A DNA stretch of 64,000 nucleotides, taken from assembly GCA_964427715.1 (NCBI GenBank), contig CAYRUV010000003.1, positions 9,837 to 73,836 of the forward strand, in the 5' to 3' direction. The stretch comes from an uncultured archaeon. Lineage in GTDB: Archaea > Iainarchaeota > Iainarchaeia > Iainarchaeales > VGJJ01. The translations under genes and the position numbers were made by a program. Positions 1 to 64,000 of this stretch are shown piece by piece. Every line of letters starts with the position of its first letter. Positions within the stretch are counted from its first letter, which is position 1. Under the pieces are notes generated by a model. The model was not told the origin of the DNA. It was given only the letters and a program-made list of their open reading frames with translations, and did no database searches.

Positions 1-222
1 TAGGTGCGCTTCCCCTCATCCGTTAAGGAATACGTAATGGCCTTGCCTGCTTTTTCTTCCACGATGAATCCCGCCTCCTTGAGTGATTTTAGGGCCGGAT
101 AAATCGTTCCCGGGGAAGGCCTCTCTCCCTTGCGCTTTTCAATTTCGTCGGCAATCTCCTGGCCATGCATGGGTTTCTTCGATAATAAAAAAAGGATGAG
201 GAAAGAAAGAAACCCCCTCATG
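1..222 (-). CDS. PadR-family winged-helix transcriptional regulator; 3' end lies outside the window and the reading frame is broken near codon 12
   Basis: Minus-strand translation from ATG 168-170 gives MHGQEIADEIEKRKGERPSPGTIYPALKSLKEAGFIVEEKAGKAITYSLTDEGKRT, a PadR core. The expected N-terminal helix MRGFLSFLILFLLS starts at ATG 220-222 in another frame. The frames meet at an A7/T7 run (188-194). Confidence 0.7.
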
Positions 223-261
223 TCACAGCAGACCTCGCTGGCCTTTTCGGAACGCATACCA

Positions 262-279
262 GTATCGGGTGTCCGATGC
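262..279. promoter_or_regulatory. Inverted repeat GTATCGG-N4-CCGATGC (one arm mismatch); candidate PadR operator
   Basis: Read directly. It uses the same 7-mer half-site as the 312-332 palindrome and lies next to the shared TATA-like box on the padR side. Confidence 0.3.
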
Positions 280-280
280 T

Positions 281-289
281 TTTATATAT
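281..289. promoter_or_regulatory. TATA-like element TTTATATAT between divergent genes
   Basis: The only strongly AT-rich box in the 223-344 spacer. It reads as TATA-like on both strands (AATATATAAAAG on minus). Confidence 0.45.
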
Positions 290-311
290 TTCGTACGCAT
301 CATATCGTATG

Positions 312-332
312 TCCGATACTCATGGTATCGGA
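312..332. promoter_or_regulatory. Perfect inverted repeat TCCGATAC-N5-GTATCGGA; candidate operator over the predicted transcription start
   Basis: 8-bp perfect arms, read directly. It begins about 23 nt downstream of the TATA-like box and ends 12 nt upstream of ATG 345. A GAGGTGG Shine-Dalgarno site lies at 331-337. Confidence 0.45.
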
Positions 333-344
333 GAGGTGGCTCAA

Positions 345-509
345 ATGTACGGTAATTGCAATTGCACGACAAATACGGGAAGAGGATTCCTGACCAATCA
401 GGAAAAAATAGAGATGCTCAAAGAATACAAGGAGCAGCTCGACATGGAATCCCAAGGTGTTGCGGAACAAATCCAGCGTCTCCAAAAGGCAGGAGCGGGG
501 ACCGCATGA
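345..509 (+). CDS. Small Cys-containing coiled-coil protein (DUF5320-like)
   Basis: MYGNCNCTTNTGRGFLTNQEKIEMLKEYKEQLDMESQGVAEQIQRLQKAG: a GRGF motif followed by a heptad helix. A Shine-Dalgarno site lies 8 nt upstream. Divergent from padR. Confidence 0.4.
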   Translation: MYGNCNCTTNTGRGFLTNQEKIEMLKEYKEQLDMESQGVAEQIQRLQKAGAGTA

Positions 510-613
510 CCCTCGCGTTCTCCGATCCCCAACCCAAGATGCCGCGGCCCATCACGCCGCACATCGAAGGGTTCGATTCTGCCGATACGGTTTTTCCGCA
601 CGGAATCCATTGA

Positions 614-1519
614 TTATTTTTTCGACGGGGAACCCTTCCCCTTCTTTTTCTTCGCTCGCGCAACCGTAGGAGTTTTTGTTTGTTTTTGCACGGGGACGTG
701 AAGCCATTCATGGAGGGCTTGATAGAGGACCCCAATCTCATCCTTTCTCACTGGCTCGAATGCACGCCAGTCGGTCGTGTCCATGGTCTTTATCTCTATG
801 GCCCTGGCGAATCGCTCGAGTGGACGAATGATCAAGGAGTAGATGAACAGCACCATGATGCCCGCCAGGAAGTACCCTAAGAGGAGAATCATATTCAGAG
901 TGTTCTCCGCGCGCGCCTCCGTCTCTCCGACCAATTTGCTGGTCCCTTCAATCTTAATGTATCGATCATTCGTGAACACCGCCAAATCTTCTGAGAGTAT
1001 TCGAGTCTTTTCGTTGCTTTGACGAATTTTCTCATACAGGGCAGCGAAGACCGAATCGTTTGCGTCGGTAATCATGGCGCCGGAAATAATTTCTTCATTG
1101 AGGGCGTCAATTTCACTTATCTCTTTCTCAAGATGAGCCGTTTGATTCTCACGCCCATCATCCAGTATGCGAATGAAGTCAAATTGGGAGTCCGAGGACC
1201 CTCCAACGACTTCTTTGAGTTTTTGAAGACTATAGTATCGCTGCAGCTGGACCTCCCGGTATCGACGAATTCCCTGCGAAATGGCAACAGGATCCTCAAT
1301 CTCAGCGGCCGTGTGAATCTCGAAGAGGATACTATTGATGACCCCTGTCATGAAGAGCACGTCTCCGGCGTATTTGACTTCGCGCGCGGAATCCAAAAAG
1401 AGATTCGATCGCACATCTTCGATTAGATTGAAGGTCTGATGGACGGTGATAAACTGATATCCGGCCAGAATTAGCATCGGCAACACCACGACTAGGAGGA
1501 CCTTATACGCGACGCGCAT
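614..1519 (-). CDS. Membrane protein with an extracytoplasmic domain and a C-terminal HAMP domain; no output domain
   Basis: N-terminal TM, a second TM (LLLGYFLAGIMVLFIYSLII), then RPLERFARAIE...DEIGVLYQALHEW (HAMP signature). Lys-rich tail. Confidence 0.6.
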   Translation of the reverse strand: MRVAYKVLLVVVLPMLILAGYQFITVHQTFNLIEDVRSNLFLDSAREVKYAGDVLFMTGVINSILFEIHTAAEIEDPVAISQGIRRYREVQLQRYYSLQKLKEVVGGSSDSQFDFIRILDDGRENQTAHLEKEISEIDALNEEIISGAMITDANDSVFAALYEKIRQSNEKTRILSEDLAVFTNDRYIKIEGTSKLVGETEARAENTLNMILLLGYFLAGIMVLFIYSLIIRPLERFARAIEIKTMDTTDWRAFEPVRKDEIGVLYQALHEWLHVPVQKQTKTPTVARAKKKKGKGSPSKK

Positions 1520-2162
1520 CGGAGGCCTCCTGTTCCATTAACGGCATTCCTTCACGATGAGGTTGGATGCCAAGCATGAAGAAGAATAGTCCCAGTAACG
1601 CGTAAGCCGCAGCCGTATGGATGGCCATTCCCGTGCTTTGGGCCGTGAGGTAGTACATGGAAGGTATCTGAAACACATATCCCACAAGGGCCATGCCGCC
1701 TATTCCAAGCAAAGCAAGCCCGCCCCATTTAGAGGTCTTGGAAATCGAATACCCCATGGCAACCAAGAAGGCGAGGAAAAAAAGAATGGAGGTTGATACA
1801 ATCGTGCCCAGACTGGGAATGGGATTTTGCGTTTCGGATGTGAATGCGAGGAGGTGAAATCCCGTGTCGACGTCCAAAAAATATCCAACGGCTAAAGGGA
1901 AGGCAATCATAAACAAGAGGCATCCTCCCACCATAATCTTAATCATCGACGCCGGCTGCTTCTCAGAGTGGGTGATGTGAAAAAAGGAACGCAGGAGGAC
2001 ACCGCCCAGCAGAATAGAAAGGGCCGTGGTGAACTTCATCATGGGAGCATGGGGAAAGGGCGCCATGAGCATGGGGATGTCGGCCACCCACCCCAACATG
2101 ACGAGTAACCCCAAGAAGATGAACGCGACGCTCGCGGGCTTGATGAGGCGATAGATATCCAT
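1503..2162 (-). CDS. Polytopic membrane protein resembling N-terminal sensor modules of histidine kinases
   Basis: About six hydrophobic helices. LGWVADIPMLMAPFPHAPMMKFTTALSILLGG resembles the membrane sensor region found ahead of PAS/kinase domains. Overlaps the HAMP gene by 17 nt. Confidence 0.45.
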   Translation of the reverse strand: MDIYRLIKPASVAFIFLGLLVMLGWVADIPMLMAPFPHAPMMKFTTALSILLGGVLLRSFFHITHSEKQPASMIKIMVGGCLLFMIAFPLAVGYFLDVDTGFHLLAFTSETQNPIPSLGTIVSTSILFFLAFLVAMGYSISKTSKWGGLALLGIGGMALVGYVFQIPSMYYLTAQSTGMAIHTAAAYALLGLFFFMLGIQPHREGMPLMEQEASDARRV

Positions 2163-2212
2163 GGGTCGGGGACTGAATCCGGGTTAATAAAACACGCCCG
2201 GAAAAGAGCACA

Positions 2213-2776
2213 TTATCGCAGGCGCACAGGATGAGATGCGGATAAATCATAGATTTTGGACGGGACTCCATGAAGGAGACCGGCGTCAATCACATAGTCC
2301 ACTCCCCTCCGCATCGAGAGTGGAATTGTATGTACGTCCTGCAAGGGAGGATCTCCGGAACGATTCACACTGGTCGTGACAAAAGGAATTCCCGCGTCAC
2401 GGAGGAGGGAGACAAAGGGATGAAGAGGGATGCGAATCCCAATCGTCGTGCCCGCGCTCACCGATGAAAGAAATCGAGGGGATTTTTTCTCCCAAATGAA
2501 GGTGTATCTCCCGGGGAGTTTTTGGAGAAATGATGCATGACGCACATGCATGTGTTCGCGCACCCACCCCTTCGTGGGGGCAATGACGGAAAACGGTTTT
2601 CGTGTGTCGCGTCGCTTCAATTGTTTGATTTTTTTCACCGCTGCATGATTGTGGGCATCGCACCCAATCCCATAGATGGTGTCCGTGGGATAGATGAATA
2701 TTTTTCCCGCACGAATAGCCTTCACTATTTCTTCGCGCCGTGAACCCACGGCATCCGCGAGGGAGAGAACGTCCAT
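2213..2776 (-). CDS. L-threonylcarbamoyladenylate synthase, YrdC/TsaC/Sua5 family (short form)
   Basis: KIFIYPTDTIYGIGCDA, SVIAP and TTSVNRSGDPP motifs typical of the YrdC domain. 187 aa. Confidence 0.85.
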   Translation of the reverse strand: MDVLSLADAVGSRREEIVKAIRAGKIFIYPTDTIYGIGCDAHNHAAVKKIKQLKRRDTRKPFSVIAPTKGWVREHMHVRHASFLQKLPGRYTFIWEKKSPRFLSSVSAGTTIGIRIPLHPFVSLLRDAGIPFVTTSVNRSGDPPLQDVHTIPLSMRRGVDYVIDAGLLHGVPSKIYDLSASHPVRLR

Positions 2777-2825
2777 GGAGACTCTCCCTTTGGTCCCGAA
2801 TAAAAGTGTTCCCTCGCAGACGCGC

Positions 2826-3170
2826 TTATTTCTCCGCTAACTCATCTAATTCTTTCGCCATGGAATGAATGCGCCTCCGTGCAGTGGACTCAGCGTCATC
2901 CGCGGCCTTCCGGACGTGCGTCTTGGCTCTCTCAATGTGCGCGTCTCCTTCCTCTCGTATTCCGCGCAGCACCGTGGTGGCTCCTTCCTTTACGTCATGG
3001 GCAATGTCCGCCACGGGGTTGTATTGGAGCAGCCACGCCCCCGCAATGGCCAGGCCTAATCCGAGGAGGAGGGACAAATCAATGCTCCCTGCGCCCCCCG
3101 GTCCATTCGGGGAGAGCATGAACACGACTCCCACGAACAGGAGGAGTATGCCAATGGTCTTGAGCATCAT
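2826..3170 (-). CDS. Hypothetical membrane protein (2 TM plus a charged helical tail)
   Basis: ORF with two hydrophobic segments and an Ala/Glu/Arg-rich C-terminus. Its start is coupled to an upstream micro-ORF. Confidence 0.5.
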   Translation of the reverse strand: MMLKTIGILLLFVGVVFMLSPNGPGGAGSIDLSLLLGLGLAIAGAWLLQYNPVADIAHDVKEGATTVLRGIREEGDAHIERAKTHVRKAADDAESTARRRIHSMAKELDELAEK

Positions 3171-3259
3171 TATACCACTCCCTTCAGGCAGAGGCCCAGA
3201 CGGTCTTCACGCCGAACGGGCATCCACTCTTCGTTTCTTTTCTTGGTTTTCTTATCCAT
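3170..3259 (-). CDS. 29-aa micro-ORF (MDKKTKKRNEEWMPVRREDRLGLCLKGVV)
   Basis: AAGGAGGTGA Shine-Dalgarno site 7 nt upstream of ATG 3257-3259. Its TAA stop overlaps the ATG of the next gene (TAATG). Confidence 0.4.
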   Translation of the reverse strand: MDKKTKKRNEEWMPVRREDRLGLCLKGVV

Positions 3260-3288
3260 GCGCGTCACCTCCTTTTGGTCGCGCGATT

Positions 3289-3555
3289 TTATGCGATGAC
3301 GATTCCTAGCAGGTTGAGAATCACCAAGAGTATGATTCCCGGCAACCCGCCTAATGCAACGATGAGTACCGTCCAGATGTTGATGGGAATCTGGATGACC
3401 GGCAGGAAGTTCAGCAGGATCAAAATGGCGAGACCTACAAGACTATTGATGATCAGCCACAGGAGTCCCCCGCCGAACTTGATGGCAACGATGATCAACA
3501 GTAGGGTGAGCAATCCGCTCAGCAGGGGGCCGAGCCAGATGATAGTAGCAGCCAT
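3289..3555 (-). CDS. BofA-like small integral membrane protein
   Basis: 88 aa with three hydrophobic helices. IQIPINIWTVLIVALGGLPGIILL resembles the BofA LPIN...GIPG motif. Confidence 0.5.
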   Translation of the reverse strand: MAATIIWLGPLLSGLLTLLLIIVAIKFGGGLLWLIINSLVGLAILILLNFLPVIQIPINIWTVLIVALGGLPGIILLVILNLLGIVIA

Positions 3556-3567
3556 AGGGATATTCCC

Positions 3568-3828
3568 CTACCGGGGACCTCCTTGGTATTGATCATCTAC
3601 CAATAAGGAATCATCCTCATCATCCGAATCCTGCGGCCGCTCGCGGACGCGCGCCTCTTGGGTGAGGCGTGGAACGTGGGGGGATGTAGAGAATATGTAT
3701 CCACAGGAAGGACACGTCACCTTATTCCTCATCACGTCGGAGGACCCCTCCGCGTATTTAGTCGGTTCGTGACCGACGGTATTTTTCGACATGGGTTTCA
3801 CCTCGTTTTTTTGGAGTGACAAATTCAC
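3568..3828 (-). CDS. Small zinc-ribbon-like protein, hypothetical
   Basis: Contains CPSCGY. GTG start at 3828; an alternative ATG at 3792 (MSKNTV). Acidic C-terminus. Confidence 0.4.
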   Translation of the reverse strand: MNLSLQKNEVKPMSKNTVGHEPTKYAEGSSDVMRNKVTCPSCGYIFSTSPHVPRLTQEARVRERPQDSDDEDDSLLVDDQYQGGPR

Positions 3829-4051
3829 CCCTTTCTACTCGGGCCCAAAATCAGGCTGCCCATGTGTGGGTTGGATAGTTAATGTACTTACTTTACCGAA
3901 AGCTTTACTCATTATCGAAATGAGTGGGTTAACACGATTAGTTCCACGATGGTCAAAACCCCATTAGACAATCGTGGAAGATTTCAAATCCAAAGGAATA
4001 AATGGGCGAAATAGAAGTAAACACCAGAAGCACCGCAGGAGGGTGAAAAAT

Positions 4052-4429
4052 ATGACATACGTGGACGGGTTCGTAATCCCCATGAAGAAGGAAAATATTT
4101 CCAAATACAAAAAGATGGCCCAGTGGGGATCGAAGATGTGGAAGAAGCACGGGGCACTGGATTATTACGAGTGCATCGGAGACGACCTGAGAGTCAAGAA
4201 GGGCATGGGTCTAGGATTTGTGAAGATGGCCAAGCTCAAGAAGGGAGAAACGGTTGTCTTTTCATTCATCGTCTATAAGTCCCGCAAGCACAGGGATGAA
4301 GTGAACAAAGCCGTGATGAAAGAGATGAGCAAGAACATGACCGCCAAAGAGATGGAAAAAATGGGAGAAATCATGGACATGAAGCGATTCACCACGGGTG
4401 GATTTCAGACCATTGTCGAGTGGAAATAA
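4052..4429 (+). CDS. DUF1428 family protein
   Basis: MTYVDGFVIPMKKENISKYKKMAQWGSKMWKKHGALDYYECIGDDL...GETVVFSFIVYKSRKHRDEVNKAVM matches DUF1428. AGGAGGGTGA upstream. The ORF-track start at 3974 is rejected. Confidence 0.8.
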   Translation: MTYVDGFVIPMKKENISKYKKMAQWGSKMWKKHGALDYYECIGDDLRVKKGMGLGFVKMAKLKKGETVVFSFIVYKSRKHRDEVNKAVMKEMSKNMTAKEMEKMGEIMDMKRFTTGGFQTIVEWK

Positions 4430-4513
4430 TCACGAGAAGGGAACCCCTCCCCGAGGGGAAAATCCCTCTCCTTCTCTTTTTGTTTTAAGAAATGTTCCAT
4501 TGGTTGAGCGTAC

Positions 4514-5536
4514 ATGATCCTCGAATGGGCGCTCATACTGATTGAGGTTATTGTCATCGGATACCTGGGCAGTACCCTCGGAAAGTTCATCCATGCCGGA
4601 ATTGTCAAGGGAATGAAGTTTCTCTCTAAGCGCACCGCTCTTACGCTGGACGATATCCTCCTCCAGTACGTGGAGAATCCCCTCCGATTGAGCATCACCG
4701 TATTAGCCATCCTCCTCATGTCGGGAATCGTCCCCAACCTGCAAGTGGTGCAGACGACCATGATGACATATGGGTTGGCGATCCTCGTCATACTGATTGC
4801 CTACACCCTCTCCGAGACGGTAGGGGCGTTCCTTCGCTGGTACTACGAGGTGTCCAAAACAAGGCAGACCCAATTCCTCGACCTCACTCTTCTTCCCTTC
4901 GTCCGGAAGGTGACGCGAATTGTGTTCATCACGGCCGGGGGAATCATTGCCCTCTCATTGGTGGGAGTCGAGGTTTCCGGGTTGTTGGCCATCTCATCGG
5001 TCGTGGTATTGATTCTCGGATTGGCCTCGCAGGAATCATTGGCGAATATTTTCGCCGGATTAGTACTTCAGTTGGATCGCCCTGCTTCATACGGAGATTA
5101 CGTGCGCACCCTCAATGGAGATATTCTCCGACTCCAGAAGATTGGTTCCCGTTCCGCCAAACTGGTGGATTTGGATGGGAACATTGTGGTGATGTCAAAT
5201 AGCGAATTAGCCAAGCAGCGCCTCACCAACCTATCCAATCTCCGCGCAGGATTCCACACCAACCTAACCACTGAAATCCCACACAGGATCCCATTCGCAA
5301 AAGTGGAGGAAGTTCTGGAGAGATTTTTCCAAAAGGAAAGCACCAAAAAGACCACCACGCGCGCAAGCCCCATGCAGGTGGAGCGCATCACGAAGGACGG
5401 ATATGTCATACAGATTCCCATCCTAGTGAAAGATGCGGAATCCTTCCTCTCAATCCGTGATCGAATCAATCGCGCAATACTGGAAGAGATTCACGGAGTT
5501 AAGGTCACGCATCCCTTCGTGAAGGACAAAGAATAA
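4514..5536 (+). CDS. Small-conductance mechanosensitive channel (MscS family)
   Basis: N-terminal TM helices, then LGLASQESLANIFAGLVLQLDRPASYGDYV, the MscS pore and beta-domain signature. Confidence 0.85.
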   Translation: MILEWALILIEVIVIGYLGSTLGKFIHAGIVKGMKFLSKRTALTLDDILLQYVENPLRLSITVLAILLMSGIVPNLQVVQTTMMTYGLAILVILIAYTLSETVGAFLRWYYEVSKTRQTQFLDLTLLPFVRKVTRIVFITAGGIIALSLVGVEVSGLLAISSVVVLILGLASQESLANIFAGLVLQLDRPASYGDYVRTLNGDILRLQKIGSRSAKLVDLDGNIVVMSNSELAKQRLTNLSNLRAGFHTNLTTEIPHRIPFAKVEEVLERFFQKESTKKTTTRASPMQVERITKDGYVIQIPILVKDAESFLSIRDRINRAILEEIHGVKVTHPFVKDKE

Positions 5537-5581
5537 GTCCCAATCGCATCATTTATATCAAGCAGAAAACACCAAATTCAG

Positions 5582-5875
5582 TTGGTTGGAGGAATCACCT
5601 TCTTGGCGAAACAATTAGGGGGAAGCGGCTCCTTCACCCAGAATGCCTATCTCCTTTCGCGAATCATCTTCCCTCTTTCTCTTGTGGGATTGGCCGCGGG
5701 CCTCCTAGCGCAGCTTCCCTTCATTGGATTTATCTTTCCGGTGGCACTGGCCGCGGGGGGAGTCGCGGTCTTTCTGAATGTTATTCGCGTATCGAACACG
5801 CTGTCGTTGGATAAATCAGCCATCATCGTGTTGGCCGCCATACTCCTGGGAAATTTTCTCTTCTCATTTTGGTGA
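5582..5875 (+). CDS. Hypothetical small membrane protein (Yip1-like C-terminal helices)
   Basis: TTG start about 25 nt after CATTTATATCAAG. Three hydrophobic segments. No recognisable catalytic motif. Confidence 0.35.
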   Translation: MVGGITFLAKQLGGSGSFTQNAYLLSRIIFPLSLVGLAAGLLAQLPFIGFIFPVALAAGGVAVFLNVIRVSNTLSLDKSAIIVLAAILLGNFLFSFW

Positions 5876-5936
5876 AACAACCCTTCGAAGGGTTTCGTGA
5901 ACAATTATATAAACTTGAGGAAAAACACTAGGAAGT

Positions 5937-6515
5937 ATGCCCAAATCCCCTCCTGCATCTAAAAAAAAGATAACCCTTGAGCAAAGCAAAGAATTGCTCA
6001 AAGTCTTGAAAGCCCGCTTTGAAATGCATAAGAATCGACACAAGGGAATCGATTGGACCAACGTAGAGGCGCGCCTGAATATTCGTCCTGAAAAAATGGA
6101 ATCACTCTACGAGATGGAAAAGACGGGCGGTGAACCCGATGTGGTGGGTCACGATAAGAAAACAGGTGAATACATTTTCTATGACTGCTCCCCCGAAAGC
6201 CCCGCTGGGCGCCGAAGCCTTTGTTATGATCACGAGGCATTGAAGGCGAGAAAGGAACACCCCCCAAAGGATAGCGCCGTGAACTTGGCTGCGTCGATGG
6301 GCATTGAGATTCTAAACGAAGAACAGTATCGCACGTTGCAAGAATTGGGAAATTTTGACCTGAAAACATCCAGTTGGATTGAAACCCCTTCCGAGATTCG
6401 AAAGCACGGCGGAGCGGTTTTCATGGATCGCCGATACAACCACGTTTTTCTGTACCATAATGGTGCCGAATCCTACTATGCCAGTCGTGCATTTCGCGGC
6501 ACGTTACGGGTTTAA
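5937..6515 (+). CDS. DUF4256 family protein
   Basis: MEKTGGEPDVVGHD, YDCSPESPAGRRSLCYD, KTSSWIETPSEIRKHGGAVF and YHNGAESYYASRAFRG blocks are characteristic of DUF4256. Confidence 0.8.
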   Translation: MPKSPPASKKKITLEQSKELLKVLKARFEMHKNRHKGIDWTNVEARLNIRPEKMESLYEMEKTGGEPDVVGHDKKTGEYIFYDCSPESPAGRRSLCYDHEALKARKEHPPKDSAVNLAASMGIEILNEEQYRTLQELGNFDLKTSSWIETPSEIRKHGGAVFMDRRYNHVFLYHNGAESYYASRAFRGTLRV

Positions 6516-6546
6516 CCGATGCGATCACTTTTTTCCAGGAAATACC

Positions 6547-7035
6547 TTAGAATAGTTTTACGCCGAAAAAATTGTATAAGGCCAACGTGAATTCAGCCAA
6601 CGCCACTTTCGCATGGGAACCCAGCGACCGAGCTTCTACCCGAATAGCACCTTGATTTTTGAGCTCGAGGAATTCCTTGACTTGATCTTCAGCCACATAG
6701 ATGCGTTCAATGGCTTGCTGTTGGATGGTAATGGCGAGCGTGGCATCTGTACGAGCACCGCATTCAATCTCAGGTATCTTCCCGTTTTCCACCCTGCCCG
6801 CAATCAAAAAAGGAGGCCCTTCCCGAAAGACCGTGAGATTCACAATTTCACCATCCATGAGTGAAACGATGGGTGCATTGTTCACAATCTTGGTAATTTC
6901 AAATGTTTTCTGGTTATATGCGATCGTGGGACAATCCGCTGTTTTCCAGTCGATCGTGTCGGCCGAAACAACCGTCATAAATAATAAAAAAAATACGCCC
7001 GACAAAATCGTTTTCATCATGATGCAAGAGACCAT
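6547..7035 (-). CDS. Hypothetical secreted protein
   Basis: Signal-like MKTILSGVFFLLFMTVVSA. No recognised domain. Confidence 0.45.
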   Translation of the reverse strand: MVSCIMMKTILSGVFFLLFMTVVSADTIDWKTADCPTIAYNQKTFEITKIVNNAPIVSLMDGEIVNLTVFREGPPFLIAGRVENGKIPEIECGARTDATLAITIQQQAIERIYVAEDQVKEFLELKNQGAIRVEARSLGSHAKVALAEFTLALYNFFGVKLF

Positions 7036-7081
7036 TTTCTCTAATAAAAAGGAATCTCTTCCACTCTTGGGGGGCGGGGCA

Positions 7082-7441
7082 TTATTTCCGCAAAATCTTC
7101 TCCAGGGGTCTGCCTTTCGCTAACTCGTCAATTAGCTTGTCCAGGTAACGGACTTCCCGCATGAGGGGGTCTTTGATTTCTTCGATGCGCACACCGCAAA
7201 TCACACCCGTGATGAGTTTCCGAACCGGGTTGAGTTTAGCCTTTTTGAAGAATTCTTCGAAGGTTATTTTCTTTGCCAATTGGGCCTCAAACTGTTTCTG
7301 CGTATATCCGGTTAACCACCGAATGATTTCATCCACCTCTTCTTTTGTTCTCCCTTTCTTCTCGGCCTTCGCAAGGTAATAGGGATAAACTCCTGCGAAA
7401 ATCATTTTTCGAACACGTTCGTTTGATTTGGCATTTTCCAT
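7082..7441 (-). CDS. DUF2200 family protein
   Basis: [28 protein letters not shown] and [44 protein letters not shown] are near-canonical DUF2200 blocks. Confidence 0.85.
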
Positions 7442-7540
7442 AGGTAATTCCTCAAAACCCGCTTATTAAATCCGGTTGACCGGGGCAGTCTAATTAACCT
7501 ATTGGATTCAACAATCCTATTCATCTCGGAGGAATAACAG

Positions 7541-8110
7541 ATGCGCAAAATTGTGTTCCTGAATCACATTTCATTGGACGGGTTCGTGGCGGGTCCGAAT
7601 GGAGAAATGGACTGGATTAAGCTCCCGCAGGAATTGTTTGATTGGGGAAACACCCTCACGGATCAGGCCGACACGGCGCTATACGGCCGCACCACCTATT
7701 GGATGATGCAGAACTATTGGCCCACAGCTGGAAACAAACCCAACGCGGGCAAACACGACAAGGAGCATTCTGCCTGGTACAACAAAGTCACGAAGGTGGT
7801 GGTGTCCAGAACCATGCAAGATACGGGACTAGAGAAAACCATCCTCATTCGGGACCATTTAGTGCAAAACGTCAAAAAGCTCAAAGAGCAACCGGGGAAG
7901 AACATCCAGATGTACGGAAGCCCGAGCGTGATTCAAGAGCTGATGAATGCCGATTTGATTGATGAATTCTATTTGACAGTGAATCCGATTATTTTAGGAA
8001 AAGGAAAACCCTTGTTTACCAACATTCAGCATAAAATGAAATTTAGCTTGGTCGAGGCCAAGACATTCCCGCAGGGAGTGGTGTTGCTTCACTACGTAAG
8101 GGAAAAATAG
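7541..8110 (+). CDS. Dihydrofolate reductase-like protein (RibD C-terminal domain family)
   Basis: MRKIVFLNHISLDGFVAGPNGEMDWI...YGRTTY...MYGSPSVIQELMNADLIDEFYLTVNPIILGKG. Confidence 0.8.
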   Translation: MRKIVFLNHISLDGFVAGPNGEMDWIKLPQELFDWGNTLTDQADTALYGRTTYWMMQNYWPTAGNKPNAGKHDKEHSAWYNKVTKVVVSRTMQDTGLEKTILIRDHLVQNVKKLKEQPGKNIQMYGSPSVIQELMNADLIDEFYLTVNPIILGKGKPLFTNIQHKMKFSLVEAKTFPQGVVLLHYVREK

Positions 8111-8139
8111 TCCCCGGTGTTGCACCGGGAGTATTCTAA

Positions 8140-8625
8140 TTACGAATATTTCATCGCTTCTTTGGTGTGGTATTTTTTCAAAAATCCCATTTGGCCGATT
8201 TCATAGCTTTCGTGTTGAGTAAAGAAGGCCAATGCTCCAAAGTTGGTTTGATCATCTATTGGAAGCGGAAATGGAGGGGCCTTTCCCAGTGCATCCGGAG
8301 CAGGAGACGCGAGTGCGGTTTTCAACAAGGCGGAAACCGTTTCCCATTCTTTCTTGACTTCGCCCAATGAAGGGTAGGTATCCTTGGCATCGTAGGGTCG
8401 TTGATTGGCAAACAATTCCTGATACGGACTCTGAGCGGGCTTTCCGAGGAGAGTCAGAAATAGGTAGCGTGAACTTACGACATGGGCTGCAATCCATTTG
8501 AGGGGATTATTGTGGTTACTCATGCGTGCATTCCAATGATCTTCCGTTATTCCTTCAAGCGTGTTGGTAAACAAGCGCGTGTTCAAATTCAAAATAATCT
8601 GCATAGATTTCAAGTCATTCGTCAT
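8140..8625 (-). CDS. DinB-family (four-helix-bundle metal-binding) protein
   Basis: NPLKWIAAHVV ... FFTQHESYEIGQMGFL: the spaced His pattern and length are typical of the DinB_2 family. Confidence 0.65.
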   Translation of the reverse strand: MTNDLKSMQIILNLNTRLFTNTLEGITEDHWNARMSNHNNPLKWIAAHVVSSRYLFLTLLGKPAQSPYQELFANQRPYDAKDTYPSLGEVKKEWETVSALLKTALASPAPDALGKAPPFPLPIDDQTNFGALAFFTQHESYEIGQMGFLKKYHTKEAMKYS

Positions 8626-8733
8626 AGGGATTCATTCTCCATATTCTCATTTTATCGGGAAAATGTTAATAATGACTCGGAGAGAGTTTCGCCAAAATAG
8701 AAGTCCGAAGACTGAATCATAGATGAAAGTTAG

Positions 8734-8806
8734 TCCCGCCTCCCGGACTCGCACCGGGGATCTTCCGGTCTACAGCCGGACGCATTAGCTACTATGCTAA
8801 GGCGGG
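8734..8806 (-). tRNA. tRNA-Tyr (anticodon GTA)
   Basis: Cloverleaf by hand: acceptor CCCGCCT/AGGCGGG (C1-G72, the archaeal/eukaryal Tyr identity pair), D stem GCAT/ATGC, anticodon stem TCCGG/CCGGA, loop CTGTAGA, T stem CCCGG/CCGGG. No CCA encoded. Confidence 0.9.
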
Positions 8807-8954
8807 AACAAAATTTGATTCGTCCCGCTTCGAGTGAAAAACACCCAAAACGGGGTATAGTCCGGCAGACGAATGGTCGTGGAAAAGCCTTATTAAGGCT
8901 CCACTGCCGGCCGCCCTCCCATACCCTCAATAAGCCCAAAAACGACCTTCTAGA

Positions 8955-9404
8955 ATGAGTGTTACAATCAAGGAATTGGGACACGTGGTGTTATTTGTAC
9001 ACGACCTAGAAGGGATGCGTCACTTCTATGAGAACGTATTAGGGTTTAGGGTCGTGGGATCCCTACCCGGAATGGTGGCCTTCTCCTCCGGGAGAACCCA
9101 CCATGAATTATTGCTCATCCAAGTGGGAATGCGTCCCCAGCCGAAGGTAGGGGGAACTCCTGGATTGTATCATATTGGTTTCAAGATTGGAAACACGGAC
9201 AAGGAATTAATCGCGGCCAAAAAAGTCATGGAGAAAGAAGGGATTGAAATCATCGGATTTGGGGACCACCACGTCACCCACTCCATGTATGTGTTGGATC
9301 CGGAAGGCAACGAACTAGAGTTATACGTGGACGTGAATGAAGATTGGAAAAAGGACCCCTCGACGGTCATGAAACCCACCAAAAGCCTCCACCTCGAGGA
9401 GTAG
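8955..9404 (+). CDS. VOC-family (glyoxalase / extradiol dioxygenase fold) protein
   Basis: LGHVVLFVHDLEGMRHFYENVLGF...HHELLLIQ...LYHIGFKI...GDHHVTHSMYVLDPEGNELELY. Confidence 0.8.
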   Translation: MSVTIKELGHVVLFVHDLEGMRHFYENVLGFRVVGSLPGMVAFSSGRTHHELLLIQVGMRPQPKVGGTPGLYHIGFKIGNTDKELIAAKKVMEKEGIEIIGFGDHHVTHSMYVLDPEGNELELYVDVNEDWKKDPSTVMKPTKSLHLEE

Positions 9405-9435
9405 GGATTTAATCCCATGGGGGGAGATTTTTGAG

Positions 9436-10059
9436 ATGGATTCCTCGCAAAAGAAGATTCGTATCGTGTATGACCCGTCCGTGTGCATTGGCAATGGGGA
9501 ATGCGTCAAGAACGACCCCACCCTTTTCGGATACAATAGTCCCGCCAAAAAAGCAATTCTAATCGGCGGACACGCCGATGGAAAGAAGGTTTCGGTGGAC
9601 GTCTCCGGGAATGAGAACCGCATCACCTATGCGATTCGTGCCGCCTCTTCATGTCCCGTGAATGCGTTCGTGGTATCGGATGCCCATTCGGGGAAAATCC
9701 TGGTTGGAAATGACATCCACGTGCACCATGCCAAGGAAATGATCGCCGAGTATGATGATGCCAAGGATTTCATCCTCGACCCGCAAGGATACTTCCTGAT
9801 TCGCGTGGATTATGCAAAGAAGAAACTCGAGGTGGGTTTCTGCAACGCCAAGAATACGGTGGTGTTGAAGGTGGTGGGAGACAAGCCCATTGATGTGTAC
9901 CACACGATTGGAACCCAAGGAGACTTGGGATTGCGTCCTGAACATTATGCGTATTTAGGAAGGGAATTGGAGAAGGCCTACCATTGCCTCATGACAGGAC
10001 TCGAGTATGTCCAAGATGACGAGCTTCATTCCATGAAGCCCAAGAAAAAGGCTCATTAA
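9436..10059 (+). CDS. Fusion of an N-terminal single-cluster ferredoxin-like domain with a C-terminal DUF4346 domain
   Basis: VCIGNGECVKNDP...ASSCPVNAF (three-Cys ferredoxin pattern), then DPQGYFLIRVD...HYAYLGRELEKAYHCLMTGLEYVQDD (DUF4346 signature). Confidence 0.55.
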   Translation: MDSSQKKIRIVYDPSVCIGNGECVKNDPTLFGYNSPAKKAILIGGHADGKKVSVDVSGNENRITYAIRAASSCPVNAFVVSDAHSGKILVGNDIHVHHAKEMIAEYDDAKDFILDPQGYFLIRVDYAKKKLEVGFCNAKNTVVLKVVGDKPIDVYHTIGTQGDLGLRPEHYAYLGRELEKAYHCLMTGLEYVQDDELHSMKPKKKAH

Positions 10060-10080
10060 TCCAGACACGCTTCATTATCC

Positions 10081-11127
10081 ATGCCATCCCCCTTTCCTTC
10101 CAAGGAGCTCGTGAAATGGTTCCGTTCGAATCAACGTCCCCTTCCCTGGAGAAAAGAATACCACCCCTATCATGTTTGGATATCTGAAATAATGGCCCAG
10201 CAGACGCGCATTGAGCAGATGCTCCCCTACTATGATCGATTTCTCCAAAAATTCCCCACCGTAAAAGCCCTCGCCGATGCCTCTCCCGAGAGTGTGTTGA
10301 AAAGTTGGGAGGGATTAGGGTACTATTCCCGTGCACGCAACCTCCATCATGCCGCCAAGCAGATTGTTTTAGAGAAAAAAGGAAAAATTCCCAAAACCAA
10401 GAAAGAATTGGAAGAATTGAAGGGATTCGGCCCCTACATCTCCTCGGCAGTGGCCAGCATTGCATTCAATGAAAATGTTCCCGTGGTGGATGGGAATGTG
10501 TTGCGGGTTGCGACGCGCTATTGGGGAATCGAAGAAGATGTGGCCAAACCAGAGACGCGGAAAAGGATTGAATCCGTATTACAGGATTCTCTTCCGCGTG
10601 GATCTGCCAGGGAGTTCAACCAGGGACTGATGGAATTAGGCGCATTGATCTGCACGCCCAATTCCCCTTTGTGTGGTGAATGTCCGCTCAAGATGGAATG
10701 CTTCGCATTCGCCCATTCCAGGCAGGAGTATTTTCCCGTGAAGGGCAAGAAGAAGAAACCCTCCACGAAACACTTTGCCATGCTGGTCTTGGAGAAGGAT
10801 GGGAAATGGGGCCTGGTCCAGCGCACCACCCAACTATTGAATGGGATGTGGGAGTTCCCCATGGTGGAATACTCCCCCCTCACGGATTCCATGCAATCCA
10901 TTGAAAAAAAATTCAACAAAGAGGAAATGCGTGTGAAGCTTGGAAAAGGGATTGGGATTGTTTCGCATCAATATTCTCATTTCAACCAGGAAATCCAGCT
11001 GTTTGTCCCCACCAGCACCACTCAAACCAACGTCGAGTGGATTTCCACCGCCCAGTTGAAGGTGCGCCCCCTCTCTAAGGTCCAGCAGAAAGTGTTCGCT
11101 TTCTTGCGTGAAAACCACATCCTTTAA
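10081..11127 (+). CDS. mutY: A/G-specific adenine DNA glycosylase MutY
   Basis: LPWRKEYHPYHVWISEIMAQQTRIEQ (HhH-GPD), Fe-S loop CTPNSPLCGECPLKMEC, and a C-terminal NUDIX-like domain. Confidence 0.9.
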   Translation: MPSPFPSKELVKWFRSNQRPLPWRKEYHPYHVWISEIMAQQTRIEQMLPYYDRFLQKFPTVKALADASPESVLKSWEGLGYYSRARNLHHAAKQIVLEKKGKIPKTKKELEELKGFGPYISSAVASIAFNENVPVVDGNVLRVATRYWGIEEDVAKPETRKRIESVLQDSLPRGSAREFNQGLMELGALICTPNSPLCGECPLKMECFAFAHSRQEYFPVKGKKKKPSTKHFAMLVLEKDGKWGLVQRTTQLLNGMWEFPMVEYSPLTDSMQSIEKKFNKEEMRVKLGKGIGIVSHQYSHFNQEIQLFVPTSTTQTNVEWISTAQLKVRPLSKVQQKVFAFLRENHIL

Positions 11128-11151
11128 TCCCAGTAGGGAGGTTCTCCCTCC

Positions 11152-11463
11152 ATGGAGAAGGAAAATGAAGTGGATCGTGTCTTTCTGCGCGCATTACGTT
11201 TTGCACTAATAGCCAGCCGAGGCGGACCCATGCGTGCGAGAATACTCAAGGTGTTGTGCGCGCATCCATTGAATCCGCTGGCGTTAGCGAAGGAATTGGG
11301 AATCGACTACAAGACGGCCACCCATCACTTGGAACGCTTACTCAAACAAAACTTGGTCACCAAGAAAGGAGATGCGTATGGGGCCCACTACCACGTCACA
11401 TTTACCCCTGCACAACGGCTTGCATTTGAGAAAATAGCCAGTGAGTTGGGAGAAGGGTTATAA
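11152..11463 (+). CDS. ArsR-type winged-helix transcriptional regulator
   Basis: MRARILKVLCAHPLNPLALAKELGIDYKTATHHLERLLKQNLVTKK: an HTH plus wing. Confidence 0.65.
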   Translation: MEKENEVDRVFLRALRFALIASRGGPMRARILKVLCAHPLNPLALAKELGIDYKTATHHLERLLKQNLVTKKGDAYGAHYHVTFTPAQRLAFEKIASELGEGL

Positions 11464-11478
11464 CGAAAACGAGGAGGA

Positions 11479-11775
11479 ATGACTAGTATGGACGAACTCA
11501 TGATGGGATTAATCTATTTGGAAGGACTGAATGTCCTTCTTTCTGCGGTACTCCTCTGGCTTTATGCCCAGAATTATCGCGCCCTCCGGAGTGCCCCGGG
11601 AATGGGATTGGTGGTGTTTGCATTTGTTCTGTTTGTCCAAAATGCCGTTGGACTTTACCTCCATTTCACCACGGGAGAATTCTACGCCAAGATGCTCGCC
11701 ACCCATGCATTTGGATTGGAATTAGTAGAAACACTCGCCTTAGCCGTCCTGGCCTATTCGGGCTGGAAAGATTGA
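11479..11775 (+). CDS. Hypothetical 3-TM membrane protein
   Basis: GAGGAGG Shine-Dalgarno site upstream. Three hydrophobic helices. Lies directly downstream of the ArsR-like gene. Confidence 0.45.
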   Translation: MTSMDELMMGLIYLEGLNVLLSAVLLWLYAQNYRALRSAPGMGLVVFAFVLFVQNAVGLYLHFTTGEFYAKMLATHAFGLELVETLALAVLAYSGWKD

Positions 11776-11833
11776 GACTTGGGAAAATCAATATATACCG
11801 TGCAAACACCCCCTTCATCCATGGAGGAGATGG

Positions 11834-12400
11834 ATGATGAAAGGATTGATTGTTTTAGGACTGGCACTTTTGTTGGTCACCGTTGGATGTGTGAGCTCCC
11901 AACCCTCAAATTCAACGGATGGAGCGATGATGGAGAAAACTGGAGACGTGGTTGAACCCAAAGACGACACAATGATGGAAAAGAATGGGGACCTCATGGA
12001 AGGGAAAGAAGACACCATGATGGAGGAAAAGGAAGAAGGGGCCATGATGCAAAAGGGCATAGCATATACGCCCTTCACCCAATCAGCCTACAATCAGGCG
12101 AAAGCAGATGGGAAGACGATCTTTCTAGAGTTTTTTGCCAATTGGTGCCCCACCTGCAAGGCACAGCATCCGGCACTCGTGGATGGATTGTCTAAAATCT
12201 CCTCGGAAAACTTGGTAGCCTTCCAGGTAAACTACAAGGATTCTGAAACGGATGCCGATGAGAGCGAGCTGGCCAAGCAGTTCAATATCACCTATCAGCA
12301 CACGCACGTAGTGACCAATGCGAACGGAGAAACACTATTGAAGTCCCAGGAGAATTGGTCCACGGACGATGTGATAAAAAAGCTAGGCGGATTCGCTTGA
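11834..12400 (+). CDS. Thioredoxin-fold lipoprotein (TlpA/ResA-like) with a Met-rich repeat linker
   Basis: Signal plus lipobox LLLVTVGC. Four MM(E/Q)(K/E) units in residues about 29-75. Redox motif FFANWCPTCKAQ. Confidence 0.75.
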   Translation: MMKGLIVLGLALLLVTVGCVSSQPSNSTDGAMMEKTGDVVEPKDDTMMEKNGDLMEGKEDTMMEEKEEGAMMQKGIAYTPFTQSAYNQAKADGKTIFLEFFANWCPTCKAQHPALVDGLSKISSENLVAFQVNYKDSETDADESELAKQFNITYQHTHVVTNANGETLLKSQENWSTDDVIKKLGGFA

Positions 12401-12441
12401 AGCAAGAAGACAAATAAAGGAGCACGCAGGGGGATACACGC

Positions 12442-13167
12442 ATGGTCGACATTTCTTTACCGGTGGCATTTGGCGCGGGACTCGTCTCGTTCCTTTCCCC
12501 CTGCGTCCTTCCTTTGCTTCCTGCATTTTTGAGCTTCATGGCCGGCTCCACCCTCAAGCCGGGCGTGGAGATGAACAAGGAGGATCGATTGAAGATTCTC
12601 CTGGCCTCCGTATTTTTTGTGTTGGGATTCACGGTCGTGTTTTCCGTGTTGGGGGTATTACTGCAGAGCGTCCTGGAGGCCTACGCCTATGACCTGCGCA
12701 ACTACCTCGGATACATCGGCGGAATCATCATCGTATTTTTTGGTCTGGTGATGGTGGGAGTATTAAAGATTCCCGCGCTGGAGAGAGAATACAAATTGAA
12801 AGTGGGACAAACCCGATACGCCTTCCTCACGGCATTCCTCTTTGGTGCCGCCTTCGCAGTGGGCTGGACTCCGTGTGTAGGGGCCGTGTTAGGGGCCGTT
12901 CTCACTTTGGCCGCGACCAACCCTGGAGTAGCGTTACCGTTGATGCTCTCCTACTCCTTGGGATTGGGTATTCCATTCCTACTGGCAGGATTGTTTTTCT
13001 CGCAGGCACAGGGAATCATCAAATGGATCGCTCCGCATTTGATTCTCATCAACAAGGTGTTCGGGATTATCTTGATTATCCTAGGAATACTTGTATTCAC
13101 GGGACAATTAGTGGTGGTCGCGAACCTCTTCACCGAGCCCCTATTAGAATTCTTCATGGGTAAATAA
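12442..13167 (+). CDS. ccdA: Cytochrome c biogenesis / thiol-disulfide transporter CcdA (DsbD transmembrane domain family)
   Basis: LVSFLSPCVLPLLPAFL and GWTPCVGAVLGAVL: the two conserved Cys-containing TM motifs. Six TM helices. Confidence 0.85.
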   Translation: MVDISLPVAFGAGLVSFLSPCVLPLLPAFLSFMAGSTLKPGVEMNKEDRLKILLASVFFVLGFTVVFSVLGVLLQSVLEAYAYDLRNYLGYIGGIIIVFFGLVMVGVLKIPALEREYKLKVGQTRYAFLTAFLFGAAFAVGWTPCVGAVLGAVLTLAATNPGVALPLMLSYSLGLGIPFLLAGLFFSQAQGIIKWIAPHLILINKVFGIILIILGILVFTGQLVVVANLFTEPLLEFFMGK

Positions 13168-13204
13168 AAAAAAGAATGGATGGGGCCAAAAAGCCCCATT
13201 CCAG

Positions 13205-13624
13205 TTATCCGCAGAAGGAAGCCCCACTAGGGGATATCTTCTTGCAAGTCTCGTTCGCATCGCAGTTGATCTTGGCCCCAACCACGAAGTGGGAGTACTG
13301 GACCCCATTGATCTTGAACTGCTCTACGCACCCGAGCTCAATAATACTCATGTTCGTGTCGCACGTATCCGGGAAGAACAACGTCGATCCGTTATTGTCG
13401 AGCCAAGACGTGAACGTGCCGAGTCCCTTAAACATTCCATTATCAGGATCATTACACGTCCCATTGTGGTCCACGGCCCCAATCAGCAGGGAGTTTCCCG
13501 TGCTGCCGTTTAAATTATTCACATACGTGAATGGGAAGTTATTCCCAGGATAAAATGTGCTGAATGCCATTGGAATAACAATAATCGCCAATAGTCCTCC
13601 AACCAAATAAATCAATTTTTTCAT
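13205..13624 (-). CDS. Small secreted Cys-rich protein (paralogue of 33845-34216)
   Basis: N-terminal TM/signal MKKLIYLVGGLLAIIVIP. C-terminal module C-x-D-x-D-x-G ... D-x-C ... E-x-x-C ... C ... C ... C shared with the other ORF. Confidence 0.5.
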   Translation of the reverse strand: MKKLIYLVGGLLAIIVIPMAFSTFYPGNNFPFTYVNNLNGSTGNSLLIGAVDHNGTCNDPDNGMFKGLGTFTSWLDNNGSTLFFPDTCDTNMSIIELGCVEQFKINGVQYSHFVVGAKINCDANETCKKISPSGASFCG

Positions 13625-13805
13625 CTATATTCCTCCTCACACGGGAATATCCCGATTGAAGAGATTGGAAATAGAGGAATAAAAGGAAACCTGGACCATT
13701 CTTGAAAAAAAAAGCGAGGAACGAACACCCTCCATGTGCACGCACTCCTTTTTCTTTCGAAGAAAAAGAAGCGCCCAGTCAAAAAGAATGGGCATTCCAA
13801 CAACA

Positions 13806-13878
13806 CGGGTCCGCCCGGATTTGAACCGAGGCCGGTACCTCCCAAAGGTACAATGCTACCAGGCTACACCACAGACCC
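13806..13878 (-). tRNA. tRNA-Pro (anticodon TGG)
   Basis: Acceptor GGGTCTG/CGGACCC (one G-U pair), anticodon stem GTACC/GGTAC with loop TTTGGGA, T arm CTCGG-TTCAAAT-CCGGG. Confidence 0.85.
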
Positions 13879-13924
13879 AACTATAGGTTGAGAGGCCCGG
13901 GAACGGTTTTAACTATACCCTTTG

Positions 13925-14428
13925 CTAGGCCAGTTCGGGCCGCTTTTGGTGCAATCGTTCCATGATTTCCCGGGGGTTCTCCACTCCCACGATGGAAACC
14001 TTGTTGGGCCTATTTTCAAGGGTGTATTTGATCTCAATCTCATCCACGTGCAGCCATTTCTGCATCCAATCCTCTTTCACGCGGATGGACGAGATGGCAT
14101 TGTAGGGGACAAAAATCAGCGCACTGGGACCCTGCACCCACACCCCTAAATTGGTCAACCATGCCTCACGTTGGGATAAGTCCACTCTCCAGAGCCAGCG
14201 GGTGATGACCCCGATCAGCATGGCAAATCCCGCGAGGGCTAAGGCCTGCAGGAGGAGAATATGGGGGGTTCCTCCTTTTTGTTTGAATGAATATAATAAG
14301 AAAATCAACAGCCCCACGAACCACACCCCAAACAAAGGAGCAGCCTTCAATGCGTAATAGGATACTGTCTTCGAAGAGGGCCGGACTTCCATCTCTACGT
14401 GTTCCCCGGCGGCGAATGAAGAATTCAT
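13925..14428 (-). CDS. Membrane protein with a bacterial-type PH (bPH_2/YdbT-like) domain
   Basis: Two TM helices followed by VPYNAISSIRVKEDWMQKWLHVDEIEI, typical of membrane-anchored bPH domains. Confidence 0.5.
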   Translation of the reverse strand: MNSSFAAGEHVEMEVRPSSKTVSYYALKAAPLFGVWFVGLLIFLLYSFKQKGGTPHILLLQALALAGFAMLIGVITRWLWRVDLSQREAWLTNLGVWVQGPSALIFVPYNAISSIRVKEDWMQKWLHVDEIEIKYTLENRPNKVSIVGVENPREIMERLHQKRPELA

Positions 14429-14468
14429 CTCCTAGGGAAAAAATGAGACTATAAATGGGTGATGGACT

Positions 14469-14966
14469 TCAGCGTTCGATAATTCGGGCGATGCGCCCAT
14501 CGACCCAGTCGTGGAAAAGGTCCCTATCATGGAGGAGGCGATGAACCGTGGCCTCGTCTTTCTCGAACCCCTGGAGCTTCGAATTCATGCGCGCCCATAG
14601 GGCCCTTTCTCCATTGGGAAGAGGTTGGGTGGTTTCAATGGCGTGGATGATGCTCAGCACCAGTGATTTCCGATAAAGGGGAGCGATTCTTTTTTCGGCG
14701 ATAAGGATCCGTCGCGCCAAAACCGCTGCTTTTTCCCTAAAACGAGGGTCTTTTGTGTGGTGGGTTCGAACAAACTCCAGAAATGCCAGGTTTTTCGCAT
14801 CAATGACTTTGGTCCATTTGTTGACCTGTCCATGGATATACGCGAATTTAGCATTCAGTTCTTTCTTTCGAAGAGAAGGTTGTTTTTCACGCAGCCCCAT
14901 CTCATGAAGAATGAGGGATCGTTTCACGTATCCCTTGGGTCGGCGCGCACGGGATGTGGGGGGCAT
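14469..14966 (-). CDS. Hypothetical basic protein
   Basis: Clean 165-aa ORF with an ATG start. No recognised motif. Confidence 0.4.
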   Translation of the reverse strand: MPPTSRARRPKGYVKRSLILHEMGLREKQPSLRKKELNAKFAYIHGQVNKWTKVIDAKNLAFLEFVRTHHTKDPRFREKAAVLARRILIAEKRIAPLYRKSLVLSIIHAIETTQPLPNGERALWARMNSKLQGFEKDEATVHRLLHDRDLFHDWVDGRIARIIER

Positions 14967-15008
14967 GGTTTGGATTATCGAATGGAGAAATAAAAAATAA
15001 TGCGCTCT

Positions 15009-15878
15009 TCACGCTTTCTTCTTCAGTAGTCGTTTGAGCCCTGGAATTTCCACTTGGGCATACAACGCACACTGTTTCGTGGGCTCGATGAGTTTCCGTG
15101 CAGAATATACCCGCAATAATTCGGCCATCTTCAAGGGTTCGATTCCTTTTGCAGTCTTGGAAAGCGAATCAATGACCCCATTCAATTCGTGACCCGCGTA
15201 GAATTGGGAAATCTTTTCCAAATCCGGCGCGGTTTTTCCTTGAGGGGCTTTCTTCAGCACCTCATCCAATCGTTTTAGGTCCACCACTTTCTTCAAGTAG
15301 GACTCGAGCTTGTTCTCCATGCTCACGGAGAAGGATCCCAAAAATTCCATGAATGTGCGCGGGAGTGTTTTCTCGGTCACGACCATCTTCTTGATGGCTT
15401 GCCATCCGGAATAATTGGCGATGAGTTGAATCTTCCCTTCCTTAATGGGTTTGATTTCAGCAAAGTGCCCGGAATAATTCAAATATACCCCACTGTGTCC
15501 CAATAATCGTCGCACGCAATACAAGCGAATAAATTGAGCCATTTCCCCTTGTTCCTTTTTTTGCATCCCCTCAATCGTGGAGGCCTCGTTAACAACCTGA
15601 GTAAATTTTCGCGTGTTGAGGAAAGCCAATACTTTTCCGAACTCGGCCGGATTATGCGACAAGGGCGCCTCGCGCAATACCACATTGATTTTAGAAAAAT
15701 CAATAATGCGTTCGATGCACGTTCCCACGAGACCATCCGCCCCATACGTGGTTTGAGACAACCACTGGAGGATTTCTCCATCGGATGTGGAACTCGTCAC
15801 CGTCTTCTGGATCGTGTTTTTCCACTGGGGAAATTGGGCTTCGAAGAGAAAGGTGTTTTCCATGGGAGTGACCATCAC
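15009..15878 (-). CDS. Hypothetical protein with an internal two-fold repeat
   Basis: VLREAPLSHNPAEFGKV...GEMAQFIRLYCVRRLL and VLKKAPQGKTAPDLEKI...LKMAELLRVYSARKLI are visibly homologous halves. Start is ambiguous (GTG 15878, ATG 15875 or ATG 15863). Confidence 0.45.
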   Translation of the reverse strand: MMVTPMENTFLFEAQFPQWKNTIQKTVTSSTSDGEILQWLSQTTYGADGLVGTCIERIIDFSKINVVLREAPLSHNPAEFGKVLAFLNTRKFTQVVNEASTIEGMQKKEQGEMAQFIRLYCVRRLLGHSGVYLNYSGHFAEIKPIKEGKIQLIANYSGWQAIKKMVVTEKTLPRTFMEFLGSFSVSMENKLESYLKKVVDLKRLDEVLKKAPQGKTAPDLEKISQFYAGHELNGVIDSLSKTAKGIEPLKMAELLRVYSARKLIEPTKQCALYAQVEIPGLKRLLKKKA

Positions 15879-15930
15879 TCACCTCTCTCGAGTAAATTAT
15901 AAACCTTCGGAGGGCCTTGCACCAATTACC

Positions 15931-15937
15931 TTTATAT
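15931..15937 (+). promoter_or_regulatory. TATA box (TTTATAT) centred 26 nt upstream of ATG 15960
   Basis: Spacing fits a leaderless archaeal promoter. Confidence 0.4.
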
Positions 15938-15959
15938 GGGACTTTTACTTGAGGAGCCT

Positions 15960-16238
15960 ATGCCGGCCCGCATGACCCCGCAAGAGAGAGCCCAGCACTA
16001 TGGGGGAAGAATCCACATCTTCGAGCATGCCAATGGGTGGAACATTGGAAAGTACGCCATGTCCGAAGTCCTGGCCATCCTCGCACTCGCCGCATTCCTC
16101 GCGTGGGGACTCCCTCAGGTGGTTTCCCCTGCGTTATTGTTTCAGGCCGGGCTCGTCTTCATTGGACTGTTGATCCTCTACCTCATCCTCGTCTTCAAAC
16201 TTTCTGGCGGACGCGGGAAAGTGGTGGATGTCATTTAA
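15960..16238 (+). CDS. Hypothetical small 2-TM membrane protein
   Basis: MPARMTPQERAQHYGG..., then two hydrophobic helices. The ORF-track start at 15936 lies inside the TATA box and is disfavoured. Confidence 0.4.
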   Translation: MPARMTPQERAQHYGGRIHIFEHANGWNIGKYAMSEVLAILALAAFLAWGLPQVVSPALLFQAGLVFIGLLILYLILVFKLSGGRGKVVDVI

Positions 16239-16262
16239 TTCCCATCCCTCCCACTCATTTTC

Positions 16263-16583
16263 ATGATCTATGTTCTGGTGAAGGATCTATTCTTCCGCTC
16301 CAAAATTGACGCCACCGCTCACGCGTTGAAAAAGAAGATCGAATTCTCCTCCGATGTGTACACGATCAAAAACGCATCCCTAGTCTTAGTAGATTTGGAG
16401 GAGTTTGGGTTGGAGGGAATTCAAAAAATAGTGGAGCACAATCCCAACGCCAAAATCATCGGTTTCCTTTCCCACAAACGAGCCGAACTGATTGCCCGTG
16501 CGGGAAAGATTCCCACATTGAGGGTATTGCCGCGTTCTCGTTTTGTGGAAGAACTAAATGAGATCTTGTCCCATGGCTATTGA
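16263..16583 (+). CDS. CheY-like receiver-fold protein (degenerate, stand-alone)
   Basis: 106 aa with an alternating beta/alpha pattern: MIYVLVKD..., SLVLVDLEEFG (Asp at the phospho-acceptor-like position), KIIGFLSH. The acidic pair is incomplete. Confidence 0.35.
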   Translation: MIYVLVKDLFFRSKIDATAHALKKKIEFSSDVYTIKNASLVLVDLEEFGLEGIQKIVEHNPNAKIIGFLSHKRAELIARAGKIPTLRVLPRSRFVEELNEILSHGY

Positions 16584-16868
16584 GTCGATCCATTTTTCCT
16601 TAATTTCCTTCAAATCCTCTTTTTTTACGCCCTTGAACCACACATGCTCGGGTTCGATGCAGATAATGGGACCCAATCCACAATAGTCTAAACAGCCCGC
16701 TTTCACGATGCGTATTTTCTTGTTTAATCCTTTTGAACGAACGTATTCTTTCAGTTCCGCGTGGATTTCGATGCTTCCATTATTTCCGCACAGCTTGGGA
16801 TCATTTACGTCTTTTTGGTTGGTACACACGAGGATGAGTCGTTGGTGCGTGGGATAGAAGTTCTCCAT
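16554..16868 (-). CDS. Thioredoxin-like [2Fe-2S] ferredoxin domain protein
   Basis: Four Cys spaced as LILVCTN...KLCGN...AGCLDYCGLGP, typical of this family. The 3' end overlaps the convergent gene by 30 nt. Confidence 0.6.
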   Translation of the reverse strand: MENFYPTHQRLILVCTNQKDVNDPKLCGNNGSIEIHAELKEYVRSKGLNKKIRIVKAGCLDYCGLGPIICIEPEHVWFKGVKKEDLKEIKEKWIDSIAMGQDLI

Positions 16869-16903
16869 ACTCCTTTTCCCTTAGAGAATCGTTTTAATGG
16901 TTC

Positions 16904-17236
16904 TCAATCTAGGGGGCACTCGCAGGGTTTTTCCTTCAACAATTGGAGTTGCCTCTTGGGGGAGTCCACAAATTCGTCCTGCATCTTTTTTCCCTTCGCG
17001 TGCCTTTTGTTGAGCGGGGAGGCGTGGACGTATCCTCGTTTTTCCATCTCCACCACTAACTTTTCATGGCGTGCATACAATGCGGCCAGCTTCCCGACCC
17101 AGCGCTTGGTTTCCGGGTGGTTGCGGTACCCTTTCTTGTCTTGGGATAGGATTACGTAAATAGCGTGAAGCTCGCGATGTTCACCCAGGAGATGCTTCCG
17201 GCACAAAATAGATGGAGATACGTCCCACACGCGCAT
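16904..17236 (-). CDS. Pyrimidine-dimer DNA glycosylase / endonuclease V (DenV-like) family protein
   Basis: MRVWDVSPSILCRKHLLGEHRELHAIY...KKGYRNHPETKRW...RGY matches the family pattern (MRLW..P..L....L..E.RE......KGYRNHP). Confidence 0.7.
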   Translation of the reverse strand: MRVWDVSPSILCRKHLLGEHRELHAIYVILSQDKKGYRNHPETKRWVGKLAALYARHEKLVVEMEKRGYVHASPLNKRHAKGKKMQDEFVDSPKRQLQLLKEKPCECPLD

Positions 17237-18024
17237 CAGATTTCCCCTTCCAAGTATTTTTTACGCGCGGCAGGGGAGAAACGTTCAATGGAATAGCGCA
17301 GCATCGTGCGGGGCATTCTTTGGTAGCGCAATTGGAGAAATGAATTGAGTGCATGCTCATCCTTTTTTCCCACCTCTCTCAACATCCACCCGCAGGCCTT
17401 GTGGAGCAAGTCATGAGGATCGTTCATCAGGTTATCGGTAATTCGAAACGTGTCCCTGAATTCCTTCTTGCGGATGAAGTGGAGCGTGGATACGATGGCG
17501 ATTCTTTTTTTCCACAAATGGGAAGAACGGGAAAGTATGTCCAACAATTTGCGATTCTTTTCTTTTTCAAGGTGGGCGCCTACAATTTTGTCTGCGGACA
17601 AATCCACCAAGTCCCAGTTGTTCACGCGCTCCACATTTTGGAGGTAGAAATCAAACACCTCTTTTCTCGTTTGTTCATCGCCCTTCTGGTATTGCCCCAC
17701 AAGTATGAGTAATCCCACGAGGCGCTCCTCGTGAATGGGGGAATCGAGCAGGGGTCGTATTTCTTCAAATGAGATATTGGCGAATTTTTTCGCCACAATC
17801 CGCGTGTCGGGTACGGTGACGCCGATAAATTGATCCCCCTCCCCATACTGCCCTTTTCCGGTTTTGAAAAAACGAAGATTTACTTTTCTCCTCTCCTCCG
17901 AGGCATACTTTCGGAGTTCTTTTTGGACGGGGGTCATACTCGAAAGGGAACGAAATTCTCCATTTAATAGAAACCCTGGCCCTTCGCCACAATCAATCAC
18001 GAATGATTGCTCGTCAATCGTCAA
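17236..18024 (-). CDS. DNA alkylation repair protein (AlkD-like HEAT-repeat glycosylase family)
   Basis: LRFFKTGKGQYGEGDQFIGVTVPDTR, NNWDLVDLSADKIVG and HDLLHKACGWMLREVGKKD. TTG start at 18024; a later ATG is possible. Its stop overlaps the DenV-like start (TGATG). Confidence 0.75.
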   Translation of the reverse strand: MTIDEQSFVIDCGEGPGFLLNGEFRSLSSMTPVQKELRKYASEERRKVNLRFFKTGKGQYGEGDQFIGVTVPDTRIVAKKFANISFEEIRPLLDSPIHEERLVGLLILVGQYQKGDEQTRKEVFDFYLQNVERVNNWDLVDLSADKIVGAHLEKEKNRKLLDILSRSSHLWKKRIAIVSTLHFIRKKEFRDTFRITDNLMNDPHDLLHKACGWMLREVGKKDEHALNSFLQLRYQRMPRTMLRYSIERFSPAARKKYLEGEI

Positions 18025-18459
18025 ACGGGGGTGTTTTTATTGTCCAATACTTCAATACAGTCGATGACTCGAAGTGCGTTCTCAACGAATCGTTTCTTCT
18101 TCTGCATTTCGAATAATCATTGGAATTTCAAGCGCTGAAATTCACCCCCAACCAAGCTGATTGGAACAGTAGTGGTGTGGGGCCGAGGGTTTTGATTTCC
18201 TTTAGGCTCACGAATCAATACAACTAATCGGATAGGCTCACCCGGGAGGTGGGATAAAAATGGCACTTGGCGCAGCAAAAAGACGTATGTTCAAAGGGAG
18301 ACTACACCGCGTGGCCCCGCATCCGCGCATTAGTGTGGACGATTTGACTCCAGAAAAATGGTTCAAGAAACCACCCAATCTGGAAATGACTCCTCTTTCG
18401 GAGTAGGAGAGGAAGTTAAATACTTCCCTCCATGCATTCCCGTATAGGAGGTCCTACTC

Positions 18460-19029
18460 ATGGATCGCATCATTCCAGTTGCATTAATCATCGGGGCCAT
18501 CGCCCTGATTGGTATTTTTTGGATCATGGGAATCTACAACGGCGAAGTGGTTCTCAACCAAAATGTCGAAAAATCCTGGGCCAACGTCGAGTCGGAATAC
18601 ACGCGACGCTTTGATTTGGTTCCCCAGCTTATAAGTGTGGTGACGGGTGCCGCCTCGTTTGAGCAGGAGACGCTTACCCAATTGACGGCATTGCGCTCTC
18701 AATGGCAAACCCAAACCGCCCAAGCCGATAAGATTGCCACCGCCAACCAGTTTGAGTCCACTCTTTCCAAGCTCTTGGTGATTACAGAGAATTATCCGGA
18801 GTTGAAGTCTAATGAGAACTTCCTGGAGCTCCAGGCCACGCTAGAAGGGAATGAGAATCGTATCTCGGTGGAACGTAAGCGCTTTAACGACGCGGTGCGC
18901 GAATACAACATCTACATTCAGTTGTTCCCCAATAGTATGTTGTTGAGCGGGAAGTCCCAGAAGGATTACTTCGAAGCCCCCGAGGGTGCCGAAGTAGCCC
19001 CGACGATTCCAACCGACTTCACGAACTAG
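18460..19029 (+). CDS. lemA: LemA family protein
   Basis: N-terminal TM, then SWANVESEYTRRFDLVPQLISVV...ENRISVERKRFNDAVREYN. TAGGAGGT Shine-Dalgarno site upstream. Confidence 0.9.
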   Translation: MDRIIPVALIIGAIALIGIFWIMGIYNGEVVLNQNVEKSWANVESEYTRRFDLVPQLISVVTGAASFEQETLTQLTALRSQWQTQTAQADKIATANQFESTLSKLLVITENYPELKSNENFLELQATLEGNENRISVERKRFNDAVREYNIYIQLFPNSMLLSGKSQKDYFEAPEGAEVAPTIPTDFTN

Positions 19030-19045
19030 CGGGAGAGACTAACCC

Positions 19046-19975
19046 ATGCGTCTCCTCCCCTTGGTTCTTTTTTTCCTCCTCCTGAGCGTGAGCGCTCACG
19101 CCCAAGCGATTCCACCCTCTCCTTCGGGATACGTGTTGGATTCATCCGGAGTGTTGAGCACGGAACAACGCCAAGCACTGGAACTGCGATTAGGACAGCT
19201 GGAACAATCCACCACCGTCGAAGTCGCCGTGTATATCTTTCCTTCCTTGGAGGGAGGGAACATGTTCCTCCACACGCAGGAAGTGTTTGACGCGTGGAAG
19301 ATTGGGAATGCGGAGATAGACAATGGATTGCTGATTGCTATTTCCACGCAAGATAGGGAGTGGAGAATTCACACAGGGTATGGGCTCGAAGGAACCCTCC
19401 CGGATTCCTTGGCCTACCGTATTGGCACACGGAAGATGGTTCCCTTGCTCAAAGAAGGGGATTATTTTGGGGGAATTTCGGCGGCATTAGATGATGTGGA
19501 GGGATTAATGAGTGGAAATGAGGAGATGCGCGCGTCCTATGAGGACGATGATCCCTTCGCTTCTCCGTTCGAATTGTTCGGACTTGGATTCTCCATGGCT
19601 CTCATGGCAGGGGCGTTGTTGGTATTGGTTTTGGGCAAACTCCTCGTGAGTCTTCCTAAAGAAAAGAAATTGGAAACGGGGATTGGGAATTTCTTTTTCA
19701 TCCTCCTATCGGGCTTCTGGGTCCTGTTGATGACGGGGTTTGTGGGTGCATTGTTCATTGGTTCCTTCTATGGTTTTTCATTTCTGAGCCTTTACTACGC
19801 CTACCTCTTGTTCGCGGTTCCCCTTCCGATGAAAATCAGCACCTTGGGTCCCATGACGGGAATGGGAGGAATTGGTCGAGGCGGTTTTGGGGGAGGCAGT
19901 TTTGGTGGGGGATTTGGAAGCGGAGGTTTTGGCGGTGGAATGAGTGGGGGTGGCGGGGCCGGGGGTCGTTTCTAG
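19046..19975 (+). CDS. TPM-domain (YgcG-like) membrane protein with a Gly-rich tail
   Basis: Signal peptide, YVLDSSGVLS...VEVAVYIFPSL...WKIGNAEIDNGLLIAIS...RIHTGYGLEGTLPD, TM helices, and a GGFGGGSFGGGFGSGGFGGG tail. This is the classic LemA partner. Confidence 0.85.
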   Translation: MRLLPLVLFFLLLSVSAHAQAIPPSPSGYVLDSSGVLSTEQRQALELRLGQLEQSTTVEVAVYIFPSLEGGNMFLHTQEVFDAWKIGNAEIDNGLLIAISTQDREWRIHTGYGLEGTLPDSLAYRIGTRKMVPLLKEGDYFGGISAALDDVEGLMSGNEEMRASYEDDDPFASPFELFGLGFSMALMAGALLVLVLGKLLVSLPKEKKLETGIGNFFFILLSGFWVLLMTGFVGALFIGSFYGFSFLSLYYAYLLFAVPLPMKISTLGPMTGMGGIGRGGFGGGSFGGGFGSGGFGGGMSGGGGAGGRF

Positions 19976-20430
19976 AGTCGTCCTTTCTTTTTCATTACAT
20001 TTTCATAGTGTTGGATGTATTCCTTCACGCTTATTTTACTAATTACTTTCCCAATCACGTCTAAGGGCAGGTCTTCGAGTGTATTGAATCGTATACACCC
20101 TTTCCCTGCGCGAAGTTTGAGCTTTCTTTTCTTGAATTCGTTTACAAACCACGCATTCATTTCCTCGTTCCAATACAATCCCATCAAGTAAAGGGAATAG
20201 TTGTTTTTCTGCGCGGCTAATCCGGCATAGGAGAGGGGTTTTTTGTTGTAGGTGGTGGGATACATCCTCATTGGTATTTCGTACGATATCATTCCCCAGT
20301 TCATGGTTTCCACATATCCTTTAGGGAGGTTATCCACGATGGCCTTTCGCACCGCGCGGATGATTTTAGCGCGTTCGGGAGGGAGGGAACGGATGTACTC
20401 GCTTACGGTTTTGGCGTTACTGGAGACCAT
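19972..20430 (-). CDS. DUF1801 (YdhG-like) domain protein
   Basis: MVSSNAKTVSEYIRSLPPERAKIIRAVRKAIVDNLPKGYVETMNWGMISY. The upstream 29 codons of the track ORF were discarded. Confidence 0.7.
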   Translation of the reverse strand: MVSSNAKTVSEYIRSLPPERAKIIRAVRKAIVDNLPKGYVETMNWGMISYEIPMRMYPTTYNKKPLSYAGLAAQKNNYSLYLMGLYWNEEMNAWFVNEFKKRKLKLRAGKGCIRFNTLEDLPLDVIGKVISKISVKEYIQHYENVMKKKGRL

Positions 20431-20531
20431 TTTGTATGGAAAGTGGGGTCGGAATATAATCCTTCTTTCAGGGTTTGAAGGTTCCCAGGAGTAGAGCGTG
20501 TCCAAGAATTTGCCCACTCATTTTTCTTGAC

Positions 20532-20849
20532 TTATGCAATAGTGGCTCCTTCTTTCAATCCCACTTTTCCGCGTAGTGCGTACACGTTGAAATAGTATCG
20601 ATGTTCTCGGTCCGGGGGTGCAGGTCCATTATATTGGTTGTTTTTTTCTGTGGTGATTCTTATCAAGCCTTCCGGATTTTTTCCTTCAGGAATATCGGGG
20701 TCAATCATCAGTAAGACAAGGGAGCCTGTTCCTTCCGGCACGTCATGGATATTCAGTGCTGGAGAGATATTCCCAAAATTTTTCCCATATTTGAGAGGGA
20801 TGGGTTTTCCATTTTCAAATGCAGGGGAGGTGAGCCGCATGGCCGTCAT
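20532..20849 (-). CDS. Short PEBP / YbhB-YbcL family protein
   Basis: LTSPAFENGKPIPLKYG...ISPALNIHDVPEGTGSLVLLMIDPDIPEG...GPAPPDREHRYYFNVYAL. ATGA overlap with the upstream gene. It is only 105 aa, shorter than usual. Confidence 0.7.
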   Translation of the reverse strand: MTAMRLTSPAFENGKPIPLKYGKNFGNISPALNIHDVPEGTGSLVLLMIDPDIPEGKNPEGLIRITTEKNNQYNGPAPPDREHRYYFNVYALRGKVGLKEGATIA

Positions 20850-21526
20850 AAGGGAGGGTTGGTCGATTCTTTGGTAGTGGCTGCCGCGGCAAGGGCGGCA
20901 TCGTGTTGTTTTTTCTTGCGGGTAAAAAATCCAATTCCTTGCAGGAGGACCACACTCGCAACGAGAGTCCATACTCCGAGTTCGGCGAGATTGATGAACA
21001 CATTTCCCTCCGGGAGGATTACGATTGTTCCCTTCTGGCTGAGGTAGTAGTGTCCCACAATCAGCAGGAAGGCCAAATAGTTCAATTGTTGCACGCGCTT
21101 CCACCATCGTCCTCCCAGTTTTCGCATGGCATAATCGGAGGATGTGAGGGCTAGGAGGGTAAACACACCCATGGCAGGTACGGCGATGAGTGTGTTGGTG
21201 GATGTAAAAGAGAGGGCCCAATCTCCTCCATACACGTGCACAAGGATGAGGAGGAAATGCATGACCATGAATGTGAACCCCGCGAGTCCGATGGCTCTTC
21301 GCGGTTCGATCAGTGGTGCAAATCGGGAGGGGGACAGCACCACGAGGGGGCCAATGGCTAACGTGACGGTTACGAAGGACAGGGCTGCGAGTCCGAAGAA
21401 TCGGATGAATAGGGTCTCGGGGGCGGTGTTGAAGAAGGAAAGGTATCCTCCCAGGAGTGCGAGAAAGAGGGACAGGACCAGAAATATCATGCTCGTTTTC
21501 TGCATCTTTTTTTCCTCCTTCATCAT
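20846..21526 (-). CDS. Ferric-reductase-like transmembrane protein (MsrQ/YedZ-like heme b membrane subunit)
   Basis: Six TM helices. RRAIGLAGFTFMVMHFLL and LNYLAFLLIVGHYYL carry the spaced His residues typical of the family. Confidence 0.65.
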   Translation of the reverse strand: MMKEEKKMQKTSMIFLVLSLFLALLGGYLSFFNTAPETLFIRFFGLAALSFVTVTLAIGPLVVLSPSRFAPLIEPRRAIGLAGFTFMVMHFLLILVHVYGGDWALSFTSTNTLIAVPAMGVFTLLALTSSDYAMRKLGGRWWKRVQQLNYLAFLLIVGHYYLSQKGTIVILPEGNVFINLAELGVWTLVASVVLLQGIGFFTRKKKQHDAALAAAATTKESTNPPL

Positions 21527-22023
21527 CCAGCCTTCGGGGCGGGGATGCTGGATCCCACGGCTCCGAGATAGTATTTTTTCAGCATCGCATCGGCGGTGTT
21601 AGAGTGTCCCTGCGCATTGTAGGGTTTAGTTCCATCCTTCCCGCAGTAGGGGATAAAGGCTGTTCCGCCGGGGTGGTTGACGAAGGCGCTTAGGTCGTAT
21701 ACATTTCCTGAGATTATCATCCAACAGTCTTTTTTCTTGGCATGCTTGGCCACTTCGCTCAGGGAGAGGGTAATCGTGGGTTCGGCAGGGGGCTGCACAG
21801 GCGGAGTGACCACGGGGGGGATTTCATTCACGTCAGGGGGTGCCATTGTTTCATTCACATCCGGCAAGGTGGGGGTGTCTGGTGGGCTCGTGGGGATTTC
21901 AATGATTGGATTTTCAACGGGTGGCGGTTCAGGAAGGTCAAGGGATTGAGGGTCCACGGTCACGAGGCATCCGCTCATTAGAATAAGTAGGGCCAGTCCG
22001 ACTACGAGTATTTTTTCATTCAT
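21523..22023 (-). CDS. Lipoprotein with a Pro-rich linker and a cytochrome b5-like heme-binding domain
   Basis: MNEKILVVGLALLILMSGC lipobox, a duplicated PPDVNE unit, then CWMIISGNVYDLSAFVNHPGG. ATGA overlap with the downstream gene. The GTG at 22032 is also possible. Confidence 0.7.
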   Translation of the reverse strand: MNEKILVVGLALLILMSGCLVTVDPQSLDLPEPPPVENPIIEIPTSPPDTPTLPDVNETMAPPDVNEIPPVVTPPVQPPAEPTITLSLSEVAKHAKKKDCWMIISGNVYDLSAFVNHPGGTAFIPYCGKDGTKPYNAQGHSNTADAMLKKYYLGAVGSSIPAPKAG

Positions 22024-22253
22024 CGCATTCACCCCTGTTCATCGAATCACGAGTGGTTTGTTCAAAAACCTTGTCCGAGATTCAGCCTAAGTCCTAATCT
22101 TTAGTCATCATTCATAATGGCAATAGTATCCGAAATGAAACTGTTTCGTGGGGTGAATTTGGGAGAACCTTTATACGTCTCGCCCGACGGGTGTCATGCA
22201 TGGATCTGTCATGCCGGATGGGCATTCAGAAACGCATTCGGGAGGAATGACAT

Positions 22254-23459
22254 ATGTACGGGTTGAACGCAGGAATAATGGGGGTCGTTTTTTTGCTTAT
22301 TTTTTCAATGGGGGTTAGTGCGGTTGGAGGTTGGTCAATTGTTTCCAGTCCGGACTATCCAAATAAGATCAGCAACACGTTTACCTCCACCTCCTACCTC
22401 TCCCCCACTGACGTGTGGGCGGTTGGAAAGACGGGGAATGATTTGAATCCGACGGGAACGGTGGGTGTTCCTCTCGTCCAGCACTTTGATGGGGAGCAAT
22501 GGTCCATCGTCGAGGTTGCCCTTCCAGCTAATTCGAATGTGGTCGAGCTGAATGACATCGAGACGATTTCTCCCAACAATGTGTGGGCGGTGGGGTCGTA
22601 TGGGAATGTCTCGAGTGCCTTCACGAAGACGCTGATTGAGCATTGGGATGGGTCCTCTTGGACGATCGTTCCTTCTCCGGATCAGCTGGAGGGGAGCTAC
22701 GATAGTGAATTGTACGCCATTACTTCAGTGAGTGGAAAAGCCAATGATATTTGGGCGGTGGGTGCGTATCGCATTCCTGGATATCAAATCCCTATCTTGT
22801 TGCACTGGGACGGGGTCACGTGGAAGAGTTCCAAGCTTCCAGCTGGAACACTAAATGGGGCCCTCTACGATGTGACGGCGATTAATGCGCGGGATGTATG
22901 GGTCGTGGGGAACAACCAAACCAACACTCTGTTTTCGATGCATTTTGACGGGATGCGCTGGAAGGTGGTGAATGGGCCTACGCTCAATTCTCCTGTCAAC
23001 TATATTCAGCTCAACAGCGTGTCGGCTGCGAGCAAGAATGATGTTTGGGCGAGCGGGTTCACGTATGGGAGTCTATTGAATCCGTATTTCTATTCGCCTT
23101 TCCTCGCACACTGGAATGGGTCACAGTGGGAGAATGTCACGGCGAAGTTCAATAGTGATCAGCCTTTCCTCCCGTATTCGGTCGCATTCACCACGGGTGG
23201 AATTAAAGCGCTAGGTTCGAATGATGTGTGGGTTTTCGGCGACAAGTTTGATCCCGTTTTAGGTGCAGGCCCCAATCTTCAGCATTGGGACGGGTCCAAG
23301 TGGACGGAGTCCCCAGTTGAGAAGCCTGTGGGGTATGGCCGCATTACCGATGTAGATGGGGCAAATGGCACGTTGTGGGCGGTAGGGTATTACTCCAATC
23401 CCTATTCCTATCCGCTCAACCTGGGACAGCATACGTTGGTGGAGAAATACAGTGAGTGA
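22254..23459 (+). CDS. Secreted seven-bladed beta-propeller-like repeat protein
   Basis: Signal peptide. Seven (D/N/T)(V/I/L)W(A/V)(V/S/F)G units alternate with six H(F/W)(D/N)G-x2-W units. GGAGG Shine-Dalgarno site upstream. Confidence 0.6.
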   Translation: MYGLNAGIMGVVFLLIFSMGVSAVGGWSIVSSPDYPNKISNTFTSTSYLSPTDVWAVGKTGNDLNPTGTVGVPLVQHFDGEQWSIVEVALPANSNVVELNDIETISPNNVWAVGSYGNVSSAFTKTLIEHWDGSSWTIVPSPDQLEGSYDSELYAITSVSGKANDIWAVGAYRIPGYQIPILLHWDGVTWKSSKLPAGTLNGALYDVTAINARDVWVVGNNQTNTLFSMHFDGMRWKVVNGPTLNSPVNYIQLNSVSAASKNDVWASGFTYGSLLNPYFYSPFLAHWNGSQWENVTAKFNSDQPFLPYSVAFTTGGIKALGSNDVWVFGDKFDPVLGAGPNLQHWDGSKWTESPVEKPVGYGRITDVDGANGTLWAVGYYSNPYSYPLNLGQHTLVEKYSE

Positions 23460-23517
23460 TGGTCAATTGAGTTTAACTAATGAGGAAAAAAACATATCGT
23501 ACACGGAGAAGATACCT

Positions 23518-23973
23518 ATGAATCCAAAAACGCTATCAGTCATTTTCATTTTCGCTCTAATGGCCACCACGGTCTTGGCAGTGGGGATTAGTCCACCCAT
23601 CGGCATTGAGCGTCAAGAAACTAAACCAGGAAAGTGGGTTGAGGGCGTGACCTACATGATTGACTTGCCCTACGCTGGATATGATCCACTTTTTTCATTT
23701 ATCAAAAATGGGAATCAAATCAAACTTAATTCAAATTGTGCATTTTCGAGTGGGTGCGATTATTATGGAAACTGGAAGAACACATTTACATTGACTCAGT
23801 CGGACGATAAGACATTTGATTTATTCTACATCAATTCTACCGTCCATACTCATTATCAGTTTCGCGTTCAACCGACGGGAAATGTAAGGGTCTATGTTTC
23901 TCACGACCAGTGCTACCCCGCAGGGTGTCAAAATCCCCCTCTTCATTTAATTGGGACCTACCAATTAGGCTAG
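23518..23973 (+). CDS. Hypothetical secreted protein
   Basis: MNPKTLSVIFIFALMATTVLAVG signal, four Cys. The track start at 23452 overlaps the previous gene. Confidence 0.45.
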   Translation: MNPKTLSVIFIFALMATTVLAVGISPPIGIERQETKPGKWVEGVTYMIDLPYAGYDPLFSFIKNGNQIKLNSNCAFSSGCDYYGNWKNTFTLTQSDDKTFDLFYINSTVHTHYQFRVQPTGNVRVYVSHDQCYPAGCQNPPLHLIGTYQLG

Positions 23974-23983
23974 TTCTCAGTGA

Positions 23984-24055
23984 AGCCCTCGATGGGATTT
24001 GAACCCACGACCCCCAGTTTACAAAACTGGTGCTCTGCCGCTGAGCTACGAGGGC
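23984..24055 (-). tRNA. tRNA-Thr (anticodon TGT)
   Basis: Acceptor GCCCTCG/CGAGGGC, D arm GCTC-AGCGGCA-GAGC, anticodon stem CCAGT/ACTGG with loop TTTGTAA, T arm GTGGG-TTCAAAT-CCCAT. Confidence 0.9.
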
Positions 24056-24079
24056 GCTAGTTGAGAGTGGGGAAAAACC

Positions 24080-24089
24080 CATATAAAAG
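24080..24089 (-). promoter_or_regulatory. TATA box (CTTTTATATGG on minus) about 30 nt upstream of tRNA-Thr(TGT)
   Basis: Position and sequence fit an archaeal tRNA promoter. Confidence 0.45.
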
Positions 24090-24149
24090 GCGGTTTTGGC
24101 CGGTGTTTGGAATGAGGGCTTTTATGCCTTTTCTAGGGGTTTAACGTGT

Positions 24150-24845
24150 ATGGAGACCGTTTCCGCATCCCCCATTCATCCCCCGGCCGGGGCCGTGTTG
24201 GCCTGTCAGAAGTGTGGGGAGTGCTGCCGCCGCTATGCCATTTCGGCTCTTCCTCATGAGTTGGAGCGACAGGCCAAGTTCTTCAAGATGGGGGAGAAGG
24301 AGTTCATTGGGGTTTATGGTCGAATTCTCTTGCAATTTTTACCTTTTTCTTCGAGTGATCACCCGCTGGCGATGCACGTGAGTATGATTCCCAAGTCCAC
24401 GTATGAGCAGCTGAAGAAGAACGGCTTTGAAGGCGACTACGCGATGATGCTCCCCATGATTGGGTTCAAGAAGCAGGAATACTGCGTCTTCTTCAATCCC
24501 AAAACCTTCGGGTGTACGATGCATTTGGTGAAGCCCATGCAGTGCACGTTGTTTCCCTTTACCTCATTGAAGGACAATGAGGATTATTCCAAGGCGTATG
24601 ATTTTTGCGAGCAATCTAGAATTCTCTCTCCCACGGAAAAGACGAAGGAGATCCAATCGTTTCATCGAAAGGAATGGAAAACCTTCTTTGACAAGGTCGC
24701 GTTGAAAGGATTGAAGGGCGGGTTTGATCACTGGCCCGCAGAAGGGGATGTGATTCACAATGGAAAAATTATTGGAAAAATCACCCTTCCCAACCTTCAT
24801 ACGTTGATAGAGTTGGCGCGTACTAAGGACGCGAAGAAGGATTAG
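24150..24845 (+). CDS. YkgJ-family (CxxCxxCC) zinc/iron-sulfur cluster protein
   Basis: CQKCGECCRRYAI N-terminal cluster and a later C...C...MQC pattern. The ATG at 24150 is preferred over the TTG at 24096. Confidence 0.65.
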   Translation: METVSASPIHPPAGAVLACQKCGECCRRYAISALPHELERQAKFFKMGEKEFIGVYGRILLQFLPFSSSDHPLAMHVSMIPKSTYEQLKKNGFEGDYAMMLPMIGFKKQEYCVFFNPKTFGCTMHLVKPMQCTLFPFTSLKDNEDYSKAYDFCEQSRILSPTEKTKEIQSFHRKEWKTFFDKVALKGLKGGFDHWPAEGDVIHNGKIIGKITLPNLHTLIELARTKDAKKD

Positions 24846-25261
24846 AATTCAACCTTCATCGCGGCTTGGGGCGCGGTCACGGGTTGGTGAAAGCGCAGGG
24901 TGATTTGGAATCCATTCTTGGCAATGGCTTTCGTGAGGGTTCCATCCCACATTTGCATGCCGAGCATGAATCCCACGTGCAGGTCTCCATAGATTCCTTC
25001 TTTCAAGTTCATGAATCTCCCCGAACACGAGATAATTCTCCCATTCGTGAGTTCGGTGCTGGTGAATTTGGACTTGTTGAAGTATTGGATGGTTGCGTGC
25101 TTCAATTGCCCGTCGGCGGCCACGGCGGTGCATTCGCGTATGCCGTGCTGTTGGATGGCTGTCCGGATGCCGGATAGTACGTCATCTCCTTCCTCGAAGG
25201 CAAGTACAAGGTCCTTTTCGACGCTTTTCCCTGAATAAATGCTGCTCTCAATGGTTCCCAT
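24842..25261 (-). CDS. PPC (DUF296) domain protein
   Basis: LVLAFEEGDDVLSGIRTAIQQHGIRECTAVAADGQLKHATIQYF...SCSGRF...GDLHVGFMLG, typical of PPC/DUF296. Confidence 0.7.
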   Translation of the reverse strand: MGTIESSIYSGKSVEKDLVLAFEEGDDVLSGIRTAIQQHGIRECTAVAADGQLKHATIQYFNKSKFTSTELTNGRIISCSGRFMNLKEGIYGDLHVGFMLGMQMWDGTLTKAIAKNGFQITLRFHQPVTAPQAAMKVEF

Positions 25262-25326
25262 GGATAAATTCCCCCTTAATTGGACGATACTGTTGGAAGG
25301 GATTGAACTTTATAGACCTGATTGGG

Positions 25327-25986
25327 TCATGTAGAATCGCGAGGTCTGTGTCGTTCTCGGATGAATCGCTGGTTGGATTTCCGGTACGCGCGGAGTCGCG
25401 AGGCCACGAGGGGGCGGTACATGAAATCATCTAGTATGCCTGCTGCCGCCATGGCCGCGGTTTCTTTATTCATGATGGGACGCAGCCGGTCTACTTCGGC
25501 GTGGAGTTCGCCCTCCACGGCTTTCAATGCGTCGATGCGCTGCGCGAGGGTGCGTTGCCGTTCCTCAATGAATGCGCTCATTTTCCGAACCTCGGATTGG
25601 AGTATGGGGAGTTCGCGTCCCCCGGCAATTTTCATTTGTTTCCGCAGGACACCCTCAAGGTATTGTCTTCGTCTCCGGAGCGCGCCAATTTGATAGGCAT
25701 ACACCTCCCGGTCATAGGCCAATAGTTTCTCTAACATCTGAACAGCGTCAACGGGTCCTCTTCTCTCGCTCTTGATTCGTCCCACCATGAATTGCCTTTT
25801 GGACAGTGGAAATCGTTCCAGTCCCGCACGGTCCAGGTCGCCCACTTTCGTGCGAATTTTATTTTCCCACAATCGCCGGAGACGGTTTTGTCCTTCTGCA
25901 GTTAGGCGTATTCCCTGGGGCGTTTCCATTGAAAATCCGACCTCGCGCAATGAGCGCATGAGCGGGCGAACGCGGGGTTTGGTCAT
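25327..25986 (-). CDS. Hypothetical Arg-rich coiled-coil protein
   Basis: Start taken at MTKPRVRPL to avoid overlap with the divergent udg gene. Long heptad region (RQRTLAQRIDALKAVEGELHAEVDRL). Confidence 0.4.
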   Translation of the reverse strand: MTKPRVRPLMRSLREVGFSMETPQGIRLTAEGQNRLRRLWENKIRTKVGDLDRAGLERFPLSKRQFMVGRIKSERRGPVDAVQMLEKLLAYDREVYAYQIGALRRRRQYLEGVLRKQMKIAGGRELPILQSEVRKMSAFIEERQRTLAQRIDALKAVEGELHAEVDRLRPIMNKETAAMAAAGILDDFMYRPLVASRLRAYRKSNQRFIRERHRPRDST

Positions 25987-26038
25987 GGGGGAGAGGGGAA
26001 GAGGGCCATTAAAATACCTGCACCGACTCACGTAGAAA

Positions 26039-26581
26039 ATGGACCTCGTTTCACTGCACCAGGATATTTCTACCTGCACGCGCTGCCCACTCTCAAAAAC
26101 ACGTATTCATGCGGTGCCGGGAGAGGGACCATTAAGTCCTCGTTTCATGCTCATCGGGGAAGCCCCGGGAAGGAATGAGGACGAGCAGGGAAAACCCTTT
26201 TGCGGGGCGGCCGGAAAAAAACTCGAGATGTTGTTGGCTGAAGCCGGGTTGAAACGTGAACACGTATTCATCACGTCCGTCCTCAAGTGTCGTCCGCCCG
26301 AGAATCGGGTTCCGACGCAGGAAGAAGCGGGCACGTGTAAGTCGCATTTTTTGTTTCCTCAAATCAAACTCCTCAAGCCTCACGTAATTGGTCTCATGGG
26401 AAGGACGGCCATTCAGCACGTGCTAGGAGAGGACATCTCCCTCGCGGAGTTTCACGGAAAAATTATTGAGCGTGCGGGTCAAAAGTATGCGATCTTGTAT
26501 CATCCGGCCGCGATGATCTACAATCAATCCCTGGTTGAGACCATGAAGAAGGATTTCATGGACGCGCTCAGTGAAAAATGA
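26039..26581 (+). CDS. udg: Uracil-DNA glycosylase, family 4
   Basis: CTRCPLSKTR...MLIGEAPGRNEDEQGKPFCGAAG...ILYHPAAMIY: family-4 motifs A and B with the Fe-S cysteines. Confidence 0.9.
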   Translation: MDLVSLHQDISTCTRCPLSKTRIHAVPGEGPLSPRFMLIGEAPGRNEDEQGKPFCGAAGKKLEMLLAEAGLKREHVFITSVLKCRPPENRVPTQEEAGTCKSHFLFPQIKLLKPHVIGLMGRTAIQHVLGEDISLAEFHGKIIERAGQKYAILYHPAAMIYNQSLVETMKKDFMDALSEK

Positions 26582-26582
26582 T

Positions 26583-26978
26583 TTATTTCTTCCACGCCAA
26601 ATAGGCGATGATGGCATACATGGTCAATCCATACACGCAGCTGGGGATCAACAAGGAGTACGTGCAGGGTTTGATGACGCAGCTCGGGTAAAGAATCTCA
26701 TTCACGGCGTAGAATCCCGAGAACAATATCCCCGCAACGGAGACCCACTGGATGACTTTGATGTGGGGGGTGGTCTTTTGAAAATAATGAATGAGGCTGG
26801 CGATGAGCAGGACACCGAAGAAGAAGGCTCCATACACGCAGGTGGGTAATCCGAACAAGTACGGGCATCCCTCCGTGAGGGGGCACGTGCCCGATACCAC
26901 TTTGGTGAAGGTCAAGTATCCCGCGAAAAGGAATCCGGCGAGTGAAACGAGTAGGATGGGGAGGGTTCGATTGGTCAT
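26583..26978 (-). CDS. Four-TM membrane protein with a duplicated tri-cysteine motif (possible membrane thiol oxidoreductase)
   Basis: GGAGGT Shine-Dalgarno site before ATG 26976-26978. TM1-CPLTEGC-x8-CVYG(TM2) and TM3-CVIKPC-x8-CVYG(TM4) form an internal duplication. Confidence 0.5.
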   Translation of the reverse strand: MTNRTLPILLVSLAGFLFAGYLTFTKVVSGTCPLTEGCPYLFGLPTCVYGAFFFGVLLIASLIHYFQKTTPHIKVIQWVSVAGILFSGFYAVNEILYPSCVIKPCTYSLLIPSCVYGLTMYAIIAYLAWKK

Positions 26979-27033
26979 ACTACCTCCATTTGCCCATTCT
27001 CCATAAAAGCCCCAAAGTATCCAAAACCATACT

Positions 27034-27387
27034 ATGACGGCCCATGACTGCATCCCCTTGCAAACGTTTCACTTGTTAGGGAAGAAGGATTTCGTGCCTA
27101 TTTTGGAGGAGTTTTACTTTTCCCGTTTTCAGGGATTCAATGCCCTCACACGGGTATTGAAGATAACCCCGCGTCAATTATCCATGCGACTAAAAGAAAT
27201 GGAGTCGCAGGGGCTGGTGGAGAAAAATGGGGACTCATATTCTCTGACCAGCAAGGGAAAGGATTTGGGGGACTTGGTCCAGAATATCAAGGGTTTTCAC
27301 GCGAAATACCATGAGGGGTTTGATTCCTGCGCGGGAACGCCTTGCAGCACGTGTGTGAATTTCGTTCAGATTCACCGGCATAGGTAG
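27034..27387 (+). CDS. HxlR-type winged-helix transcriptional regulator
   Basis: [14 protein letters not shown]...[30 protein letters not shown]. Divergent from the Cys-motif membrane gene. Confidence 0.65.
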
Positions 27388-27584
27388 GGTATCCATTCCG
27401 ATACTGCCGGCCATTAATATCTCCTTCTTGTTTGTTCCTAGACATAGAGCCTAGTCCCAATACGGGGGGTTTTCCGGGTTTGCTACGCCGTCTCCATCGA
27501 CGCCCGGGCCTCCTTTCATTTCTTTTGTACTATTCGAGTGGATACTATCACGTATTTATTCGCCCGACTCTTGGGTGGGAGCAT

Positions 27585-28301
27585 ATGATCTCGCTCAAAA
27601 ACAAAGTCGCAATTGTAACCGGTGGAACAAAAGGAATAGGTAAAGGAATCGCGGACACGCTGGCATCCTATGGGGCGCACGTCGTGGTATGCTCCTCCAA
27701 ATCAAAAGGGGGAAAGCATCATCACGTGAAGGCCAATATCACGCAGTTCAAGGATTGTTCCAAGTTGGTCGAACAAACCATCAAGAAGTTTGGTCGGATT
27801 GACATTTTGGTGAATAACGCAGGTATCTATCCCTTCACTTCCTTCAAGGATATGACGCGTGCGCAGTGGGATCAAGTCATCGATGTGAATTTGAACGGGG
27901 TATTCAACGCCACGAAAGCGGTGTTGCCTCACATGATGAAGCAAAAATATGGAAAAATCATCAACATTGCTTCAATTGCCGGTGTTTCGGTTGGATTTCC
28001 AGGGCTGGTGCACTATTGTACAACCAAGGCCGGACTCATGGGTTTTACTCGCGCCCTCGCATTAGAGATGGCTCCCTATAATATTCACGTGAATGCGATT
28101 GCCCCTGGGGCCATTCGCACACCTGGAGTAAAGGCGGGGTTAAGCAAGGATGCGGCGGCCGGGATGATTCATATCATTCCTGAAGGGCGAATGGGGAAGC
28201 CGGTGGAGATTGCGGAGACTGCGGCCTTTTTGGCGTCGGATGCAGCCTCCTATATTTTGGGGCAAACCATCATTGTGGACGGCGGTCTCACGGACCGCTG
28301 A
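27585..28301 (+). CDS. Short-chain dehydrogenase/reductase (FabG-like)
   Basis: [20 protein letters not shown], the catalytic Y-x3-K (YCTTKAG), and PGAIRTPG. The track start at 27432 is rejected. Confidence 0.9.
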
Positions 28302-28316
28302 TTCCACGCATTTCCA

Positions 28317-28565
28317 TTATTGGGGACCCTCATCCTCTTCGGTAACTACTCCTTCTTTGAGGATGAAATCGGCGAGGATGGAGTCGCAGACGCTACAATA
28401 GTGTACGTGCGGAAAGTCCGATTCTTCCGCGCGGATGAATTCAATCTCTTTCAGGAGGGCATTTTTCCTTTCCGCGTTTCCATTTTCTAATTTGATTAAG
28501 TCATCGACAATTTCTTCTTTGGTTCGTTTGCATATCCAGCATTTTTCCATTCCAATCCACTCCAT
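28317..28565 (-). CDS. Small CxxC...CxxC zinc-binding protein, hypothetical
   Basis: CWICKR ... YCSVCDS. Likely start at MEKCW (28550). Confidence 0.4.
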   Translation of the reverse strand: MEWIGMEKCWICKRTKEEIVDDLIKLENGNAERKNALLKEIEFIRAEESDFPHVHYCSVCDSILADFILKEGVVTEEDEGPQ

Positions 28566-28604
28566 TAATCACGCAATGTATGCTCAGCAGTAGTCCACGT
28601 CTAT

Positions 28605-28997
28605 TTATTTTATTCGTTCAAGTTTGCCTTTGCGTTTAACGATGTTTTTGTAGTCCCACTGGATCTTTTTGGATTTAGAAAGCCAGCGTTTTAGGTCAGC
28701 AGAATTGACTTCTTTTACATTCGTATAGAAAATAGAGGCATCCTTGAATTTCCCCGTACCCGGTTGGAGTTTTTCCTCATCAAAGTCGGCTCCGCTCCAG
28801 AACATCAAGCGAATTCCCGGCTTTTGTTTACTGTATCCTACAATTGGATTACCGTCCAAGAACCACACTGGACTCGCGTGCCATACTTTGCTTTCCGCTT
28901 TCGTAAGGCCGGTGTTAATTTCCTTCATCAATCGTTCGCATATTTTCTTTTCTTCAGTGGATTGTTTGGCGTTGTAGGTTTGAATTTCCTTGTTCAT
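28605..28997 (-). CDS. DUF1801 domain protein (second copy)
   Basis: MNKEIQTYNAKQSTEEKKICERLMKEI...VWHASPVWFLDGNPIVGYSKQKPGIRLMFWSG. The upstream 61 codons of the track ORF overlap the next gene and were discarded. Confidence 0.6.
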   Translation of the reverse strand: MNKEIQTYNAKQSTEEKKICERLMKEINTGLTKAESKVWHASPVWFLDGNPIVGYSKQKPGIRLMFWSGADFDEEKLQPGTGKFKDASIFYTNVKEVNSADLKRWLSKSKKIQWDYKNIVKRKGKLERIK

Positions 28998-29056
28998 AGG
29001 ATGAGGAAAAAAAAGGAGTTTAAGTAGATACTTCTTTAGGCATGGCAGCAGCATCG

Positions 29057-29563
29057 TTACATTTTTCGGGAGTCGTAGGCCCAATGTAAGAGTGCTTGGC
29101 GTAGGCGAGGAGAGCAATCCAGGTTCCCTTTTTGGCATCGCTGGGTGAGTTGCGCAATGTGTCGTTTCATGCCGCTCCATCGGCGTATTTGTCGAACATC
29201 CTCTTCGGGAATGCGTCTACCCATGTAGTAGCGGCAGTACCATTGGAACCATCCCCTCGGGTCGTTTGGATGGATCCACCCTTTTTCTTTCCACACTTTC
29301 AAGGGTTGCGATGCATCGACCTTGAAGAAGTTAAGGGAGGGGTCCTTTTCTCGTTTCGCGAACTTGGCGTGCGTGAACCAAGATGAGGGAAATTCTTTCA
29401 CACAGTCCCGCATGTATTTTCCTCCGAACACGCCCAATGCGAGCATCTGCTTCGGGGTTAATTCGGGTTTGAACCGGGGATCGAAATCTTTCCCTGCCCG
29501 GGCGGTACGATCATACACGTACCTCTTCTGCATTCGATCATTCACGTACACGCGAATAGGCAT
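29057..29563 (-). CDS. Conserved-looking hypothetical protein (GWFQWYCRYYMGRR motif)
   Basis: Clean 168-aa ORF. I recall the Trp/Arg-rich motif from uncharacterised proteins but cannot name a family. Confidence 0.45.
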   Translation of the reverse strand: MPIRVYVNDRMQKRYVYDRTARAGKDFDPRFKPELTPKQMLALGVFGGKYMRDCVKEFPSSWFTHAKFAKREKDPSLNFFKVDASQPLKVWKEKGWIHPNDPRGWFQWYCRYYMGRRIPEEDVRQIRRWSGMKRHIAQLTQRCQKGNLDCSPRLRQALLHWAYDSRKM

Positions 29564-29597
29564 CCATCACGCCACGCAGAAACGGAATAATAAAGAG

Positions 29598-29672
29598 TGC
29601 CCCGAGCGGGATTTGAACCCGCGTCACCACCGTGAGAGGGTGGCATCCTTAACCGGGCTAGACGATCGGGGC
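29598..29672 (-). tRNA. tRNA-Glu (anticodon CTC)
   Basis: Acceptor GCCCCGA/TCGGGGC, anticodon stem CCACC/GGTGG with loop CTCTCAC, T arm GCGGG-TTCAAAT-CCCGC. Confidence 0.85.
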
Positions 29673-29842
29673 GTCGAGCAATGACAACTAGGGGTCAAAA
29701 ACCAGCGAAAACGAGAACCGCAGGGGCACGAAGACCCCTTTCCTTCTACCGCTCTCACCGGACTTAAACCGCCCAATTGGGCCAATGAATACCCTATACC
29801 TCGAGGAAGGGCTTATATTGGCTTCTCCCCCGGCTCAAATGT

Positions 29843-30841
29843 ATGTCCCGAAAGACCATGAAGGATGCCTACGCGAGCATTTTCAAGAAAAGCGTCCCCA
29901 CGAAAGGAAGCGCAGTGAAGGGACTCGATTTTGATGGGAAGGTCGAGCTGAATAAGCTGATTGAATCCCTCTCAACAAGTGGCTTTCAAGCCTCCCATTT
30001 GGGAAAGGCGATTGACCTTGTAAAGCGTATGCGCAAGGACAAGGTGACCATTTTCCTTGGATTCACCTCCAATCAAATCTCCTCCGGAAATCGAGAGATT
30101 ATTCGTTATTTGGTGGAGCACAAGATGGTGGATTGTTTGGTGACTACGGCGGGCGGTATCGAAGAGGATTTCATCAAGACGCACGCGCCGTTTTATTTAG
30201 CTGATTTTCGGTTGGATGGAGCCAAGTTGCGCGCGAAGGGAATCAATCGAATTGGAAATCTTTTGGCGCCGAATGAGCGCTACATTTGGTTTGAACAATT
30301 CTTCCAGCCTATTTTGAAAGAATTAGTGGAGGAGCAGACGAAAACAAGCCACGTTTTTTCTCCTTCGGAAGTTATTCATCGCATGGGAAAAACAATTAAT
30401 GACAAGTCCAGCGTGTATTATTGGGCGGCCAAGCACAACATTCCAGTCTTTTGCCCCGCATTCATGGATGGGGCGATTGGGGATAATTGTTATTTCTTTA
30501 ATTACAACCGAAAGAAGAGCGAAAAGCTCGTGTTGGATCAAATCATGGACCATCATCGCCTGATTGAGATGACATTGGATGCCAAAGAGACGGGAATTTT
30601 GGTGTTGGGAAGCGGGTTGGTCAAGCACACGCTGTGCAACGCCAACATGTACCGTGAAGGGGCCAAGTATGCAGTGTACGTGAACACATCTTCTGAGTAC
30701 GACGGCAGCGACTCCGGGGCGGAGCCCGAAGAGGCGAAGAGTTGGGGAAAGATTGCCGCGGATGCCAACACGGTAAAAGTGGTTGGAGACACGACTATTC
30801 TGCTTCCCTTGATTGTAGCAGGCGCGTTCCGAAAAAACTAA
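29843..30841 (+). CDS. dys: Deoxyhypusine synthase
   Basis: TIFLGFTSNQISSGNREIIRYLVEHKMVDCLVTTAGGIEEDFIK ... GSGLVKHT ... EAKSWGKI. Confidence 0.92.
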   Translation: MSRKTMKDAYASIFKKSVPTKGSAVKGLDFDGKVELNKLIESLSTSGFQASHLGKAIDLVKRMRKDKVTIFLGFTSNQISSGNREIIRYLVEHKMVDCLVTTAGGIEEDFIKTHAPFYLADFRLDGAKLRAKGINRIGNLLAPNERYIWFEQFFQPILKELVEEQTKTSHVFSPSEVIHRMGKTINDKSSVYYWAAKHNIPVFCPAFMDGAIGDNCYFFNYNRKKSEKLVLDQIMDHHRLIEMTLDAKETGILVLGSGLVKHTLCNANMYREGAKYAVYVNTSSEYDGSDSGAEPEEAKSWGKIAADANTVKVVGDTTILLPLIVAGAFRKN

Positions 30842-30852
30842 TTGAATTTTTT

Positions 30853-31413
30853 TTAATTCAGCAATACGATGCTCATATTCAGCAGGCTGGCGAATGAGAC
30901 CCATGCCCAATACGGCAGGAGTGCGTACGCGGCTTCTCGTCGGATGCGAAAAAAGGCACTCACGGTCATTCCGATGGAGAACCAGAGGAATAGAATAGTG
31001 AAGAGTGCCAGCAGGGGATTTTTCCATCCGAAAAAAATAATCGACCACAATACGTTGAGAATCAGCTGCACGGCAAACCAGTAATAGGCGGAGGATTTGA
31101 GATATTGGTCTTTCTTTTCCACGCGAGTAGGGGTATTCCAAATCTGATAGAGGGCCCATCCCATGAGAACATATAACGTGGTCCACACGGGACCAAATAT
31201 CCAGTTGGGGGGATTGAAGAAGGGCTTGTTGAGCGTCTGATACCACGTGGAAATGCTATCCAGGGTGAAAAAGGAACCCATGAATCCAGCAGATAGACTG
31301 ACTCCAATGCTTGCCACGAGTTTGAAATAATTGATTGGAATCTGTTTTCCGCTCACGGATGGGGTGTTCTTTTTGCCCACTTTTCGCGCGAATCGTTTTT
31401 TTTCACGGGCCAT
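30853..31413 (-). CDS. tspO: TspO/MBR family tryptophan-rich sensory protein
   Basis: WYQTLNKPFFNPPNWIFGPVWTTLYVLMGWALY ... PYWAWVSFASLLN. Start at MAREKK. Confidence 0.85.
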   Translation of the reverse strand: MAREKKRFARKVGKKNTPSVSGKQIPINYFKLVASIGVSLSAGFMGSFFTLDSISTWYQTLNKPFFNPPNWIFGPVWTTLYVLMGWALYQIWNTPTRVEKKDQYLKSSAYYWFAVQLILNVLWSIIFFGWKNPLLALFTILFLWFSIGMTVSAFFRIRREAAYALLPYWAWVSFASLLNMSIVLLN

Positions 31414-31542
31414 GGACAGGACACTCAGATGTCCCTTATATGCGTGCAGCAGGCGCTTTCTCGAAGAAGTAGTATCTTCTCGCATACCATTTCCTTTATC
31501 TTCTCCCAATATTTTGCTTCCCCCTATGAGGGGTGCATCATC

Positions 31543-32802
31543 ATGGCCTTGAAGCGCGAACTAAGTATGTGGGAAATTGTCCTAGCGGGAGTAGGAGTCA
31601 TTGTCGGGGCTGGAATCTACGCTCTGCTTGGAAAGGGGGCAGGGATTGTGGGGGAGAGCGTCTGGTTGTCCTTTGCGATTGGGGGGGTTATTGCGATTCT
31701 CACCGGATTGAGCTATGCGGAGTTATCGTCTCGTTTTCCCAAGGCGGGTGCAGAGTACGTGTATGCCAAGTCCGCGTTTAAGGAGTGGGTGGCGCGTTTG
31801 TGTGGGTTCGCTTTATTGTTCGTGGGGTTCACCTCGGCCACAACGGTCGCATTGGGTTTTGGGGGTTACTTCTTCGGCCTCACGCACATTCCCGTTCTCT
31901 GGGCCGCAATGGGGGTCATTTTTCTTTGTGGTATTATCCTCGTGCGCGGGGCCAAGTTTGGGGCGGATTTGGCGAGTGGGATTTCATTGATTGAAATTCT
32001 GGGGTTGCTCGTGGTCACCTTTATTGGTCTTCCCACCCTCGCCAAGGGGTTTGTGGTTCCGGATCTGACGCAGCTTCCCACGGTGCTCTATGGAACCGCA
32101 GTGGTGTTTTTCGCGTTTTTAGGATTTGAGGAGTTAGTTCGAATGTCCGAGGAGACGAAGGATGCCAAGCACAAGATGCCCATTGCATTGCTTGCAGCGA
32201 TCGCGATCTCATCCGTATTGTATGTGCTGGTTTCCGCCTCTGCGATTGGGCTGGTAGGGGCCGATACGCTGGGGAGTAGCACCTCTCCGCTCGCAACGGT
32301 CGTAAAACCATCCTTGGGGGAGACGGGGTTCTTTCTCATGAGTCTGGCGGGGCTCCTCTCCACCTTCAATACGGTACTATTGATTATTCTCGCCGCGTCT
32401 CGTTTGTTGTATGGGATGGGGGTCGCGCGGATTGTTCCGGCGGTATTTAGTCAGACGAAGAATAACCAGCCCCTCTTCGCGCTGGGTGCCACGGTGTTCT
32501 TTTCGGCGGCCTTGCTGGGGATTGGGGACATTACCATTCTCGCGCAGATGACGGACGTATTGTTGTTTGCCGTTTTTGCGGTGATGAATGCGGTGATTCT
32601 CAAGCTTCATTGGAAAAAGGATCGATTCAATGGCTTCCGTGTTCCTCTTGATATTGGAAAGGTTTCCCTCCCGGCACTGCTGGGACTTGTTTCAAGCGCG
32701 GGGATGATGCTTTTCGTGGATGTGAATGCATTGCTCTATTCGGCAGCCTTCTTTACCGTGTTGGCGGTCGTGATGCATTGGTGGGCGGGCCGAGGGAAAT
32801 AG
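31543..32802 (+). CDS. APC-superfamily amino acid permease
   Basis: LSMWEIVLAGVGVIVGAGIYALLGK ... FAFLGFEELVRMSEETKD. About 12 TM helices. Confidence 0.85.
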   Translation: MALKRELSMWEIVLAGVGVIVGAGIYALLGKGAGIVGESVWLSFAIGGVIAILTGLSYAELSSRFPKAGAEYVYAKSAFKEWVARLCGFALLFVGFTSATTVALGFGGYFFGLTHIPVLWAAMGVIFLCGIILVRGAKFGADLASGISLIEILGLLVVTFIGLPTLAKGFVVPDLTQLPTVLYGTAVVFFAFLGFEELVRMSEETKDAKHKMPIALLAAIAISSVLYVLVSASAIGLVGADTLGSSTSPLATVVKPSLGETGFFLMSLAGLLSTFNTVLLIILAASRLLYGMGVARIVPAVFSQTKNNQPLFALGATVFFSAALLGIGDITILAQMTDVLLFAVFAVMNAVILKLHWKKDRFNGFRVPLDIGKVSLPALLGLVSSAGMMLFVDVNALLYSAAFFTVLAVVMHWWAGRGK

Positions 32803-32824
32803 TTTCTCTAGTGACAAGCCCGCT

Positions 32825-33529
32825 TTATTTTAATCGGCGTGCGGAAAGAACGAGGTAGGTTTCACCAAAAACCACCTTTTGCGTCGAGACCCTCCACCCT
32901 TCCTTTCGGAGCATGGAAATGAGAGGGTGGAATCGGGTGTAGGCGGAGTATATCCCCCTCAGTTGCACCGGGGTTCGACTTTGGCGCATTTCGGGGTATA
33001 ATGAGTGGAGGAATTTGGTATACGTGGGCTGAGGCCTCTCAACCAGCAGGATGGCGTGCGAAAGAGAGGCAATCTTTTTCAGTACGCGGACACGTTGCGC
33101 CGGGGGAACATGAGTAAGAACCTCATTCATTACCACCAAATCAAAGCGTGTGTGTTTGGAGAATGGAAGTTTCTGAATGTCTCCCACGATAAAGTGAGAA
33201 ATCGTTTTCTTTTTCTTACCGAGGTTCTGCTTCAAAAGTTGCTGGGCGATGGCCGGGCTTTGTTCTAAATAATAGGTTTCTCGGAAAGGGAAGAATGGAA
33301 GAACGGGCGCCAACCCAGGGCCGATTTCCAGTGCAGTAGCGCGGGAGGGTTTTGCAACGAGGGTGTTGATTTCTTTCTTGAGGATACTCAAGCTCTTCTG
33401 GACTATTTTTCCTCGGCACGTGAGGAAGGTAGCGAAAGGTTGAGTGTGTTGGTAGTGGGTTCCATCATACCATGCGTGTCTCTTTTTTTCCAATGAGGAG
33501 GTTTTCTTTTTTAGTGTGGATGAGGGCAT
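32825..33529 (-). CDS. Class I SAM-dependent methyltransferase
   Basis: ALEIGPGLAP (motif I-like) and FDLVVMNEVLTHVPP (motif II/III region). Confidence 0.65.
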   Translation of the reverse strand: MPSSTLKKKTSSLEKKRHAWYDGTHYQHTQPFATFLTCRGKIVQKSLSILKKEINTLVAKPSRATALEIGPGLAPVLPFFPFRETYYLEQSPAIAQQLLKQNLGKKKKTISHFIVGDIQKLPFSKHTRFDLVVMNEVLTHVPPAQRVRVLKKIASLSHAILLVERPQPTYTKFLHSLYPEMRQSRTPVQLRGIYSAYTRFHPLISMLRKEGWRVSTQKVVFGETYLVLSARRLK

Positions 33530-33571
33530 GGAGAATCAGGGAAAGAAAAAAAAAGGAAAAGGAAGGGAAAA

Positions 33572-33679
33572 TTACTTCTTCCTTTTCATCGCGCGCATCT
33601 TCTTGCCTCGCGGTTTCTTGGACGTGGACACCTTTCTCTTGTGTCGGTGCTTGGTCAACTTGGGTACTTTTTTGGCCAT
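33572..33679 (-). CDS. 35-aa ultra-basic micro-ORF (MAKKVPKLTKHRHKRKVSTSKKPRGKKMRAMKRKK)
   Basis: ATG to TAA ORF not in the track (under 60 aa), with 19 of 35 residues Lys/Arg. Only a weak Shine-Dalgarno site (GAGAG). Confidence 0.3.
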   Translation of the reverse strand: MAKKVPKLTKHRHKRKVSTSKKPRGKKMRAMKRKK

Positions 33680-33844
33680 GTTCAGATACACTCTCGTTTT
33701 GGTTTTTCGATGATATTCCCCAATGCGACGAGTCGCAATCGGAAAACACTCGTTATGTGAAAGAACGATTCGCCCTATTTAATGGTGTCGGGTCAAGAAA
33801 AAAGAAATAGGAAGGGGGTGCCCCCATTCCTTTCAGAATTTTTG

Positions 33845-34216
33845 TTATACACACTTTCCTAGGCTACAAGTCTTGTTGAGATCGCTACACTTGAATTTGA
33901 TTGCGTAGGAGTTCAAGGGATTCATCGCACCATTCACAAATCCGTTTCCACCGCACATGTATTCGACTAACGTGTTGGAGTCCAAACAATAGTCCGTATA
34001 GGAGATGGTTCCATTACGATCCGCATAGGTTGCATTCATGTCGCTGGCTACCAAGGGGTTGAATCCACCATCAGGTTCTGCACATGAAGTTGTTTGGTTA
34101 ATGTCTTCAGCAATCTTTACTCCGACAAAAGTTTTATTGCCGTCAAAAATAACCACGTTTACTCCGGGATTGACTCGGTCCAAATTCGCGATGACGAAAG
34201 GGGAGGCCAAGGTCAC
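33845..34216 (-). CDS. Cys-rich domain protein, paralogue of 13205-13624, without a signal peptide (possibly 5'-truncated)
   Basis: SCAEPDGGFNP...YTDYCLDSNTLVEYMCGG...KCSDLNKTCSLGKCV shares Cys spacing with the paralogue. GTG start with a stop 13 codons upstream; no hydrophobic N-terminus. Confidence 0.45.
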   Translation of the reverse strand: MTLASPFVIANLDRVNPGVNVVIFDGNKTFVGVKIAEDINQTTSCAEPDGGFNPLVASDMNATYADRNGTISYTDYCLDSNTLVEYMCGGNGFVNGAMNPLNSYAIKFKCSDLNKTCSLGKCV

Positions 34217-34669
34217 TAAAGAAACGCGGCTTGGAATTCGGTTGCGGGCGGGTAGTCAAATATTGCGTGTTCGCCTTCGATATGGGGATCTACCAGAATC
34301 CGCTTCGGTTAGGACTGCCACAGGTCGGATGATGATAGAGGCGCTGCACAACGTCTGTCGCCCCGGATTTATTCGCATGTGTATTAGAAAAGGCATCACG
34401 GCCATCATAGGGGTATCTCGCAACAAGGCTCTTCTTCGAGCGGTAAATCGAACCATTCCCTGTCAGATATTCGTGGATCCGCAAGACCCCGAGGTGATTG
34501 AACTATTTCGAGCGGACCAAATGAGAGGGGAACCGAATCCGCGCATTCCGGCGAAATATCATCAGACTCCTTTCCAGTTGATTGTGCTCCAGCCCGATAA
34601 ACTTTGGGTGTTCCACAGGATGAACAGTCGCGAGCGCGCGAATTATATCCAAATGGTCAATGCGGAAAA

Positions 34670-35137
34670 TCAGCTTTGAACATGCACTTTTTGCATGATG
34701 ACGGGTTGCAAGGGAGCATCCTGCGCACCGGTGGGAAGCTTTCCGATCTTCTGTACGACGTCCATTCCGGAGATAACTTTTCCGAAGATCGCGTGCTTTC
34801 CATCCAACCAGGGTGTGGGTACCAGGGTCACGAAGAACTGGCTTCCTCCCGTGTTGGGTCCGGCGTTGGCCATGGATAACAGTCCAGGGGTTGAATGTTT
34901 GAGTCCGGGGGCAAACTCATCTCGGATGTGATACCCGGGTCCGCCGGTTCCATTTCCTTTGGGACAACCGCCCTGAATCATGAAGTCGGCAATGATGCGG
35001 TGGAATTTCAACCCATTGTAGAATCCCTTATTGGTTAAATCGAGGAAGTTTTTGGCAGTGAGAGGAGCTTTATCCTCAAAGAGTTCCGCTTTGAACGTTC
35101 CGTGGTTGGTTTCGAATACGATGATGGGATTGGACAT
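34670..35137 (-). CDS. Peptidyl-prolyl cis-trans isomerase, cyclophilin type
   Basis: [17 protein letters not shown]...[15 protein letters not shown]...[17 protein letters not shown]...[11 protein letters not shown]. Confidence 0.92.
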
Positions 35138-35250
35138 AGGTGGTTTCCTCCGATAGGGGCTCATGCAGGAGGAGTCGAAACCCATTAATTAGGGATGGGC
35201 GGTCTCCCTCGGGATGGTTTATATGGGATTCCTCATTCGAGAATAATTCC

Positions 35251-36417
35251 ATGTCCATGCGCCAAATTGTTTCCATTCCGGGCATTCGCCCCCTGCTCTT
35301 TACGATGTTCCTCTCCTCCATGGGGTTTGGAATCATTCTTCCTTTGCTTCCCTTCTATGCTCTTTCCTTAGGGGCGCAGCCCTTCGAGTTGGGGATTTTA
35401 ACGGCGACGTTTGCCTTGATGTCCTTGCTTTTTTCTCCTTTCTTTGGTCGTTTGGGTGATCGGGTTGGTCGGACGAAAGTGTTGTTGATTGGGACCTTTG
35501 GTTTCATGATCTCCTATTTGGTGTTCGCCTTCGCGGATTCGTTCCTCATGGCCTTAGTTGCGCGTGCGTTGGAGGGGTTTTTCGCGGCGGCGATTTTCCC
35601 GGCGGTCATTTCTCTCTTGTCGGATTTCACCTCCCATGAGCAGCGGGGTCCAGCGATGGGATTGATGATGATGACGTTCTCCGTGGGATTCATCTTCGGT
35701 CCCGCATTGGGAGGGTTTGCTTCCGCGGTTTCCGTGCGAGATGCGTTTTTGGTGGCGGCGGGTTTTTCCTTGTTGAATTTCCTCTGGATTTTTTTGCGTC
35801 TGAAAGAACCGAAAGAGAAGGAGGAGAGCAAGCACTTGCCCGAGAAGGAAGCCTCGCTCCTTTCGCACCTCTCCACTCCCTTGGCGTTCCTCTTCCTCTC
35901 AAGCACGATTGTGATGTTTCTCATCGGGGGATTTGAGGCGACCATGGCCCTTTTCTTGAGTGAGAAGCTCTCCTTTACCTCAGTAGAAATGGGACTCGTG
36001 TTCACGTTCGTGGGGGCATTGATGATGATTCTTCAACCCATTTCCGGGAACCTCATCAATCGGTTTGGGGAGTTGCGCATGATTCAGGCAGGGTTGTTGT
36101 TTTCCACGGCCGGATTTTTCCTCATCCTTTTCGCAGTGGATTGGCTCACGTTGTTGATTCCCCTTGGTTTTTTTGTGATTGGGAACTCATGCGTCTTTCC
36201 TTCCGTGACATCCTTGCTCACGAAGCGAGTGGCGGGGAAGCAGGGCGCGGTGATTGGGTTGAATCAATCCTTCTCTTCCGCGGGGCAGATTATTGGTCCT
36301 TTGTTCGGGGGATTCCTATATGGAATAGACCATTCCTTCTCGTTCATTGGAATGGCAGTGGTCACGATGACCTACTTTCTCGTTTTCACGTTCGTGGCCA
36401 AGAAAAAATTGGGGTGA
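35251..36417 (+). CDS. MFS transporter
   Basis: 12 TM helices. GRLGDRVGRTKVLL (MFS motif A) after TM2. Start at MSMRQIV. Confidence 0.85.
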   Translation: MSMRQIVSIPGIRPLLFTMFLSSMGFGIILPLLPFYALSLGAQPFELGILTATFALMSLLFSPFFGRLGDRVGRTKVLLIGTFGFMISYLVFAFADSFLMALVARALEGFFAAAIFPAVISLLSDFTSHEQRGPAMGLMMMTFSVGFIFGPALGGFASAVSVRDAFLVAAGFSLLNFLWIFLRLKEPKEKEESKHLPEKEASLLSHLSTPLAFLFLSSTIVMFLIGGFEATMALFLSEKLSFTSVEMGLVFTFVGALMMILQPISGNLINRFGELRMIQAGLLFSTAGFFLILFAVDWLTLLIPLGFFVIGNSCVFPSVTSLLTKRVAGKQGAVIGLNQSFSSAGQIIGPLFGGFLYGIDHSFSFIGMAVVTMTYFLVFTFVAKKKLG

Positions 36418-36521
36418 TTAGAATTCCAATCGCGGGATTTATTTTACGCCCAACAAATGGTTATATACAAGCATTTACCCGCACAGAGTGAGTTAAATAG
36501 GGTATCCGGCAGAAAGGGAGT

Positions 36522-39443
36522 ATGCACGGCCCTCCTATTCTTTACGCGGGACTCATCGTTTTTTTTGTGGCACTTTTGGGGTCAACCGCCCTTGCGGCCG
36601 GTCCATGCGACGACCAGAACGTTCCCACGTGCGGTGCCTGCACGAGTGGGGGGTGTGTGGGGCCTGGCGGCTTTGCGTACCCGTATTGCCGGGTCATTGG
36701 TTCCGACTTTATTGGAAATCTTACGCACTTGGAGACGGTATTTTTTTGCTCGGATTTTGCCAGTGTGAATTGTGGTTTTCAAGGCATGCAGGGTCTTTTC
36801 AAATCGGATGGGACGAAAAATGGCATCACCATCAAGAATTGTAATATTCGTCAGAATTGGTCCAGCATTCAGACAATCCAGGTAAACGGAGCCAACACCA
36901 AGTTGCTTTCTAATAATTTCATTGACGATGGCACGAATCTTTTCGATACCGTCATGAATGCTAATCAGGGATTGGTGGTTTCCGGGAATCATTTTTCCCT
37001 TCTTTCTCGCTTAACCACCTCGTCAAACAATGTGACTTTTTCGGGAAACACGCGTCCCAATGACCCTATTCTGAATCCCCCATTCTTATTCACGGGAAGC
37101 AATAATGTGATATCCGAAAATAGTGGTTCGTATCGTTTTGAGATTAAGGGCACGGCCTCCAATCCGTCGCTCAACAACACGTTCAGCGGGAATGATTTCA
37201 ATCAGGCGACCGTGCTTTTTTCATATTCCTCTGGAAATCAAATAACCGACAATACCTTTGCGTCTCCATGGTCAGAGAATGCGTTGACGATGAATAACTC
37301 ATCCAATAACACGGTGACCAACAACATCTTTGTTGGACCTTACCCGTTTTCAAAGTTCGACACCACCTCCACCGACATTGGGTTCAATACGTTTGTGGGC
37401 GGGGGGATGATGGTGGATGGATCCTTCAACACGATTCATGATAATGTGATTTCCAATAAGGGGAATTCCTCCGTGATGCTTGGTTCGAGTTCCAATAATA
37501 ACACGTTGACCAAAAATGTGATTTGCACAGCCGCAGGGTACGTGGGGGGAGTGGGCATTTCCAATAGTGGTGTTAGCAACACGGGCAGCAATAACAAGTG
37601 TGAAATTACCACGAATTGGAGTGATTCCGGAATGACTAACGGGTGCGCATTTTCTTGCTTTACGCCCGTGGTGTTAGTGCATGGGTATTATGGTGACCCC
37701 GTCGGAACATGGACCACCACGAAGAATTTTTTGCAGAGTAAGGGGTTCAAGGTGTATGCAGTGGATTTGGATCCGGGTATTCCTCCAGCCAACGGGAACA
37801 TCAAAGGGTATGCGAACGTGCTCAAGGCATTCATTGATGATGTGAAAGAGGCCGAGGGCGTGAATAAAGTGGACATTGTTGCGCACTCCATGGGGGGACT
37901 GGTTTCCCGATGGTATATTCAAGGGAAAGACTATGGAGGGGACGTGCGTACCCTCATCATGGAGGGAACGCCTAATCATGGAACCCCATTGGGAAACGTT
38001 CCATTTCTTCTCCCGATGATTTATCCCGTCAGTTTTTTTGGGGTCGGAACAGCCGGATACCAAATGCTGCCCCATTCCTGGGTGATAAATGAATTGAACA
38101 CGGGGGATCCCCTCTATTATTCGGATTTTTTCCCGGATGTTATTTCTCCGACCGTGAAATATTATACGATTACAGGTACGCAGGGATTCACCACCTTCCC
38201 TCAGAGCCTATCCTCATTATTTCTTCCCGGTTCCGATGATGGGGTGGTTCCGGCAGGCAGTGTTCCTCTTTCAGGGGTGCCTAATTTTACCTATTCATTA
38301 AACCACACTAATTTGCATGAGAACACGGCTGTTTTGAACAAGGTATACGATCTTCTCATCTCCAGCAACTCTCCAGCCGGACTGCCATCCGAGGCAGCAG
38401 GATCTTTCTCGGTGCTCGATTCATTTACTACTTCTCTCAATTCCGGTCAAACCTTCACGGACACCATGGTGGTGGACCAGATCACCCCCCACATGGTCGT
38501 CCCGCTTTTTCCGCCTGACACCGTTTCGGATTTCAACTTGGTTTCCCCTACTGGAAAAGTATATACCCCCACCAGCTTGGATGCCAATACCACCATCGAG
38601 CAAAATGCGGCCACTGGAATCAAGGCATATAGCGTAAAGACGCCCGTGAAGGGAGTCTGGTCCGTGAAAATCAAGGCTAGTCCCACCAGCGGAGCCATAC
38701 AAGCGTCCGTTTGGACCTTGACGCAGAACGTGCTTACTCTAAAATTGGCTCATTTTACCACCATTGGTCCCAATCAGCCATTGGTGCTTACGGCTAAGAT
38801 TACCAATGGGGTTCCCGTCGTCACGGGTGCAACCGTGGTGGCTACATTTACCTCTCCTGCCAGTTCTGTGTCTAGCATCCCATTGTTGGATGACGGTACC
38901 CACAATGACGGGTCTGCCAATGATGGAACATACGGGGGGACGTTCACGAATACGAGCGGGGTGGGAGCATACTCCATTCAGGTAGATGCCAATGGCACAG
39001 CGAATGGGGGATTCCAACGCGTCGCGCATTCAGTGTTTGAGGTGGGGGATTCTATAGATGTGGAGATCGTTTCGGCGAAGACGAAGTCTCCCGTCCTATT
39101 GAACAGTCCAACCGTCCTCACGGCTCAAATTCGCAATAATGGAAACGTTCCCGCGACGAATATAATGATCAAGGCTAAGGAAGGAAAAATTGGGGAGGAT
39201 GTGAATGCGATTGGCGAAACAACCGTGACGGTATCCCCTAACCAAACCGTCCCGGTGACATTCAACTGGACGCCCCACGCGGCGATTGATTACAATGTGA
39301 GCGTGTTTGTCAGTAGTTTCAACGATAGCATCGACTTCAATAGTAGCAATAATTCGATTACGATTGGGGTGAAGGTCATCAACTGCACCAAGCCATTAGG
39401 CACGGGCGGAATCGTGGTTGGAAAGTGCATCGTGAACAAATAA
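36522..39443 (+). CDS. 973-aa secreted multidomain protein: Cys-rich N-terminus, right-handed beta-helix repeats, alpha/beta-hydrolase (lipase/esterase) domain, Ig-like/CARDB-type C-terminal domains
   Basis: Signal peptide. NN-x-(I/V/F)-x-x-N repeats (ITIKNCNI, NNVISEN, NNTVTNNIF...). PVVLVHGYYGD ... VDIVAHSMGGLVSRW (GxSxG, Ser codon at 37887-37889). DDGTHNDGSANDGTYGG. CARDB-like region from VEIVSAK (39060). Confidence 0.75.
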   Translation: MHGPPILYAGLIVFFVALLGSTALAAGPCDDQNVPTCGACTSGGCVGPGGFAYPYCRVIGSDFIGNLTHLETVFFCSDFASVNCGFQGMQGLFKSDGTKNGITIKNCNIRQNWSSIQTIQVNGANTKLLSNNFIDDGTNLFDTVMNANQGLVVSGNHFSLLSRLTTSSNNVTFSGNTRPNDPILNPPFLFTGSNNVISENSGSYRFEIKGTASNPSLNNTFSGNDFNQATVLFSYSSGNQITDNTFASPWSENALTMNNSSNNTVTNNIFVGPYPFSKFDTTSTDIGFNTFVGGGMMVDGSFNTIHDNVISNKGNSSVMLGSSSNNNTLTKNVICTAAGYVGGVGISNSGVSNTGSNNKCEITTNWSDSGMTNGCAFSCFTPVVLVHGYYGDPVGTWTTTKNFLQSKGFKVYAVDLDPGIPPANGNIKGYANVLKAFIDDVKEAEGVNKVDIVAHSMGGLVSRWYIQGKDYGGDVRTLIMEGTPNHGTPLGNVPFLLPMIYPVSFFGVGTAGYQMLPHSWVINELNTGDPLYYSDFFPDVISPTVKYYTITGTQGFTTFPQSLSSLFLPGSDDGVVPAGSVPLSGVPNFTYSLNHTNLHENTAVLNKVYDLLISSNSPAGLPSEAAGSFSVLDSFTTSLNSGQTFTDTMVVDQITPHMVVPLFPPDTVSDFNLVSPTGKVYTPTSLDANTTIEQNAATGIKAYSVKTPVKGVWSVKIKASPTSGAIQASVWTLTQNVLTLKLAHFTTIGPNQPLVLTAKITNGVPVVTGATVVATFTSPASSVSSIPLLDDGTHNDGSANDGTYGGTFTNTSGVGAYSIQVDANGTANGGFQRVAHSVFEVGDSIDVEIVSAKTKSPVLLNSPTVLTAQIRNNGNVPATNIMIKAKEGKIGEDVNAIGETTVTVSPNQTVPVTFNWTPHAAIDYNVSVFVSSFNDSIDFNSSNNSITIGVKVINCTKPLGTGGIVVGKCIVNK

Positions 39444-39456
39444 TAACTCAATGATA

Positions 39457-39529
39457 TGCCTCGGGGGTGATTTGAACACCCGACCTCCGGGTTATGAATC
39501 CGGCGCTCTAGCCACTGAGCTACCAAGGC
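39457..39529 (-). tRNA. tRNA with anticodon CAT (elongator Met or Ile2; not resolvable by eye)
   Basis: Acceptor GCCTTGG/CCGAGGC (G1-C72, so not an archaeal initiator), D arm GCTC-AGTGGCTA-GAGC, anticodon loop TTCATAA, T arm GGGTG-TTCAAAT-CACCC. There is a 31-39 A/C mismatch. Confidence 0.8.
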
Positions 39530-39588
39530 GGCTAAAGGAAAAACGGCTAAAGAAGGCTTATAAAAAGCGGTTTTGGGGGAGCCCAAAT

Positions 39589-40287
39589 CTACTTGTCGAA
39601 GTCCATGCGGGATTTGACCTTGATTTCCTGGTTCCCCACCAACAACAGCCGGTCGGCGCTCCCAATGAAGAGGCCGGTTTCCAATACCCCGGGGATGAGC
39701 CTCGCTTGGGAGTCAATCTCCTCGGGCAATAGTTGGGTGTCAATCTCAGCCTCTACCAGGTAGTGTCCGGATTCCGTCTTGGGGGGTTCTTTTTCGTATT
39801 GCGTGTGGTTGACTTTTCCTATCTGTTCCAGCAACAGGAGGGTTCTCTTCCACCCGAAGGAGGATATTTCAAAGGGGACCATTCCGCTCAATTTTTCCAC
39901 ATAGTCTTTTTCAGGGATGATTACGATGAGTTCCCCCGCGGATTGGGCAATCATCTTATCCCGGATGAGGGAGGTTGAATAGCGCTTGAGGAAGTTGAAG
40001 TCATGGTCTCCCTGCGTGGCGAACTCCACGGCCACATCCACCTCCCTCTCGTTGAGCGTGGTTAATGGGAGGTGAAATTCCTTGGCGGTTTGTATTTGGC
40101 TGGTGGACGTGGGAATCAAGGAGACCTCCCACTGGTTCTGCTCGGCCCACAATCCCACCTTCTTGAGGAATAATTCTCCCAGTTGGTTGGTTCCGACTGC
40201 CAATACTTGTCCGTCTTTCACGTATCGAGTGACAAATGCGTCGACTTGGTCCTCATTGAGCATGTTCAACCCATCCCTTCGGGGCAT
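39589..40287 (-). CDS. Ribose-5-phosphate isomerase A-like protein with divergent active-site motifs
   Basis: RpiA architecture: VKDGQVLAVGT..., IPTS, VDVAVEF..., FLKRYSTSLIRDKMIA, GMVPFEISSFGW, IPGVLETGLF. The canonical GTGST, DGADE and KGGGG motifs are not conserved. Confidence 0.5.
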   Translation of the reverse strand: MPRRDGLNMLNEDQVDAFVTRYVKDGQVLAVGTNQLGELFLKKVGLWAEQNQWEVSLIPTSTSQIQTAKEFHLPLTTLNEREVDVAVEFATQGDHDFNFLKRYSTSLIRDKMIAQSAGELIVIIPEKDYVEKLSGMVPFEISSFGWKRTLLLLEQIGKVNHTQYEKEPPKTESGHYLVEAEIDTQLLPEEIDSQARLIPGVLETGLFIGSADRLLLVGNQEIKVKSRMDFDK

Positions 40288-40576
40288 TTAAGGATATTCA
40301 GGCGAAAACAAGGAAATACGATAGAAAGAAGGAAAGGGCCAGGGGTTGGAAGGTCCTGGCCGGCACGAAATTGGGAATTCGATTGGGCTTATCCCTTACT
40401 CGATGATTATCGAGAAGATCGGGATGAGCGGCGTCGGGTAGCGCTGGAGCGGCTCGTCGAACTTGATGAGCGGCTGGATGCAGCGCGAGAGCGCATGGCC
40501 ATTTTCGTTTTCCTCCGTTTTTAGGTTGATTATACTGGTTTTTCGGACCGGTTTCCCGGTCGACTATGGACGAATA

Positions 40577-40648
40577 TTAGCGCTTCTTGGCTTTCTTCTT
40601 CGTCGTCTTAGTGGCTTTCTTCTTTACGGCTTTTCGTTTAGCTACCAT
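40577..40648 (-). CDS. 23-aa Lys-rich micro-ORF (MVAKRKAVKKKATKTTKKKAKKR)
   Basis: GGGTGA Shine-Dalgarno-like site 9 nt upstream. AT-rich TTTTACATAAATTTT box further upstream. Not in the track (under 60 aa). Confidence 0.3.
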   Translation of the reverse strand: MVAKRKAVKKKATKTTKKKAKKR

Positions 40649-40889
40649 TTTTTTCTTCACCCTTTTGTGTGTCGAAAATTTATGTAAAATTTTCGCATTC
40701 GGATTGATGCGTTGTGCTATTTAAGGGTGTGCCCTAAAATGAGTGTTTTGTTTCTCCAAAAAAATAATTTTGGATGACTGGAAAAAAATTCTGCGCAGAA
40801 AAAAATCAGAAATATAGTGTTGAAAGTTCCACGATGGACGAAGAAATTTTCATAAAAAAACCAGTTATGGGTACGAAAAACGCCGGGCA

Positions 40890-40897
40890 TTTTATAG
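40890..40897 (+). promoter_or_regulatory. TATA box TTTTATAG centred 26 nt upstream of ATG 40920
   Basis: Leaderless-promoter geometry, identical to that of the paralogue at 41736. Confidence 0.5.
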
Positions 40898-40919
40898 AAG
40901 GGACCATTTCCTCCTCTTT

Positions 40920-41597
40920 ATGGCTCGCTCGCTCGTTATTCCAATTCCGTCGGGGGGACAAGGTTTCATTGTAGTTGAGAAGGATGGAACCAAAACCAGT
41001 GTCTGGGAAGGATACACTGGCATGATGATCCGTCAACGTCGTCCAGATGGACAAACGGGCACGTTTTCCACGTATGAAGACTATGGCCTGGCCCTCTTTC
41101 CCCATCTTCTCCGTTTCCTGTACTCGATGAATGGCCGTGCTCCCCCTGTCCCGCGTTCTTCAAAAATGGGAAATGATACATTCGTTTCCACCGCGAAGAC
41201 CATGCTTGTCCATACTCTTCATATCTCGTATCCTTTCTCGTACGCGGATCCTGGTTTTTTAGGAGAACGAGTAAATTCCATTCGTGCCGTCAATCACCCC
41301 CTCACCAACGAATCGGGTTTGTTGGTGGCAGAGGGGCCCACTCACCCCGTATTCCTGTCTCCCTTTCTCATGCGTGCATTGGTTCGAGAGTTGCCTAAGA
41401 TGTATCCCCACATCCACTCGTACCGTATCATGGCCTACCACGCCATGCTCGCTTCTCGAAAAAGAGGGATTCGAAAGCCTGTTTTTGAAAAAGGAGTTCC
41501 TTTCGAGGCCAAGCGGCCAATTAAACTTCCTGTGCGTGCACGCAAGGGGTTCGAAAGGATAGTGGAGCGATACCATCGCATCAAGCGCCGAAAATAG
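40920..41597 (+). CDS. Hypothetical protein, tandem paralogue 1 (basic C-terminal tail)
   Basis: Shares GG-x-GF, GT-x-T, QRRP, STY-x-D-x-G, LL(R/K)FLY, P-x-PPR and P(K/E)MY blocks with 41736-42428. Tail KRPIKLPVRARKGFERIVERYHRIKRRK. Confidence 0.55.
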   Translation: MARSLVIPIPSGGQGFIVVEKDGTKTSVWEGYTGMMIRQRRPDGQTGTFSTYEDYGLALFPHLLRFLYSMNGRAPPVPRSSKMGNDTFVSTAKTMLVHTLHISYPFSYADPGFLGERVNSIRAVNHPLTNESGLLVAEGPTHPVFLSPFLMRALVRELPKMYPHIHSYRIMAYHAMLASRKRGIRKPVFEKGVPFEAKRPIKLPVRARKGFERIVERYHRIKRRK

Positions 41598-41607
41598 AAA
41601 TTCTATA

Positions 41608-41680
41608 AGCCTCTGGCGAGAGTTGAACTCGCGACCTCCACATTACCAATGTGGCGCTCTAACCACTGAGCTACAGAGGC
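41608..41680 (-). tRNA. tRNA-Thr (anticodon GGT)
   Basis: Acceptor GCCTCTG/CAGAGGC, D arm GCTC-AGTGGTTA-GAGC, anticodon stem CCACA/TGTGG with loop TTGGTAA, T arm GCGAG-TTCAACT-CTCGC. Confidence 0.9.
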
Positions 41681-41705
41681 GTCTTAGAGATTTTGTGGGG
41701 GGACG

Positions 41706-41714
41706 TTTTATAAG
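41706..41714. promoter_or_regulatory. Near-palindromic TATA box TTTTATAAG, positioned to serve both tRNA-Thr(GGT) (minus, about 31 nt) and ATG 41736 (plus, 26 nt)
   Basis: Distances measured from the sequence. It reads CTTATAAAA on the minus strand. Confidence 0.45.
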
Positions 41715-41735
41715 CGGCATAGCCTGTTGGGGGGT

Positions 41736-42428
41736 ATGCGCGTAGGCCAGCATGGAAAATCAGGCGTCCATGGAGGAGGGGGATTCTCTTTCCGCGAATC
41801 GAATGGAACAGTGACCAAGCTGTACATGATTCAAGGATTGGATATGGTGATCGAGCAGCGGCGTCCGGGTCAGAAACCCGTATATGTTTCCACGTACAGT
41901 GACCCAGGAAGCCAACCCTATGCCTTATTGCTCAAGTTCTTGTACATGAATAAAATTCCATTTCCCACTCCTCCGCGTGAGCGATCGGAAAGAGAACACG
42001 GAGGAATGCTTCCTTTTGAACATTCGGCGAGTTTTGCAGCCGTTGAAGCCGTTCTGAGTCCGTTTCCAATGGGCATTCCGGGTCGTCTAGAGGAAACCGT
42101 CCAAGTGCGAGTGGTTAAGGACAAGGTGCCTTTCCTCGAGTTTGAAACCAAGGAAGGAAAAATGAGAGTGCCATTGGCATTGGCTCAAGGACTAGCGCGA
42201 CACATCCCCGAAATGTATAAAGGTCTCCCCACCTCCTTTCGCAGGATTCAAACCGAAATATTCAGGCTCATCCGAAAGGAAGGGTTTGAACCTTACAAGA
42301 AATCCGTGATTGAGCAGCGGAAACCCGTGCCAAAACCGATTCGATATAAGCAGCTCGAGTTTCCATTCATGAAAGGAAAGAAAAAAGCCGCTCCAAAAAG
42401 CCCCCCAGGTCGACGGAAAAGACGCTAG
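41736..42428 (+). CDS. Hypothetical protein, tandem paralogue 2 (basic C-terminal tail)
   Basis: See 40920-41597. Tail KGKKKAAPKSPPGRRKRR. ATG 41736 is preferred over TTG 41727 because of TATA spacing. Confidence 0.55.
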   Translation: MRVGQHGKSGVHGGGGFSFRESNGTVTKLYMIQGLDMVIEQRRPGQKPVYVSTYSDPGSQPYALLLKFLYMNKIPFPTPPRERSEREHGGMLPFEHSASFAAVEAVLSPFPMGIPGRLEETVQVRVVKDKVPFLEFETKEGKMRVPLALAQGLARHIPEMYKGLPTSFRRIQTEIFRLIRKEGFEPYKKSVIEQRKPVPKPIRYKQLEFPFMKGKKKAAPKSPPGRRKRR

Positions 42429-42440
42429 GAGCAGAATGAG

Positions 42441-43778
42441 TTAGTTTTCTTTCTTCCCTAAAATTTTGTTAATTTCTTTACAGAGGCCCGAAATGGGTGT
42501 TATCTTGACCATTTTCTCCTCTCCTGACTTCATGTCGCGGATCTTCACGCTCTTCTCCTTAAGCTCGTCTTCCCCCGCAAACAATACAATGGGGATTTGC
42601 TTCGAATTAGCGTAGTTGAGGTTCTTCCCCACTCCCCGATTCATCAAATCAATATCAACCCTCAACCCTTCGTCGCGGAGCTGATTCGTCAATAGTTGAG
42701 CTTCATCGAAGACTTTTCCAATAGGAATCACGAACACATCCAAGGGGGGTTCGCTCCACTTCTCCAAAAGCACGGAGACCAGTCGGTCGACACCAAAAGA
42801 GATCCCAACCGCGGGCAGGTCAGGTCCGCCTAGGCTTCGGATGAGGTTGTCATATCGTCCTCCGCTTCCTACACTCGCCGAGACGCCTCCGTAGATTTCC
42901 CACACGGGTCCGGTGTAGTATTCCAATCCTCGCACCAAACTCGGGTCAAACTTCACGAAGTCGCTCTTTCCTTGCGCATCGAGGGTTTTCATGAGCCCTT
43001 CTAGGGTCGTGACTCCGGTCAAATCCAACCCGGCTTCCTTCAAGGCCCGCTTGATCTCAGGAAGAGTAGATTCGAGGTACGTGAGGACATCCGTGGAGAG
43101 TCCCTTGGACTCCAGGTCTTTCTTCACGCCTTCTAGTCCAATCTTATCCAGCTTGTCTAAGGAGCGCATGGCTTCCTTGGCGCGCTCAGCAGGGATTTGT
43201 GTGAGGAGCAATAATTCATTGGTGATTCTTCGATCGTTGATTCGGAAGTAGAATCCTTCCACTCCCAATGATTGCATGACGTCAATCCCCAACAGCAAGC
43301 ATTCTGCCTCGGCCGCTTCTCCTTTGACTCCAATAATGTCGCAGTCGGCTTGCGTGAATTCGCGATAACGCAGGGCTTGGGGATTATCATACCGGTAGAC
43401 CGTGCCCATGTTCAAGGCCTTGATGGGTTTAGGAAGTTCGGGATTCCCCGCAAGTACGCGCGCCAAGGAGGTGGTATGCTCGAATCGCATCCCCAGTTTT
43501 CTCTTGGATTGATCCTCTAGGGTAAAGAGTTCCTTCACGGCCTCGTCGCCTCCCCCTCCCTTGATGGTTAATACTTCGAGGTTTTCCAACACAGGCAACT
43601 GCATGGGTTCAAACCCATACCGGGCCGCTCTTTCCGTGATAAGTGCTTCTACTTTTCGTTTGAGTCGGGCTTCCTTCCCTAGAATGTCGCGCATGCCCTT
43701 AACCGGCTGCGTGGAAATAGTCGTCATGGAGGATGGATTGGTTGGGAGTGAATTAAAACCCTCGTCTGATGGATTCAT
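42441..43778 (-). CDS. hisS: Histidine--tRNA ligase
   Basis: VKGMRDILGKEA, YRYDNPQALRYREFTQADCDIIG, GSGGRYDNLI and a C-terminal anticodon-binding domain. ATGA overlap with the upstream AbrB-like gene. Confidence 0.93.
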   Translation of the reverse strand: MNPSDEGFNSLPTNPSSMTTISTQPVKGMRDILGKEARLKRKVEALITERAARYGFEPMQLPVLENLEVLTIKGGGGDEAVKELFTLEDQSKRKLGMRFEHTTSLARVLAGNPELPKPIKALNMGTVYRYDNPQALRYREFTQADCDIIGVKGEAAEAECLLLGIDVMQSLGVEGFYFRINDRRITNELLLLTQIPAERAKEAMRSLDKLDKIGLEGVKKDLESKGLSTDVLTYLESTLPEIKRALKEAGLDLTGVTTLEGLMKTLDAQGKSDFVKFDPSLVRGLEYYTGPVWEIYGGVSASVGSGGRYDNLIRSLGGPDLPAVGISFGVDRLVSVLLEKWSEPPLDVFVIPIGKVFDEAQLLTNQLRDEGLRVDIDLMNRGVGKNLNYANSKQIPIVLFAGEDELKEKSVKIRDMKSGEEKMVKITPISGLCKEINKILGKKEN

Positions 43779-43960
43779 GAAAATCCCTCCAGGGTGGTTT
43801 TGCTCGGGATGCGGATGATTCTCAACTCCGAAGGCTGTTCCAGCGAATATTCGATGATCAGTTCTTCCCCTTCCTCGAATCCGAGACTCTTACGCATCGA
43901 GGAGGGTAATACCATGCGTCCTTTCGCGTCCAGCTTAACGAGAATCGTATCGAGGTCCAT
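43775..43960 (-). CDS. AbrB/MazE/SpoVT-type DNA-binding domain protein
   Basis: VKLDAKGRMVLPSSMRKSLGFEEGEELIIEY: the swapped-hairpin barrel signature. 61 aa. Confidence 0.7.
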   Translation of the reverse strand: MDLDTILVKLDAKGRMVLPSSMRKSLGFEEGEELIIEYSLEQPSELRIIRIPSKTTLEGFS

Positions 43961-44090
43961 GAAGACGCGATACCTTGGGTTGTAGAACGAGTTTCGACTT
44001 ACTTGTATTCATGTTCATGCGTCATTCACCTCAATAGGATAAACTGAGCGTCGAATGATTTTAAAGCGCGCGTGGGACGGAGGGAAAAAA

Positions 44091-44909
44091 CTACCCTTCC
44101 TGCTCATCCCACCAGCGATATTGGATGAATCCAATGGAGGAGGCGAGGATCATGAATCGTCCCGCCCAGGAGTAGGCGTCTCCGGGGTATTGGGAGAGGA
44201 TGAAGTCCAGCATGGCCAGCCCTAATATGCCTAATGAGATGACGAACCAGTGCCACGCCTTCGCGCTCTTTTCCCAATACTCGATGGCGAATCGCGCGGA
44301 GGCGGTGCAGTAGAGGATGAGGACAAGGGTCATGAGCTGCTGGCGCGCGAGTGTGCTTCCAGTGAGCGCGGTGAATAATGGGGGAAGGAGGGTGTGGAAC
44401 TTGTAGAGCGCGGCCACCCCTACAATCATGAGAATCGTTCCCACAATCAAGCGGTGGGGCACGGCGCGTATGCGTGCATCCGTGTGGGATTGGTGGAATA
44501 GGATGCCGGTGATTCCAAACCCGAAGACAAACAGGTAGTAGGCTAGGTTGATGTTGGGGGGAGAAATGGCCCCGAACAATCCTACTAATCCTAATCCTGC
44601 GAGAATGTGCGTGAGTCCAAGCAGCCAGACACCGGCTCCCATGGTGAGTGCCTGTCTCGATTTTTGCTTGGTGGCCTTGCGCACTAAGTGGGCGGCGGAT
44701 AGGAGGCAGATGCCCCCGCTCAGCACATACAATAGTCCCGCGAACCAGGGAATCTCCACCGAGTAGAATTGGGTGCTCAATATTTGGAGGGCGAAGTGAA
44801 GGATCACCACCCCCACGATGAGTGCCTTCATGCTCGGCTTGGGGGAGAATAGGAACATGTTCCATTTGCGGAAAATGGAGTATTTAATGCACCCGTCTCC
44901 AGGGCCCAC
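44091..44909 (-). CDS. Hypothetical polytopic membrane protein (about 8 TM)
   Basis: Hydrophobic throughout. The alternative same-strand frame (44104-44865) is Arg/His/Pro-rich and was rejected. Confidence 0.5.
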   Translation of the reverse strand: MGPGDGCIKYSIFRKWNMFLFSPKPSMKALIVGVVILHFALQILSTQFYSVEIPWFAGLLYVLSGGICLLSAAHLVRKATKQKSRQALTMGAGVWLLGLTHILAGLGLVGLFGAISPPNINLAYYLFVFGFGITGILFHQSHTDARIRAVPHRLIVGTILMIVGVAALYKFHTLLPPLFTALTGSTLARQQLMTLVLILYCTASARFAIEYWEKSAKAWHWFVISLGILGLAMLDFILSQYPGDAYSWAGRFMILASSIGFIQYRWWDEQEG

Positions 44910-44989
44910 GCCCCCTTTTAAAAGCCTTGATTCGCCTTTTTTGATTGAGGGACAACTCCCTCCATTTCTCGTTCGTTGAACGGGTCATG

Positions 44990-45060
44990 GCCCGTGCAGT
45001 GTGGCGGTCGCATACAAGCCTGTGGAGCTTGTGGGAGGGGTTCGACTCCCCTCATGGGCA
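44990..45060 (+). tRNA. tRNA-His (anticodon GTG)
   Basis: Acceptor GCCCGTG/CATGGGC (one G-U pair), anticodon stem CAAGC/GCTTG with loop CTGTGGA, T arm AGGGG-TTCGACT-CCCCT. A genomic G sits at -1 (44989). Discriminator is A. Confidence 0.85.
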
Positions 45061-45061
45061 C

Positions 45062-45066
45062 TTTTT
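45062..45066 (+). terminator. Oligo-T (T5) tract immediately after tRNA-His
   Basis: CTTTTTG follows the discriminator. Archaeal RNA polymerase terminates at oligo-T. Confidence 0.4.
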
Positions 45067-45069
45067 GAG

Positions 45070-46449
45070 TTAGTCCTTGTCGAGGGCGGTGCATTGCAGG
45101 TCGTACTGGCATATTTGCTCGCATGCCTTATCGCTCGGAGTCACATCTTCATCGTTTTTCGTGCAGGCGTTGAAGCACTGGTTCTCTTGGGACTTGGTGC
45201 ACGTGGGCCACCCGGATGCATCGACGACCACGACCTCATGGTCGATCGTGGATCCAGGGCCGAATGCATTCCATGCGTTTTGGTATGCGAACTTTTCCTG
45301 CCCTTCAATAGGAGTCGCCGCGATGAATGCGCGGGAGAACTCGATGATTCGATCGTAGACGTCAGGGTCATAGTTGTATTCCGGTCCCGCATGGGTGCCC
45401 CACATCACTTGGTCGGGTACCGCCTTGATGAGGGGAAGGTAGACGGCGATGGCATTGGAGAGCATTTTTGCATGATTCGCCTCATATTCTTCCAGGAATC
45501 GTTCCGCGCCTTTGGCTAATGGAACGGTTTCAAACTCATACAGGATGCTGCTGCCATTCCCCGCGTCATACATGAGGTGATCCACGTCCACACTATAGTA
45601 GAGATTCGGGTTCTCCTTCATGATGGTGATGAGCTTTTCCCGATCCGCAGAGAAATCCTCATAGCCCTGGTGCAGGATAAATTGCACATCCGGATAGGCA
45701 CTCACGAGCGCCTCGATGTCATCGGTTTCTCCCTTTCCGGGATGAAACATGACGTTGATGGTTTCGTCCTGGGCGAACTCCACCAATTTTTTCATCTTGG
45801 TCCCGTTCACCGGGTCGCCGGGCCAGTCAAATTGTTCCAGTTTTCCGATTCCCTTCAGGATTCCTTTCCCGGCAATTCCAGTTGCAGAAAAATAAGCGTC
45901 GCGGTAGAACTGGAGGAGTTCTCCGTCTGGGAGGAGGGAGATATCATCATTATCCCACTCTAATGAGAGGAACGGAATCACTCGTTGAGGGTGCGTCTGC
46001 ACTGCGTCCACCAAGAATCCCAATCCATCCTGGTTGGATAGTTTTCCTTCCTCGGCTTTCCCAGGGATTTCAAAAAAACCAATGAAGGCGTGGACGCCGT
46101 TGCGGTTCATTCCGGCAAAGTATTGGTCCATGGGGGCATTGTCAATTTGGATACTCGAATCCACCAATGTTCCAGAGTAGGTCCCCTCATACGTGACTTG
46201 AGGGAGGGTGAAATAGTCCGTGCTTGGAACCGGGCTCGGCTCCACAGGGGTCTCTTCGACCGGCAAATCAGGGGTTTCCTCAACCGAAGGGGTAGGGGTG
46301 GCGGGAACCTCGGTGATGGTGGGGGTGGGGTCCACGGGGGGTGTTTCCGGAACAACAGGCGCTTGAACGGGAGGCTGGGCGCATCCAGCCACTAGAATGA
46401 GGAATAATACCGATATAATGAGTCCTAGAATGGGTTTCATGACACCCAT
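45070..46449 (-). CDS. Hypothetical lipoprotein with a Pro/Thr/Glu-rich linker, a large globular domain and a Cys-rich C-terminal tail
   Basis: LILVAGC lipobox, (P/T/E/V)-rich region about 60 aa long, tail CTKSQENQCFNACTKNDEDVTPSDKACEQICQYDLQC. No catalytic motif that I can name. Confidence 0.5.
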   Translation of the reverse strand: MGVMKPILGLIISVLFLILVAGCAQPPVQAPVVPETPPVDPTPTITEVPATPTPSVEETPDLPVEETPVEPSPVPSTDYFTLPQVTYEGTYSGTLVDSSIQIDNAPMDQYFAGMNRNGVHAFIGFFEIPGKAEEGKLSNQDGLGFLVDAVQTHPQRVIPFLSLEWDNDDISLLPDGELLQFYRDAYFSATGIAGKGILKGIGKLEQFDWPGDPVNGTKMKKLVEFAQDETINVMFHPGKGETDDIEALVSAYPDVQFILHQGYEDFSADREKLITIMKENPNLYYSVDVDHLMYDAGNGSSILYEFETVPLAKGAERFLEEYEANHAKMLSNAIAVYLPLIKAVPDQVMWGTHAGPEYNYDPDVYDRIIEFSRAFIAATPIEGQEKFAYQNAWNAFGPGSTIDHEVVVVDASGWPTCTKSQENQCFNACTKNDEDVTPSDKACEQICQYDLQCTALDKD

Positions 46450-46502
46450 TCGTGGTCTGGGAATTTAAACGTGTTGCGGGCCATCTCTTCTATTCCAGTG
46501 CT

Positions 46503-46576
46503 GCCTCTGTAGTATAACCTGGATAGTACGCGAGCTTGCGGAGCTTGTAATCAGGGTTCAAATCCCTGCAGAGGCG
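46503..46576 (+). tRNA. tRNA-Arg (anticodon GCG)
   Basis: Acceptor GCCTCTG/CAGAGGC, anticodon stem CGAGC/GCTTG with loop TTGCGGA, T arm CAGGG-TTCAAAT-CCCTG. GAATTTAAAC box about 35 nt upstream. Confidence 0.88.
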
Positions 46577-46588
46577 CTTTACGTTCCT

Positions 46589-47098
46589 TTATTTTACTGA
46601 ATATTTCATCTCCACTAACCCTTCCTTGAATGCGTGCGTGGAAATAAGTTTCAGGGGGAGTTCCTTCATCCCTTTCAAGAGTGGAATTCCTTTTCCCAAA
46701 ATTCGCGGGTGCACGTACAACCACATCTCATCCACTACTCCTTCGTTCACCAGCAAGGATGCGAGTTGTCCACCCCCAACGAGCCAGATGGGTTTTCCTT
46801 TTTTCTGTTTGAGTTTTTTCACGAATGAGGGAATGTTTTTCGTGACCACCTTTACGTATTTTTGATCAGGAACAAATCCCTTCTTGGAGAACACGATGCA
46901 TTCCTTATCCGCATAGGGTTGTTTCTCGAATCCCCGCGCCACGTCCCACGTTTTCCGTCCCATGATGACGGTTCCAAGGGATGAATAGAATTTTTGGTAG
47001 CCAAACTCTCCTTCCTGAAAAAGCCAATCCACGCTCCCATTCTTTCGTGCGATAAATAAATCCAGAGACGTGGCGATGTAGAGAATTATCTTGCGCAT
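46589..47098 (-). CDS. Dihydrofolate reductase-like protein (RibD C-terminal domain family), second copy
   Basis: MRKIILYIATSLDLFIARKNGSVDWLF...MGRKTW...WLVGGGQLASLLVNEGVVDEMWLYVHPRILGKG. Confidence 0.8.
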   Translation of the reverse strand: MRKIILYIATSLDLFIARKNGSVDWLFQEGEFGYQKFYSSLGTVIMGRKTWDVARGFEKQPYADKECIVFSKKGFVPDQKYVKVVTKNIPSFVKKLKQKKGKPIWLVGGGQLASLLVNEGVVDEMWLYVHPRILGKGIPLLKGMKELPLKLISTHAFKEGLVEMKYSVK

Positions 47099-47148
47099 GA
47101 AGGGGAAGATGGCAAAGGAGTACTAAAACGCGCGCATCGGACGTCGCC

Positions 47149-48294
47149 CTAGAATTTGCTTCCCGCATCCTGGGGGGAGGGTGGAGTAGTGGCTGTTTCA
47201 GGCGGTATTTCTTCCACGTGCGTATAGACGGGCGCCGCAGGAGTGTTGTCCGGCACGGCCGGCGCGGACCATCCGGTTCCATCCGAGGGAGGATTGCTTG
47301 CCGATAATGTATTGTCTTCCACGCCGTATGTTTCCGCAGGAATGAATTGGAACAATAGGGTGCCAAAGACCGCCGACAAGGGCTGCAGCACGAAGGTGGC
47401 CATGAGGAAGAAAATAATACTTCCCAAGAATGCGGCGATGACCCAGTAGTATTGTTTCAGTGTCGAATATCCTGGGACCGTTTTCTCAATCTGCGTGAGG
47501 ATAGAGGAGGTGTCGATGGTCTTCTGTTCGTCCTTCACTTGCTGGTTAATCTTGTCTCGGTACTCTTGCGAGTTTACATTCTCAAGGGTTTGATCCATCA
47601 GGGTAACAAATCCCGTGACTTCCACATCTGTTTTGTTGCGAAGCTTGGTGAAGGATTCCGATTCCGTAATTTGGATGAGGGTGTTGCGTTGCGTGGTGAT
47701 GAGGAAGTCGGCGGTGATTTTCTGCACGTCAAGTTGTTGGATAACTTTTCCCTGGAACAATGAGTTCTCAAATTGTCCAAAGAGGGCCTGGCTCTGGGGC
47801 AGTGCGACCATGGCCAGCGTCACAAGGACACCCACTCCAATAATCTGCAGTCCCCGCTGCGCCCCGGAGAAGCTGGATCGGAACACGACAAAGTTCTTCA
47901 ATTCCAACCGTTTCATCCGGCTGGTTTCCAACATGAGGGGGATGGATCCGAAATAGAATAGGGCCAGAGGATACCACTGGGCGAACTTTCCAAACAGCAA
48001 GGCACTAATCGCACAGGCCAGTACAGAGGGAACGACAGTGGCCACATACACGCGGGCTCGATCGTCCTTGTCCGCGGAAGCCGTGATGAGGGCGAGGGTC
48101 GCGGAGAAGAATAGGGCGAACAGGGCAAAGTTAACCGAGAGAACGAACCCAATCGACTGAAGATTTCCCACGCTCGAAAGAAGGGAGTCGGGGGTAATGG
48201 CGAGCTGGTCGAGGAAGAAAGCCCACAATAGGGTGAGGATGAAAATTCCGGCCCCAATGATTAGTGTCTTGCGGGTTCCCAGCTCTACGCTCAT
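47149..48294 (-). CDS. Hypothetical multi-TM membrane protein with a large loop and a Pro/Thr-rich C-terminus
   Basis: Start at MSVELGT (ATGA overlap with the map stop). The upstream 58 codons of the track ORF overlap map in another frame. Confidence 0.5.
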   Translation of the reverse strand: MSVELGTRKTLIIGAGIFILTLLWAFFLDQLAITPDSLLSSVGNLQSIGFVLSVNFALFALFFSATLALITASADKDDRARVYVATVVPSVLACAISALLFGKFAQWYPLALFYFGSIPLMLETSRMKRLELKNFVVFRSSFSGAQRGLQIIGVGVLVTLAMVALPQSQALFGQFENSLFQGKVIQQLDVQKITADFLITTQRNTLIQITESESFTKLRNKTDVEVTGFVTLMDQTLENVNSQEYRDKINQQVKDEQKTIDTSSILTQIEKTVPGYSTLKQYYWVIAAFLGSIIFFLMATFVLQPLSAVFGTLLFQFIPAETYGVEDNTLSASNPPSDGTGWSAPAVPDNTPAAPVYTHVEEIPPETATTPPSPQDAGSKF

Positions 48295-49196
48295 ACGAGA
48301 CGGAGGACCTTTCCCTTGTTTATTAACATGGTGGTCTCGAACTGCGCAACTATAGCGCCCTTCTTCTCGCGTAAAACCGAGTGGGCCTCTAATGCGCCGA
48401 ACTTTACCAGTTCTCGCAGGGCTACTTTGCGTGCGAACTCGCTCATTTCCAGGTCGCGCACCAACCATCGTTCGGCGAAGGGGAGCCCATCATAGTTTTC
48501 CGTGCAAAATTCCAATACCTTTCTCGCATTCGTATTACGAACGCCCCCCTGGGCGATGACTTCGAATATCTCCACTTGACCCGCGTCCACAATTCGTCCA
48601 TTCCCATGAATACTCCCAAAGGGTTCCATGGCGTAGGCGAATCCCTCCTCGAGAGTTTCCACATCTCCCGAATCGACGTTGGGGATGGTGGGAGGGCAGT
48701 GGGCGATGTATTGGTCGATTCCATGACCGGAGAGATTTTCCACTGGGTCCACGTTGTGCGCGCGCAATGTTTCCGCAATCGCCGCACCCAATTCTCGCAC
48801 TTCCACTCCTTCTTTAACTTTAGAAAATCCGGCTTCGAGTGCGGCTTTCGTTGCATTAATCAAGTTTTTTGTCTCAGGCGTTTGGGCGAAATCGAGTGTG
48901 ATGGCGGCATCAATGATGTATCCTTCTTTGTGGACGCCGATATCCACCTTCAACACGTCTCCTTTCTGGACTTTTGTTTGGTCGTCGTGTGCAGGAGTGT
49001 AGTGCGCAGCGATATCATTCAAGGATAAATTAAGCGGAAACGCGATTCCACATCCATGTTTGAGAGTAAGAGCTTCAATTTCTTCCGCGATGTCGAGTAG
49101 TTTGACGCCGGGCTGGATCATATCCACGGCTTTCTTGCGGCACAAGGCATGCACCTTGGCGGCATCTTCGTAATGCTCAACGATGTGGGAGTCCAT
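48291..49196 (-). CDS. map: Methionine aminopeptidase, type 2 (archaeal)
   Basis: LSLNDIAAHYTP, DVLKVDIGVHKEGYIIDAA, LSGHGI, AMEPF and the archaeal/eukaryal helical insert. Confidence 0.93.
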   Translation of the reverse strand: MDSHIVEHYEDAAKVHALCRKKAVDMIQPGVKLLDIAEEIEALTLKHGCGIAFPLNLSLNDIAAHYTPAHDDQTKVQKGDVLKVDIGVHKEGYIIDAAITLDFAQTPETKNLINATKAALEAGFSKVKEGVEVRELGAAIAETLRAHNVDPVENLSGHGIDQYIAHCPPTIPNVDSGDVETLEEGFAYAMEPFGSIHGNGRIVDAGQVEIFEVIAQGGVRNTNARKVLEFCTENYDGLPFAERWLVRDLEMSEFARKVALRELVKFGALEAHSVLREKKGAIVAQFETTMLINKGKVLRLV

Positions 49197-49229
49197 ATCC
49201 TTCCTGCGTGAAAAAAGGTTATAATGCTG

Positions 49230-51653
49230 TCAGACGAAGGAGCCCAATCCCGTCTGCTTTCCCCCGCGCTCCAAATCGGTAGAGTCGATTCCTAGCTCGG
49301 CGAATATTTTTTCCACAGCCGGGATAACTTGGTTTTGGATGTAATAGTTCGCATCATAGTCTCCTTCTTTCACAAACTCTTCTAATTCGGCCCGGTCGGA
49401 AATAGATTTTCCTTTGGAGGTGATGATGAATCCGAGCATTTGTCCAACCAAGACTTCCTTTCCCCTTTTCTGCGCTTTGAGTGCGGCAGAAACATGCGGG
49501 GCCATGGCCGCATACGCATCTGGTCGTCGTTGCATTTGGGTGAGTACAACCAATTCTTTCTTGGGAACTTTCCCTTCCTTCAGTCGTTGAATAACTTCCA
49601 ACACGATTTCGTGGGCGCGCTTTGGGTCTCCTTTCACCAACACTTCTTCCAACACTCTCTTTTGTGTTTCGCGCGCGATAATGCTCACGTCCCTGCGCAC
49701 GTATTCAAATCCTACAATCGTGAGGTTGTTTTCAAAGTCCGCGAGGGCGTATCGTTTCTTCGCCGCGTGTCCTTCTTTCTTAGTGACGAATATTCCTCGC
49801 TTGTAGAGTCCTTCAAATTCCAACTCCATTCTCCCTGGGAGTTTCTTGTTGACTTTTTGCACAAACTTCCGCACATCTTCTTCCGTCTTTTTTCCAGGCA
49901 AGAGGATGAAGGCCGAGTCCGTGTCTCCATACACGGGATTAAACCCTTCTTCTTCGGCCCAATTCAGTGTTTGTCGGATGTAGTGTCTCGACCACGCCGT
50001 AATGGCACGCGCGGACTCCCTCGAATACCAGCGGAAACGAGGATACGCGAGGGTGCCAAAGAATGAATTCAGGACAATCTTGAGTGCTTGTTTTCGCGCT
50101 TTGAGGAATACCAATTGTGGATCTCCTTTCGCTGTTTCATCCATCTTTTTTTGTACGGCAATACGTGCGTCGAGGATGCGTTCTAATACCGTGGAGAACA
50201 ATCCTTTCTTTTTAGTGCAGAACCAATGTCCCGTGGGGGATTTGTTGACGCCTTCTTTACAAGTAGGATGTTCACAATCCAGCGTATCAGGGGAGATATT
50301 ATGGGAGATCATAATGGAGGGATGTAGAGAGCGAAAATCCAACACGGCCAAATTTTCATGCAGGCCTGCCACCGGCTCCTTAACATATCCTCCCTCAATG
50401 GGGGTATTTTCCCGCGCGCGCACTTGTTCATCCGAGGGAGAGTTGGGGAACATCTTTCCTTGCTTCACACTCTCATTCATGAGGGTGGTTTCAACGAGCT
50501 GTGAGGCGGTCATTCGGTTGACTTCGAATAGGGTCAAGTGCACCAGTCGGGCGATTTCCAATAATGAGGGGAGAAATTCATCTCCCAATTCCTGCGTGTA
50601 TTCGGTGTCGGTGAGGTTGTACAACGCGAGCTTGTCCAATCCCTTTTGGGTTTTCCACGTTTCAACAATCTGAGCGTGCGTGAGGGATTTTTCTCCTTTT
50701 CCAAACACCGCGCGCATGACGCTTTCCAAATCCATGCGGGGGGATTTGATGACTTGGAACCGTGCTAAGAGTCGCATCAGCTGATACACGTCCACGTGTT
50801 GCATTCCATGGATTCGGGCTTCGCGTTCGGTTCCTTTTCCCACGAGTTGGACGTCTCCGAATCCATAGTCCATTTTCACCATGTTGCGTTTGGAACGCTC
50901 AACTAGGAAAGGAAAATCGAAGTGATCTCCGTTATACGTGTAAATCACATCCAAGTCCGCAAGAGCTAGAAACGTGGAGGTTTGTTCCAAGACTTTTTTC
51001 TCATTCAAACAAGGCTGCGTGAATTCGTCATGGTAGTCCGCGGCGATGAATACTTTTTTCCCCACCGGCGTGTTCAATGCCACACTGATGATGGGATCTT
51101 TCTCCGGAAGAGGTATTTTGTGCGTCCCATACGTTTCAATGTCCAAGGATCCCGTGCGCAAGAGAGGAACATCCCCTTCAATGGATTGGATGGTTTTCAC
51201 GTGCCCTTCTTTCGTGAGGGTCCATTCCGTGAGCGTGTAGGGAATGAGCTGCTTGTCCAACAAGTAGCGTTTCGTGTAGGGGATGTTGGATTCGAACAGG
51301 GCCTCGACGAAGGGGTAGTTTTTGATGACGTCCCGGGAACGGACTAATTCATTGATGGTCTTGAATGTGAGTTTGAGGTAGGGTTTCTTTTCCCGCTCTA
51401 TCAATTCAACCCTCAATGGAACAATGCCTCCCGGGAGGGTCTCCTCTTTCATCTGGGAAAGAATCTTTTTGGGGTCCGCGGAGGGTACTAATTGGATGTA
51501 GTAATAGGGGGGGAATTCCACGTCCAATAGGTGGATTATCCCAGCCTGGGGGGCAATAGGCCGTATGAACAGGTCGATGACCGACATTCCCTCGTATTCG
51601 TGCGTTTGGACGTCGAGTAGCACCCCTTTATTTGCCTGTTTTTGACTGGTCAT
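49230..51653 (-). CDS. polB: DNA polymerase, family B
   Basis: Exo I SLDIETY, Exo II IYTYNGDHFDFPFL, pol motif A LDFRSLHPSIM, motif B KIVLNSFFG, motif C YGDTDS. 807 aa, no intein. Confidence 0.95.
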   Translation of the reverse strand: MTSQKQANKGVLLDVQTHEYEGMSVIDLFIRPIAPQAGIIHLLDVEFPPYYYIQLVPSADPKKILSQMKEETLPGGIVPLRVELIEREKKPYLKLTFKTINELVRSRDVIKNYPFVEALFESNIPYTKRYLLDKQLIPYTLTEWTLTKEGHVKTIQSIEGDVPLLRTGSLDIETYGTHKIPLPEKDPIISVALNTPVGKKVFIAADYHDEFTQPCLNEKKVLEQTSTFLALADLDVIYTYNGDHFDFPFLVERSKRNMVKMDYGFGDVQLVGKGTEREARIHGMQHVDVYQLMRLLARFQVIKSPRMDLESVMRAVFGKGEKSLTHAQIVETWKTQKGLDKLALYNLTDTEYTQELGDEFLPSLLEIARLVHLTLFEVNRMTASQLVETTLMNESVKQGKMFPNSPSDEQVRARENTPIEGGYVKEPVAGLHENLAVLDFRSLHPSIMISHNISPDTLDCEHPTCKEGVNKSPTGHWFCTKKKGLFSTVLERILDARIAVQKKMDETAKGDPQLVFLKARKQALKIVLNSFFGTLAYPRFRWYSRESARAITAWSRHYIRQTLNWAEEEGFNPVYGDTDSAFILLPGKKTEEDVRKFVQKVNKKLPGRMELEFEGLYKRGIFVTKKEGHAAKKRYALADFENNLTIVGFEYVRRDVSIIARETQKRVLEEVLVKGDPKRAHEIVLEVIQRLKEGKVPKKELVVLTQMQRRPDAYAAMAPHVSAALKAQKRGKEVLVGQMLGFIITSKGKSISDRAELEEFVKEGDYDANYYIQNQVIPAVEKIFAELGIDSTDLERGGKQTGLGSFV

Positions 51654-51688
51654 ACGTGTTTTTTAAGGCCCCAAGGCTCTTTTAACTC

Positions 51689-52147
51689 ATGCCTGGACCC
51701 TCCCCTGAAAACCCTGGAATGAGCCCCTCGATGGCCCCTAAGGGCGGGGACTATTTGATGTCCATGAACCGGGACCTCAAGGCCCTCTCCGCGGCCGTGA
51801 TGGTCATCACCCAGAAAATCAAGTATTTGGTGAGAAATGAGAAAATTCTGGGGAGAAACCTCATTGTAATCAATAAGCGTGTGAGGGACCTCCAGCAGCA
51901 GGTCTCCCAGACTCAAAACCAGGGGGTCAATGATTCCGTGAAAGCCGCTCTGGATGATCTCACGCGACAAGTCTCGGCCATCTCCCAACGCTTAGTAGAA
52001 TTGGAAGCCAAAGTCGATGACGTGTCTCGTTCCTCCGCGAAAAATGAGGATGTGCGAGAAATCAAGTATGTGGTGGACACGCTCAACCCGTTGCATTTCA
52101 TCACCGTGGAACAGGCCCAGCAGATGATGGACAAGAACAAGAAATAA
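51689..52147 (+). CDS. Hypothetical coiled-coil protein
   Basis: Heptad-rich (LIVINKRVRDLQQQVSQ..., QRLVELEAKVDDV). No recognisable domain. Confidence 0.45.
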   Translation: MPGPSPENPGMSPSMAPKGGDYLMSMNRDLKALSAAVMVITQKIKYLVRNEKILGRNLIVINKRVRDLQQQVSQTQNQGVNDSVKAALDDLTRQVSAISQRLVELEAKVDDVSRSSAKNEDVREIKYVVDTLNPLHFITVEQAQQMMDKNKK

Positions 52148-52173
52148 TACACGTCTATTTTTTCCGTAGCTTC

Positions 52174-53724
52174 TCACAAACTAAAGAAATCCTTCACCAC
52201 AGGTTGCGAGTACGTGTCGCGGATGGACGCGCGGTAATTTTTCCTTCCTGCGAGTGTAACAGCCGCTTCTCTTCCAGACACCACTCCTACTTTGGCGTCC
52301 AAAATACTTACCAAATCCTTGGGCAGGTCAATTTCATGCGCGGCGGAGAGCAGGAATCCCACATCCTGATTCATGCTCAGCGTGAGCAGGCGTTCGATTT
52401 CCTTCGAAAGCAACGGTTCACGGGGCACGTCAAACAATTGCGTGGCCTCGGGAATAACCAAGAGTGATTTCACGCGACCCGAAACACCTTTTTGTGAGTA
52501 TAGTTCGTAAATCCCGCGCATCACGGTGTACACCAATAATCGTCTCAGCTTAGGAGGGACATTCTTGAGACGCAAAACCCCCACGCGTCCGATGGATTGG
52601 AACCAGGACTTAGATATCTCTTCAATGGGATTCAACCCATTGAACAATCCCGGATACGTTTGGTTGAGTAAATTAAGTATGCGCATAATACTTGAGATTT
52701 GGAACGCGTTGAATGTTTCCGAGGGAGGGAGTTGTCGCAACACCCCATTGGCTTCTCCCACCGTTCCCACGTGATGTTCGTGCAAGAAACGAATGAGGTT
52801 CTGTCCCAACTCGTGTTCATTTAGTCCCAGCACTTCCACCAATCCTTCCGGGTATGTGAGAGAGAGTTCGAGTTTGAGATTTTCAGGAGCGACGAATTCC
52901 TTCAGCGGAAAACCAATCGGGTCTCCTTCAATCTTCTGCTCGTGCAATCGGGCGGGATCCGGATTGGGGTTTCGCATGACGGAAAACTCATTGTTCCAAT
53001 CAATGATGACCACGGGGATATTGGAGAACAACGCCCCCTCCGCAATCACTTGCAGGATGTGCGTGCGATGCTCCGCTCGTGCGTTAAATATTCCTGTTTT
53101 CTTGAAGAACGAAATGGGTTCCTTCACCATGAGTCCGGTTCCCGTGGTTCCTAAAACAAATTCTCCCGGCATCGCCCCCATGTGTCCGGCGGCGGTTTGG
53201 GCGGCCAGCACGGAGGATTCCTTTTCTCCCACGAAGTGGGCATTCGTGGCCAGCGCGGGATAAAGGAGAGGTATCGAAAAGAACGCCTCCGCGATGTTGG
53301 GGGGGTTATCATTCATGGGTTTGAGGGTAATATCATAGGCCTTGGCCACATCCCCCAGCAGGCTGGCTCCCACATCTAATTTTTTCAGGAGAATATCCGT
53401 TTGTTCTAACACGATTCCTTCCTCCCACACCACACTAATGGGGGAGGAGCCGAGCAGGAGAAAAGTAAACGTCTCGTCCGGCTGGTGCTTGGTCAACACG
53501 ACGACTTCGCGCGGAAGGGTTTGTACGAATCCGCTCACGTCTCCCGTGGCAAGGTAGGGTTTGTAGAACTCACACACGACGTTCGTGTATTGTCCGTTTT
53601 CCTGCTGGAGAATTTGAACAAAGAGTGTTTTTTGGGGGTTCGTATAGACTTCCAATTCGCGGTCCTTTACGCTACCCTTCACGAGCAATGTCCAGGGTCC
53701 TTGGGCAATCTTGAGTAGGGGCAT
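52174..53724 (-). CDS. HerA/DUF87-like (FtsK-HerA superfamily) protein with degenerate Walker A and B motifs
   Basis: KTGIFNARAEHRTHILQVIAEGALFSNIPVVIIDWNNEF replaces GxTGSGK[ST]...hhhhDxxGE[YF]. SLLVIPEATQLF replaces hhhhDEAH. There is no GK[ST] anywhere in the 516 aa. Confidence 0.5.
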   Translation of the reverse strand: MPLLKIAQGPWTLLVKGSVKDRELEVYTNPQKTLFVQILQQENGQYTNVVCEFYKPYLATGDVSGFVQTLPREVVVLTKHQPDETFTFLLLGSSPISVVWEEGIVLEQTDILLKKLDVGASLLGDVAKAYDITLKPMNDNPPNIAEAFFSIPLLYPALATNAHFVGEKESSVLAAQTAAGHMGAMPGEFVLGTTGTGLMVKEPISFFKKTGIFNARAEHRTHILQVIAEGALFSNIPVVIIDWNNEFSVMRNPNPDPARLHEQKIEGDPIGFPLKEFVAPENLKLELSLTYPEGLVEVLGLNEHELGQNLIRFLHEHHVGTVGEANGVLRQLPPSETFNAFQISSIMRILNLLNQTYPGLFNGLNPIEEISKSWFQSIGRVGVLRLKNVPPKLRRLLVYTVMRGIYELYSQKGVSGRVKSLLVIPEATQLFDVPREPLLSKEIERLLTLSMNQDVGFLLSAAHEIDLPKDLVSILDAKVGVVSGREAAVTLAGRKNYRASIRDTYSQPVVKDFFSL

Positions 53725-53742
53725 GGGGAATCACGGCGAGGA

Positions 53743-53751
53743 TTTTTATAG
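53743..53751 (-). promoter_or_regulatory. TATA box (CTATAAAAA on minus) about 23 nt upstream of ATG 53724
   Basis: Back-to-back with the plus-strand TATA at 53766-53774. Leaderless geometry. Confidence 0.4.
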
Positions 53752-53765
53752 CAAAGATTCTCCCG

Positions 53766-53774
53766 TATATAAAA
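53766..53774 (+). promoter_or_regulatory. TATA box TATATAAAA centred about 25 nt upstream of ATG 53795
   Basis: Spacing supports 53795 rather than 53711 as the start. Confidence 0.45.
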
Positions 53775-53794
53775 CCAAAGTCGAGAACCCCCTC

Positions 53795-54385
53795 ATGGTG
53801 AACGAAGAAGTGGTGCGGAACACCATCCAGAAGATGCGCGACGCCGGATTGTCCGAGAATGTCATTGCCTCCACGCTGCAGGATTTGGGCCTTTCCCCGG
53901 CGCAGATGCAGTCTTATTTGACGCCCAACGCAGGAAGTTCACGCCCGCCCGCGCCGAACGTTTCCAGGCCCATCTCGCCTCCTCCTCAAAAGGAAGAGGA
54001 GGATGAAGAGAGCGCTTTTTCCGATTTAGACCACGAGGTCTTAGCCACGCGCACGAGTGAGAAAGTAGTCCAACAAATGGAAGAGAGAAATTTGCTGAAC
54101 GAGCAGACGGACGCATTGAAGGATAACATCACACACCTCGCACTGGAACAGCATGGGCAGCAGTTGCAGGACACGCACAATGCAGTCGTAGAGTTGCACG
54201 ACAAATTAGACTCGGCCAATTTGGAAACAATGAGCAACCGATTGAGTGTGGTGAATTCGCGCATGGATCAACTGCAGAAGGATGTATCGGATGCGAAAGC
54301 ACTGATGGGGGCATTACAAACGTTGATGCAGAAAATACTCGAAACCAACCAGCAGTTGTTGTTCGAGACGAAGAATCGGAAATGA
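53795..54385 (+). CDS. Hypothetical protein: small helical N-domain, Pro-rich/acidic linker, long coiled coil
   Basis: MVNEEVVRNTIQKMRDAGLSENVIASTLQDLGLSPAQMQSYL, then PPAPNVSRPISPPPQKEEEDEE, then heptads to the C-terminus. Confidence 0.5.
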   Translation: MVNEEVVRNTIQKMRDAGLSENVIASTLQDLGLSPAQMQSYLTPNAGSSRPPAPNVSRPISPPPQKEEEDEESAFSDLDHEVLATRTSEKVVQQMEERNLLNEQTDALKDNITHLALEQHGQQLQDTHNAVVELHDKLDSANLETMSNRLSVVNSRMDQLQKDVSDAKALMGALQTLMQKILETNQQLLFETKNRK

Positions 54386-54392
54386 GTCTTTC

Positions 54393-54800
54393 TCATCGCG
54401 AGAAAAGTTTCCCTAAACTATCCAGTATCTTGTTCGCGGAGTCGTAGATTTTTCCCACGGGATCCTTGATGGTCCATTTCATGTTCTCGGCTTGCCTATA
54501 GCTTTTCACACCAGGAGGGGCGATGTGCTCCCCAGCCTTTTCAGCCAGGGCCTTTCCGGCGGCATCAAAGAATTTGGCCGGGTATTTTCCGGTGACCGCG
54601 TCCATTTCCTTCATCTCTCCCATGTATACTTCACGTATTTTCTTACGTGTCTTCCCCACTCCTCGTGCGGTGGCCTTGGAGGCGATGGTGAGGAAGTAGG
54701 CCAAGAGCAATAGTCCTGCCACAATCACCCAGAATGTTTGATGGGTGGAATAGAGAATCCATAGGAAGACGAGTACCACGAGCAGGGAGAACGCATTCAT
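54393..54800 (-). CDS. Hypothetical 2-TM membrane protein with a soluble C-domain
   Basis: Two N-terminal TM helices. Abuts the upstream gene with no spacer (54800/54801). Confidence 0.45.
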   Translation of the reverse strand: MNAFSLLVVLVFLWILYSTHQTFWVIVAGLLLLAYFLTIASKATARGVGKTRKKIREVYMGEMKEMDAVTGKYPAKFFDAAGKALAEKAGEHIAPPGVKSYRQAENMKWTIKDPVGKIYDSANKILDSLGKLFSR

Positions 54801-55175
54801 TCAGAATCCCCCGTGTCCGCCGCCCATTCCTCCCATGCCACCCATGCCTCCATAGGGGTCACCGCCCCCGCCGCCCATTCCTTGGAGCATGGCCATCATG
54901 TCGGGGGACATGCCTCCTTGGTTATCTTCCGAAGGTTTTACACCCACCAAATACGCGAGGATGGCGAGACCAATACACAAATAGAGCATGGTTCCAGAGA
55001 GTGAGGAGCCAAGGAGGAAGAATACCACTCCCGTAGTTAGCGTGAGCACAATCCCTGAGAGGGAACGCAGAGAGATGAGGAGGAAAATGAGGATGGCCAA
55101 TCCTAGCCAGAGCATGGATGATTGCATCGCAAAGGCCAGGAGGAATACCGCCACGATGTAGGTGAATGTGTCCAT
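54801..55175 (-). CDS. Hypothetical 4-TM membrane protein with a Gly-Met-rich C-terminal tail
   Basis: Tail GGMSPDMMAMLQGMGGGGGDPYGGMGGMGGMGGGHGGF. Confidence 0.45.
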   Translation of the reverse strand: MDTFTYIVAVFLLAFAMQSSMLWLGLAILIFLLISLRSLSGIVLTLTTGVVFFLLGSSLSGTMLYLCIGLAILAYLVGVKPSEDNQGGMSPDMMAMLQGMGGGGGDPYGGMGGMGGMGGGHGGF

Positions 55176-55188
55176 GTTTTTTTCTCCC

Positions 55189-55434
55189 TCACTTCTCGAA
55201 CAATCCTATTTTGGAAAAGATATCCTTTCCAAACGTGGCGAAGGCCCACAATAACACGAGCAGCCATACCAGTTCAGGAAACGAGTAAAAGGTCAGGAAG
55301 ATGATGACAATGGCAGTAATCAACGCCAGCTTGGCGCTCCCCACATTACCTTTCGCCCAATTGTAGATCCAAATGAATAGGAAGATGGTGAGGGCTAGGT
55401 GGATGTTGTCCACCAACGCATCATAGATAATCAT
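55189..55434 (-). CDS. Hypothetical 3-TM small membrane protein
   Basis: 81 aa. First gene of a three-gene membrane run, 13 nt upstream of the next. Confidence 0.4.
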   Translation of the reverse strand: MIIYDALVDNIHLALTIFLFIWIYNWAKGNVGSAKLALITAIVIIFLTFYSFPELVWLLVLLWAFATFGKDIFSKIGLFEK

Positions 55435-55480
55435 ACTAGAAAACGGGATTCGCGACTATTTAATGGGACGGGTCCCCCCT

Positions 55481-57058
55481 TCATGCGTCGTAAATCCGCC
55501 CTCCGGATGAAAGGGATTGATATCTCGCCCATGCCTCGTGTACGAGTCGCTTTCCCGTGGGGGTGGGATATTTCCCATTCAGGCAGGCCATGCAGAGTTT
55601 GTTGGATGGAATCATGAGTGCGCTGACCAATCCTTCCAAGGATTGATATCGGAGAGAATCCACTCCTAATTCTCGGGCGAGCTTGTTTCCAGTTTCATCG
55701 TTCCATTGAACACGTTCACGATCTGCGTTCTGTTCCGCGTGGCGCGCAGCAGTGAGCTCGTGGAACGTGCTCATGTCGATTCCATAGAAGCATGGATTTA
55801 GGATGGGTGGACATGCAATGCGCGCATGCACTTCCACCGCTTTCCCTTCTTCGCGTATACGTTGTGCGAGTTGTTTGAGGGTGTTTCCTCGCACCACCGA
55901 GTCTTCTACCAAAATTACTTTTTTCCCCTCCAATACCGACGGGTTGATCGTGAATTTTTCTCTCACCTTATCCTGCCACTTCCCTCCCTCAATGAATGTT
56001 CGCCCCACGTAGCGGTTTCGCAACAATCCTTCCTTGGAGGGGAGTTGGAGCGTGAACGCATATCCGTCCGCGGCCGGCTTACTCGTATCGGGGACGTTCA
56101 CCACCACCCATTCCTCCTTGTTCGTGGAGAGTGTCTCACTCTTCGCTAATTCTTCCCCTAACCGATATCGTGCCTCATACACGCTGCTCCCTTGTAGAGT
56201 GCTTCCCGCGGAGGCGAAGTAGACCCACTCAAACATGCAGTGGGAAATAGGATGATTAGACGCAGTGAAGCGGGAGCGAATCATCTTGTTTTGGTGCACC
56301 CGAATCATCTCTCCCGGGTTCACGTCCTGTATTCCATGCGCGGCAAAGGGCCGCAAGGCAACGCTTTCACTGGCCGCGAGGAAGAAATCCTCGGTGTCCA
56401 CAAACGAGAGGGGTTTGAATCCGTTGGGGTCGCGCAGCACGACTAATTCTCCCTGGGCATTCACGAATACGATGTTGTAGGCTCCATCCAACTGGTTGAC
56501 CATTTCGGCAAACCCCGTTTCAAGTGATTGAGGAGTATCACTTCCGAGGGAGTGGGCAATCGTGTGCATGAGCGCTTCGGTGTCGGTCTTGCTCTTGAAG
56601 TGGTATCCTTTCTCTTGGAGAATCGTTCGCATTTCGGGTGCATTCGTGATGTTTCCATTGAATGCGAATGAGAACCATTTCCACAACCTCGTGTGTGTGC
56701 GCTCAAAGGGTTGAGCGTCCGCGCACAAATCACTTCCGCTGGTGGCGTAGCGCGTGTGGCCAATGCCCATTCTTCCGGAATATTCGGAGTAGAGCTTATG
56801 GGCCTTTTCCGAATCGCTCAAGCAAAAAACTTCCCCCACCAATCCATTTCCCTTGTGGGTCTTGAGCAGGTCGGCTTTTTTCTCATCAAAAATAGTCACT
56901 CCTGCAGATAGTTGTCCGCGATGTTGGAGTTGAAGGAGCATCTTCTGGAGAAAATAGAGCGCGCCTCCAGGAGGATAATGAGAGAGGTCTTTCTTGAGGT
57001 AGACCGCCGCGACCCCGCAAAAGTCGCTAGGTTCCTCGTTGCACGTGTTGGAGCTCAC
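55481..57058 (-). CDS. purF: Amidophosphoribosyltransferase (glutamine PRPP amidotransferase)
   Basis: Propeptide, then CGVAAVY (Ntn Cys), GHTRYATSG, and the PRTase loop VILVEDSVVRGNT. Confidence 0.92.
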   Translation of the reverse strand: MSSNTCNEEPSDFCGVAAVYLKKDLSHYPPGGALYFLQKMLLQLQHRGQLSAGVTIFDEKKADLLKTHKGNGLVGEVFCLSDSEKAHKLYSEYSGRMGIGHTRYATSGSDLCADAQPFERTHTRLWKWFSFAFNGNITNAPEMRTILQEKGYHFKSKTDTEALMHTIAHSLGSDTPQSLETGFAEMVNQLDGAYNIVFVNAQGELVVLRDPNGFKPLSFVDTEDFFLAASESVALRPFAAHGIQDVNPGEMIRVHQNKMIRSRFTASNHPISHCMFEWVYFASAGSTLQGSSVYEARYRLGEELAKSETLSTNKEEWVVVNVPDTSKPAADGYAFTLQLPSKEGLLRNRYVGRTFIEGGKWQDKVREKFTINPSVLEGKKVILVEDSVVRGNTLKQLAQRIREEGKAVEVHARIACPPILNPCFYGIDMSTFHELTAARHAEQNADRERVQWNDETGNKLARELGVDSLRYQSLEGLVSALMIPSNKLCMACLNGKYPTPTGKRLVHEAWARYQSLSSGGRIYDA

Positions 57059-57115
57059 GCTAGTGTAGTGGGTTAAAGTCGTATTAAACGATTGAGGAAA
57101 GAATGAGCCGAAACC

Positions 57116-57853
57116 CTAGTTTCGGTCGCCGCCGGCGAGTCCGGCAGCTTCTTCCAATCGGTTGACTCGGGGACCTCGTCGGTCTCGTCGTCCGCGTCGC
57201 TGGTTCTGCTCTTCGGATTCGCCGTCTTTCAAGGCATACTCGAAGTCTTCGACTTTCTTAGGGAAAGCTTCGTCGTTGGCGATATCGCCTCGGGCTTTCA
57301 AGAATTCTTTGGCGAGCAACCAATAGATCAAGGCTAAGCTCTTGCGTCCCTTGTTGTTCACCGGGATTACCACATCAATGTTGGCCAACAAGTTGTTCGT
57401 AGAGGCCAATGCGACAACCACGGCGCGCACCTTGGAGGCTTCCGAGATGGCTTGGGCGTCGGACTCAGGTTCCGTGACAATCACGACTTGCGGCTGCAAG
57501 AATTCTTTTCCTTGAGGATTGGTAAATGTTCCGGGAACGAATCGTCCGGTGATGGCGTAGGCACCGATGGACTTGGCGAACTCTTCTGCGGGAGTCTTTC
57601 CATACATCTTGCGTGAAACAATGGCGATTTTCTTGGGGTCGTACTTGGCGAGGAATTGTCCGACTTGCTTGACTCGCTCGTCGATCAACTGGACATCCAA
57701 CACTTTGAGTCCGTCTTTGCGCTGCTTGTAAATGTAGCGGTTCATGTCTCCGCTCTTGAAGCGCGTGCCGATGTGAGCTCCTGTGGTGAGGTATTTCTCA
57801 ATGGCGGGATTGGTCGTCGGGACCTGCTGGATGTCTTCCTTGTTTTCAGTCAT
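57116..57853 (-). CDS. rps2: 30S ribosomal protein S2 (uS2)
   Basis: YLTTGAHIGTRFKSGDMNRYIYKQRKDGLKVLDV ... PQVVIVTEP ... VVALASTN. Arg/Gly-rich C-terminal extension. Confidence 0.95.
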   Translation of the reverse strand: MTENKEDIQQVPTTNPAIEKYLTTGAHIGTRFKSGDMNRYIYKQRKDGLKVLDVQLIDERVKQVGQFLAKYDPKKIAIVSRKMYGKTPAEEFAKSIGAYAITGRFVPGTFTNPQGKEFLQPQVVIVTEPESDAQAISEASKVRAVVVALASTNNLLANIDVVIPVNNKGRKSLALIYWLLAKEFLKARGDIANDEAFPKKVEDFEYALKDGESEEQNQRRGRRDRRGPRVNRLEEAAGLAGGDRN

Positions 57854-57874
57854 ATTTCATCATTCCCCTTGTTT

Positions 57875-58069
57875 TCACGTGTTGTAGCGCATCACGTCGT
57901 CGATTAATTCAACGTGCGTCAGGAGCATTCGTCGGCAGCAATACCGGGCGATTCCCATCCCCTTGAATGCGTCTTCCGCGGTTTCTCCCTTCTTGGTGCG
58001 GGCCTTGAAGTCTTCATAGTGCCCGGCGAGGGATTTTCCGCATGAAAAGCATCGAATGGGGGTGATCAT
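57875..58069 (-). CDS. rpoN: DNA-directed RNA polymerase subunit N (Rpo10)
   Basis: MITPIRCFSCGK...YCCRRMLLTHVELID. 64 aa. Confidence 0.95.
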   Translation of the reverse strand: MITPIRCFSCGKSLAGHYEDFKARTKKGETAEDAFKGMGIARYCCRRMLLTHVELIDDVMRYNT

Positions 58070-58085
58070 GGTTTTTTCATCTCCG

Positions 58086-58493
58086 TTATCGCTTCGAGTG
58101 CTGCTTCTTCTTTCGCGCCTTGGGTCCTAAGGGCTTCTTAGGTTCCGTTCGTCGAGAATCGTCGACCAGCAGCATGCGGTCGTACGCAATGAATTTCTTC
58201 TTCAATTTCTCATCCTTCAAATATCCCACCAGGGCTTTGGCGATAGAGGCTCGGGCCGCGACCGCCTGAGACATCTGTCCTCCTCCCTGGACGTGGATGG
58301 TAATATCGAGGTTGTTGCCCGCTCCCTCGGCTAAGACGAGGGGTTCGCGGATATACTCTTGCAAAATAGCCGGATCGACCAAATTGAGGTTGCGTGAGTT
58401 GATTCGGATGACTCCTTTTCCTTCTCGCACGTTCGCCTTGGCGATGGCCTCTTTCTTGGTGGCCTTGAATAGTGTTTCGCGTCGCTTTGCCAT
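58086..58493 (-). CDS. rps9: 30S ribosomal protein S9 (uS9)
   Basis: GKGVIRINS...HVQGGGQMSQAVAARASIAKAL...DSRRTEPKK...KR C-terminus. Confidence 0.95.
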   Translation of the reverse strand: MAKRRETLFKATKKEAIAKANVREGKGVIRINSRNLNLVDPAILQEYIREPLVLAEGAGNNLDITIHVQGGGQMSQAVAARASIAKALVGYLKDEKLKKKFIAYDRMLLVDDSRRTEPKKPLGPKARKKKQHSKR

Positions 58494-58497
58494 AATG

Positions 58498-58995
58498 TTA
58501 TCCCTTCACCATTTTGTTATATCCTAATCCTTCGGCCAACTCTAAGACGGTGGTAATTCCCTTCGTCTTCGTGTGCTGGGCCTTCTCGAGTCCGTGGAAC
58601 TTTTGTTCCTTGAACTTCGTCGGTACGCCGATGAATGTCTGCAATCGCTTCATGGCTAAAATACCGCGGTCTCGCTTCGAGGGGACCATTCCTTCGATGA
58701 TTTCTCGAACGATTCGATCGGGCATCTTGTGGAAGCGGGGTCCGAATACCGGGTTTCCGCGCGGTCGCAAGTCCAATCGGGTCTGCCAGAGCTTGCGCAA
58801 CAAAACAGGGTTTCCCGTGAAAACGGCCTTTTCACAATTGACAATTACCACTTTGTGTCCCTTCAACAATTTCTCCGCCACTACGCTGGCCATTCGTCCA
58901 ACAATAAGGTTGGTGGCGTCCACGTACATCGTTGGTGCGGCCGGCATGATTTCCGTCTGGACTTTGTTTTTAGTGGGGGCTTTCTTTTCGTGCAT
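58498..58995 (-). CDS. rpl13: 50S ribosomal protein L13 (uL13)
   Basis: VDATNLIVGRMASVVAEKLLKGHKVVIVNCEKAVFTG. About 20-aa Lys-rich N-terminal extension, or a later start. Confidence 0.93.
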   Translation of the reverse strand: MHEKKAPTKNKVQTEIMPAAPTMYVDATNLIVGRMASVVAEKLLKGHKVVIVNCEKAVFTGNPVLLRKLWQTRLDLRPRGNPVFGPRFHKMPDRIVREIIEGMVPSKRDRGILAMKRLQTFIGVPTKFKEQKFHGLEKAQHTKTKGITTVLELAEGLGYNKMVKG

Positions 58996-58996
58996 C

Positions 58997-59365
58997 TTAT
59001 TTCACCAACATGATCTTTTTCGCGGCGACTTTCTCGGAGACGAGTTCTTCGAGGAGCATGGCCTTTCCTTTGGCTTCCTTAATCTTGTGCGCGGCGCTAC
59101 CGGAGTATCGCAAGGCGGCCACGTGAATGGCGTGTGTGAGATTTCCTTTCGCGAGAACGGATCCCGGGACCACAAAGACCTTGTCCTTGTACGTAGCTGC
59201 AAGTTCATTCAAGTGAGAAAGATTGACTTCGGCGCGTTGTCGGGCGGGAACATTGATCAGTTCCGACAGGACGGCGTAGGCTCCTTCTTTCGTCTTCTTG
59301 GCGTGCTTGTCCATGTGCACGACCATGGCTCTGGTTCGAATGTTGGTGGGTCCGGTTCGTTTCAT
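58997..59365 (-). CDS. rpl18e: 50S ribosomal protein L18e (eL18)
   Basis: MKRTGPTNIRTRAMVVHMDKHAKK...VNLSHLNELA...VVPGSVLAKG. Confidence 0.92.
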   Translation of the reverse strand: MKRTGPTNIRTRAMVVHMDKHAKKTKEGAYAVLSELINVPARQRAEVNLSHLNELAATYKDKVFVVPGSVLAKGNLTHAIHVAALRYSGSAAHKIKEAKGKAMLLEELVSEKVAAKKIMLVK

Positions 59366-59403
59366 AGTGGATCAGTTTCAGTTGTTTTCTTTTATTTTCC
59401 GAG

Positions 59404-59487
59404 TGCAGGAGACAGGATTCGAACCTGCGAAGGCACTAAGCCACGGGATCTTAAGTCCCGCCCCTTTGACCGCTCGGGAACTCCTGC
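59404..59487 (-). tRNA. tRNA-Leu (anticodon TAA), long variable arm
   Basis: Acceptor GCAGGAG/CTCCTGC, anticodon stem CGGGA/TCCCG with loop CTTAAGA, variable arm TGGCTTAGTGCCTTC, T arm GCAGG-TTCGAAT-CCTGT. Confidence 0.9.
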
Positions 59488-59552
59488 AATAGCAAGTTTT
59501 TCCGTGGTATCGTTTAAGAAGGGGCGTTCTCGTTCCCGTGTTTTTCCGTGGT

Positions 59553-60320
59553 TTACAACCCCTCCTCGATTTGGCTGGCAAACCCTTTGGTCTTCTCAAT
59601 GAGAATATCGCAGGCTTGTCGTAAAATGTCCTTGTTGGATAATCCCCCGTGGGTTTCCATCATGAGGATAAAACTGGAATCATCGGCATCCACGCTGATG
59701 TTTGCGCTTCCACCCACTTCTTCGCAGTGACCGCACAGCGTACAGTCGCCGGGCTCGGTGATGTTGAGTTTCTTTCCTTTCATCTCAATGATTTTCACTG
59801 GGCATGAGTCCACGATTTTTTGCATCGTCTCGGAGGAGATGTTTTCGGAAATAGTGAAAACGGGCATGGCGCGATATCCCACTACTCCGGGTTGATACTT
59901 CACGTGATCCTTTCCCTGTCCCATGACCGCTTCTCCTTCCATTCGGACGCGCTGTCCGGCTTTCAATTTGGTGAGGGGGATGCGTTCATCCACTACTTTC
60001 AAGGCCGTGTCGGCGAGCTTGATGTCCTTCGAATAGACGGTTCCCGGTCCGCTCACATCCAATGCAAACTTGACCTTGTCTCCGAGTTTGTAGTTCTTAG
60101 AGTCCGTAACAATCGGGACCATTCCCAATCGGTGTCCCAAGAATTCGTCGAACAATACGGAGTTGTTCTCGTATACGGCCAATTCTTCGATGGCTAAAAC
60201 GGGCACTTCGCTCAAAATGGTCCGTCGGATCGCATTGATCGTGGGGGTATTCGTCCCTTTGATCAGGATGTGGGTCGTATTCCCTTTGTCCGTCAACACT
60301 TTGATTGCGTTTCTGGCCAT
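59553..60320 (-). CDS. rpoD: DNA-directed RNA polymerase subunit D (Rpo3)
   Basis: INAIRRTILSEVPVLAIEE..., an Fe-S-type Cys cluster (CPVKII...CTLCGHCEEV), and its position between S11 and L18e. Confidence 0.93.
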   Translation of the reverse strand: MARNAIKVLTDKGNTTHILIKGTNTPTINAIRRTILSEVPVLAIEELAVYENNSVLFDEFLGHRLGMVPIVTDSKNYKLGDKVKFALDVSGPGTVYSKDIKLADTALKVVDERIPLTKLKAGQRVRMEGEAVMGQGKDHVKYQPGVVGYRAMPVFTISENISSETMQKIVDSCPVKIIEMKGKKLNITEPGDCTLCGHCEEVGGSANISVDADDSSFILMMETHGGLSNKDILRQACDILIEKTKGFASQIEEGL

Positions 60321-60334
60321 GCGTGTTCAGCTCC

Positions 60335-60730
60335 TTAGACCTTCTTGCTCCGATGTTTCTTTTTCTTCCGCGTTCCATCGTGGGGCGTGGGAGTAACATT
60401 CTCAATGGAAAGAATGCGAATTCCGTTTCGCGTCAGGCTTCGAATCGAGGCCTCGGCTCCCTGTCCGGGATTGCGAGGTCGGATTCCACCCTTGGCTCGA
60501 ACTCGAACGTGAACCAAGCTGATTCCTTTTTCGCGCGCCTTCTGGGCGATCGTTTCGGCGATCTTCATGGCGGCGTACGGGCTTCCTTCTTTGTGCTGGG
60601 TCTTCACGACGATTCCACCCGAGCACTTGGCCAGGGTTTCAGCACCCGTCATGTCCGTGAGGAGCATGATGGTGTTGTTGTGCGTCGCGAAAATGTGCAC
60701 CAATCCTACTTTTGCGTCAGTTGCAGCCAT
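60335..60730 (-). CDS. rps11: 30S ribosomal protein S11 (uS11)
   Basis: GLVHIFATHNNTIMLLTDMTGAETLAKCSGG...PGQGAEASIRSL. Confidence 0.95.
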   Translation of the reverse strand: MAATDAKVGLVHIFATHNNTIMLLTDMTGAETLAKCSGGIVVKTQHKEGSPYAAMKIAETIAQKAREKGISLVHVRVRAKGGIRPRNPGQGAEASIRSLTRNGIRILSIENVTPTPHDGTRKKKKHRSKKV

Positions 60731-60736
60731 ACGGTA

Positions 60737-61396
60737 TCACTTCCCTTCCTGGGCATCCGTATTAGCTGCAGCGGCAGCGTCGGGATTGACCGGTTTTTCT
60801 TCAACTTCGCCGCGCAACAGGGATTCCGTTCCTTCGGGCTCCCCACGTGCTTCGGCGAATTCCTTCTCTAATTGTTTCTTATCCTTGGTAACCGCTTGAG
60901 GGTTCGTCAATACCATGGGGGTTCCATGATAGGCAATGCTGGCTTCCTCGTCCTTCGTGACCATGTACGAAGGCACGGTCACCTTGGTTCCGCCCACGGC
61001 AATGTGTCCGTGCGTGATGAATTGTCGGGACTGCTTGACCGTCTGGGCGAGGTGCTTTCTCCACACAATCGTTTGGAGTCGTCGTTCCAGGAAGGATTCG
61101 ACGTTCAATGAGAGGACTTCACTCAGCGAGGGCTTTCCGCGCATGATTCCCATTCGAACCAACGAGTCGAGCAATTCTTTTTCCTTCTCCACACGCTGTT
61201 CCACCGGCAATGCGAGGATTTTCTTGGCGTTGCTACGCTTCATGCGCACAAAGGCATCGACGCGTCGCAATTCTCGCTTGTTTCGAAGACCATACGTTTC
61301 GCGGAGTTCGCGTTCGCTGTCCAAGAGCTTCTTGTCCCAAGGCTTCTTGGGGGTTCCATACATTTTTCGTGCGAATTTCGGGTCACCCATAAACAT
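60737..61396 (-). CDS. rps4: 30S ribosomal protein S4 (uS4) with an acidic/Ala-rich C-terminal extension
   Basis: GDPKFARKMYGTPKKPWDK...YGLRNKRELRR...RRLQTIVWR...HGHIAVGG (S4 domain), plus about 50 extra residues. Confidence 0.95.
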   Translation of the reverse strand: MFMGDPKFARKMYGTPKKPWDKKLLDSERELRETYGLRNKRELRRVDAFVRMKRSNAKKILALPVEQRVEKEKELLDSLVRMGIMRGKPSLSEVLSLNVESFLERRLQTIVWRKHLAQTVKQSRQFITHGHIAVGGTKVTVPSYMVTKDEEASIAYHGTPMVLTNPQAVTKDKKQLEKEFAEARGEPEGTESLLRGEVEEKPVNPDAAAAANTDAQEGK

Positions 61397-61402
61397 TCAC
61401 CT

Positions 61403-61912
61403 TTACTTCTTTTTCTCCGGAGCGGCGGCGGGCTTTGCAGCGGGCTTGGCTTCGACTTTCTTCTCGACTCCGACCGTGGATCCCTTGTGTCGTCCAGCCG
61501 TTCGGGTGCGCTGTCCTCTAACGGTGAGTCCGAGCGAGTGTCGGATTCCCTTGTAGGACTTGACCTTTCGCATCGTCTGCATGTCGTTTCGGATGGCGAA
61601 ATCAAGTTCGTTGACAACCAAGTGAGTGGACTGTCCCTCCACGGCGCGTCGGCGATTGAGCATCCACTCAGGCAATCCATGCTTGGCGGGGTGCAAGACA
61701 ATGTCTTCCAACTTCAAGTCCATGTCTTCCGTGAGGCTTCCTAACGGAGTGGTGAAAGGAACGTGGTGTTCCTTCTGGAATTGATAGGCAATCACGCGGG
61801 CGGTTCGGATTCCGATTCCCTTAATCCCCGTGAGGGCGCGATAAATAGGTTTATTCCCATTCAAGTCGCGGCTTGCGATACGTACAAAATAACGGTGTTC
61901 AGCCATGGTCAT
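61403..61912 (-). CDS. rps13: 30S ribosomal protein S13 (uS13)
   Basis: RIASRDLNGNKPIYRALTGIKGIGIRTARVI...YKGIRHSLGLTVRGQRTRT. Confidence 0.95.
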   Translation of the reverse strand: MTMAEHRYFVRIASRDLNGNKPIYRALTGIKGIGIRTARVIAYQFQKEHHVPFTTPLGSLTEDMDLKLEDIVLHPAKHGLPEWMLNRRRAVEGQSTHLVVNELDFAIRNDMQTMRKVKSYKGIRHSLGLTVRGQRTRTAGRHKGSTVGVEKKVEAKPAAKPAAAPEKKK

Positions 61913-61920
61913 TCATCCCC

Positions 61921-62148
61921 TTATTCCTTGAGTGCCTCGATTAGGTCTTTCTTCGTGTAGCCCGCTGAGAGTCCCACTTTCTGGGTGGTGGGCATCAGGT
62001 GCGCGATGTTGACGCGTCCCTTTTTCGTCAAGAGTCCTTCGACGATGGCAAACCCTTTCGTGGCTTTTTCGACCACGATGACTTTGCTTCCGGCGTCCCT
62101 TCCATGCGTCTTGTAACACACTCTTCCAATCGTAAAAATTTCACTCAT
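61921..62148 (-). CDS. rpl14e: 50S ribosomal protein L14e (eL14)
   Basis: MSEIFTIGRVCYKTHGRDAGSKVIVVEKATKGFAIVEG (KOW). Start at Met78 of the track ORF. ATGA overlap with the L34e stop. Confidence 0.9.
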   Translation of the reverse strand: MSEIFTIGRVCYKTHGRDAGSKVIVVEKATKGFAIVEGLLTKKGRVNIAHLMPTTQKVGLSAGYTKKDLIEALKE

Positions 62149-62486
62149 GCGCTCACCTTCTTGTCGAGCTGCAACACATACTGTTTGACTGTCAAGTCCA
62201 AATCGCCCAACGATTTGACTCCCGCTTTCACCTTGACGGCTTCCAATGTAACCATGCTTCGGCAAGATCCGCACAAAATTCCAGCGAATGCTCCGGTGGG
62301 TCGCTTGGCGGACTTGGAGGTGCGCTTGGTTTCCGAAGACGTTTTTCCGTGCGTGACACCGTGGAGTTGCTTGTCGCACAGGGCGCAGCGCAGCTTGGCG
62401 TGCTTCTTCGTAACATTAATCATGCGTGTGCCTTTAGCACTTTTTCGGAAAGACCGTAGTTTTCTTCGTTCGGATTTATTGGGCAT
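62145..62486 (-). CDS. rpl34e: 50S ribosomal protein L34e (eL34)
   Basis: LRCALCDKQLHGV...RPTGAFAGILCGSCR zinc-ribbon pattern of eL34. Confidence 0.9.
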   Translation of the reverse strand: MPNKSERRKLRSFRKSAKGTRMINVTKKHAKLRCALCDKQLHGVTHGKTSSETKRTSKSAKRPTGAFAGILCGSCRSMVTLEAVKVKAGVKSLGDLDLTVKQYVLQLDKKVSA

Positions 62487-62985
62487 GTTTCATTCCTTCG
62501 TTTTGGTTTTGCGTGTGATGAGCGTGATTTGTTTCTTTTTCCTTTTTTTCGTGGTACCAATTCATGACGTGATTGACGAACAGTGATATGATCAGGGAGC
62601 ACAGGAGATAGTACCAGAACCAATCCACCTGCGGCCACACCCAACTGAATGGGGGGAAGAAGGGGAGTTGTTTTCCGTCGTACACCTGGTGGACCAGCGC
62701 GAACAGGGGGAGAAATACAATCATGTTGGCGATCATCATCTTGGGCATGTTCTTCATGCTGGCGGTGGTGATTTCCATCATTTCTTTTTGTACCTTTTCC
62801 GTTTCCTGTGGGTCTGCTTTTCCTCCTTGTGACATCAGCTCCTTGTATCGTTTGTTGACTTCCTGCATTTTCTTCTGGCTTCTTCGGACTTCCTTTCGAT
62901 CCGTGAGTACGGTTTGGAGGACTTGGCTGATGACCGCAAATCCTGCGGAAATCAACACCAAATCCATTGCCGGGCTCAGGAACAT
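62476..62985 (-). CDS. DUF106 / EMC3-TMCO1-like membrane protein (archaeal YidC/Oxa1-like insertase candidate)
   Basis: TM1, a long basic coiled coil (RRSQKKMQEVNKRYKEL...), MPKMMIANMIVFLPLF and FPPFSWVW, plus its conserved position next to secY. Confidence 0.8.
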   Translation of the reverse strand: MFLSPAMDLVLISAGFAVISQVLQTVLTDRKEVRRSQKKMQEVNKRYKELMSQGGKADPQETEKVQKEMMEITTASMKNMPKMMIANMIVFLPLFALVHQVYDGKQLPFFPPFSWVWPQVDWFWYYLLCSLIISLFVNHVMNWYHEKKEKETNHAHHTQNQNEGMKHAQ

Positions 62986-63099
62986 AGGATAAAGGCCGAA
63001 TAACCCGTTTTTTCCATTCGCAGGAAAGGGTTTCCTAACCCAATCCCCCTGGGGAATGTTTTAAAACGTTGGTTGGTTTTCGGCTCATTTTTCACCCCT

Positions 63100-64000
63100 T
63101 TATTTCTCTCCGAAGAAGGCTTTGAGGGCCGGGTGCATGTCCATGAGCTGCGCCTTGGCCAATTCTTCGTATAATCGATAAACAATACCACATGCCAATA
63201 GGACCCCGGTTCCGGAGACCAGCGAGGCCACCGTGATGTCCGATAACCCTGCTAAGAGAGCCACGAAAATGGATCCCAGGATGGTGACGTGTGGAATATA
63301 GCGATCGAGGACCTTCTGCATGATTCGAGGGTCGCGTCGGAAGCCGGGAATAGACATTCCGCTTCGGTCCAATTGCTCGGAGACCGCCTTGCTTCCTTGT
63401 CCGCCTAACTCAATCCAGAATCGACCGAAGACGATACAGACGAGGACGAGGAGGATGAGGTAGCTGATGGCCTGGAGAATCTCAACGCCAGTCGTGGAGG
63501 TAACTCCTAACGTGAGGAGTCCTTCCACCAATGAAAAGCTTCCCCCCACACGTGGAGCAGTGGTCGCCCACGACAGTCCAGCGAAGAATTCCTTGACGAA
63601 CGGTACGCCTTGCACGAGCGAGGCCCACAGGTGGATGTTGGCAAATAGCGCCGCGGCGAGGATGACGGGCATATTACTCACATAGAGGAATTTCACCGGA
63701 AATCGTCCACCCGCACCACTCTGTCCCATGGCAATGGGAATGTTCACGTGCATTCCTTCCGCAAACACCACCACCAAGAAAATCAAAATGACGAAGAGGA
63801 TGGGGATAAATCCCACAAATGCAGCATAGGCGTTTCCTTCAATGAGGGATTGGAACACCGTGAAGATTCGTCCGGCGCTCCCAAACTGATCGGCGGGTCG
63901 GAAGACCTGCCAGAAGAATCCTTGGGCGACTCCTCCCGCAATGAACAATCCGATTCCGGATCCGATTCCCCACTTGGAAACCAATTCATCCAAGTACAAC
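63100..64000 (-). CDS. secY: Preprotein translocase subunit SecY (C-terminal about 300 aa; N-terminus outside the window)
   Basis: GIGSGIGLFIAGGVA..., MPVILAAALFANI, GMSIPGFRRDPR and LLACGIVYRLYEEL. The frame stays open to the window edge. Confidence 0.93.
   Translation of the reverse strand, partial: LYLDELVSKWGIGSGIGLFIAGGVAQGFFWQVFRPADQFGSAGRIFTVFQSLIEGNAYAAFVGFIPILFVILIFLVVVFAEGMHVNIPIAMGQSGAGGRFPVKFLYVSNMPVILAAALFANIHLWASLVQGVPFVKEFFAGLSWATTAPRVGGSFSLVEGLLTLGVTSTTGVEILQAISYLILLVLVCIVFGRFWIELGGQGSKAVSEQLDRSGMSIPGFRRDPRIMQKVLDRYIPHVTILGSIFVALLAGLSDITVASLVSGTGVLLACGIVYRLYEELAKAQLMDMHPALKAFFGEK

What the first reader, a model, noticed from the sequence alone, without database searches (positions are those of the whole stretch)
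51689..55434. Six-gene orphan module around a HerA/DUF87-type ATPase homologue that has lost both Walker motifs
The 516-aa ORF (52174-53724, minus) lines up by eye with the HerA/DUF87 branch of FtsK-HerA P-loop NTPases.
- KTGIFNARAEHRTHILQVIAEGALFSNIPVVIIDWNNEF sits where these proteins have h-G-x-T-G-S-G-K-[ST] followed by hhhhD-x-x-G-E-[YF].
- SLLVIPEATQLF sits where they have hhhhDEAH.
- The C-terminal ...VGFLLSAAHEIDLPKDLVSILDAKVGVV resembles their ...Gl.l..Q.P..l...vls.cnt.i block.
- There is no GK[ST] in the whole protein, and the Walker B Asp is Pro. It would be a non-hydrolysing scaffold.

The neighbours are all orphans.
- Two coiled-coil proteins bracket it (51689-52147 and 53795-54385).
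- The second coiled-coil gene is divergently transcribed from back-to-back TATA boxes (53743-53751 and 53766-53774) with leaderless spacing to both ATGs.
- Three abutting small polytopic membrane proteins follow (54393-54800, 54801-55175, 55189-55434; spacers of 0 and 13 nt).

I can assign none of the six to a named family. A dead ring ATPase plus coiled coils plus small membrane subunits looks like an envelope-associated machine rather than a random set of orphans.
Basis: partly seen in the sequence, partly recalled or inferred. Interest (0 to 1): 0.7.

Follow-up and report, generated by a model that had tools for sequence, protein, structure and literature searches.

The report
Conserved DPANN dead-HerA gene module
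A relative of ring-shaped DNA-pumping ATPases has lost its ATP-burning site, and in at least two phyla of tiny DPANN archaea it sits in a fixed gene block with two coiled-coil proteins, small membrane proteins and the DNA polymerase gene, which points to an undescribed protein complex whose role is still unknown.

Summary
All six ORFs exist at the stated coordinates.

**The 516-aa protein**
- It is a genuine HerA/DUF87-fold protein (Foldseek probability 1.0 to HerA; hhalign 96.7% to an active YjgR/DUF853-type ATPase).
- Its Walker A and Walker B sites are degenerate. NARAEHRT stands in place of GxxxxGK[ST], and LLVIPEA in place of hhhhDEA.
- The loss is shared by the whole family. None of 123 full-length representatives (241 clusters at 50% identity) has a P-loop lysine motif.
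- New residues are fixed instead: GPW, G192, E229, R348 and R498/R502.
- dN/dS is about 0.1–0.2.

**The five neighbours**
- They are true orphans: two proteins with heptad helices and three small proteins with 2–4 membrane-spanning segments.
- They are syntenic with the dead ATPase in Iainarchaeota/Diapherotrites, in Micrarchaeota and in unlabelled lineages, down to about 21% identity.

- The block also includes PolB.
- PolB shares a conserved 35-nt two-way promoter spacer with the 152-aa gene.

**Reading**
- My best reading is a non-hydrolysing HerA-derived ring scaffold, tied by coiled-coil partners to small membrane proteins and possibly linked to replication.
- The function is inferred, not shown.
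- I found no description in the literature I could search.
- I rate it a new variant of a known kind, of moderate interest.

The parts
49230..51653 (-). Family-B DNA polymerase (PolB). It is a conserved neighbour of the module and is transcribed divergently from the 152-aa gene.
   Evidence: The ORF and its translation are. PolB lies next to the cc152 homologue in the Iainarchaeota, Micrarchaeota, c18 and c15 lineages.
51654..51688 (.). A 35-nt two-way promoter spacer between PolB and the 152-aa gene. It holds two A/T boxes: TTTTTTAAG at 51659-51667 and CTTTTAAC at 51679-51686.
   Evidence: The sequence was read. The 35-36-nt spacer length and both boxes are conserved in L001, L002, L003, L021, L022 and L024. 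Promoter function is inferred from position, about 26-30 nt from the far-side ATG.
51689..52147 (+). cc152: an orphan 152-aa protein with a disordered N-terminus. It has the conserved block QKIKYLVRNEKILGRNLIVINKRVRDLQ, a variable heptad region, and the conserved block EIKYVVDTLNPLHF-T.
   Evidence: The ORF is, and alignments are. There are no family matches beyond coiled-coil noise. It is syntenic in most of the 22 loci found through the cc196 partner gene. dN/dS is about 0.10-0.14.
52174..53724 (-). HerA/DUF87-fold pseudo-ATPase of 516 aa. It has an N-terminal beta-barrel-like domain (about residues 12-99), a long helix, a disordered linker (153-205) and a degenerate P-loop core (206-500).
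   Evidence: AF2 model: pLDDT 73. Foldseek: HerA 4d2i at E = 1.8e-10; phage HerA-like C-terminal protein at E = 3e-10. hhalign to an active YjgR-type protein gives 96.7%. Pfam DUF87 scores E = 0.0097, below the gathering score. There are 241 related clusters. dN/dS is 0.09-0.19.
53062..53085 (-). The site equivalent to Walker A, residues 214-221 (NARAEHRT). The family consensus here is G-G-x-x-x-[ED]-R-x.
   Evidence: Translation is, the column profile, and the alignment to GATGTGKT.
52441..52464 (-). The site equivalent to Walker B, residues 421-428 (LLVIPEAT). Pro stands in place of the Mg-coordinating Asp.
   Evidence: Translation is. The column profile gives P 66, E 28 and D 8 of 123 sequences.
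53725..53794 (.). A 70-nt divergent promoter region between the pseudo-ATPase gene and cc196, with A/T boxes at 53743-53751 and 53766-53774.
   Evidence: The sequence is. The motif GATTTTTATAGCA, then about 14-15 nt, then CGTATATAAA is conserved in L001, L002, L003, L021, L022 and L024. Leaderless transcription is inferred only.
53795..54385 (+). cc196: an orphan 196-aa protein. It has an N-terminal three-helix bundle (4-42), a disordered Pro-rich linker (45-72), and one continuous helix (77-195) ending in the conserved motif ALQxLMQKILETNQQ.
   Evidence: AF2: pLDDT 81. Foldseek found no significant match. It has 47 close homologues. It lies divergent to the HerA-like gene in 19 of 21 informative loci.
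54393..54800 (-). tm135: a 135-aa protein with two N-terminal membrane segments and a basic, then amphipathic, soluble tail. It is the last gene of the small-membrane operon.
   Evidence: Homologues were detected mainly in Iainarchaeota-type loci.
54801..55175 (-). tm124: a 124-aa protein with about four membrane segments and a Gly/Met-rich C-terminal tail.
   Evidence: Homologues lie next to tm81 homologues in Iainarchaeota, Micrarchaeota and c18 loci.
55189..55434 (-). tm81: an 81-aa protein with about three membrane segments and the conserved loop YNWAKGNVGSAKLA. It is the first gene of the small-membrane operon.
   Evidence: Homologues and paralogues occur in distant loci.
55456..55464 (-). 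A TATA-like box (ATTAAATAG on the minus strand) centred about 26 nt upstream of the tm81 ATG, in the 46-nt spacer after PurF.
   Evidence: The sequence was read. Function is inferred.

Best explanation
**Shown**
- The 516-aa gene encodes a member of an unnamed branch of the HerA/DUF87 clade. The branch is maintained by selection, and its nucleotide-hydrolysis site was lost before the split of Micrarchaeota and Iainarchaeota.
- Family-specific invariant residues have replaced that site.
- The gene is locked into a conserved chromosomal block: PolB <-> cc152, HerA-like <-> cc196, then an operon of small membrane proteins.

**Inferred**
- The protein still assembles as a HerA-type ring but works as a passive scaffold, not a motor.
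- The long-helix partners cc196 and cc152 dock on it.
- Through them, or directly, the ring is tied to an assembly of small multi-pass membrane proteins, giving a membrane-proximal structural complex.
- The ancestry is a DNA translocase, and the block is tightly linked to PolB, apparently with shared regulation. The cargo or context is therefore more likely the chromosome or replisome than a secreted substrate.
For: **Fold and homology**
- Foldseek to HerA gives probability 1.0, E = 1.8e-10.
- The best viral hit is a phage HerA-like C-terminal protein, E = 3e-10, rmsd 6.1 over 379 columns.
- hhalign to an active YjgR-type protein gives 96.7%.
- Pfam DUF87 is matched by 13 of 47 family members.

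**Loss of catalysis across the family**
- 0 of 123 full-length representatives have GK[ST] at the site.
- R stands in place of K, an acidic residue in place of the second Gly, and P, E or D in place of the Walker B Asp.

**Not a decaying gene**
- dN/dS is 0.09-0.19.
- G192 and E229 are invariant, and R348 and R502 nearly so.

**Module**
- All six genes sit in the same order at 21% identity of the ATPase homologue (L005).
- The HerA-like gene lies next to cc196 in 19 of 21 informative GTDB loci fetched through cc196.
- cc152 and PolB sit on the far side in most loci. The same holds in lineages c18 and c15.
- Flanking genes (PurF, S2) are not conserved outside Iainarchaeota. The block therefore outlives the general gene order.
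- Both divergent promoter spacers are conserved.

**Membrane and helical nature of the partners**.
Against: - No physical interaction, oligomeric state or localisation has been tested.
- The AF2 model is of moderate quality (pLDDT 73, TM about 0.45).
- The membrane operon is less tightly linked than the rest. It lies 0-5 kb away, was not found in the flanks held for L006, L013 and L029, and varies in gene number.
- Two Micrarchaeota loci keep cc196 and the membrane genes without an adjacent HerA-like gene (L009 and L010).
- Insertions are tolerated inside the block (L002).
- Residual nucleotide binding through R220 cannot be excluded.
- The genes form four transcription units, not one operon.
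Confidence: 0.5

Rival explanations
1. Replication or chromosome factor only. The HerA-like protein, cc152 and cc196 are soluble partners of PolB or the nucleoid, for example a passive DNA-encircling ring or a replisome organiser. The small-membrane operon is merely a neighbour.
For: - PolB adjacency is conserved across four lineages, and the 35-nt PolB/cc152 promoter spacer is conserved.
- The ancestry is a DNA translocase.
- A basic C-terminal motif, GRKxYRxxxR, is nearly invariant.
- The membrane operon is the least tightly linked part.
Against: - tm81 and tm124 homologues lie within 0-5 kb in 14 of the 22 loci, and in the same orientation and order.
- In L009 and L010, cc196 stays with the membrane genes even though no HerA-like gene is adjacent.
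- No DNA-binding domain was detected. The cc196 N-terminal bundle gives only non-significant helix-turn-helix-like hits.
Confidence: 0.2
2. Frozen synteny. The genes are unrelated in function, and the shared order is an ancestral arrangement that has not yet been scrambled.
For: - The block lies in a housekeeping region (ribosomal proteins, PurF, MetAP, PolB).
- It consists of four separate transcription units.
- Insertions occur within it.
Against: - The order persists at 20-25% protein identity across phyla, while the flanks (PurF, S2) are lost.
- All five orphans have the same narrow phyletic range as the pseudo-ATPase.
- Divergent promoter spacers are conserved.
Confidence: 0.13
3. Non-canonical but working NTPase or nucleotide-controlled switch. 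R220 and nearby residues still bind a nucleotide, and acidic residues at positions 425/426 in some lineages support slow hydrolysis.
For: - The first P-loop Gly is retained in 92 of 123 sequences, and an Arg sits exactly at the Lys position in 99 of 123.
- E or D is found at position 425 in 36 of 123.
- E229 is shared with the YjgR-type helix.
Against: - The second P-loop Gly is replaced by Glu or Asp, and the Mg-binding Ser/Thr by Lys, Leu or Thr.
- The Walker B Asp is Pro in most sequences, including this one.
- The P-loop is acidic in the family consensus.
- No subfamily retains a full motif.
Confidence: 0.1
4. A degenerate relative of type IV secretion or the Ced/Ted DNA-transfer systems. 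On this view a VirB4-like protein works with VirB2/VirB3-like small membrane proteins to make a pilus or conduit, perhaps towards the host cell.
For: - VirB4/TrwK structures are among the significant Foldseek hits (E about 1e-8 to 1e-7).
- There are weak NCBIfam hits to CedD and CedB (E = 0.0025 and 0.12).
- Small proteins with 2-4 membrane segments lie next to the gene.
- Ced/Ted systems combine a VirB4-like ATPase with small membrane proteins (PMC9905601).
Against: - HerA and YjgR-type proteins score better than VirB4, and a HerA-like N-terminal beta domain is present.
- The motor is dead across the whole family.
- The block has no VirB6/CedA-like large polytopic protein.
- The small proteins show no detectable similarity to pilins.
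- The chromosomal context is fixed and core, next to PolB, rather than mobile.
Confidence: 0.07

Closest known systems
HerA (archaeal/bacterial hexameric DNA translocase; Pfam DUF87/PF01935; e.g. Sulfolobus solfataricus HerA, PDB 4d2i)
   Same: - The overall fold is the same: an N-terminal beta domain plus a RecA-like core with a helical insertion. HerA gives the top Foldseek hits.
- There is weak but repeated DUF87 profile similarity.
- Like HerA, it is encoded next to dedicated partner proteins.
   Different: - There is no Walker A Lys/Ser and no Walker B Asp in any family member.
- The Pfam gathering score is not reached.
- The partners are orphan helical and membrane proteins rather than NurA/Mre11/Rad50, Sir2 or DUF4297.
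- The family has its own invariant residues: GPW, G192, R348 and R498/R502.
YjgR / DUF853 'HerA-like C-terminal' ATPases
   Same: - These are the closest relatives by sequence profile across the ATPase core. hhalign gives 96.7% over 281 columns, the PDB profile hit scores E = 0.037, and the best BFVD hit is of this type.
- They share the Glu equivalent to E229 and the 'VGhhhhsQ/H..DlP' block.
   Different: - YjgR-type proteins have intact GxxGxGKT and DEAH motifs. In P0180 the P-loop begins at about residue 50, with no N-terminal barrel.
- The window protein has a 200-residue N-terminal extension and dead motifs.
VirB4/CedB/TedB ATPases with small membrane partners (type IV secretion; Ced/Ted DNA import, PMC9905601)
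   Same: - They belong to the same superfamily.
- They are encoded with small 2-TM proteins.
- They give significant but lower Foldseek hits.
   Different: - Those systems need an active ATPase and a VirB6/CedA-like channel. Neither is present here.
- No similarity to pilins was detected.
Degenerate ATPase domains used as scaffolds or regulators (e.g. non-catalytic domains of EccC in type VII secretion, clamp-loader delta subunits); from general knowledge, not tested here
   Same: The concept is the same: a P-loop fold is retained for assembly or regulation after catalytic residues are lost.
   Different: In those cases the dead unit works beside active paralogous units in one complex. No active paralogue was found in this window, and the rest of the genome could not be examined.

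Membership tests
HerA / DUF87 clade of FtsK-HerA P-loop ATPases | RecA-like ASCE core with HerA-type topology | tested here: met
   Foldseek probability is 1.0 to many HerA structures. hhalign gives 96.7% to an active HerA-like protein.
HerA / DUF87 clade of FtsK-HerA P-loop ATPases | Walker A GxxxxGK[ST] | tested here: not met
   The aligned site reads NARAEHRT. There is no GK[ST] in the protein, and none at this site in 123 family representatives.
HerA / DUF87 clade of FtsK-HerA P-loop ATPases | Walker B hhhhDE | tested here: not met
   The site reads LLVIPE. Pro aligns with the Asp of FFFDEAH. Across the family the column is P 66, E 28, D 8 of 123.
HerA / DUF87 clade of FtsK-HerA P-loop ATPases | Pfam PF01935 gathering score (23.2 bits) | tested here: not met
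   The window protein scores 16.5 bits, E = 0.0097. 13 of 47 relatives match at E <= 0.01, the best at 2.5e-7.
HerA / DUF87 clade of FtsK-HerA P-loop ATPases | N-terminal HAS-type beta-barrel | tested here: inconclusive
   The AF2 model has seven strands in residues 12-99. Full-length alignments to HerA span more than 570 columns. The domain was not searched on its own.
HerA / DUF87 clade of FtsK-HerA P-loop ATPases | Hexameric ring and ATP-driven DNA translocation | not testable with these tools
   This needs multimer modelling or biochemistry.
YjgR / DUF853 (HerA_C) | Profile similarity across the ATPase core | tested here: met
   See (E = 4e-10; E = 0.037; top hit).
YjgR / DUF853 (HerA_C) | Intact P-loop near the N-terminus, with no N-terminal barrel | tested here: not met
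   P0180 has GATGTGKT at about residue 50. In the window protein the equivalent site is at residue 214 and is degenerate.
Type IV secretion / Ced / Ted DNA-transfer systems | Active VirB4-type ATPase | tested here: not met
   The motifs are dead. HerA and YjgR-type proteins score above VirB4.
Type IV secretion / Ced / Ted DNA-transfer systems | VirB6/CedA-like large polytopic channel protein in the locus | tested here: not met
   The block has only proteins of 81-135 aa with 2-4 membrane segments, and none has a Pfam or NCBIfam hit.
Type IV secretion / Ced / Ted DNA-transfer systems | VirB2/CedA1-like pilin | tested here: inconclusive
   Small helical membrane proteins exist, but no sequence similarity was detected. 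Their structures were not modelled.
HerA-based defence or repair modules (Sir2-HerA, DUF4297-HerA, HerA-NurA) | Adjacent effector or nuclease partner (Sir2, DUF4297, NurA, Mre11/Rad50) | tested here: not met
   Pfam, NCBIfam and PADLOC scans of all the neighbours found none. The chromosomal context is fixed and core.

The most novel reading that the evidence does not exclude
Micrarchaeota and Iainarchaeota share a previously unrecognised, ATP-independent apparatus. It is built from a dead HerA-type DNA-translocase ring, two long-helix adaptors and a set of tiny membrane proteins. It is co-regulated with the replicative PolB and tethers or partitions the chromosome or replisome at the cell membrane. 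That would be a new kind of archaeal chromosome-membrane machinery, specific to these ultra-small cells.
Probability: 0.12. Interest if true: 0.8.

Novelty: new variant of a known kind. Interest (0 to 1): 0.55.

Why it matters
- **Biology of DPANN.** DPANN archaea have tiny genomes and keep few genes without strong need. A block of six orphan or near-orphan genes has been conserved since before two phyla diverged and is wired to the PolB promoter. It is therefore likely to encode core, lineage-specific cell biology.
- **Evolution of motors.** The block is a clean natural example of a ring-translocase fold kept after complete loss of its motor chemistry. It is useful for asking what HerA-type rings do besides burn ATP.
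- **A testable target.** It gives a defined set of proteins to study in the few cultivated Micrarchaeota: where they sit in the cell, what they bind, and whether they are essential.
- **Annotation.** Some members are currently labelled 'DUF87 domain-containing protein', which wrongly implies an active helicase or ATPase.

Tried and rejected
- **Locus search with the HerA-like alignment.** The search for related loci with diverse alignments of the HerA-like family (A7, A8) failed, because no stretch was conserved enough. I used the partner cc196 alignment instead.
- **Second large protein search.** The search with the diverse alignment A7 returned only the close relatives again, because of the candidate cap. 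It was effectively wasted, except for P0180.
- **Structure prediction for cc196.** It was redone with database homologues.
- **Fold search for cc196.** Foldseek gave nothing significant.
- **Defence-system reading.** Rejected. There are no PADLOC matches beyond coiled-coil noise, and the genomic context is fixed.
- **Viral or mobile-element origin.** Rejected. Base composition is uniform, the chromosomal context is conserved, and there are no PHROG matches.
- **Shifted Walker A.** 'GEFVLGKT'-type strings in a few relatives lie in the beta-hairpin before the P-loop strand and are not conserved. G214-K-[ST] occurs in a handful of sequences only.
- **Hits to coronavirus and influenza fusion-protein heptad repeats and to Torovirus spike.** I treat these hits for the two helical proteins as compositional coiled-coil matches.
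- **Bacterial sigma-70 promoter scan.** Not applicable to archaea, and it found nothing.
- **Literature.** Searches for DPANN with HerA, Micrarchaeota with DUF87, inactivated HerA, and YjgR found no description of this family.
- **Active HerA paralogue.** None was found in the 64-kb window. The rest of the genome could not be examined.

Full report
**Context.** The window is archaeal. Around the finding lie MetAP (48291-49196), family-B DNA polymerase (49230-51653), PurF (55481-57058), ribosomal proteins S2, S9 and L13, and RpoN. G+C is flat at about 0.50. The closest relatives of the genes are MAGs labelled Candidatus Diapherotrites or Iainarchaeum. One GTDB contig, L022, is about 99% identical over the module.

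**Observation.**
- The 196-aa start at 53795 is an internal ATG of a longer TTG ORF. The conserved MVNEE N-terminus of the homologues supports it.
- The two A/T boxes in the 70-nt divergent spacer are present.
- A/T 8-mers are not rare in this window. What makes the boxes credible is conservation: the arrangement GATTTTTATAGCA, then 14-15 nt, then CGTATATAAA recurs in relatives whose proteins are 50-75% identical.
- Crude hydropathy gives about 3, 4 and 2 membrane segments for the 81-, 124- and 135-aa proteins.
- It finds heptad-compatible stretches, and no membrane segments, in the 152- and 196-aa proteins.

**The 516-aa protein is a HerA-fold protein.**
- Sequence libraries see it only weakly. 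Pfam DUF87 gives E = 0.0097, below the gathering score. NCBIfam CedD gives E = 0.0025.
- A 24-sequence alignment gave an AF2 model with pLDDT 73. The model has an N-terminal beta domain (12-99), a long helix, a disordered linker (153-205) and an alpha/beta core.
- Foldseek against the PDB returns HerA from Sulfolobus solfataricus at E = 1.8e-10 with probability 1.0. HerA of defence and repair complexes follow, and VirB4/TrwK score lower.
- Against viral models the best hit is a phage 'HerA-like C-terminal domain' protein, at E = 3e-10 and rmsd 6.1 over 379 columns.
- Profile against profile, the family aligns to an active YjgR/DUF853-type protein (P0180) with probability 96.7% over 281 columns.
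- A PDB profile search finds YjgR itself at E = 0.037.

**Both Walker motifs are gone, in the whole family.**
- The window protein has no GK[ST] at all.
- An exhaustive HMMER search of 1.84 billion cluster representatives found 241 related clusters, most of them full length at 470-520 aa.
- In a MAFFT alignment of 123 full-length representatives, none has a Lys-Ser/Thr P-loop at the site.
- The family consensus there is G-G-x-x-x-[E/D]-R-x. Position 425 is P, E or D in 66, 28 and 8 sequences.
- Occasional GxxxxGK[ST] strings elsewhere are not conserved and lie in the hairpin before the P-loop strand.
- Other positions are fixed instead: G9-P10-W11, N29, G192 (123/123), E229 (123/123), G271, P273, R348, G379, R498 and R502.
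- dN/dS against relatives is 0.09-0.19, with saturated dS.
- This is an old, selected pseudo-enzyme, not a decaying gene.

**The neighbours are orphans but real.**
- Each of the five is conserved in related contigs, with dN/dS of about 0.09-0.16 where it could be computed.
- None matches Pfam, NCBIfam, PADLOC, PHROGs or PDB sequences beyond coiled-coil noise. This holds also with profiles and when every family member is scanned.
- *cc196.* It models as a three-helix N-terminal bundle, a disordered linker and one helix of about 120 residues. It has no significant structural neighbour. Its conserved parts are the bundle and the C-terminal motif ALQxLxxKILExN.
- *cc152.* It has two conserved blocks separated by a variable heptad region that is shortened in Micrarchaeota.

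**Synteny.**
- In three Iainarchaeota/Diapherotrites contigs the order S2-PurF-tm81-tm124-tm135 / cc196 / HerA-like / cc152 / PolB-MetAP is kept. One of them carries insertions.
- A representative only 21% identical (P0100) has all six genes in the same order and orientation, followed by PolB.
- I used the conserved C-terminal motif of cc196 to fetch 22 loci from GTDB species representatives. They come from Candidatus Micrarchaeota, from Iainarchaeum/Diapherotrites, or are unlabelled. HMMs for all six families were then run over every ORF in those loci.
  - The HerA-like gene lies divergent to cc196 in 18 loci and nearby in one more.
  - Two loci have a different gene there (L009, L010), and one is at a contig edge.
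  - cc152 is on the far side of the HerA-like gene in 14 loci.
  - tm81 and/or tm124 homologues lie 0-5 kb beyond cc196 in 14 loci.
- Two further lineages (c18, L030; c15, L031) show the same layout, with the membrane-gene run expanded to 5-8 genes.
- PurF and S2 adjacency is confined to Iainarchaeota, so the block outlasts the surrounding gene order.

**PolB is part of the conserved picture.**
- PolB sits divergent to cc152 in nearly all loci with enough sequence.
- In the window the two start codons are 35 nt apart, with two A/T boxes between them. Each box is about 26-30 nt from the far-side ATG.
- The spacer length of 35-36 nt and both boxes are conserved in six relatives.
- This suggests a shared, compact two-way promoter, and so co-regulation of cc152 with the polymerase. 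That step is inferred.

**Interpretation.**
- *Shown.* The fold, the family-wide loss of catalytic motifs, purifying selection, the narrow phyletic range (Micrarchaeota, Iainarchaeota and unlabelled relatives), and conserved linkage with two helical proteins, small membrane proteins and PolB.
- *Inferred.* Ring assembly, a scaffold role, physical contacts, membrane tethering, and any link to DNA.
- I favour a non-hydrolysing ring scaffold connected by helical adaptors to a small-membrane-protein assembly, with a probable chromosome or replisome connection.
- The rivals are: a purely replication-linked soluble complex; passive ancestral synteny; a non-canonical nucleotide switch; and a degenerate T4SS/Ced-like system.
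- The T4SS/Ced-like rival is weakened by the lack of a VirB6/CedA-like channel protein and of an active ATPase, both of which define those systems.

**Novelty.**
- Searches of the paper library found no description of this family or block.
- Public annotations are 'hypothetical protein' or, for fragments, 'DUF87 domain-containing protein'.
- It is best filed as a new, catalytically dead variant within the HerA clade, with a new partner set. It should not be filed as a member of functional HerA, YjgR or VirB4 families, whose defining motifs it fails.

Noticed in passing
window 51654-51688 (between PolB 49230-51653 and the 152-aa gene): This 35-nt divergent spacer holds two A/T boxes (TTTTTTAAG at 51659-67 and CTTTTAAC at 51679-86). 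Its length of 35-36 nt and both boxes are conserved in six related contigs. It looks like a compact, interleaved two-way promoter shared with the DNA polymerase gene.
   Followed up: partly
L024 (JAGVNS010000035.1, labelled 'Thaumarchaeota archaeon DeMMO3_24'): The contig carries MetAP-PolB-cc152-HerA-like-cc196, with the HerA-like protein 76% identical to the window's. It is probably a mis-binned or mislabelled Iainarchaeota/Diapherotrites contig.
   Followed up: no
window 54801-54920 (C-terminal tail of the 124-aa membrane protein): The tail is Gly/Met-rich (GGMSPDMMAMLQGMGGGGGDPYGGMGGMGGMGGGHGGF) and recalls the GGM tails of chaperonins. Distant homologues keep only a short Gly- and aromatic-rich tail.
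   Followed up: partly
L009 6078-6905 and L010 (Micrarchaeota): cc196 and the tm81/tm124 genes are present, but a 275-aa Cys-rich gene of unknown family occupies the place of the HerA-like gene. I could not tell whether the HerA-like gene lies elsewhere in those genomes.
   Followed up: partly
L030 2323-5360 and L031 2857-4915: In two unlabelled lineages the small-membrane-gene run before cc196 is expanded to 5-8 genes. These include tm81 paralogues and several 2-TM proteins with soluble tails.
   Followed up: partly
L006 10199-14278 and L030 8062-11937: The PolB genes next to the module carry intein and LAGLIDADG insertions in these lineages (1359 and 1291 aa), unlike the 807-aa PolB of the window.
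   Followed up: no
L029 4122-5464: The block is rearranged. PolB is convergent on the HerA-like gene and no cc152 was detected. MetAP and a tRNA-like sequence lie between the HerA-like gene and cc196.
   Followed up: no
L022 (CAZKYB010000001.1, uncultured archaeon SRP342105_co1_296): This GTDB representative contig is about 99% identical to the window over the module. It is probably the same species as the window's source.
   Followed up: no
window 52148-52173: cc152 and the HerA-like gene converge with a 26-nt gap that contains a T-run (TATTTTTT at 52156-63). It may be a shared oligo-T archaeal terminator.
   Followed up: no
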